A DNA stretch of 26,968 nucleotides from Bacillota bacterium. GTDB taxonomy: Bacteria; Bacillota; Sulfobacillia; Thermaerobacterales; Thermaerobacteraceae. Numbering within the stretch: position 1 is the stretch's first letter; each line of letters opens with the position of its first letter. Both the position numbers and the translations under genes were made by a program. Location: positions 1-26,968 of the forward strand of contig QGUQ01000001.1 of assembly GCA_003242195.1 (NCBI GenBank). The letters are read 5' to 3'. This document shows, one piece after another, positions 1 through 26,968 of this stretch. The notes below the pieces were generated by a model that saw only the letters and a list, made by a program, of their open reading frames with translations, was not told the origin of the DNA and made no database searches.

Positions 1-1
1 G

Positions 2-43
2 GAGCCGGCGGACGTCCTGGCACGCCTCGACGCGCTGAAATGA
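2..43 (+). CDS. 3' end of an upstream CDS (…EPADVLARLDALK*), product unknown
   Basis: Open frame from position 2 to TGA at 41-43 with high GC3, ending 3 nt before the next ATG. Confidence 0.45.
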   Translation, partial: EPADVLARLDALK

Positions 44-46
44 GGG

Positions 47-643
47 ATGCCCGTGGAGCGGCTGTGGCGCTGGGTCGCGTGGGTGGGAGTCGACACGCCC
101 GGCGTGGAGCAGGTGGCGATCTGGGAAAGCCCGCGCGGCTGGCGGGCGGAGTCGCTGTGGACCGGGGTGGTGGATTCGCATCCCGCCCGGGTGGCGTTCA
201 CCGTGGAGCTGACGAAGGAATGGCAAGTACGGCGCCTTGTCGCCAGCACCCACGTCCCATCAGGGGGAAGCAGCTTGTCCCTCGAGCGAACGGCGGCTGG
301 GACGTGGGAGGATGGGAACGGGCCGCGCCAGGATCTCCGGGGTTGCGAGTTCGTGGATATCGCCTGGACCCCCTTTACCAACACCCTGCCCATCCGCCGG
401 CTGGAGCAACTCAAGGCCACGTCGCAGGAGATTACCGTTGTTTACGTATCATTCCCTGATCTCGCCCTGCGGGCGGCGAGGCAAAGGTACACCCGGCTGC
501 CCGGGGGACGATGGCGTTACGAAAGCCTGGAGTCCGGCTACCGCGCCGAGCTCACCGTCAATGCGGACGGCCTCGTGCTGGAGTACCCCGGGCTGTTCCG
601 CCAGGTAGCCCTCTGGCCTTCAGGGGATAGCGCGCCCCCCTGA
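47..643 (+). CDS. Putative glycolipid-binding domain protein
   Basis: Family-typical motifs VDIAWTPFTNTLPIRRL, QRYTRL and YRAELTVNADGLVLEYPGLF, recognised from memory of the family. Confidence 0.72.
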   Translation: MPVERLWRWVAWVGVDTPGVEQVAIWESPRGWRAESLWTGVVDSHPARVAFTVELTKEWQVRRLVASTHVPSGGSSLSLERTAAGTWEDGNGPRQDLRGCEFVDIAWTPFTNTLPIRRLEQLKATSQEITVVYVSFPDLALRAARQRYTRLPGGRWRYESLESGYRAELTVNADGLVLEYPGLFRQVALWPSGDSAPP

Positions 644-647
644 AACA

Positions 648-676
648 GAGGGGGGAGCCGCGGCCGGCCCCCCCTC
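648..676. terminator. GC-rich hairpin between convergent genes, possible terminator
   Basis: GAGGGGGG (648-655) pairs with CCCCCCTC (669-676) between the stops at 643 and 698; U-tract weak. Confidence 0.4.
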
Positions 677-697
677 CGCCCACTTTCCCGGTCTTGG

Positions 698-2308
698 TCA
701 GTAGTCCTCCCGCCAGGCGTGCATCTCCTGCACCTGGCTGAGGTAAGCGGAGACCTCCGCGTCGCGGCGGGCCTCGTCCCAGCCCAGGACCTCGCCCATG
801 GCCGCCGCGGCCTCGGCCGCCACGCCCCGGCCGTTGTCCTCGCTCCAAAGCGCCTCGGGCACCCGGCGCCAGAGCACGTCGCCCAGGGTGCAGGCCATCT
901 CCTCAGCCGCGGCGTAACGGGCCGCCGCCCGCACGCGGGCGGCGCGAGGCCCGGCCTCCAGGTCCCCCGGCCGCAGGTAACCCAGCACCCGCTCGTACTC
1001 ATCGCCAAAGTGCCGGGCCAGCCAGCGCACCTCGTCCACCGGCAGCCCCGTACGCGACGCGGCCGCCTGCAGGTCGGCGTCGGTGGGCGGCCGCTGCCCG
1101 CCCGGCAAGGGCTCCTCGTCCACCGGTGCGCCGGCCGTCTCCGGGAACACCTTGTCGACGATGGCCCGGGCCATGGCCTTGTAGGCGGTCAGCTTGCCGC
1201 CGGCGACGGTGACCAGCCCCGACGGGCTCCAGTAGAGCTCGTAGTCGCGGGAGATGGCGCTGGGGTCGCGGGTGTCGCCGGGATCGATCAGGGGCCGGAG
1301 ACCCGCCCAGGCGCTGATCACGTCGTCGGGGCCCACGCCGGCCGACGGGAAGTTGCGCCGCACCGCCTCCAGGACGTAGCGCACGTCGGCCGCCTCGGGC
1401 CGGGGACGCGCCGGGTCGTCCTGGTAGACGGTGTCCGTCGTGCCCGCGTAGGCGAACCGGTCCCTCGGCACGGCGAACATGATGCGCCCGTCCGGGCCGC
1501 GCATGGTGACGGCCTGGCGGATGGGCAGGCGCTCCCGGGGGAAGGCGATGTGGATGCCCTTGGTGAGCCGCAGGAGCCGCCGCGCGCCGGGGTCGTCCAG
1601 CCGCCGCACGTGGTCCGCCCACGGGCCCGTGGCGTTGAGCACCTTGCGCGCGCGGACCTCGAAGGTGGCCTCGCCGTCCAGGGCGTCCCGCACCCGCACG
1701 CCCGTGACCTGGCCGGACCCGTCCTTGAGGAAGGCCACCACCTCGGCGTGGTTGGCGATGACCGCGCCGGCGGCCACGGCCGACCGGGCCACGGTGGCCG
1801 TCAGGCGGGCGTCGTCGGTGACGGCGTCCACGTACATGCCCGCGCCGACCAGCCCCTCCTGCCGGAGGAGCGGCTCCACCTCCCGCACCTGGTCGGGACG
1901 AAGGGTGCGGTGGCGCAGCGTGCCCAGGTCGCGGCCGGCGTAGCGGTCGTAGAGCCAGAGACCGATGCGCAGCTGCCAGAGCGGGTCGGGATCACCCCGG
2001 TACACGGGAAAGACGAACCACTCGGGCCGCACCAGGTGGGGCGCCAGGCGGAGCAGCCGCATGCGCTCCACGACGGCCTCGCGGACGAGGCGGAAGTCCC
2101 GCTCCTTCAGGTACCGCAGGCCGCCGTGGATCAGCTTGGTCGAGCGGCTGCTGGTACCCGCCGCGAAGTCCCGGGCCTCCACCAATGCCACCCGGAGGCC
2201 GCGGCGGGCCGCCTCCCGCGCCACCCCGCTCCCCGTGATGCCTCCCCCGATGATGAGCAAGTCGAAGGTGCTCCGCTGGAGTTCCGCTAGTGCTGCTTTC
2301 CGGTCCAA
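698..2308 (-). CDS. glpD: FAD-dependent glycerol-3-phosphate dehydrogenase
   Basis: DLLIIGGGITG FAD motif, GTSSRSTKLIHGGLRYL, DDARL, WAGLRPL, GGKLT. Start set at TTG 2308, which has GGGAGG 8 nt upstream; the ORF track start is GTG 2362. Confidence 0.93.
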   Translation of the reverse strand: MDRKAALAELQRSTFDLLIIGGGITGSGVAREAARRGLRVALVEARDFAAGTSSRSTKLIHGGLRYLKERDFRLVREAVVERMRLLRLAPHLVRPEWFVFPVYRGDPDPLWQLRIGLWLYDRYAGRDLGTLRHRTLRPDQVREVEPLLRQEGLVGAGMYVDAVTDDARLTATVARSAVAAGAVIANHAEVVAFLKDGSGQVTGVRVRDALDGEATFEVRARKVLNATGPWADHVRRLDDPGARRLLRLTKGIHIAFPRERLPIRQAVTMRGPDGRIMFAVPRDRFAYAGTTDTVYQDDPARPRPEAADVRYVLEAVRRNFPSAGVGPDDVISAWAGLRPLIDPGDTRDPSAISRDYELYWSPSGLVTVAGGKLTAYKAMARAIVDKVFPETAGAPVDEEPLPGGQRPPTDADLQAAASRTGLPVDEVRWLARHFGDEYERVLGYLRPGDLEAGPRAARVRAAARYAAAEEMACTLGDVLWRRVPEALWSEDNGRGVAAEAAAAMGEVLGWDEARRDAEVSAYLSQVQEMHAWREDY

Positions 2309-2470
2309 CGCGACCGCCTCCCGAGCCTTTCCGCGTCCTTCACCGGTGACCGGGGTGCCCACCAGGGGCTGCGTCTACTGCGATGCCCGGGACCGGCTGC
2401 GCGTGCCAGTGGTGCCCGCAAGGGGCTGCGGCGGCCGGGTGATCCCGGCCGCCGCCCTGCCCGCTCCCGC

Positions 2471-4048
<1,578 letters not shown>

Positions 4049-4495
4049 TTAGCCGGGCACCTTGCGCATCTCCCGGGCCTCCTCGGCCCGCTGGCGGACG
4101 GTCTCCGCCGGTTCGCCCACCGACGCGGCCACCGCGGCCAGCACGGCTCCCTCCACCAGGGGGGCGTCGGCCACTAGCACCCGGCGGCGCCGCTCTTCGT
4201 CCAGAAGCTCCAGGGCGGTGGCGGTGTTGAGGTACGCGCTGCCCAGGTCGACCAGGACCACCGCCGCTTCCGCCGCTTCCAGGGCCCCTTCCAGTACCTC
4301 ATGGATGCGGCCGGCGTCCGTACCCAGGCCACCGTCCTCCGTGCCCCCCACTGCCAGGACGGGGACGGAGGGCCCGGCCATCTGGGCGGCCAGATCCCGG
4401 GCCCCCTCCGCCAGGCTGCGGCTGTGGGAGACGAGAACCACCGCCACTGCCACCTTGCCCGTATCGTTCCCCGCGCGTCCAGCGTGACTCGTCAT
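4049..4495 (-). CDS. dhaM: PEP-dependent dihydroxyacetone kinase phosphotransfer subunit (stand-alone EIIA-Man-like domain)
   Basis: VVLVSHS (phospho-His), GGTEDGGLGTD, DLGSA, DAPLVEGA; lies downstream of dhaKL. Start is ATG 4495 or GTG 4510, which overlaps the dhaL stop. Confidence 0.9.
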   Translation of the reverse strand: MTSHAGRAGNDTGKVAVAVVLVSHSRSLAEGARDLAAQMAGPSVPVLAVGGTEDGGLGTDAGRIHEVLEGALEAAEAAVVLVDLGSAYLNTATALELLDEERRRRVLVADAPLVEGAVLAAVAASVGEPAETVRQRAEEAREMRKVPG

Positions 4496-4506
4496 GGCCA
4501 CTCGCC

Positions 4507-5151
4507 TCACGCGCCTGCCCCGGAGCCGCCGGCCAGGGTCTCGGCGGCGGCCTGGAAGAGCAGGACAGTGCTCAGGGAGCCCGGGTCCCGGTGTCCGCGG
4601 GACCGCTCACTCAGGTAGCTGGCCCGGCCCTTGGTCGCCACCAGGGGGATGGTGCTGTCGGAGCCCTGCCGAGCGGCCTCCAGGGCCGCCCGCAGGGCCT
4701 CCTCCAATCCGGCCCCCTGCCCGAGCCTCTCCTCCAGTGCCGCTACCGCGGGCGCGAAGGCGTCGACCATGGTCTTCTCGCCGGTGGTCGCCTTGCCGCG
4801 TTCCTGGATCCCCGCCAAAGCGGCCCGGAAGAGGGCCGCGACGTCGGCGGGCTCCAGAGACGTCTTGCTGCCGACCGCGGCGGCGGCCCGAAGGAAGGCG
4901 GTGCCATACAGCGGGCCCGACGCCCCGCCTACCTTCGAGATCAGCGCCATGGCCACGGCCTTGAACAGGTCGGCGGGCGTGGCGGTCTCCCCCGGCAGTC
5001 GCTCCAGGGCGGCCTGGAGGCCGCGGTCCATGTTCGTGCCGTGGTCCGCGTCCCCGATGGCCGCGTCCAGGGCAGTCAGCTCGTCCTTGTGCTCGGCGAT
5101 CAGCTCGGCAAATCGGCGGATGAACGCGCGCACCTCGCCCGCTCCGACCAC
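4507..5151 (-). CDS. dhaL: Dihydroxyacetone kinase ADP-binding subunit
   Basis: LTALDAAIGDADHGTNM, GGASGPLYG, GEKTMVDA, ATKGRASYL, DPGS. GTG 5151 is 1 nt after the dhaK stop. Confidence 0.93.
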   Translation of the reverse strand: MVGAGEVRAFIRRFAELIAEHKDELTALDAAIGDADHGTNMDRGLQAALERLPGETATPADLFKAVAMALISKVGGASGPLYGTAFLRAAAAVGSKTSLEPADVAALFRAALAGIQERGKATTGEKTMVDAFAPAVAALEERLGQGAGLEEALRAALEAARQGSDSTIPLVATKGRASYLSERSRGHRDPGSLSTVLLFQAAAETLAGGSGAGA

Positions 5152-5152
5152 G

Positions 5153-6154
<1,002 letters not shown>

Positions 6155-6221
6155 GGTAGGACCTCCTTGTTCCGGCCTGCGGCGAGCGCGTGGGGCCCGC
6201 CCAGGGGGCGGACCCCGTCAC

Positions 6222-6938
6222 TCAGGCACCGAAGAAGACCTGGAACGTCACAGCGCCCAACACACCGCCGATGATGGGACCGACCACGGGGATCCAGGAG
6301 TAGCCCCAGTCGGAGTCACGCTTGCCCGGGATGGGCAACACGGCGTGGGCGATGCGCGGCCCCAGGTCGCGGGCCGGGTTAATGGCATAGCCGGTGGGCC
6401 CGCCCAGCGAGAGGCCGATGCCCCACACCAGGAAGCCGATCAGCAGCGGCGCCAGCCCGGAGGTCAGGTTGTTGCCGGGGTGGGTGATGCCCAGGACGCC
6501 CAGTACGAGGACGGCCGTACCGATGGCCTCCGTCATCAGGTTGGCGCCGGAGCTGCGCACCGCCGGTGCCGTGCAGAACACGCCCAGCTTGAGGTCGGCG
6601 TCGTCAGTGATGGACCAGTGGGGCAGGTAGGTGAGGTAGACCAGCACGGCACCCAGGAAGGCGCCGATCATCTGCGCGATGATGTACGACGGGACCTCCG
6701 ACCACGGGAACTGGCCGATGGCAGCCAGGCCAATGGTCACCGCGGGATTGAGGTGGGCACCGCTGATGTGACCGGTTAGATAGACCCCTACCGCGACGGC
6801 CAGCGCCCACCCCGTGGTGATGACAATCCAGCCGCTGTTCTGCCCCTTGGAGCGGTTGAGCAGGACGTTGGCGACGACGCCGTCGCCCAGGAGTACGAGG
6901 ATCATCGTACCGATGAGTTCGGCCAGGAACGGGCTCAA
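6222..6938 (-). CDS. glpF: Glycerol uptake facilitator (MIP aquaglyceroporin)
   Basis: SGAHLNPAVT and GYAINPARDLGPR NPA boxes. Start set at TTG 6938 (MSPFLAELIGT) with a GGGGGGA RBS. Confidence 0.95.
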   Translation of the reverse strand: MSPFLAELIGTMILVLLGDGVVANVLLNRSKGQNSGWIVITTGWALAVAVGVYLTGHISGAHLNPAVTIGLAAIGQFPWSEVPSYIIAQMIGAFLGAVLVYLTYLPHWSITDDADLKLGVFCTAPAVRSSGANLMTEAIGTAVLVLGVLGITHPGNNLTSGLAPLLIGFLVWGIGLSLGGPTGYAINPARDLGPRIAHAVLPIPGKRDSDWGYSWIPVVGPIIGGVLGAVTFQVFFGA

Positions 6939-7120
6939 AACGATCCCCCCTGCTCGGTATTGGCGGCGGTGCCCTATTGTCTCCCGACCTGCTGCTCTAC
7001 ATCGCACTGCCCCGCGTGGCCGCCCCCGGCTGCTCCCCCGGTGCTCGCAGGCGGCCCCTCTCACCCCCCTGCGCTGCTTCCCGGTCCTGCGTCCCGGCCA
7101 GGAGTTCCCCACCGCCGCCA

Positions 7121-7184
7121 ATTAGAAAGCCCTGCACGAAGCACGAAACCCGCCGCTTCGCGCAGGGCCTTTCTCCAGGTCTCC
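7121..7184 (-). terminator. glpF leader terminator with overlapping candidate GlpP antitermination site
   Basis: Minus-strand RNA AGAAAG-G-CCCUGC-G-CGAAGC [12-nt loop] GCUUCG-U-GCAGGG-CUUUCU AAUU. The single mismatch becomes a G·U pair only on the minus strand. GGAGA-CCU-GGAGA overlaps the 5' arm. Lies between glpP and glpF. Confidence 0.7.
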
Positions 7185-7309
7185 GGCCCGGGACGAGGCG
7201 TACCGCAAAAGCCCGATGTGCTTGTCCCCATTGCTGCTGAGAGAGGTTTTTCGCCGATCCCTGCCCGGGTTCCTGCGTCGGCCGCCCGCGACTCGGACCG
7301 GAGGTGCCG

Positions 7310-7882
7310 TCAAGACACCTCCATTGACCACAGGGCCGGGTTGCTGGCCGAGACGGCCGTGGCACCCGCCGCCAGCGCCCGAAGGGCGTCGTCCGACGTA
7401 CGCACCAGGCCGCCGGCCACCAGCGGGCCCCGGTGCACGCGGCGCAGTTCGGCGAAGACCCAAGCAGGCAGGCAGGCAGGCAACACCTCCACGGCACCCG
7501 GACCCGTGCGCCGGACAACCTGCAGGGCCGTGGCCAGGGCACCGCTGTCCAGAGCGAAGATGCGCAGCACCGTCTCCATGCCCGCGTCAAGGCTATAGCG
7601 GGCCACGGAGCTGCGGGTGGTGATCAGCCCGTCGGGTCCCACGTATCGCGCCAGGAATTCCACGCCAGCCCGGTCGCCGCTGAGACCCTCGATCAGGTCG
7701 TAGTGGACGAACACGGCCTTACCCGCGGCGTGGCATTGCTCCACCACCCGGGGCAAGGAGAGGAGGCTACCGTTGAGGAGAAAGATGGCCGCCGCGGGGG
7801 ACCGCAAGGCCGCATCCAGGTCCTGATCCCGCCGGACCGCCGGGATGATGGGATGGCGTTGGAGAACCTCCTGCCAGGACAC
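7310..7882 (-). CDS. glpP: Glycerol-3-phosphate-responsive antiterminator
   Basis: IIPAVR, FLLNGSL, VFVHYDLIEGL, DGLITTR, RIFALDS, VEVLPA, LVAGGLV, GATAVSASN; 190 aa at the head of the glp cluster. Confidence 0.93.
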   Translation of the reverse strand: MSWQEVLQRHPIIPAVRRDQDLDAALRSPAAAIFLLNGSLLSLPRVVEQCHAAGKAVFVHYDLIEGLSGDRAGVEFLARYVGPDGLITTRSSVARYSLDAGMETVLRIFALDSGALATALQVVRRTGPGAVEVLPACLPAWVFAELRRVHRGPLVAGGLVRTSDDALRALAAGATAVSASNPALWSMEVS

Positions 7883-8050
7883 CGAACCGCCCTACCCTTG
7901 AGGAAATTATTGGATGGCAGCCCGCGCGTGCATTCTTCGCCAGCGACACCGTGACATTGCCTTTTCGTGCCGGAGCGGGCCCATTCCTCCCTGCTCCTCA
8001 CTCAGCCAGTTCCTTCCGGATCGGCGGCCCGGCCCGTGCGTCGCGCACGC

Positions 8051-8076
8051 GGAGGAAGGCCATCCGGCCTTCCTCC
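8051..8076. other. Perfect 11-bp hairpin downstream of phoU
   Basis: GGAGGAAGGCC-ATCC-GGCCTTCCTCC; no U-tract on either strand. Confidence 0.5.
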
Positions 8077-8114
8077 CCACTCCCCGTCACGGCCGCCGGG
8101 CCCGGCAAGGGGGC

Positions 8115-8771
8115 TCAGTCGTTGAGCTCCTTACGCTCGCCCGTAACCAGATAGATCACCCACTCGGCCAGGTTGGTGGCGTGGTCCCCGATGCGCTCCA
8201 GGTGCGAACCGACCATCAGGAGCTGGGTCGCCTGGTCCACGTTACCGGGCTTCTCCCGCATGATCATGAGGAGCTCCCGGAAGATCTGGTTGAAGAGGTG
8301 GTCCAGGTCGTCGTCCCGGTCCACCATGGCCCGCGCCAGTTCCACGTCCCCCTCGACGAAGGCCTTGAGGCCGTCGCGGACCATCTTCTGGGCTATGTCC
8401 GCCATGCGCGGGATGTCCACCAGCGGCTTGACCAACGGCTCGTTGCCGAGGCGCAGGCTCACCTTGGCGATGTCGTACGCGTGGTCGGCCATGCGCTCGA
8501 GGTCGGTGATCACCTTCAGGGTCATGCCGATCTGGCGCAGGTCGCTGGCCATGGGTTGCTGCAGGGCGATCAGGTTCAGGCAGCGCCGCTCGATGTCCAA
8601 CTCCATGCGATCGACCTGTTCTTCCAGCTCGAACACTTGCCGGGCCTTGTCCGGGTCCCGCTCCTTGAGAGACTCCACCGCCAGCCGGATGGCCTCTTCC
8701 ACCAGGGTACCCATGCGCAGCAGGTCCTGGCGCAGGGCGTTCAGCTCGGCATGGTAGGACATGCGTGCCAT
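8115..8771 (-). CDS. phoU: Phosphate transport regulator PhoU
   Basis: EEQVDRME, LQQPMASDLR, DLERMADHA, DDDLD, LERIGDHATNLAEWVIYLVTG. ATG 8771 has a GGGGAGG RBS. Confidence 0.95.
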   Translation of the reverse strand: MARMSYHAELNALRQDLLRMGTLVEEAIRLAVESLKERDPDKARQVFELEEQVDRMELDIERRCLNLIALQQPMASDLRQIGMTLKVITDLERMADHAYDIAKVSLRLGNEPLVKPLVDIPRMADIAQKMVRDGLKAFVEGDVELARAMVDRDDDLDHLFNQIFRELLMIMREKPGNVDQATQLLMVGSHLERIGDHATNLAEWVIYLVTGERKELND

Positions 8772-8818
8772 CGTGGCGTTCCTCCCCCTCCCGCCCGCGG
8801 GCGCCCGGCTGCACCCCA

Positions 8819-9631
8819 TCAGCCGAACCGCCCCGTGATGTAGTCTTCCGTCCGCTTGTCCCGGGGCCGTGTGAAGATCTCCGCCGTCGGCCCGTACTCG
8901 ATCAGCTCGCCGCTCAGGAAGAAGGCCGTGCGGTCGGCCACCCGCGCCGCCTGCTGCATGTTGTGCGTCACGATGACGATGGTGTACTGCTTCTTCAACT
9001 CGGTGATCAGGTCCTCGATGCGGGCGGTCGCCGCCGGGTCCAGGGCCGAGGTGGGCTCGTCCATCAACAGCACCTCGGGTTGCACGGCCAGAGCGCGGGC
9101 GATGCACAATCTCTGCTGCTGGCCGCCCGAGAGGCTGTAGGCCGGCCGGTTCAGGTCATCCTTGACCTCGTCCCACAGGGCCGCCTGGCGGAGGCTGTTC
9201 TCCACGATCTCGTCCAGGCGCCGCCGGTCCCGGATGCCGTGGATCCGCGGCCCGTAGGCCACGTTCTCGTAGATGCTCTTCGGGAACGGGTTGGGCTGCT
9301 GGAACACCATGCCGACCCGGGTGCGCAGTTCCTCCACCTCGATGGCGCCGCTGTAGATGTCCACGTCCCGCAGCCACACCTTGCCCTCGATGCGCACGCC
9401 CTTGATCATGTCGTTCATCCGGTTGAGGGTGCGCAGGAAGGTGGACTTGCCACATCCCGACGGGCCGATCAGCGCCGTGATGGAGCGCTCGGCAATGTCG
9501 ATATTGATGTTCTTCAAAGCATGGAAGTCGCCGTAATAAAGGTTGAGATCGCGGACGCGGATAATGGGATTCTCGATCGCCGGCCGGCACTCCGCCGCGC
9601 CCGATTCGCCCGCCGCCGGCGGTCGCACCAT
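8819..9631 (-). CDS. pstB: Phosphate ABC transporter ATPase
   Basis: GPSGCGKST Walker [56 protein letters not shown]. Start is ATG 9631 (GGAGG RBS); 9643 and 9667 are alternatives. Confidence 0.96.
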
Positions 9632-9722
9632 GACTCCCTCCATGTTCCCATCGCTTCCTTTCCCCATGTACGAACCCCGGGGCGGCACGTCCCGCCCCGG
9701 ACCGGCCGCCCCGCAGCCATCC

Positions 9723-10699
9723 TCACCAGCGCTGCTGGAACCGGTTGCGCAGGCAGATGGCGACCCCGTTCATCAAGAGGAGGACCGCCAGCAGCACCAG
9801 GATCGCCGCGGCGGCCAGTTCCTTGAAGGCCTGCTTGGGTAGCACGAGCCAGTTATAGATCTGGATGGGCAGGACCGTATACGGGTCGAACAGGCTGCGG
9901 GGGGCGAAGCGCACGTAGGTGACCGCCCCGACGGCGATGAGCGGCGCCGTCTCCCCGATGGCCCGCGATAGGGCCAGGATGGTCCCGGTCATGATCCCCG
10001 GCAGGGCCGCCGGCAGCACGACCCGCCAGATGGTCTGCCAGCGGGTGGCGCCCAGCGCATACGATGCGTACCGCAGGGATGCCGGCACCGCCCGCAGCGC
10101 CTCCTGGGTAGCCACGATCACCACGGGCAGCACCAGCAAGGCCATGGTGAGCACAGCGGTCAGCACCACGGTGCCCAGCTGGAGCCAGCGGACGAACAGG
10201 GCCAGGCCCAGGATGCCGTAGATGATGGAGGGTACGCCCGCCAAATTGTCGATGTTGATCTTGATCAGCCGGGCCCAGCGGCTGTCGGAACCGTATTCCT
10301 CCAGATAGATGCCGGTGGCGACGCCGACGATGAACAGGAGCGGCGCCGCCAGCCCGACCACCCAGAGGCTGCCGATCAGCCCCCCGTAGATGCCCGCGCG
10401 CTCGGGCCGCCGGGAGGCGAAACTGGTCAGGAACTGCCAGTCCAGGTGACGCCAGCCCTCCCGGACGGTGTCCATCAACAGGAGCGCCAGCACGGCCAGG
10501 CCGACGGCCGTGGCCAGGAACGAGAGGCCGTGGAACGCGCGATCCATCAGGCGGCGCCGCCGCAACCGGGCCCTGTCCAGCATGCCCGCCCCGCCCGCCG
10601 CCAGCGTCTGGGGACCGGCCGCCCCGCCCGCCGGGGCGGCATGCGCCGCCGGGACCCGCACGCCACCCCCGGCGATCCCGGTGGGCCGCTTGAGATCGA

Positions 10700-10703
<4 letters not shown>
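9723..10703 (-). CDS. pstA: Phosphate ABC transporter permease PstA
   Basis: [42 protein letters not shown]; ATGA overlap with the pstC stop. Confidence 0.94.
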
Positions 10704-11683
<980 letters not shown>

Positions 11684-11776
11684 TCCCTGTCACTCCTTTC
11701 GCGAAACGCCCGCGTGGCGTTCCGGCCGCCGCCGGACCGCCACGCGCCGCCTCGCGCGGGTGCCTCGTACCCGCAG

Positions 11777-12724
11777 CTACTTCAGCGCCTCCAGCTTGGC
11801 CTTCTGATCCGCCAGCACGTCTTCGCCCGCCGTGACGAACCCAACCTCCGGCGCGATTTCCGGGACGATATCCAGGTAGAAGTCCACGAACGCCTTCACC
11901 TCAGGCCGCGTCTTATAGGCCTCATTGCTGACGTAGATGAAGACCGGCCGGGAGAGAGGCTTGTAGGTGCCGTCGGCGATGGTCTGCTCGCTGGGCACCA
12001 CCGGGCCGTTGCCGCCGTCGATGGGCACCGCCTTGAGCTTGTCCTTGTTCTCGGCGTAGTAGGCGTAGCCGAAGTAGCCCAACGCGTACTTGTCGTTTGC
12101 CACACCCGTCACCAGCTGATTGTCGTCCTCGCTGGCGGTGTAATCCGTACGGCTGGCACCCTCGGAGCCGACGATCGCTGCCGTGAAGTAGTCGAAGGTA
12201 CCCGAATCGGTGCCCGGCCCGTACAGCTTGATGGGCTCATCCGGCCACCCCGGGCGAATGTCGCTCCACGTCTTGACCTTGCTGTTAGGCTCCCAGATTC
12301 TCTTGAGTTCCTCCACGGTCAGGTGGTCGACCCAGTCGTTCTGCGGGTTGATGATGACCGCTACACCGTCCAGCGCCACGATCAGCTCCGTGTAGGCGAT
12401 GCCGTTCTTCTCGGCGCGCGCCTTCTCTTCATCCTCTATGGGCCGCGATGCGCCGGTGATCTGGATCTCTCCGCGGGTGAACTTCTCAAAGCCGCCGCCG
12501 GTGCCCGAGGATCCGACCGTCACGTTGACACCGGGGTTCTCGATCATGAACTCTTCCGCGATAGCCTGGGTGATGGGATAGACGGTGCTGGAACCGTCGA
12601 CACGGATGGTTCCGGTCAGTTTGCCACCCGTGCCCTGAGAGCCGGAGCCGCCTCGCACGCCACAGGCCGCCAGGACCAGCACGGCCGCCGCCACCACCAG
12701 GCTGAGGAGCACCTTCCGTTGCAA
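11777..12724 (-). CDS. pstS: Phosphate-binding lipoprotein PstS
   Basis: LAAC lipobox, IRVDGSSTVYP, GTGGGFEKF, ASRPI, DSGTFDYF, ASEDDN, GYFGYAYY, LSRPVFIY. Start set at TTG 12724 (GGAGG RBS). Confidence 0.94.
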   Translation of the reverse strand: MQRKVLLSLVVAAAVLVLAACGVRGGSGSQGTGGKLTGTIRVDGSSTVYPITQAIAEEFMIENPGVNVTVGSSGTGGGFEKFTRGEIQITGASRPIEDEEKARAEKNGIAYTELIVALDGVAVIINPQNDWVDHLTVEELKRIWEPNSKVKTWSDIRPGWPDEPIKLYGPGTDSGTFDYFTAAIVGSEGASRTDYTASEDDNQLVTGVANDKYALGYFGYAYYAENKDKLKAVPIDGGNGPVVPSEQTIADGTYKPLSRPVFIYVSNEAYKTRPEVKAFVDFYLDIVPEIAPEVGFVTAGEDVLADQKAKLEALK

Positions 12725-12802
12725 ATCCGCAAGCCTCCCCACCGCAACGATGTCCCACACTTCGAGCGTAATGGACAACGGGCGGGGCCATGGTTATGGC
12801 CG

Positions 12803-12840
12803 CGTGAGGGATCGACGAAGGTTATGTGAACGAACGTTAA
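12803..12840 (-). promoter_or_regulatory. Candidate Pho box upstream of pstS
   Basis: Minus-strand hexamers TTAACG (12840), TTCACA (12830), TTCGTC (12819) and CTCACG (12808) at 10-11 nt periodicity, resembling the Bacillus PhoP TT(A/T/C)ACA repeats; the first contains the phoR stop codon. Confidence 0.5.
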
Positions 12841-14297
12841 CACTCGGCCAGGGGCAGGTGGAAACGGATGGCGGTGCCTGCCCCCAGCTCGCTCTCCGCT
12901 TCCACAGAACCGCCATGGGCTTCGACGATGTGCTTGACGATGGCCAGCCCGAGGCCGGTGCCGCCGGCGGCCCGGCTACGGCCGGGATCCACCCGGTAGA
13001 ATCGCTCGAAGATCCGCGGCAGCGCCTCCCGCGGGATGCCCCGGCCGGTGTCCCGGACCTCGCCCACGGCCCGCGGCGGCCCGTCGCCCGTTGCGACGCT
13101 CACGGTAATGGTCACCGTACCTCCGGCTGGGGTATGCTGGCGGGCGTTCTCCAGGAGGTTCGTCCACACCTGGTCCAGCCGGTGGCGATCGGCGTCCACC
13201 ATGACAGGCTGGCCGGCCAGCCGCAATTCCAGGCGCAGGCCGGCCTCGGCAAGGCGCGGCCGGAAGCGCTCGGCCGCTTGGGCGGCGCTTTCCCGCAGGT
13301 CCAGCCGCTCCCGGCGCAGCTCGGGTTCCGGGGACTCCAACCGCGCCAGGTCCAGCAGGTCCTGGACCAAGCGGGTCATGCGCTCGGCCTCGCGATGGAT
13401 GACGTCGGCGAAGTGCTCCGCCGCCTCCGGGTCCTCCCGGATGACCCCCTCCCGCAGCGTCTCTGCGAAACCCTGTATGGCTGCCACGGGCGTGCGCAAC
13501 TCGTGGGAGACGTTGGCCACGAAGTCACGGCGGATTTGCTCGAGGCGGCGGATCTCGGTGATGTCGTGCAGAACGACCACGACGCCACCGGTCGCGTCGT
13601 CGACGCCCGCCCCGGTGCGCGCCGCCCGCACCTCCGGCGGTTGCGACAAGGGCACGACGGTGACGCGGACGGAACGGGAACCGGTGTCGGATCCGCCCGG
13701 CAACGCTACATCGCGCTCCAACGGCTTGCCTGCCGCCAGCCCCTCCTCGATGGCCCGTACCAGGCCGTAGTGGCGGGTGATGCTCACGTAGTCCATGCCG
13801 ACGGCCTGGTCCGGTAGGTCCAGGAGGCGGCGGGCGGCGGGGTTGGCGAGGCGCAGACGCCCCCCCGCGTCGATCAGCAGCACGCCGCTGGGCATGGCGC
13901 CCACCACCGTCGCCAGCCGCGCCTGTTCGGCCTGGAGCTCCCGCAGGGTCGCCTGCAGCCGGCCGGCCATCTCGTTGAAGGCGCGCGCCAGGGACACCAG
14001 CTCGTCCGGCCCGTCCACGTGGACGCGGCGATCGAACTCGCCGGCGGCCAGGCGGCGGGCACCGCGGATCAGTTCCGCTACCGGGCGCGTCACCCGCGCG
14101 GCCGTCGCCATCCCCACTAGGGCACCCAGGGCCGCCGCCGTGAGCAATCCGACGACCAGGATCGCCGCCAGGTCCTGGGAGAAGAGTTGCCGCACCTCGC
14201 CCAGCAGCAGCGCGGTCACTGCGCCCGTGATGAACACCCCGACCGGGAACAGGATCGCCAGCCGCCAGGCCAGGTGCCGCTTGAGCCCTCCCGCCAT
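12837..14297 (-). CDS. phoR: PhoR-like sensor histidine kinase (2 TM, HAMP, PAS, HisKA, HATPase)
   Basis: DFVANVSHELRTP H-box, NLLENA, DTGRGI, FERFYRVD…RS, GGTGLGLAIVKH; directly upstream of pstS. ATG 14297 has an AAGGGGG RBS. Confidence 0.85.
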   Translation of the reverse strand: MAGGLKRHLAWRLAILFPVGVFITGAVTALLLGEVRQLFSQDLAAILVVGLLTAAALGALVGMATAARVTRPVAELIRGARRLAAGEFDRRVHVDGPDELVSLARAFNEMAGRLQATLRELQAEQARLATVVGAMPSGVLLIDAGGRLRLANPAARRLLDLPDQAVGMDYVSITRHYGLVRAIEEGLAAGKPLERDVALPGGSDTGSRSVRVTVVPLSQPPEVRAARTGAGVDDATGGVVVVLHDITEIRRLEQIRRDFVANVSHELRTPVAAIQGFAETLREGVIREDPEAAEHFADVIHREAERMTRLVQDLLDLARLESPEPELRRERLDLRESAAQAAERFRPRLAEAGLRLELRLAGQPVMVDADRHRLDQVWTNLLENARQHTPAGGTVTITVSVATGDGPPRAVGEVRDTGRGIPREALPRIFERFYRVDPGRSRAAGGTGLGLAIVKHIVEAHGGSVEAESELGAGTAIRFHLPLAEC

Positions 14298-14355
14298 GCC
14301 ACCGCCCCCTTTTTCGCCCGGCATTCCGAGTCTAGCCTTGCTGCATGACGCGTAG

Positions 14356-14446
14356 CCTGGAACGGAAGCGGGTCCCGAAAGAAGCGGGCCCCATCGGGAC
14401 CCGCCGCCACCTGGATACGGCGGGTCCCCCACCAGGAACCGGTCCC
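14356..14446. repeat. Cluster of degenerate GCGGGTCCC repeats with one inverted copy
   Basis: Direct copies at about 14365-14376, 14381-14392, 14419-14428 and 14436-14446; inverted copy at 14394-14405. Confidence 0.6.
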
Positions 14447-14476
14447 ACGGTCACAGGTTGAGCCGGTGGTGGTCCC

Positions 14477-14917
14477 ATGCCGATACCGATGATGACGGGT
14501 GCGAGCCGGCTGACGGCGGGTACCAGCCGGTGTTCTGGCGCGCGGGGGCGGCCCTCCCTGGCGCTGGCCGTCCTGGCCGCGGGGATGCTCCTCGCCCTCC
14601 TGGGTGGTTGCATCCCCCGTGCCATCGGCCCGCGCGCCGTTACCATCGAGCTCATGCCCGACTTCCGGTATGAGCCCCGTGAGGTGGTGGTGCGGCCCGG
14701 GGAAACGGTCCGGCTCGTCCTGCGCAACCGGGACGACCGCCTCCCCCACGAGTTCCGCTCCGCCCAGCGTGTCGCCCCCGACATCCGGGTGGAACCCGGC
14801 CAGGCCCACGAGCTCCGGTGGACGGCACCGCCCGAGCCGGGGGCCATCGCCTTCTGGTGCGGGATGCCCGGTCACCGGAAGAACGGCATGGCCGGGCGGA
14901 TCGTGATCCGCCCCTGA
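14477..14917 (+). CDS. Cupredoxin (type-1 Cu, plastocyanin/azurin-like) lipoprotein
   Basis: Hydrophobic leader ending LLGGC, FRYEPREVVVRPGETVRLVLRN, PHEF and C-GMPG-H-RKNG-M (His/Cys/His/Met ligand set). Start uncertain. Confidence 0.85.
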   Translation: MPIPMMTGASRLTAGTSRCSGARGRPSLALAVLAAGMLLALLGGCIPRAIGPRAVTIELMPDFRYEPREVVVRPGETVRLVLRNRDDRLPHEFRSAQRVAPDIRVEPGQAHELRWTAPPEPGAIAFWCGMPGHRKNGMAGRIVIRP

Positions 14918-14936
14918 CCGGCCCGCCGCCGGCTGA

Positions 14937-15293
14937 TCAAGATTGCGCGCTCACCCACTGTAGGGCCGCATTACCGGGCCCGGCGGCCGGCAGGCCGGCC
15001 GTCGGGCTCAGGCCCACATAACGCCCCGCCCGCTCCCTGGTTCTCGCGTCAGGGCGCCAGCGCCTCCTACGCTAGCGTCGCCAAGGTTGTGTACGCGTCC
15101 CCAAAGCCGGCGGTTGGGGTGAGCCGCAACGTGGCGGGCGGCACGCCGTGCTACAGTTCGGGCTGCAGGAGGGCGAGCAGAAAGGCGCCACCTCAAGACG
15201 AATTTGATGACAAAGGTGCCCCAGGGGAACATCGCTCCGCCGCGCTGGCCGACGAGCTGTGCCAAAGCGCGGCACCGCTCCGGTGGTGTTCAT
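14937..15293 (-). pseudogene. crcB: Degraded fluoride channel (Fluc/CrcB) pseudogene
   Basis: Collinear across shifting frames: GAVPR / LAQLVGQRGGAMFPWGTFVI / GGAFLLALL…LRLTPTAGFGDAYTTLATLA*EALA / YVGLSPTAGLPAAG. At least 3 frameshifts, 2 in-frame TAG stops and a lost N-terminus. Confidence 0.8.
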
Positions 15294-15295
15294 GA

Positions 15296-15313
15296 TTGGA
15301 AGCGTGCTTCCAA
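15296..15313. promoter_or_regulatory. Perfect 18-bp palindrome upstream of phoA, candidate operator
   Basis: TTGGAAGC-GT-GCTTCCAA, 15 nt before the phoA AGGAGG. Confidence 0.4.
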
Positions 15314-15342
15314 GACCCAGCGGAAGGCAGGAGGTGTCCCCG

Positions 15343-16650
15343 GTGATGAAACGATGGGTGCACTACAAGCCCCCCCGGTGGCCAGCCCTGGCCATGGCCT
15401 TGCTCCTGGCCGGCGCATGGCTGGTGATCGGCCTCCCATCCCAGGCGGCGCCGGGCCAGGCCGGCAAAGGCGCGGGGCACGGCCATGCCCGCAACATCAT
15501 CCTCATCGTGGGCGACGGGACGAGCCATTCGCTCCTCCAGGCGGCACGGCTGGTGGCGGCCGGGCCGTCGGGCCGGCTGGCCGTGGATGAGCTGCCTCAC
15601 ACGGCTTCAGTACTGACTCATTCGGCCAACTCCCTGGTAACCGATTCGGCCGCCGCGGCCACCGCCATGGCCACCGGCGTCAAAACCGTCAACGGGGCGG
15701 TCGGGGTCGATGCCGGCGGCAAGGCGGTACCGACGGTGCTCGAACGGGCCAAGGCGGCGGGAAAGGCGGTGGGGCTGGTCACCACGTCCTACATCACCGA
15801 TGCCACCCCGGCTGCCTTCGCCGCCCACGTAACGAACCGCGCCGACACCACCGCCATCGCCGCCCAGATGCTGGAGAGGGGCGTCGACGTCATCCTGGGC
15901 GGTGGCGAGAACGACTTCCTCCCCGCTGACCAGAACGGGTGTTACCCGCAGCCGGGCAAGCGTACGGACGGCCGCGACCTGATGGCGGAGGCCCGCTCCC
16001 AAGGTTACACGACGATCTGCAGAGCGGACGAGCTGGACGAACTCGCCGGGCGGCCCGTGAAGAAGGTACTGGGGTTGTTCGCAGACGGTGACCTGTTCCC
16101 CGCCCTGTACCAGGAGGTCGGCGCCGCAGCGGGCGATGACGGAGGAAAGTCCGGTGGCGACGTGCCCTCCCTGGCCACCATGACCGCTCGCGCCATCGAG
16201 GTGCTGGCTCGGAATCCCAAGGGATTCTTCCTGTTGGTGGAGGAAGAGGGTACTGACGAGCTCGCCCACGCCCGTGATGTAGCCGGCGCTGTCCGGGCGG
16301 CCCGCGGGCTTGACGCGGCCGTCGAGGTAGCGCTGCGCTTCGCCCGGGACCGGAGGGACACGCTGGTGATCGTGGTGGGCGACCACGAGACGGGAGGCCT
16401 GGCGATTCAGGGGACCGGCAACGGCTACTCGTCCGATCCCCAGGCCCCCTGCCCGGCGGGCGCCGAGGGACCTTTCCGGACCCCGGACGGCCAGGCCTTC
16501 TGCCTCTCCCAGGCGACCGCGGCCCACACCGGCCAGCCGGTACCGATCGCGGCCTACGGCCCCGGAGCCGCCCGCGTCACCGGCGTGCTGGACAATACAG
16601 ACGTCGCCCGGATCATGCTCGCGGCCATGGGACTGAATCGGAAGCCGTAG
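15343..16650 (+). CDS. phoA: Exported alkaline phosphatase (PhoA family)
   Basis: Signal/TM segment, IILIVGDG, VTDSAAAATA (catalytic Ser), TDATPA, GFFLLVEEEGTDELAH, GDHETGG, AHTG. AGGAGG 8 nt before GTG 15343 (ATG 15346 is the alternative). Confidence 0.9.
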   Translation: MMKRWVHYKPPRWPALAMALLLAGAWLVIGLPSQAAPGQAGKGAGHGHARNIILIVGDGTSHSLLQAARLVAAGPSGRLAVDELPHTASVLTHSANSLVTDSAAAATAMATGVKTVNGAVGVDAGGKAVPTVLERAKAAGKAVGLVTTSYITDATPAAFAAHVTNRADTTAIAAQMLERGVDVILGGGENDFLPADQNGCYPQPGKRTDGRDLMAEARSQGYTTICRADELDELAGRPVKKVLGLFADGDLFPALYQEVGAAAGDDGGKSGGDVPSLATMTARAIEVLARNPKGFFLLVEEEGTDELAHARDVAGAVRAARGLDAAVEVALRFARDRRDTLVIVVGDHETGGLAIQGTGNGYSSDPQAPCPAGAEGPFRTPDGQAFCLSQATAAHTGQPVPIAAYGPGAARVTGVLDNTDVARIMLAAMGLNRKP

Positions 16651-16664
16651 CCGGCGCCAGCCCC

Positions 16665-16693
16665 TTGCAGGGCCCCCTGGTCGGCATTATAAT
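16665..16693 (+). promoter_or_regulatory. SigmaA-type promoter for the riboswitch-terC transcript
   Basis: TTGCAG (16665-70), 17 nt, TATAAT (16688-93). Confidence 0.8.
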
Positions 16694-16750
16694 TAGCGCT
16701 TAGCGAGCGAAAACGGCGAGCCAGGTAAGAGAGCGTAGCGGAACGTATCC

Positions 16751-16865
16751 GGAAGGGGAGTAGCCGCCGCGGCAGGAACCCACCTGCCGCGGTCCGGCGG
16801 GTCGTCACTCCGGCGTTGTGTCGCTGCCCGGCCCGCCGGGCTCATACGAGCGAGCGAGACCTTCG
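16751..16865 (+). ncRNA. yybP-ykoY manganese riboswitch
   Basis: P1 GAAGG (16752-56) / CCTTC (16860-64); GGGGAGTAGC; P2 hairpin CCGCGGCAGG…CCTGCCGCGG; GTCGTCACTC; CCCGGC; AGCGAGACC. Sits directly upstream of a TerC-family gene, the classical context. Confidence 0.88.
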
Positions 16866-16899
16866 GGGTTGGTTGTACACCCCGAAGGTCGTTGTTTTT
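16858..16899 (+). terminator. Riboswitch expression-platform terminator
   Basis: GACCTTCGGGGT (16858-69) / ACCCCGAAGGTC (16879-90), then GTTGTTTTT; the 5' arm uses the riboswitch P1 3' strand. Confidence 0.8.
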
Positions 16900-16913
16900 C
16901 GGGGGGATACCGG

Positions 16914-17852
16914 ATGAGCTGGTTGCTGTTCACCTTGTTGCTTGTGCTCATCATCCTGTTCGACCTCGGCGTCGGCCAGCGGCACCGCACGCCGACGGCC
17001 AGGCAGGCCTTGATCCGCACCTTCGTCTACGTGGTCCTCGCCGTGTGCTTCGGCGCCTGGCTCGGTGTCACCCGCGGTGGCAACACCGCAGCCGAGTACT
17101 TTGCCGGTTACCTGGTCGAATACGCCCTGAGCCTCGACAACATCTTCGTGTTCATTGCCATCTTCTCGTTCTTCGGCGTGGCCGACGTGGACCGGCCGCG
17201 CATCTTGATGTGGGGCGTGCTGGGAGCGCTGGTCATGCGCGCGCTGATGATCTTTGCCGGTGCCGCGCTCCTGGAGAGGTTCCACTGGCTGCTGTACGTG
17301 TTCGGCCTGGTCCTGATCGCCACCGGCCTCAAGTTTTTCCGCCACAAGGAAGAAGGGGTCGACCCGTCCAGGAACCCGGTCCTTGGGCTTCTGCGGCGGC
17401 TCGTGCCCATCACCGAGAGCTACGAGGGCTCGCGCTTCTTCGTCGTGCGGAACGGTCGCATCTGGGCCACCCCGCTGTTCGTCGTGCTGGTCATGATCGA
17501 GACGGTGGACCTGATGTTCGCCCTGGATTCCATCCCGGCCATCTTTGGCATCACCCGGGACCCCTTCATTGTCTACACGGCCAACGTATTCGCCGTCATC
17601 GGCCTGCGGTCGCTGTACTTCGTCTTCAACGCCGTGCTGCCCCTGATCCGTTATCTCCGTTACGGCCTGGCGGTCACGCTGGTGTTCATCGGGACGAAAA
17701 TGCTCCTCATCGACGTAGTCCACATCAAGCCGGCTGTGTCGCTGGCCATCCTGGCGGTCATCCTCGGGGCCTCAATTCTGGCGTCGTTCCTATGGCCGGA
17801 ACAGAACGGGAAGGCCGCGGCGGAGGAGGCCGGTGGTTCCAACCGTTCATAA
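16914..17852 (+). CDS. terC: TerC/Alx family membrane protein (Mn export or metalation)
   Basis: FAGYLVEYALSLDNIFVF, LMWGVLGALVMRA, TPLFVVLVMIETVDLMFALDSIPAIFGITRDPFIVYTANVFA, GLRSLYF; ATG 16914 with GGGGGA RBS. Confidence 0.92.
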   Translation: MSWLLFTLLLVLIILFDLGVGQRHRTPTARQALIRTFVYVVLAVCFGAWLGVTRGGNTAAEYFAGYLVEYALSLDNIFVFIAIFSFFGVADVDRPRILMWGVLGALVMRALMIFAGAALLERFHWLLYVFGLVLIATGLKFFRHKEEGVDPSRNPVLGLLRRLVPITESYEGSRFFVVRNGRIWATPLFVVLVMIETVDLMFALDSIPAIFGITRDPFIVYTANVFAVIGLRSLYFVFNAVLPLIRYLRYGLAVTLVFIGTKMLLIDVVHIKPAVSLAILAVILGASILASFLWPEQNGKAAAEEAGGSNRS

Positions 17853-18028
17853 TCCCGGTCCGGAGAAAGGGCTCGGTGACGAGATTGCCGCACGGCGACC
17901 GCGGTCGTCGCGGCATGGGATGTGCCATGCAAATTCGTGTCGGTTCCTGGTAAGCTGGGGCCGTAGGGAATTCGTGACACCCTTGTTTGGGTGAGGACAA
18001 GCCCCAGCCTCGCGGAGGTGGCTCCATC

Positions 18029-19426
<1,398 letters not shown>

Positions 19427-19514
19427 GGCGGCGACGCGCAGGCTCAAGCGTCAAGGGTGACGGGCTGGCGGCGGCGCGCCGGGACGGGACGGTTGCGCCC
19501 GCACCGGGCGTGAG

Positions 19515-19548
19515 GGGCGTGGCGGCGACGAGCCGCCCGCCCTTTTTT
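19515..19548 (+). terminator. Rho-independent terminator after fumC
   Basis: GGGCG-T-GGCGGC [GACGA] GCCGCC-CGCCC followed by TTTTTT. Confidence 0.8.
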
Positions 19549-19568
19549 GTGTGGGACCCTCGCGGCGG

Positions 19569-20576
19569 TTACCGGGCCGGGCCCAGTTTCTCCTGGTAGT
19601 CGTAGACAATCTTGGAGATCCGGGCGATGTCCTCGAATCCCTGGTCGATATCGGGGACGTTCACCGAGAGGATGCTCAAGATGTAGGGTCGTGACGAGAA
19701 GACGATGCCCACGTCGTTGGCGACGCCCTCGATGTCGCCCTCCTTGTGGGCAACGAGCACGTCGTCGGGAAGCATGCCGGGCAGCCCGACGTGGAAGATG
19801 GAATGGGCCATGTCGTCGAGAATGCGGGCGCCCAGCAGCGGGTGCCGGCGGGCGAAATCCAGCACGGCCTCCACGTAGATCCCCATGTCCCGGGCCGTGC
19901 TGATGCGCCTGCCGCCGGGGAAAATCACCTCGCCGCCCAACTCCCGCATGAACCGGCCGACGTCGTCCTTTCCGAAATGGCGAAACAGCATGTTGGTGGC
20001 GACATTGTCGCTGATGGTGATGGCGAGGTTGGTCAGGACCCGGAGGGAGTAGCTCTCACCCTGAAAGCCGTCGCGCTGCAGGATCCCTGCTCCCCCCGTC
20101 ATGTCCTCGGGGCGGAGGGCCACGCGGTCGTCCATCCGCGCCTTCCCGGCCGCCACCTGGCGGTTGACGTAGAGGACGAGGGGGACCTTGATGGTGCTGG
20201 CGGCGTGGATCTCGGCGCGCTCGTTGATGCCCCAGGTGGCCCCCGTCTGCAGGTCCTTGAAGTAGATACCGAAGGACTGTGGCCGCCCGGCGATGAACCG
20301 CGCCACCTCGGCGCGCAGGGGGCGGTAGTCGGGCGGCGGGACGCCCTGCCGGGTCTCGGTACGGTCCAGGAGTTCGCTCAGACGGGCCAGGGTGTCGCCG
20401 GACCCCTCGTCCACCACGGGGATGGACGAGGCGGTCAGGCCGGGCGCCCTGTTCGCGGTCCCGCCGGGGCCGGGCTTCGCATCACCGGCGCAAGCGGTCA
20501 GGAGGGCCGCGGCCGCAAGGGCCCCCACAACCCGCACCCGTATTCGTCGGCCTTGGCCTCCGGGTTTCCGCCCCAC
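19569..20576 (-). CDS. Class A beta-lactamase-like serine hydrolase lipoprotein
   Basis: LLTAC lipobox, FGIYFKDL, AASTIK (SxxK), ISDNVATN (SDN), HKEG at the KTG position. Start uncertain: GTG 20576 chosen, ORF track gives 20630. Confidence 0.8.
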   Translation of the reverse strand: MGRKPGGQGRRIRVRVVGALAAAALLTACAGDAKPGPGGTANRAPGLTASSIPVVDEGSGDTLARLSELLDRTETRQGVPPPDYRPLRAEVARFIAGRPQSFGIYFKDLQTGATWGINERAEIHAASTIKVPLVLYVNRQVAAGKARMDDRVALRPEDMTGGAGILQRDGFQGESYSLRVLTNLAITISDNVATNMLFRHFGKDDVGRFMRELGGEVIFPGGRRISTARDMGIYVEAVLDFARRHPLLGARILDDMAHSIFHVGLPGMLPDDVLVAHKEGDIEGVANDVGIVFSSRPYILSILSVNVPDIDQGFEDIARISKIVYDYQEKLGPAR

Positions 20577-20669
20577 GACCCGCCCCCCTGTCCGTGCCCA
20601 ACGGGTCGATCCCGCGTCCGGCTCAACCACTGGTGCACCCTTGGTGCACCCTGCGGCGGTTCATCCGGT

Positions 20670-21035
20670 TCAATAGGTTCCCAGGTCTTCGATGATCGTC
20701 GTCATCACGGCGAGCGCCGTGATCGCCGCCTTTTCGTCCTCGAACCGGATGGCCGCCCGGAGCGTCGCCAGCTCCTTCTCGAAGTCGCGGATCGCCGTGG
20801 CGTCGCTGTTGACGGCAATGGGCGTCCGGATTCGGTTCCATTGCTCGTCCAGCCGTTCCGCCAGCGTCTCCGCCCGCTGCCAGTCTCCGGCTTCCACCGC
20901 CTCCAGGGTGGCGCGCATGGTGCGGCCGACGTCGCCTTCCGGGGTGAGAGGCTTGCGGAAGAAGGACGGGGCCGAGCCCAGGGCGGCACCCAGCAGGACG
21001 AGCAGGACGAGGAGCACGCCGCGTGGGTTCTTCAT
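20670..21035 (-). CDS. Small N-anchored helical protein, DUF4363-like
   Basis: N-terminal TM/signal, then EAVEAGDWQRA…LDEQW…IRDFEKELATLRAAI…EDEKAA. Family recognised from pattern and from DUF421 adjacency. Confidence 0.6.
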   Translation of the reverse strand: MKNPRGVLLVLLVLLGAALGSAPSFFRKPLTPEGDVGRTMRATLEAVEAGDWQRAETLAERLDEQWNRIRTPIAVNSDATAIRDFEKELATLRAAIRFEDEKAAITALAVMTTIIEDLGTY

Positions 21036-21394
21036 CGGGCCCCCGACTGCCCCTTGCGGGGGGTCGTGCCGCTCCCGGCGCGCCGCCGGCGCGTGCCCGG
21101 GCGACGGTGGCCTGCAGCAGCGCCCGCGGCACCCGTTCCGGCAGTTGGTTTCGGCTCGCCGGGCCCGGCCGTGGCGGACTCCACGGGCTCGCCCTGCATC
21201 TCCTGTTCCCGGGCTTCCTGTACCCGCCGCAGCCGTCGCTCCATCCCCTCGTACAGCACGCGCGCCTGGACGGCGGCACGGCGCAGCCGCTCCCGCTCCT
21301 CCTCGCTGGCGGCACCCGCAGCCAGGGAGTCCAGCCCCTCCCCGACCCGCCTCAGCGTCGCCGCGGCCCGCTGCAACCGGGCATAAGTGGTCAT
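21032..21394 (-). CDS. DUF1657-like small helical protein with low-complexity tail
   Basis: GAGGAGG RBS and ATG 21394; stop overlaps the next ATG (ATGA). The first ~65 aa (MTTYARLQRAAATL…LDSLA…EEER..L..AA…RL..VQE) follow the DUF1657 pattern. Not listed as its own ORF in the track. Confidence 0.55.
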   Translation of the reverse strand: MTTYARLQRAAATLRRVGEGLDSLAAGAASEEERERLRRAAVQARVLYEGMERRLRRVQEAREQEMQGEPVESATAGPGEPKPTAGTGAAGAAAGHRRPGTRRRRAGSGTTPRKGQSGAR

Positions 21395-21427
21395 GGTTTC
21401 CTCCTCCTCGCCGCTCCGTCGCCCGGA

Positions 21428-21477
21428 AGTATCCCCCGTGTCAGCGGCGCGTATTTCGGGGGGCAGGCGCAGACACT
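21428..21477. promoter_or_regulatory. Back-to-back sigmaF-like promoters
   Basis: Minus strand: AAATA-N15-GGGGATACT (21456 to 21428). Plus strand: GCGTA-N15-GCAGACACT (21449-21477). Compared with the Bacillus sigmaF consensus GYWTA-N15-GGNRAWAHT. Confidence 0.35.
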
Positions 21478-21496
21478 GGGAGACGGGGGGTTGCCC

Positions 21497-22189
21497 GTGC
21501 CCGAGACGTTGCTGGTCTTCATCCGCTCGGTGCTGGCCTTCGTGTGGCTGTTCTTCCTGACGCGGCTGGTGGGGCGGAAGCAGGTGTCGGAGCTGTCCTT
21601 CACCGAGTACGTGGTCGGAATCACCATCGGGTCGATAGCGGCCCAGGCGTCCACCGACCCGCAAAACCGCTTCCTGGACGGCGTCGTCGGCGTAGCGGTG
21701 TGGGCGCTGGCCGCCGTCGGCCTCAGTTACGTCCAGCTCAAGAGCAAGGCGGCCCGCAAGTTCATCGAAGGCGAGCCGATCGTCGTCATCGCCCGGGGCA
21801 AGATCAGCAAGCAGGGCTTGCGCCAGGCGCGCCTCTCCACCAGCGAGCTGATGGACCTGCTGCGCCAGCGGGATGTGTTCGACCTCCAGCAGGTGGACTG
21901 GGCTCTCCTGGAGACCGACGGACAGCTGACGGTCCTGAAGAAGCCGGAGTACCAGCCTCTCACGCCCAAGACGGCCGGGCTGCCGTCGGAGTCCGGCGGC
22001 TTGCCGCGGGTGGTGGTGGCGGACGGGGAGGTCTTGACGGACGCGCTCCGGGCGGCCGGCAAGGACCGGACCTGGCTCCAGCGGGAACTGGCACGGGAGG
22101 GTGTGGACGACGTCCGGGAGGTCATGCTGGCCCAGGTGGTGGACAACCGGTTGCACGTCTACCGGCGCGCACCTTCGCGCAAGGGATAA
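21497..22189 (+). CDS. DUF421/YetF-family membrane protein
   Basis: RLVGRKQVSELSFTEYVVGITIGSIAA, IEGEPIVVIARGKI, LMDLLRQRDVFDLQQVDWALLETDGQLTVLKK, VVADGEV, WLQRELAREG; start GTG 21497. Confidence 0.88.
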   Translation: MPETLLVFIRSVLAFVWLFFLTRLVGRKQVSELSFTEYVVGITIGSIAAQASTDPQNRFLDGVVGVAVWALAAVGLSYVQLKSKAARKFIEGEPIVVIARGKISKQGLRQARLSTSELMDLLRQRDVFDLQQVDWALLETDGQLTVLKKPEYQPLTPKTAGLPSESGGLPRVVVADGEVLTDALRAAGKDRTWLQRELAREGVDDVREVMLAQVVDNRLHVYRRAPSRKG

Positions 22190-22222
22190 CGGTGGTAAGG
22201 TCGCCGGCCCGCCGTCCGGTCG

Positions 22223-22499
22223 TCCCCCGATGGCCGGGTTCCCGTTGCCCCGCCCCCTAGCGCCCTCCCTTCTCACGATCAATTCGGTTTTCGAAGGAAG
22301 CAGGGTTCTGGCCGCTCATGTTGAATGTCGGGTTCAGATAGTAGGATAGTGGTCCCAGACCCTCGGGTACGGCCAGGGGATTGCCTGCCGGCCCGGAGGA
22401 TGAAACTTTCCAAGGTTCCGGCGACAGTTTCCGGCCCGGGCATCACGCCGGGCGGTTTCCTCTGCCCCGCCCGCCCGGTTCGGGCCGGAATCCATACCC
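22223..22499. ncRNA. Candidate structured non-coding RNA, class unassigned
   Basis: Several 6-10 bp complementary segments, no credible ORF, and a + strand terminator downstream (see findings). Confidence 0.3.
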
Positions 22500-22508
22500 A
22501 TGCCCCCA

Positions 22509-22549
22509 GCAGAGGCGATTGCGCCGGCGCGCAGCGCCTCTGCCTTTTT
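22509..22549 (+). terminator. Rho-independent terminator (+ strand)
   Basis: GCAGAGGCG (22509-17) / CGCCTCTGC (22535-43), then CTTTTT. Confidence 0.72.
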
Positions 22550-22616
22550 GTGCCCCTCCGGCGCCCCGTTCGGTGGACCGGCGCCCGCCCCGCTGGCGGC
22601 GGGACGGGCGCCGCTG

Positions 22617-23123
22617 TCATCGGCCGCCCACAGGCTCCAGCGGGATCCCCGCCTCTTCCAGGAAGCGCACGGCCAGTTCGTCCGGGTACCAGTCCCGGTA
22701 CACGATGCGGGTGACGCCGGCGCCGATCAGCATCTTGGCGCAATTGAGGCACGGCGTGGCGGTCGTGTAGAGCGTGCTCCCCTTCACGGTGACGCCGTGG
22801 AGGGCCGCCTGCAGGATGGCGTTCACCTCGGCGTGGATGGTGCGCACGCAGTGACCGTCCTTCATCAGGCAGCCCTGCTCCGTGCAGTGGGGAAATCCCG
22901 GCGGCGCGCCGTTGTAGCCCGTGGCCAGGATCCGCCGGTCTCGTACCAGCACGGCACCCACGTGCCGGCGGGGACACGTGGATCGCTTGGCCACCACCTC
23001 TGCCAGCTCCATGAAGTAGGCGTCCCAGCTCGGCCGCTCGTCGGCACCCGCGCCTTCCGGGGCCGGCCCGCCAGGAGCGCCGTCCCCACCCGGGGCCGCG
23101 GGCACCCGCCTACCCGTGACCAT
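22617..23123 (-). CDS. dCMP deaminase / ComEB-like Zn-dependent deaminase
   Basis: RPSWDAYFM, RSTCPRRHVGAV, TGYNG, TIHAEVNAI (HAE), PCLNC (PCxxC); [10 protein letters not shown] before ATG 23123. Confidence 0.9.
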   Translation of the reverse strand: MVTGRRVPAAPGGDGAPGGPAPEGAGADERPSWDAYFMELAEVVAKRSTCPRRHVGAVLVRDRRILATGYNGAPPGFPHCTEQGCLMKDGHCVRTIHAEVNAILQAALHGVTVKGSTLYTTATPCLNCAKMLIGAGVTRIVYRDWYPDELAVRFLEEAGIPLEPVGGR

Positions 23124-23220
23124 GCCGGCATTCCTCCTTCCCGATCTCCTCCGCCCACCAGAGCCCCCGCCCGCCCTCACCCCCTGCCGCGGCCGCAGCT
23201 GGCGCCGCGCGCTCGGCGCG

Positions 23221-23249
23221 TTGCCGGGCGCCGGAACCGCGGCTACAAT
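23221..23249 (+). promoter_or_regulatory. SigmaA-type promoter for the DUF2203 gene
   Basis: TTGCCG (23221-26), 17 nt, TACAAT (23244-49). Confidence 0.65.
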
Positions 23250-23315
23250 AAGACACAACCCGCATGCGGCAAGGCCCTTACTGATCCCGGGCCGGTAGCG
23301 GGCGAGGTGAGAGGC

Positions 23316-23747
23316 ATGGCAAGGACCGGCAGGCGTCGGCTGTTCACGCCCGAGGAAGCCACCGCGCTCCTCCCCGAGATCCGCCAGCGGCTGCTGCGGC
23401 TGCGGCGGCTTTACCAGCAAGCCCGCGACTGTTACCGGGAGATGGAGCAGATCAAGGCCGTGGGCTACAAGCCGGACGGCTCCCTGATCATGGCCTACGA
23501 CTACGAGCTGGCCCGGCGCGCCCTGCGGGAATCGGTGGAGCAGGCGAACCGTCTCCTGGCAGAGATCCACTCCCTGGGTTGCCTGGTCAAGGACGTGGAA
23601 CTGGGACTCGTTGACTTCCCCGCCCGCATCAACGGCAAGCCGGTCCTGCTATGCTGGCGGCTCGGCGAGCCGCGGGTTGCCTACTACCACGGGGAGCATG
23701 AAGGCTTCCGCGGCCGCAAGCCCATTCCCGGCACCGACGGCCGATGA
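23316..23747 (+). CDS. DUF2203 family protein
   Basis: RLFTPEEATALLP…GCLVKDVELGLVDFPA…VLLCWRLGEPRVAYYH…GFRGRKPI; GAGGTGA RBS before ATG 23316. Confidence 0.85.
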   Translation: MARTGRRRLFTPEEATALLPEIRQRLLRLRRLYQQARDCYREMEQIKAVGYKPDGSLIMAYDYELARRALRESVEQANRLLAEIHSLGCLVKDVELGLVDFPARINGKPVLLCWRLGEPRVAYYHGEHEGFRGRKPIPGTDGR

Positions 23748-23753
23748 AACCGG

Positions 23754-24386
23754 TCAACGGAGGAACGGGTTGTGGGCCGCCTCCTCGCCGACGGTGGTGG
23801 CGGGCCCGTGCCCGGGGTAGACGGCGGTCTCGGCCGGCAACGTCAACAGCTGCCGGCGGATGCTGGCGATCAGCGTGGCATGGTCGGCGCCCGGCAAGTC
23901 CGTACGGCCGATGCTGCCCGCGAACAGCGTGTCGCCGGCGAAGACCGCTCCCGGGATGACGTACACCACGTGCCCCGGGCTGTGGCCAGGAGCGAAACGC
24001 ACCTCGAAGGAGAGCCCGCCGAACTCCAGCCGTTCCCCGCCCTGCAAGAGCCGGTCCGCCGGCGGTGCCACCACCGGCTCGACCAGGACGGACAGGTTCC
24101 GGGTGGGATCGCCGAGCCAGTCCTGTTCGTTGGCATGGATCCAGGCGGGAGCGCCCGTCTCCCGCTTGAGCAGCTCCAGACCCGCAATGTGATCGAAGTG
24201 GGCATGGGTAAGCAGGATCGCCGCGAGCCGATAGCCCTCCACCGCCTCCAGCATGGGCTCCGGGTCGTGGGGCGCGTCGATGATCACGGCGGTGCGGCTC
24301 TCTTCGTGGACGATCACATAGCCATTGGCCTGGACCGGTCCGAGGGTGAAGCTACGAATCCGAACACGACCGTCTCCCGGCATCAC
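23754..24386 (-). CDS. MBL-fold metallo-hydrolase (glyoxalase II/YcbL-like)
   Basis: LGPVQANGY, THAHFDHIAG (HxHxDH), PGHSPG, FAGDTLFAGSIGRTDLPG, YPGHGPATT; GGAGG 8 nt before GTG 24386. Confidence 0.92.
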   Translation of the reverse strand: MMPGDGRVRIRSFTLGPVQANGYVIVHEESRTAVIIDAPHDPEPMLEAVEGYRLAAILLTHAHFDHIAGLELLKRETGAPAWIHANEQDWLGDPTRNLSVLVEPVVAPPADRLLQGGERLEFGGLSFEVRFAPGHSPGHVVYVIPGAVFAGDTLFAGSIGRTDLPGADHATLIASIRRQLLTLPAETAVYPGHGPATTVGEEAAHNPFLR

Positions 24387-24638
24387 CGTCACCGCCTCCG
24401 TTCCCGGTTTTGTCAAGCATCATCCAGCCTTCCGCCAACGGCGTCAACCGCCGTGGGCAACTTGGCTGGAGACAAGCCCGCATTACGAGACGCCGCGGGG
24501 TCTCCCCCTGCGGTGCCCACCCCAGCTCGACCCCCCAACCGGCAGGCCGCAAGCCGCCGGCGGCGAAAGTCCCCACACGGACTCTCCGGTCCCCCGGGCT
24601 CCGAAGCCCCGGGGGGTCCGGTGACGGAGGTGAGGACC

Positions 24639-25013
24639 GTGCCCGGGCCGGATGGCGGGCTGACCCGGCCGGTGATGTGGTACTACCCCGGCTGAACGTC
24701 CTGTCGCAAGGCGGAAGCGTGGCTTTCGCAAAGAGGCATCGACGTCGAGAGGCGGCATATCTGGCACAAGCCCCCGACGCGGGAGGAACTAGCGGCCCTC
24801 GCCCGCCTGCTGGGCAGCCCGGAACCCCTCCTCTCCCGCCGCAGCACCCGGTTCCGGGAGCTGCAGCCGGATCAAGAGCAGCTGCAGGGCGACAGGTTGC
24901 TGGACCTGCTGGCGGCCGAGCCCAAGCTGCTGCGCCGCCCCATCATCACCGACGGGCGGCGCGTGGTGGTGGGCTATGACGAGGCGGCGTTGGCCGCTAT
25001 GTTCGGCGCCTGA
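24639..25013 (+). CDS. Spx/MgsR-ArsC family protein with in-frame TGA at the first Cys of CxxC (probable selenoprotein, UxxC)
   Basis: GGAGGTGA RBS and GTG 24639. Translation: MPGPDGGLTRPVMWYYPG-U(TGA 24693-95)-TSCRKAEAWLSQRGIDVERRHIWHKPPTREELAALARLLGSPEPLLSRRSTRFRELQPDQEQLQGDRLLDLLAAEPKLLRRPIITDGRRVVVGYDEAALAAMFGA*. Collinear with B. subtilis Spx (YTSPSCTSCRKARAWL…STRS…LLRRPIIIDEKRLQVGYNE). Confidence 0.88.
24696..24745 (+). promoter_or_regulatory. Candidate bacterial SECIS element
   Basis: Starts right after the UGA: ACGUC/GACGU, UGUC/GGCA, then an 8-bp GCGGAAGC/GCUUUCGC stem with a GUG apical loop beginning 24 nt after the UGA. Confidence 0.75.
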
Positions 25014-25213
25014 TGGGATCGGTGGGGCGACGGGCGAGCGCTGGCCTGACCGCTGGCCCGCGCCCCTACCGCGTCCCTACGGGGTCGTGCAGGCCGCTTC
25101 ACCCGGCTGCCCGGGCCCGTGGAAGGTGATGCGCCCCGCCGTTCCCGCAGGTCTCGCAACGCCGACAACCGCCCTTTGCCCGTGGGGGCCGGGCGTTCCC
25201 GGTCGAACAGCGC

Positions 25214-25861
25214 CTACGGGGTCCCGTATGCCAGGGTCCAGAACTCGATCTCGAACTCCACCACACGCTGGAAGAGCCGCCGCAGGTGGTCTTCTTCCTC
25301 AGGTCGCACATCCAGGGCATCGAAGTCCGCCCGCATCCCCTCGACGAACGCCTCGAACTCGGGCGTGGCGTGCAACTCGATCCAGCGGCGGTAGGGCATA
25401 AACTCGGGATAGGACCTCCCGGCGGCCAGTGCCCAGTCCAGGTAGATCCATTCCACGGGAAGCAACACGGCCAGGCCCTCCGCATACCCGCCGAGCCCCG
25501 TGGCCCGCAGCAGGAAATCGCAAAAACACTCGGTGAGCGGCTCCGGCTTCGCCTCGCCCCACGCCGCCGGCGGAATCCCCAGGGCATCGAAGGTCTCACG
25601 GAAGAAGGCGTCCTCCGCCCCCGTCAGGACCTGGAGGAACTGCACGAACCGGCGCTTCCGGTCCATGCCGGGCGCCTTGGCCACCAAATAGGCCACGGCA
25701 TCCACCAGCGTGCCCACGAAGAGGTAATCCTGGATTACATACCGAGCAAACCGCTCCCGGGACAGCGTCCCCGCCACCAGCTCGCGGACGAAGGGGTGGT
25801 TCGTCGCCTCCTGCCAGCGGGAGGCTTGCCGGAACCGCTCCGATCGGCCGATCGGCTGCAT
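25214..25861 (-). CDS. tenA: TenA family thiamine-salvage protein (TenA_E-like, no catalytic Cys)
   Basis: HPFVRELVAGTL, FARYVIQDYLF, LLPVEWIYLDWA, WIELHA, EIEFWTLAY. Confidence 0.85.
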   Translation of the reverse strand: MQPIGRSERFRQASRWQEATNHPFVRELVAGTLSRERFARYVIQDYLFVGTLVDAVAYLVAKAPGMDRKRRFVQFLQVLTGAEDAFFRETFDALGIPPAAWGEAKPEPLTECFCDFLLRATGLGGYAEGLAVLLPVEWIYLDWALAAGRSYPEFMPYRRWIELHATPEFEAFVEGMRADFDALDVRPEEEDHLRRLFQRVVEFEIEFWTLAYGTP

Positions 25862-25923
25862 GACGCGTCCCCCCTGCCCTCCACCAGAGCATCCTGCATC
25901 TCTGGCGGCCCCAAGGCGGAGCC

Positions 25924-26889
25924 TCAGCTGGCGCCCCGGGCGGCCGGCGCCGCACCGGGCACCCCGGGCTCGCAGGGGCCGGCTCCCTCGCCCCCCGGCG
26001 TCGCCGGTTCTTCGGCGGCATGGGCCCGCAGCCGGGCCCGGTCCGCCTGCTCGTGGGCGTGATAGGAGCTGCGCACCAGCGGCCCCGACTCCACATGGGA
26101 GAAGCCCAGCTCCAGGCCGATCCGTTTGAGCTCGGCGAACTCGTCAGGGTGATAGTACTTCTCCACCGGCAGGTGGAGCGGGCTCGCCGTCGGCCGCAGG
26201 TACTGGCCGATGGTGACGATGTCCACCCCCACGGCCCGCAGGTCCCGCAGCGTCTCGATGATCTCGTCCCAGGTCTCGCCCAGGCCGAGCATGATGCCCG
26301 ACTTCGTGCGGATCTCGGGTGCGCGACGCTTGGATTCGGCCAGCAGGGCCAGGGAACGGTCGTACTTGGCCCGGGACCGCACCTTGTCGGAGAGCCGCCG
26401 CACCGTCTCCAGGTTGTGGTTCAGGATGTCCGGCCGGGCGTCCAGCACCACCTGGAGGGCGTCCCAGTCGCCGTTGAAATCGGGGATCAGGACCTCCACC
26501 GCCGTCCCCGGGCAGCGGCGCCGGATGGCGCGGATGGTCTCGGCGAAGATCGACGCGCCCCCGTCCCGCAGATCGTCCCGGGCCACCGACGTCACCACCA
26601 CGTGCTGCAGGCCCAGGCGCTCGACGGCGGCCGCCACGCGCTCGGGTTCCGCCAGGTCCAGCTCCGTGGGCCGGCCCGTGGTGACGGCACAGAAACGGCA
26701 GGCCCGGGTGCAGATGTTCCCCAGGATCATGAAGGTCGCCGTCAGGTTCTCGAAGCACTCGTAGATGTTGGGACAGCGGGCCTCCTCGCAGACGGTGTGC
26801 AGGTCCATGTCCCGCAGCAGGCGCTTGAGCCGGTTGTAATGGGGACCCCGCGCCAGCTTGACCTTGAGCCACGCTGGCCTTGGATTCAT
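25924..26889 (-). CDS. lipA: Lipoyl synthase
   Basis: [12 protein letters not shown] (CX4CX5C), CTRACRFC (radical SAM), [26 protein letters not shown]; GGAGGAG RBS. Confidence 0.97.
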
Positions 26890-26935
26890 ACCCTCTCCTC
26901 CCTTTTTGTCCGCCTTACAACCATGTGAGACAACA

Positions 26936-26968
26936 TCACCTCTGCAGCACCACAGCAGGATCGATGAC
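26936..26968 (-). CDS. Possible 3' end of a gene upstream of lipA (…[10 protein letters not shown])
   Basis: Open frame from the window edge to TGA at 26938-26936; too short to identify. Confidence 0.25.

Follow-up and report, generated by a model that had tools for sequence, protein, structure and literature searches.

What does a TGA codon mean when it is the only break in an otherwise intact reading frame, and when it falls exactly on the first cysteine position of a redox motif? This is the question raised by positions 24639-25013 of the window, by which we mean the whole stretch of 26,968 nucleotides analysed here. A first-pass annotation had proposed at this place a frame led by a ribosome-binding site and interrupted by a single in-frame TGA at the first Cys of a CxxC motif. 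The frame would encode a selenocysteine (Sec)-containing, Spx-like redox protein missed by ORF calling, for which two roles were offered: a selenium-based switch on a transcription regulator, or a Sec oxidoreductase. Both the direct reading of the sequence and the alignment of homologues bear out this frame, whose elements are as follows.

24626..24630, forward strand: Shine-Dalgarno sequence GGAGG, read directly, 8 nt upstream of the GTG start at 24639
24639..25013, forward strand: predicted selenoprotein gene of the ArsC/Spx superfamily, TIGR01617 branch, with a UxxC motif; 124 residues plus a TGA stop codon, homologues conserved on both sides of the internal TGA
24693..24695, forward strand: predicted UGA selenocysteine codon, residue 19, at the same position as Cys10 of Spx
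25011..25013, forward strand: actual stop codon, a TGA that no SECIS follows; homologues terminate at most a few residues away

The TGA at 24693-24695 is the sole break in the frame and lies within YYPG-TGA-TSC-RKA, giving the protein a redox centre that reads U19-T-S-C22. In the same-genus genome G001, AGGGAGGTGAAG stands ahead of the gene's own GTG, which is found 19 codons 5′ of the Sec codon. The gene had indeed been missed by ORF calling: what the public annotation has at this locus is a fragment of 84 residues, starting 3′ of the motif and therefore without the active site. The annotation is corrected here, since public gene calls lose the active site of the selenoprotein. Some 80 related species with the TGA form probably suffer the same mis-call, since the (seleno)protein label that NF041106 carries is missing from the description of TIGR01617.

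Is the TGA genuine? The truncated public call is in keeping with a nonsense pseudogene, with an error in sequencing or with a variant genetic code, but there is next to no chance that any of these is correct. The earlier annotation had named reads with TGC or TGT as one observation that would count against it, and the contigs of four separate studies, from soil and manure metagenomes, are instead identical to the window at the TGA. Moreover, the same TGA is present in 82 genomes, at protein identities down to about 30%, with conserved coding on either side and a covarying hairpin, and these comparative data already refute such readings. As for a different code, TGA also terminates the gene itself, and no internal TGA occurs in housekeeping genes such as rpoA and selA. 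Contigs break at window positions 24662-24736 in four metagenome runs, where the summed depth rises 5- to 10-fold, because several related organisms share the stretch made up of the UGA and the hairpin almost letter for letter. In the same material, position 24990 of the window differs (T>C) in every covering contig of the four metagenome runs. The change is synonymous, TTG to CTG (Leu), and its presence in all covering contigs indicates that the window carries the minority allele.

A homologue search had been proposed for versions of the gene with either Cys or TGA at this codon, and both were found. A profile search detected the family in 104 of the 210 genomes covered, all from the same class, probably Limnochordia. 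In a hand count from the resulting table, 82 of these 104 genomes have the in-frame TGA, while 22 have only Cys (TGC or TGT). Every extracted locus carries TGA or Cys in one identical alignment column, and conservation flanks the codon on both sides in homologues as little as about 30% identical to the window protein. The Sec-form motifs include UTSC, USSC, UTTC, UPTC, USTC and UTTS, and the Cys-form motifs CTSC and CTTC. Two loci from taxonomic family f8 (L023 in G041 and L132 in G151) read RR-U-TT-S, with Ser in place of the resolving Cys and the SECIS hairpin kept. Two other ways of searching recovered less: a word-based protein search was insensitive, with 22 matches, and the pattern drawn from a 6-sequence alignment was CTSC and thus retrieved only Cys forms.

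If the UGA is decoded as selenocysteine, a bacterial SECIS element should follow closely, and the conserved part of such an element is present.

24711..24729, forward strand: upper stem-loop of a bacterial SECIS; arms GCGGAAGC / GCUUUCGC, loop GUG, 8-bp stem

The hairpin begins 19 nt from the U of the UGA, with a stem spanning +19 to +37, and overlaps codons for A-E-A-W-L-S in the window gene and for A-x-A-W-L-S more generally. In nine diverse Sec forms, 90% of the cells are paired; a shift of the 3′ partner by 1 to 3 columns lowers this to 29-51%. Compensatory changes affect three of the eight stem pairs; seven cells are changed on both sides, and neither this count nor the covariation score was reached in any of 500 shuffles. 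The hairpin at +19 is present in each of the 26 distinct Sec forms. Their mean folding energy is -11.1 kcal/mol, compared with -6.1 kcal/mol in seven Cys forms, in which the hairpin is absent or weaker. Two hairpin types occur among the 26 Sec forms, one with a GUG or GGU loop and the other with an AGUU loop, the latter in taxonomic families f23 and f35 (L114-L133, L019, L119, L128), where a 7-bp stem, GCCAAGC/GCUUGGC, carries this 4-nt loop at the same position. The longer lower stems of the window's own fold (three segments, 17 bp) were discarded, because conservation is limited to the upper 8-bp stem and the lower ones already diverge in the same-genus genome. A search of the window against Rfam gave no family match.

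The machinery for Sec insertion was the next item that the first-pass annotation had wished to see, and all four of the genes that it had listed are found in the assembly: selA, selB, selD and the tRNA-Sec gene (selC). The assembly is a metagenome bin, 92% complete with 6.9% contamination, and its sel genes all lie on contigs other than that of the window; these contigs have a G+C content of 71-73%, against a genome mean of 70%. The same-genus genome G001 also has selA. Throughout the class, selA accompanies the TGA form in 79 of the 82 genomes (hand count from two tables), the three in which it was not detected being G114 (99% complete), G146 (97%) and G183 (71%). In taxonomic family f7, none of the 33 genomes has selA and only Cys forms occur. 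Sec/Cys pairs, the SECIS, the machinery and co-occurrence are thus four independent lines, on the strength of which the comparative evidence strongly supports the earlier proposal of a selenocysteine-containing protein: the TGA at 24693-24695 is a selenocysteine codon. The selD of this genome, G000 (contig C53:1401-2327, L009), has one in-frame TGA of its own, so that SelD would itself be a selenoprotein here.

Most genomes with the family have one copy of the gene and its sub-clades track the taxonomic families of the class, for which reason its distribution within the class, as read from these sequences, fits vertical descent. In taxonomic family f1, that of the window's own genome, the gene is confined to genus g1, having been either lost in g2 or gained in g1: among the five g2 genomes (G002-G006), of which four are 98-100% complete, selA is present in all five and a family match in none. 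Across an entire class of Bacillota from compost, manure and soil, one branch of the ArsC/Spx superfamily consists mainly of selenoproteins. Because Cys returns in this branch wherever the Sec machinery is lacking, it offers a clean natural Sec/Cys series for asking why Sec is kept.

How new is such a protein? Related selenoproteins have been catalogued, in one case under the domain model cd03032, which we take to be ArsC_Spx. Arsenate reductase selenoproteins of UxxS type came from the Sargasso Sea study (PMC1088965), and the Global Ocean Sampling selenoproteome of 2008 listed 42 sequences as "Arsenate reductase 2, cd03032, UxxC" (PMC2398784). A 2026 review lists an "Arsenate reductase-like protein", NCBIfam NF041106, and has no Spx or TIGR01617 entry (PMC13188914). 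Finally, the deep-Sep reference list contains a YusI-like "Arsenate reductase" with the motif UTTC (PMC12013277, supplementary file 1). UxxC selenoproteins of the ArsC/Spx type have therefore been catalogued since 2008, and the window protein, which misses the NF041106 cut-off with 42.9 bits against 85, is a separate branch of them. It shares with "Arsenate reductase 2" and NF041106 a small thioredoxin fold of the ArsC/Spx superfamily, Sec at the first position of UxxC, homologues with Cys and a SECIS close downstream. It differs from the NF041106 example in having RRP instead of LRAP, and from "Arsenate reductase 2" in its origin, a terrestrial, thermophile-associated class of Bacillota rather than marine plankton. 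Among 12 relatives scanned with NF041106, the window protein has the best E-value, and so none of these relatives reaches the cut-off. The deep-Sep UTTC protein is likewise of TIGR01617 type; it is about 115 residues long, has UxxC and agrees with the window protein in fold and in where the motif lies. It is however YusI-like (KKFFNTSG, DGMLVKRP), whereas the window protein, with LLSRRSTRF and LLRRPII, is closer to Spx.

Placing the protein more exactly relies on family models calibrated on named Bacillales genomes. Its read-through product matches Pfam ArsC (PF03960) with 73.5 bits (cut-off 24) and passes NCBIfam TIGR01617, arsC_related, with 90.9 bits (cut-off 75.05). YusI-like proteins also pass TIGR01617, at 108-116 bits, and consequently the name that NCBI gives to this model says nothing about RNA polymerase binding. 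The Spx model NF002459 is not passed, at 82.2 bits against a cut-off of 123, and its calibration gave the following series.

Canonical Spx: 241 bits
Short Brevibacillus type: 138 bits
MgsR-like: 132-136 bits
Window protein: 82 bits
YusI-like: 58-60 bits

The description "Spx-like" is nonetheless a fair one in the sense of nearest characterised relative. L017, the closest natural Cys homologue among the genomes searched (52% identical), scores 78 bits against Spx structures, while all other solved ArsC-type proteins stay below 40. This nearest solved relative is B. subtilis Spx (PDB 1Z3E, 3GFK, 7F75), taken together with MgsR. The window gene is moreover the sole ArsC-superfamily gene detected in the 92%-complete genome, and the ArsC-superfamily search found no separate Spx there. 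In Brevibacillus genomes G211 and G214, only two ArsC-family genes are seen (L145, L146, L150, L151), one short and Spx-like without the alpha7 tail (about 115-125 residues) and one YusI-like; PF03960 found no canonical 131-residue Spx in these two genomes.

The phylogeny that had been called for, against Spx/MgsR, YusI/YffB and ArsC, does not bring the window protein any closer to the regulators. In a maximum-likelihood tree of 59 sequences over 116 columns, rooted on ArsC, the Spx, MgsR-like and short forms make up one clade (support 100/97) and the YusI-like proteins a separate one (100/98). The window protein and its relatives of taxonomic families f1, f10 and f50 fall outside both, in a basal grade that is poorly resolved, as are the deep branches of this short alignment as a whole. 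YusI of Bacillus and YffB of E. coli (PDB 1RW1; ArsC-related) nevertheless resemble it in several ways, being TIGR01617 proteins of similar length that lack a C-terminal tail and carry an acidic helix cap, [ST][DE][DE], at the site of the Spx hydrophobic patch. Besides its place outside the YusI clade, the window protein is set apart from YusI by R60 and R91 (S60 and K91 in YusI), and from YffB by a score of 24 bits on NF008107, whose cut-off is 121.

What, then, would such a protein do? The intact gene at 24639-25013 probably encodes a thioredoxin-fold selenoprotein that works as a selenol/thiol oxidoreductase, and of the two roles originally offered this one is now the better supported. In the CxxC centre of the thioredoxin fold, Sec takes the place of the nucleophile, just as it does in other catalogued UxxC selenoproteins. 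The 8-bp, GUG-loop hairpin at 24711-24729 can direct SelB and Sec-tRNA(Sec) to the UGA at 24693. In the mechanism that we propose, helix alpha1 would carry the selenolate at its N-terminus, from where it would attack an oxidised substrate; a selenenylsulfide with Cys22 would then form and be reduced by a cellular reductant, for instance thioredoxin. Some relatives have UxxS instead, and there the part of Cys22 would fall to an external thiol. Forms of this kind have no resolving Cys, which suits an enzyme that draws on an external thiol better than it does an intramolecular switch.

Could the enzyme be a glutaredoxin-type arsenate reductase (ArsC), with Sec replacing Cys12? The Pfam ArsC match, Sec at the Cys12 position, Arg at the equivalents of R60 and R94, and the UxxS arsenate reductase selenoproteins already known (PMC1088965) all lean that way. 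Yet the catalytic triad is incomplete, as the third Arg (R107 equivalent) is a Tyr, and the TIGR00014 model of ArsC arsenate reductase is not passed, with 48.6 bits against a cut-off of 106; for these two reasons the protein does not appear to be an ArsC-type arsenate reductase. Since its motif is also UxxC and not UxxS, and there are no ars genes nearby in the window, we regard this assignment as very unlikely.

More weight has to be given to the regulator. Here the protein would be an Spx-like regulator with a redox switch based on selenium: it would bind the alpha-CTD of RNA polymerase, and a U19/C22 selenenylsulfide would turn on a thiol-stress regulon, which would thereby depend on selenium supply. 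The closeness of L017 to Spx speaks for it, and so does an NF002459 score above that of YusI-like proteins. The gene is also the only Spx-like one found in its genome, whose alpha-CTD retains the SVRSYNCLKR motif. Several Spx features are kept as well: UxxC, S-x-R-S, RRPI and, in Spx numbering, T11, S12, R14, K15, S58, R60, R91, R92, P93, I94 and Y105, which include most of the DNA-face residues (T11, S12, R14, K15, S58, R60, R91, R92, Y105). However, these residues surround the redox centre, and most of them are also present in at least one of YusI, YffB and ArsC. The two motifs expected of the CxxC switch and of the RPI element are there, as UTSC and RRPI, but as YusI has both they do not discriminate.

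The contacts specific to polymerase binding tell more, and they can be compared with those described in a cryo-EM study of Spx (PMC8501982). In that work, the hydrophobic centre that packs on V260 and Y263 of the alpha-CTD consists of L46, G52, V71, M74, L76 and L79. E50 and D51 contact sigma-A, and helix alpha7 contacts sigma-A region 4 (PMC8501982). The same helix carries part of the region recognised by YjbH/ClpXP, a feature of canonical Spx only. Aligned with these six hydrophobic positions, the window protein has A46, S52, Q71, L74, G76 and L79, so that two of six are kept. The family consensus (A, G, polar, L, acidic, L) keeps three, no different from the three of E. coli ArsC, whereas MgsR-like proteins keep all six. 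The one-residue shift in the register of G52 that had been noticed at first is real, the window protein having G51-S52; most of its relatives have G at 52, which can be counted in favour of the regulator. E50 and D51 are replaced. The protein stops at about Spx residue 116, and the alignment therefore agrees with the initial remark that the Spx C-terminal tail is missing: helix alpha7 and the YjbH/ClpXP recognition region are both absent.

To this must be added the NF002459 score, which falls short of the cut-off and of the 132-138 bits of MgsR-like and short Brevibacillus-type proteins; the position outside the Spx/MgsR clade; and the UxxS variants of family f8 among related forms of the class. 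No Spx/MgsR or RNA-polymerase-binding selenoprotein appears in the 2026 selenoproteome review, where a "putative regulatory protein, FmdB family" is the sole entry resembling a regulator (PMC13188914). The claim of a selenium-based switch on an RNA-polymerase-binding regulator thus finds no positive support, the features specific to binding being mostly absent, and we consider it improbable. A complex prediction between L017 and its own alpha-CTD returned a score of 0.00, which carries no weight either way. In a broader form, the Limnochordia-type protein would be a functional counterpart of Spx with a diverged RNA polymerase interface and a selenenylsulfide switch, in a lineage from which no canonical Spx is recorded by these searches; this is unlikely. 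If true, it would be the first selenocysteine-based transcription regulator and would tie a stress regulon to selenium availability. The view of Spx regulation stays unchanged unless RNA polymerase binding is shown. On the polymerase side, where B. subtilis has Y263 in the alpha-CTD, the rpoA of G043 (L141), a genome with the Cys form, encodes Phe, and that of G000, the genome of the window, encodes Tyr.

With an oxidoreductase as the preferred reading, one may look to the neighbouring genes for its substrate.

22617-23570, reverse strand: 317-residue ORF with a dCMP/cytidine deaminase domain at residues 181-291 only
23754-24416, reverse strand: metallo-beta-lactamase-fold hydrolase, divergent flank
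25214-25861, reverse strand: TenA/THI-4-family protein, convergent flank
25924-26889, reverse strand: lipA, after the TenA/THI-4-family gene

The thiol/redox neighbourhood that had been suggested is real within the window, where the metallo-beta-lactamase-fold hydrolase, the TenA-family protein and lipA are all present, but only close relatives share it. Across the class as a whole no neighbouring gene is conserved, and no conserved neighbour points to a substrate, so the redox-looking context carries little weight. Synteny is limited to taxonomic families; in f23, for example, the gene is accompanied by those for a YfkB-like radical SAM protein, GlpP and an alpha/beta hydrolase. As for the ORF at 22617-23570, its long N-terminal part is rich in Pro, Arg and Gly and is probably untranslated, the real start probably lying further in.
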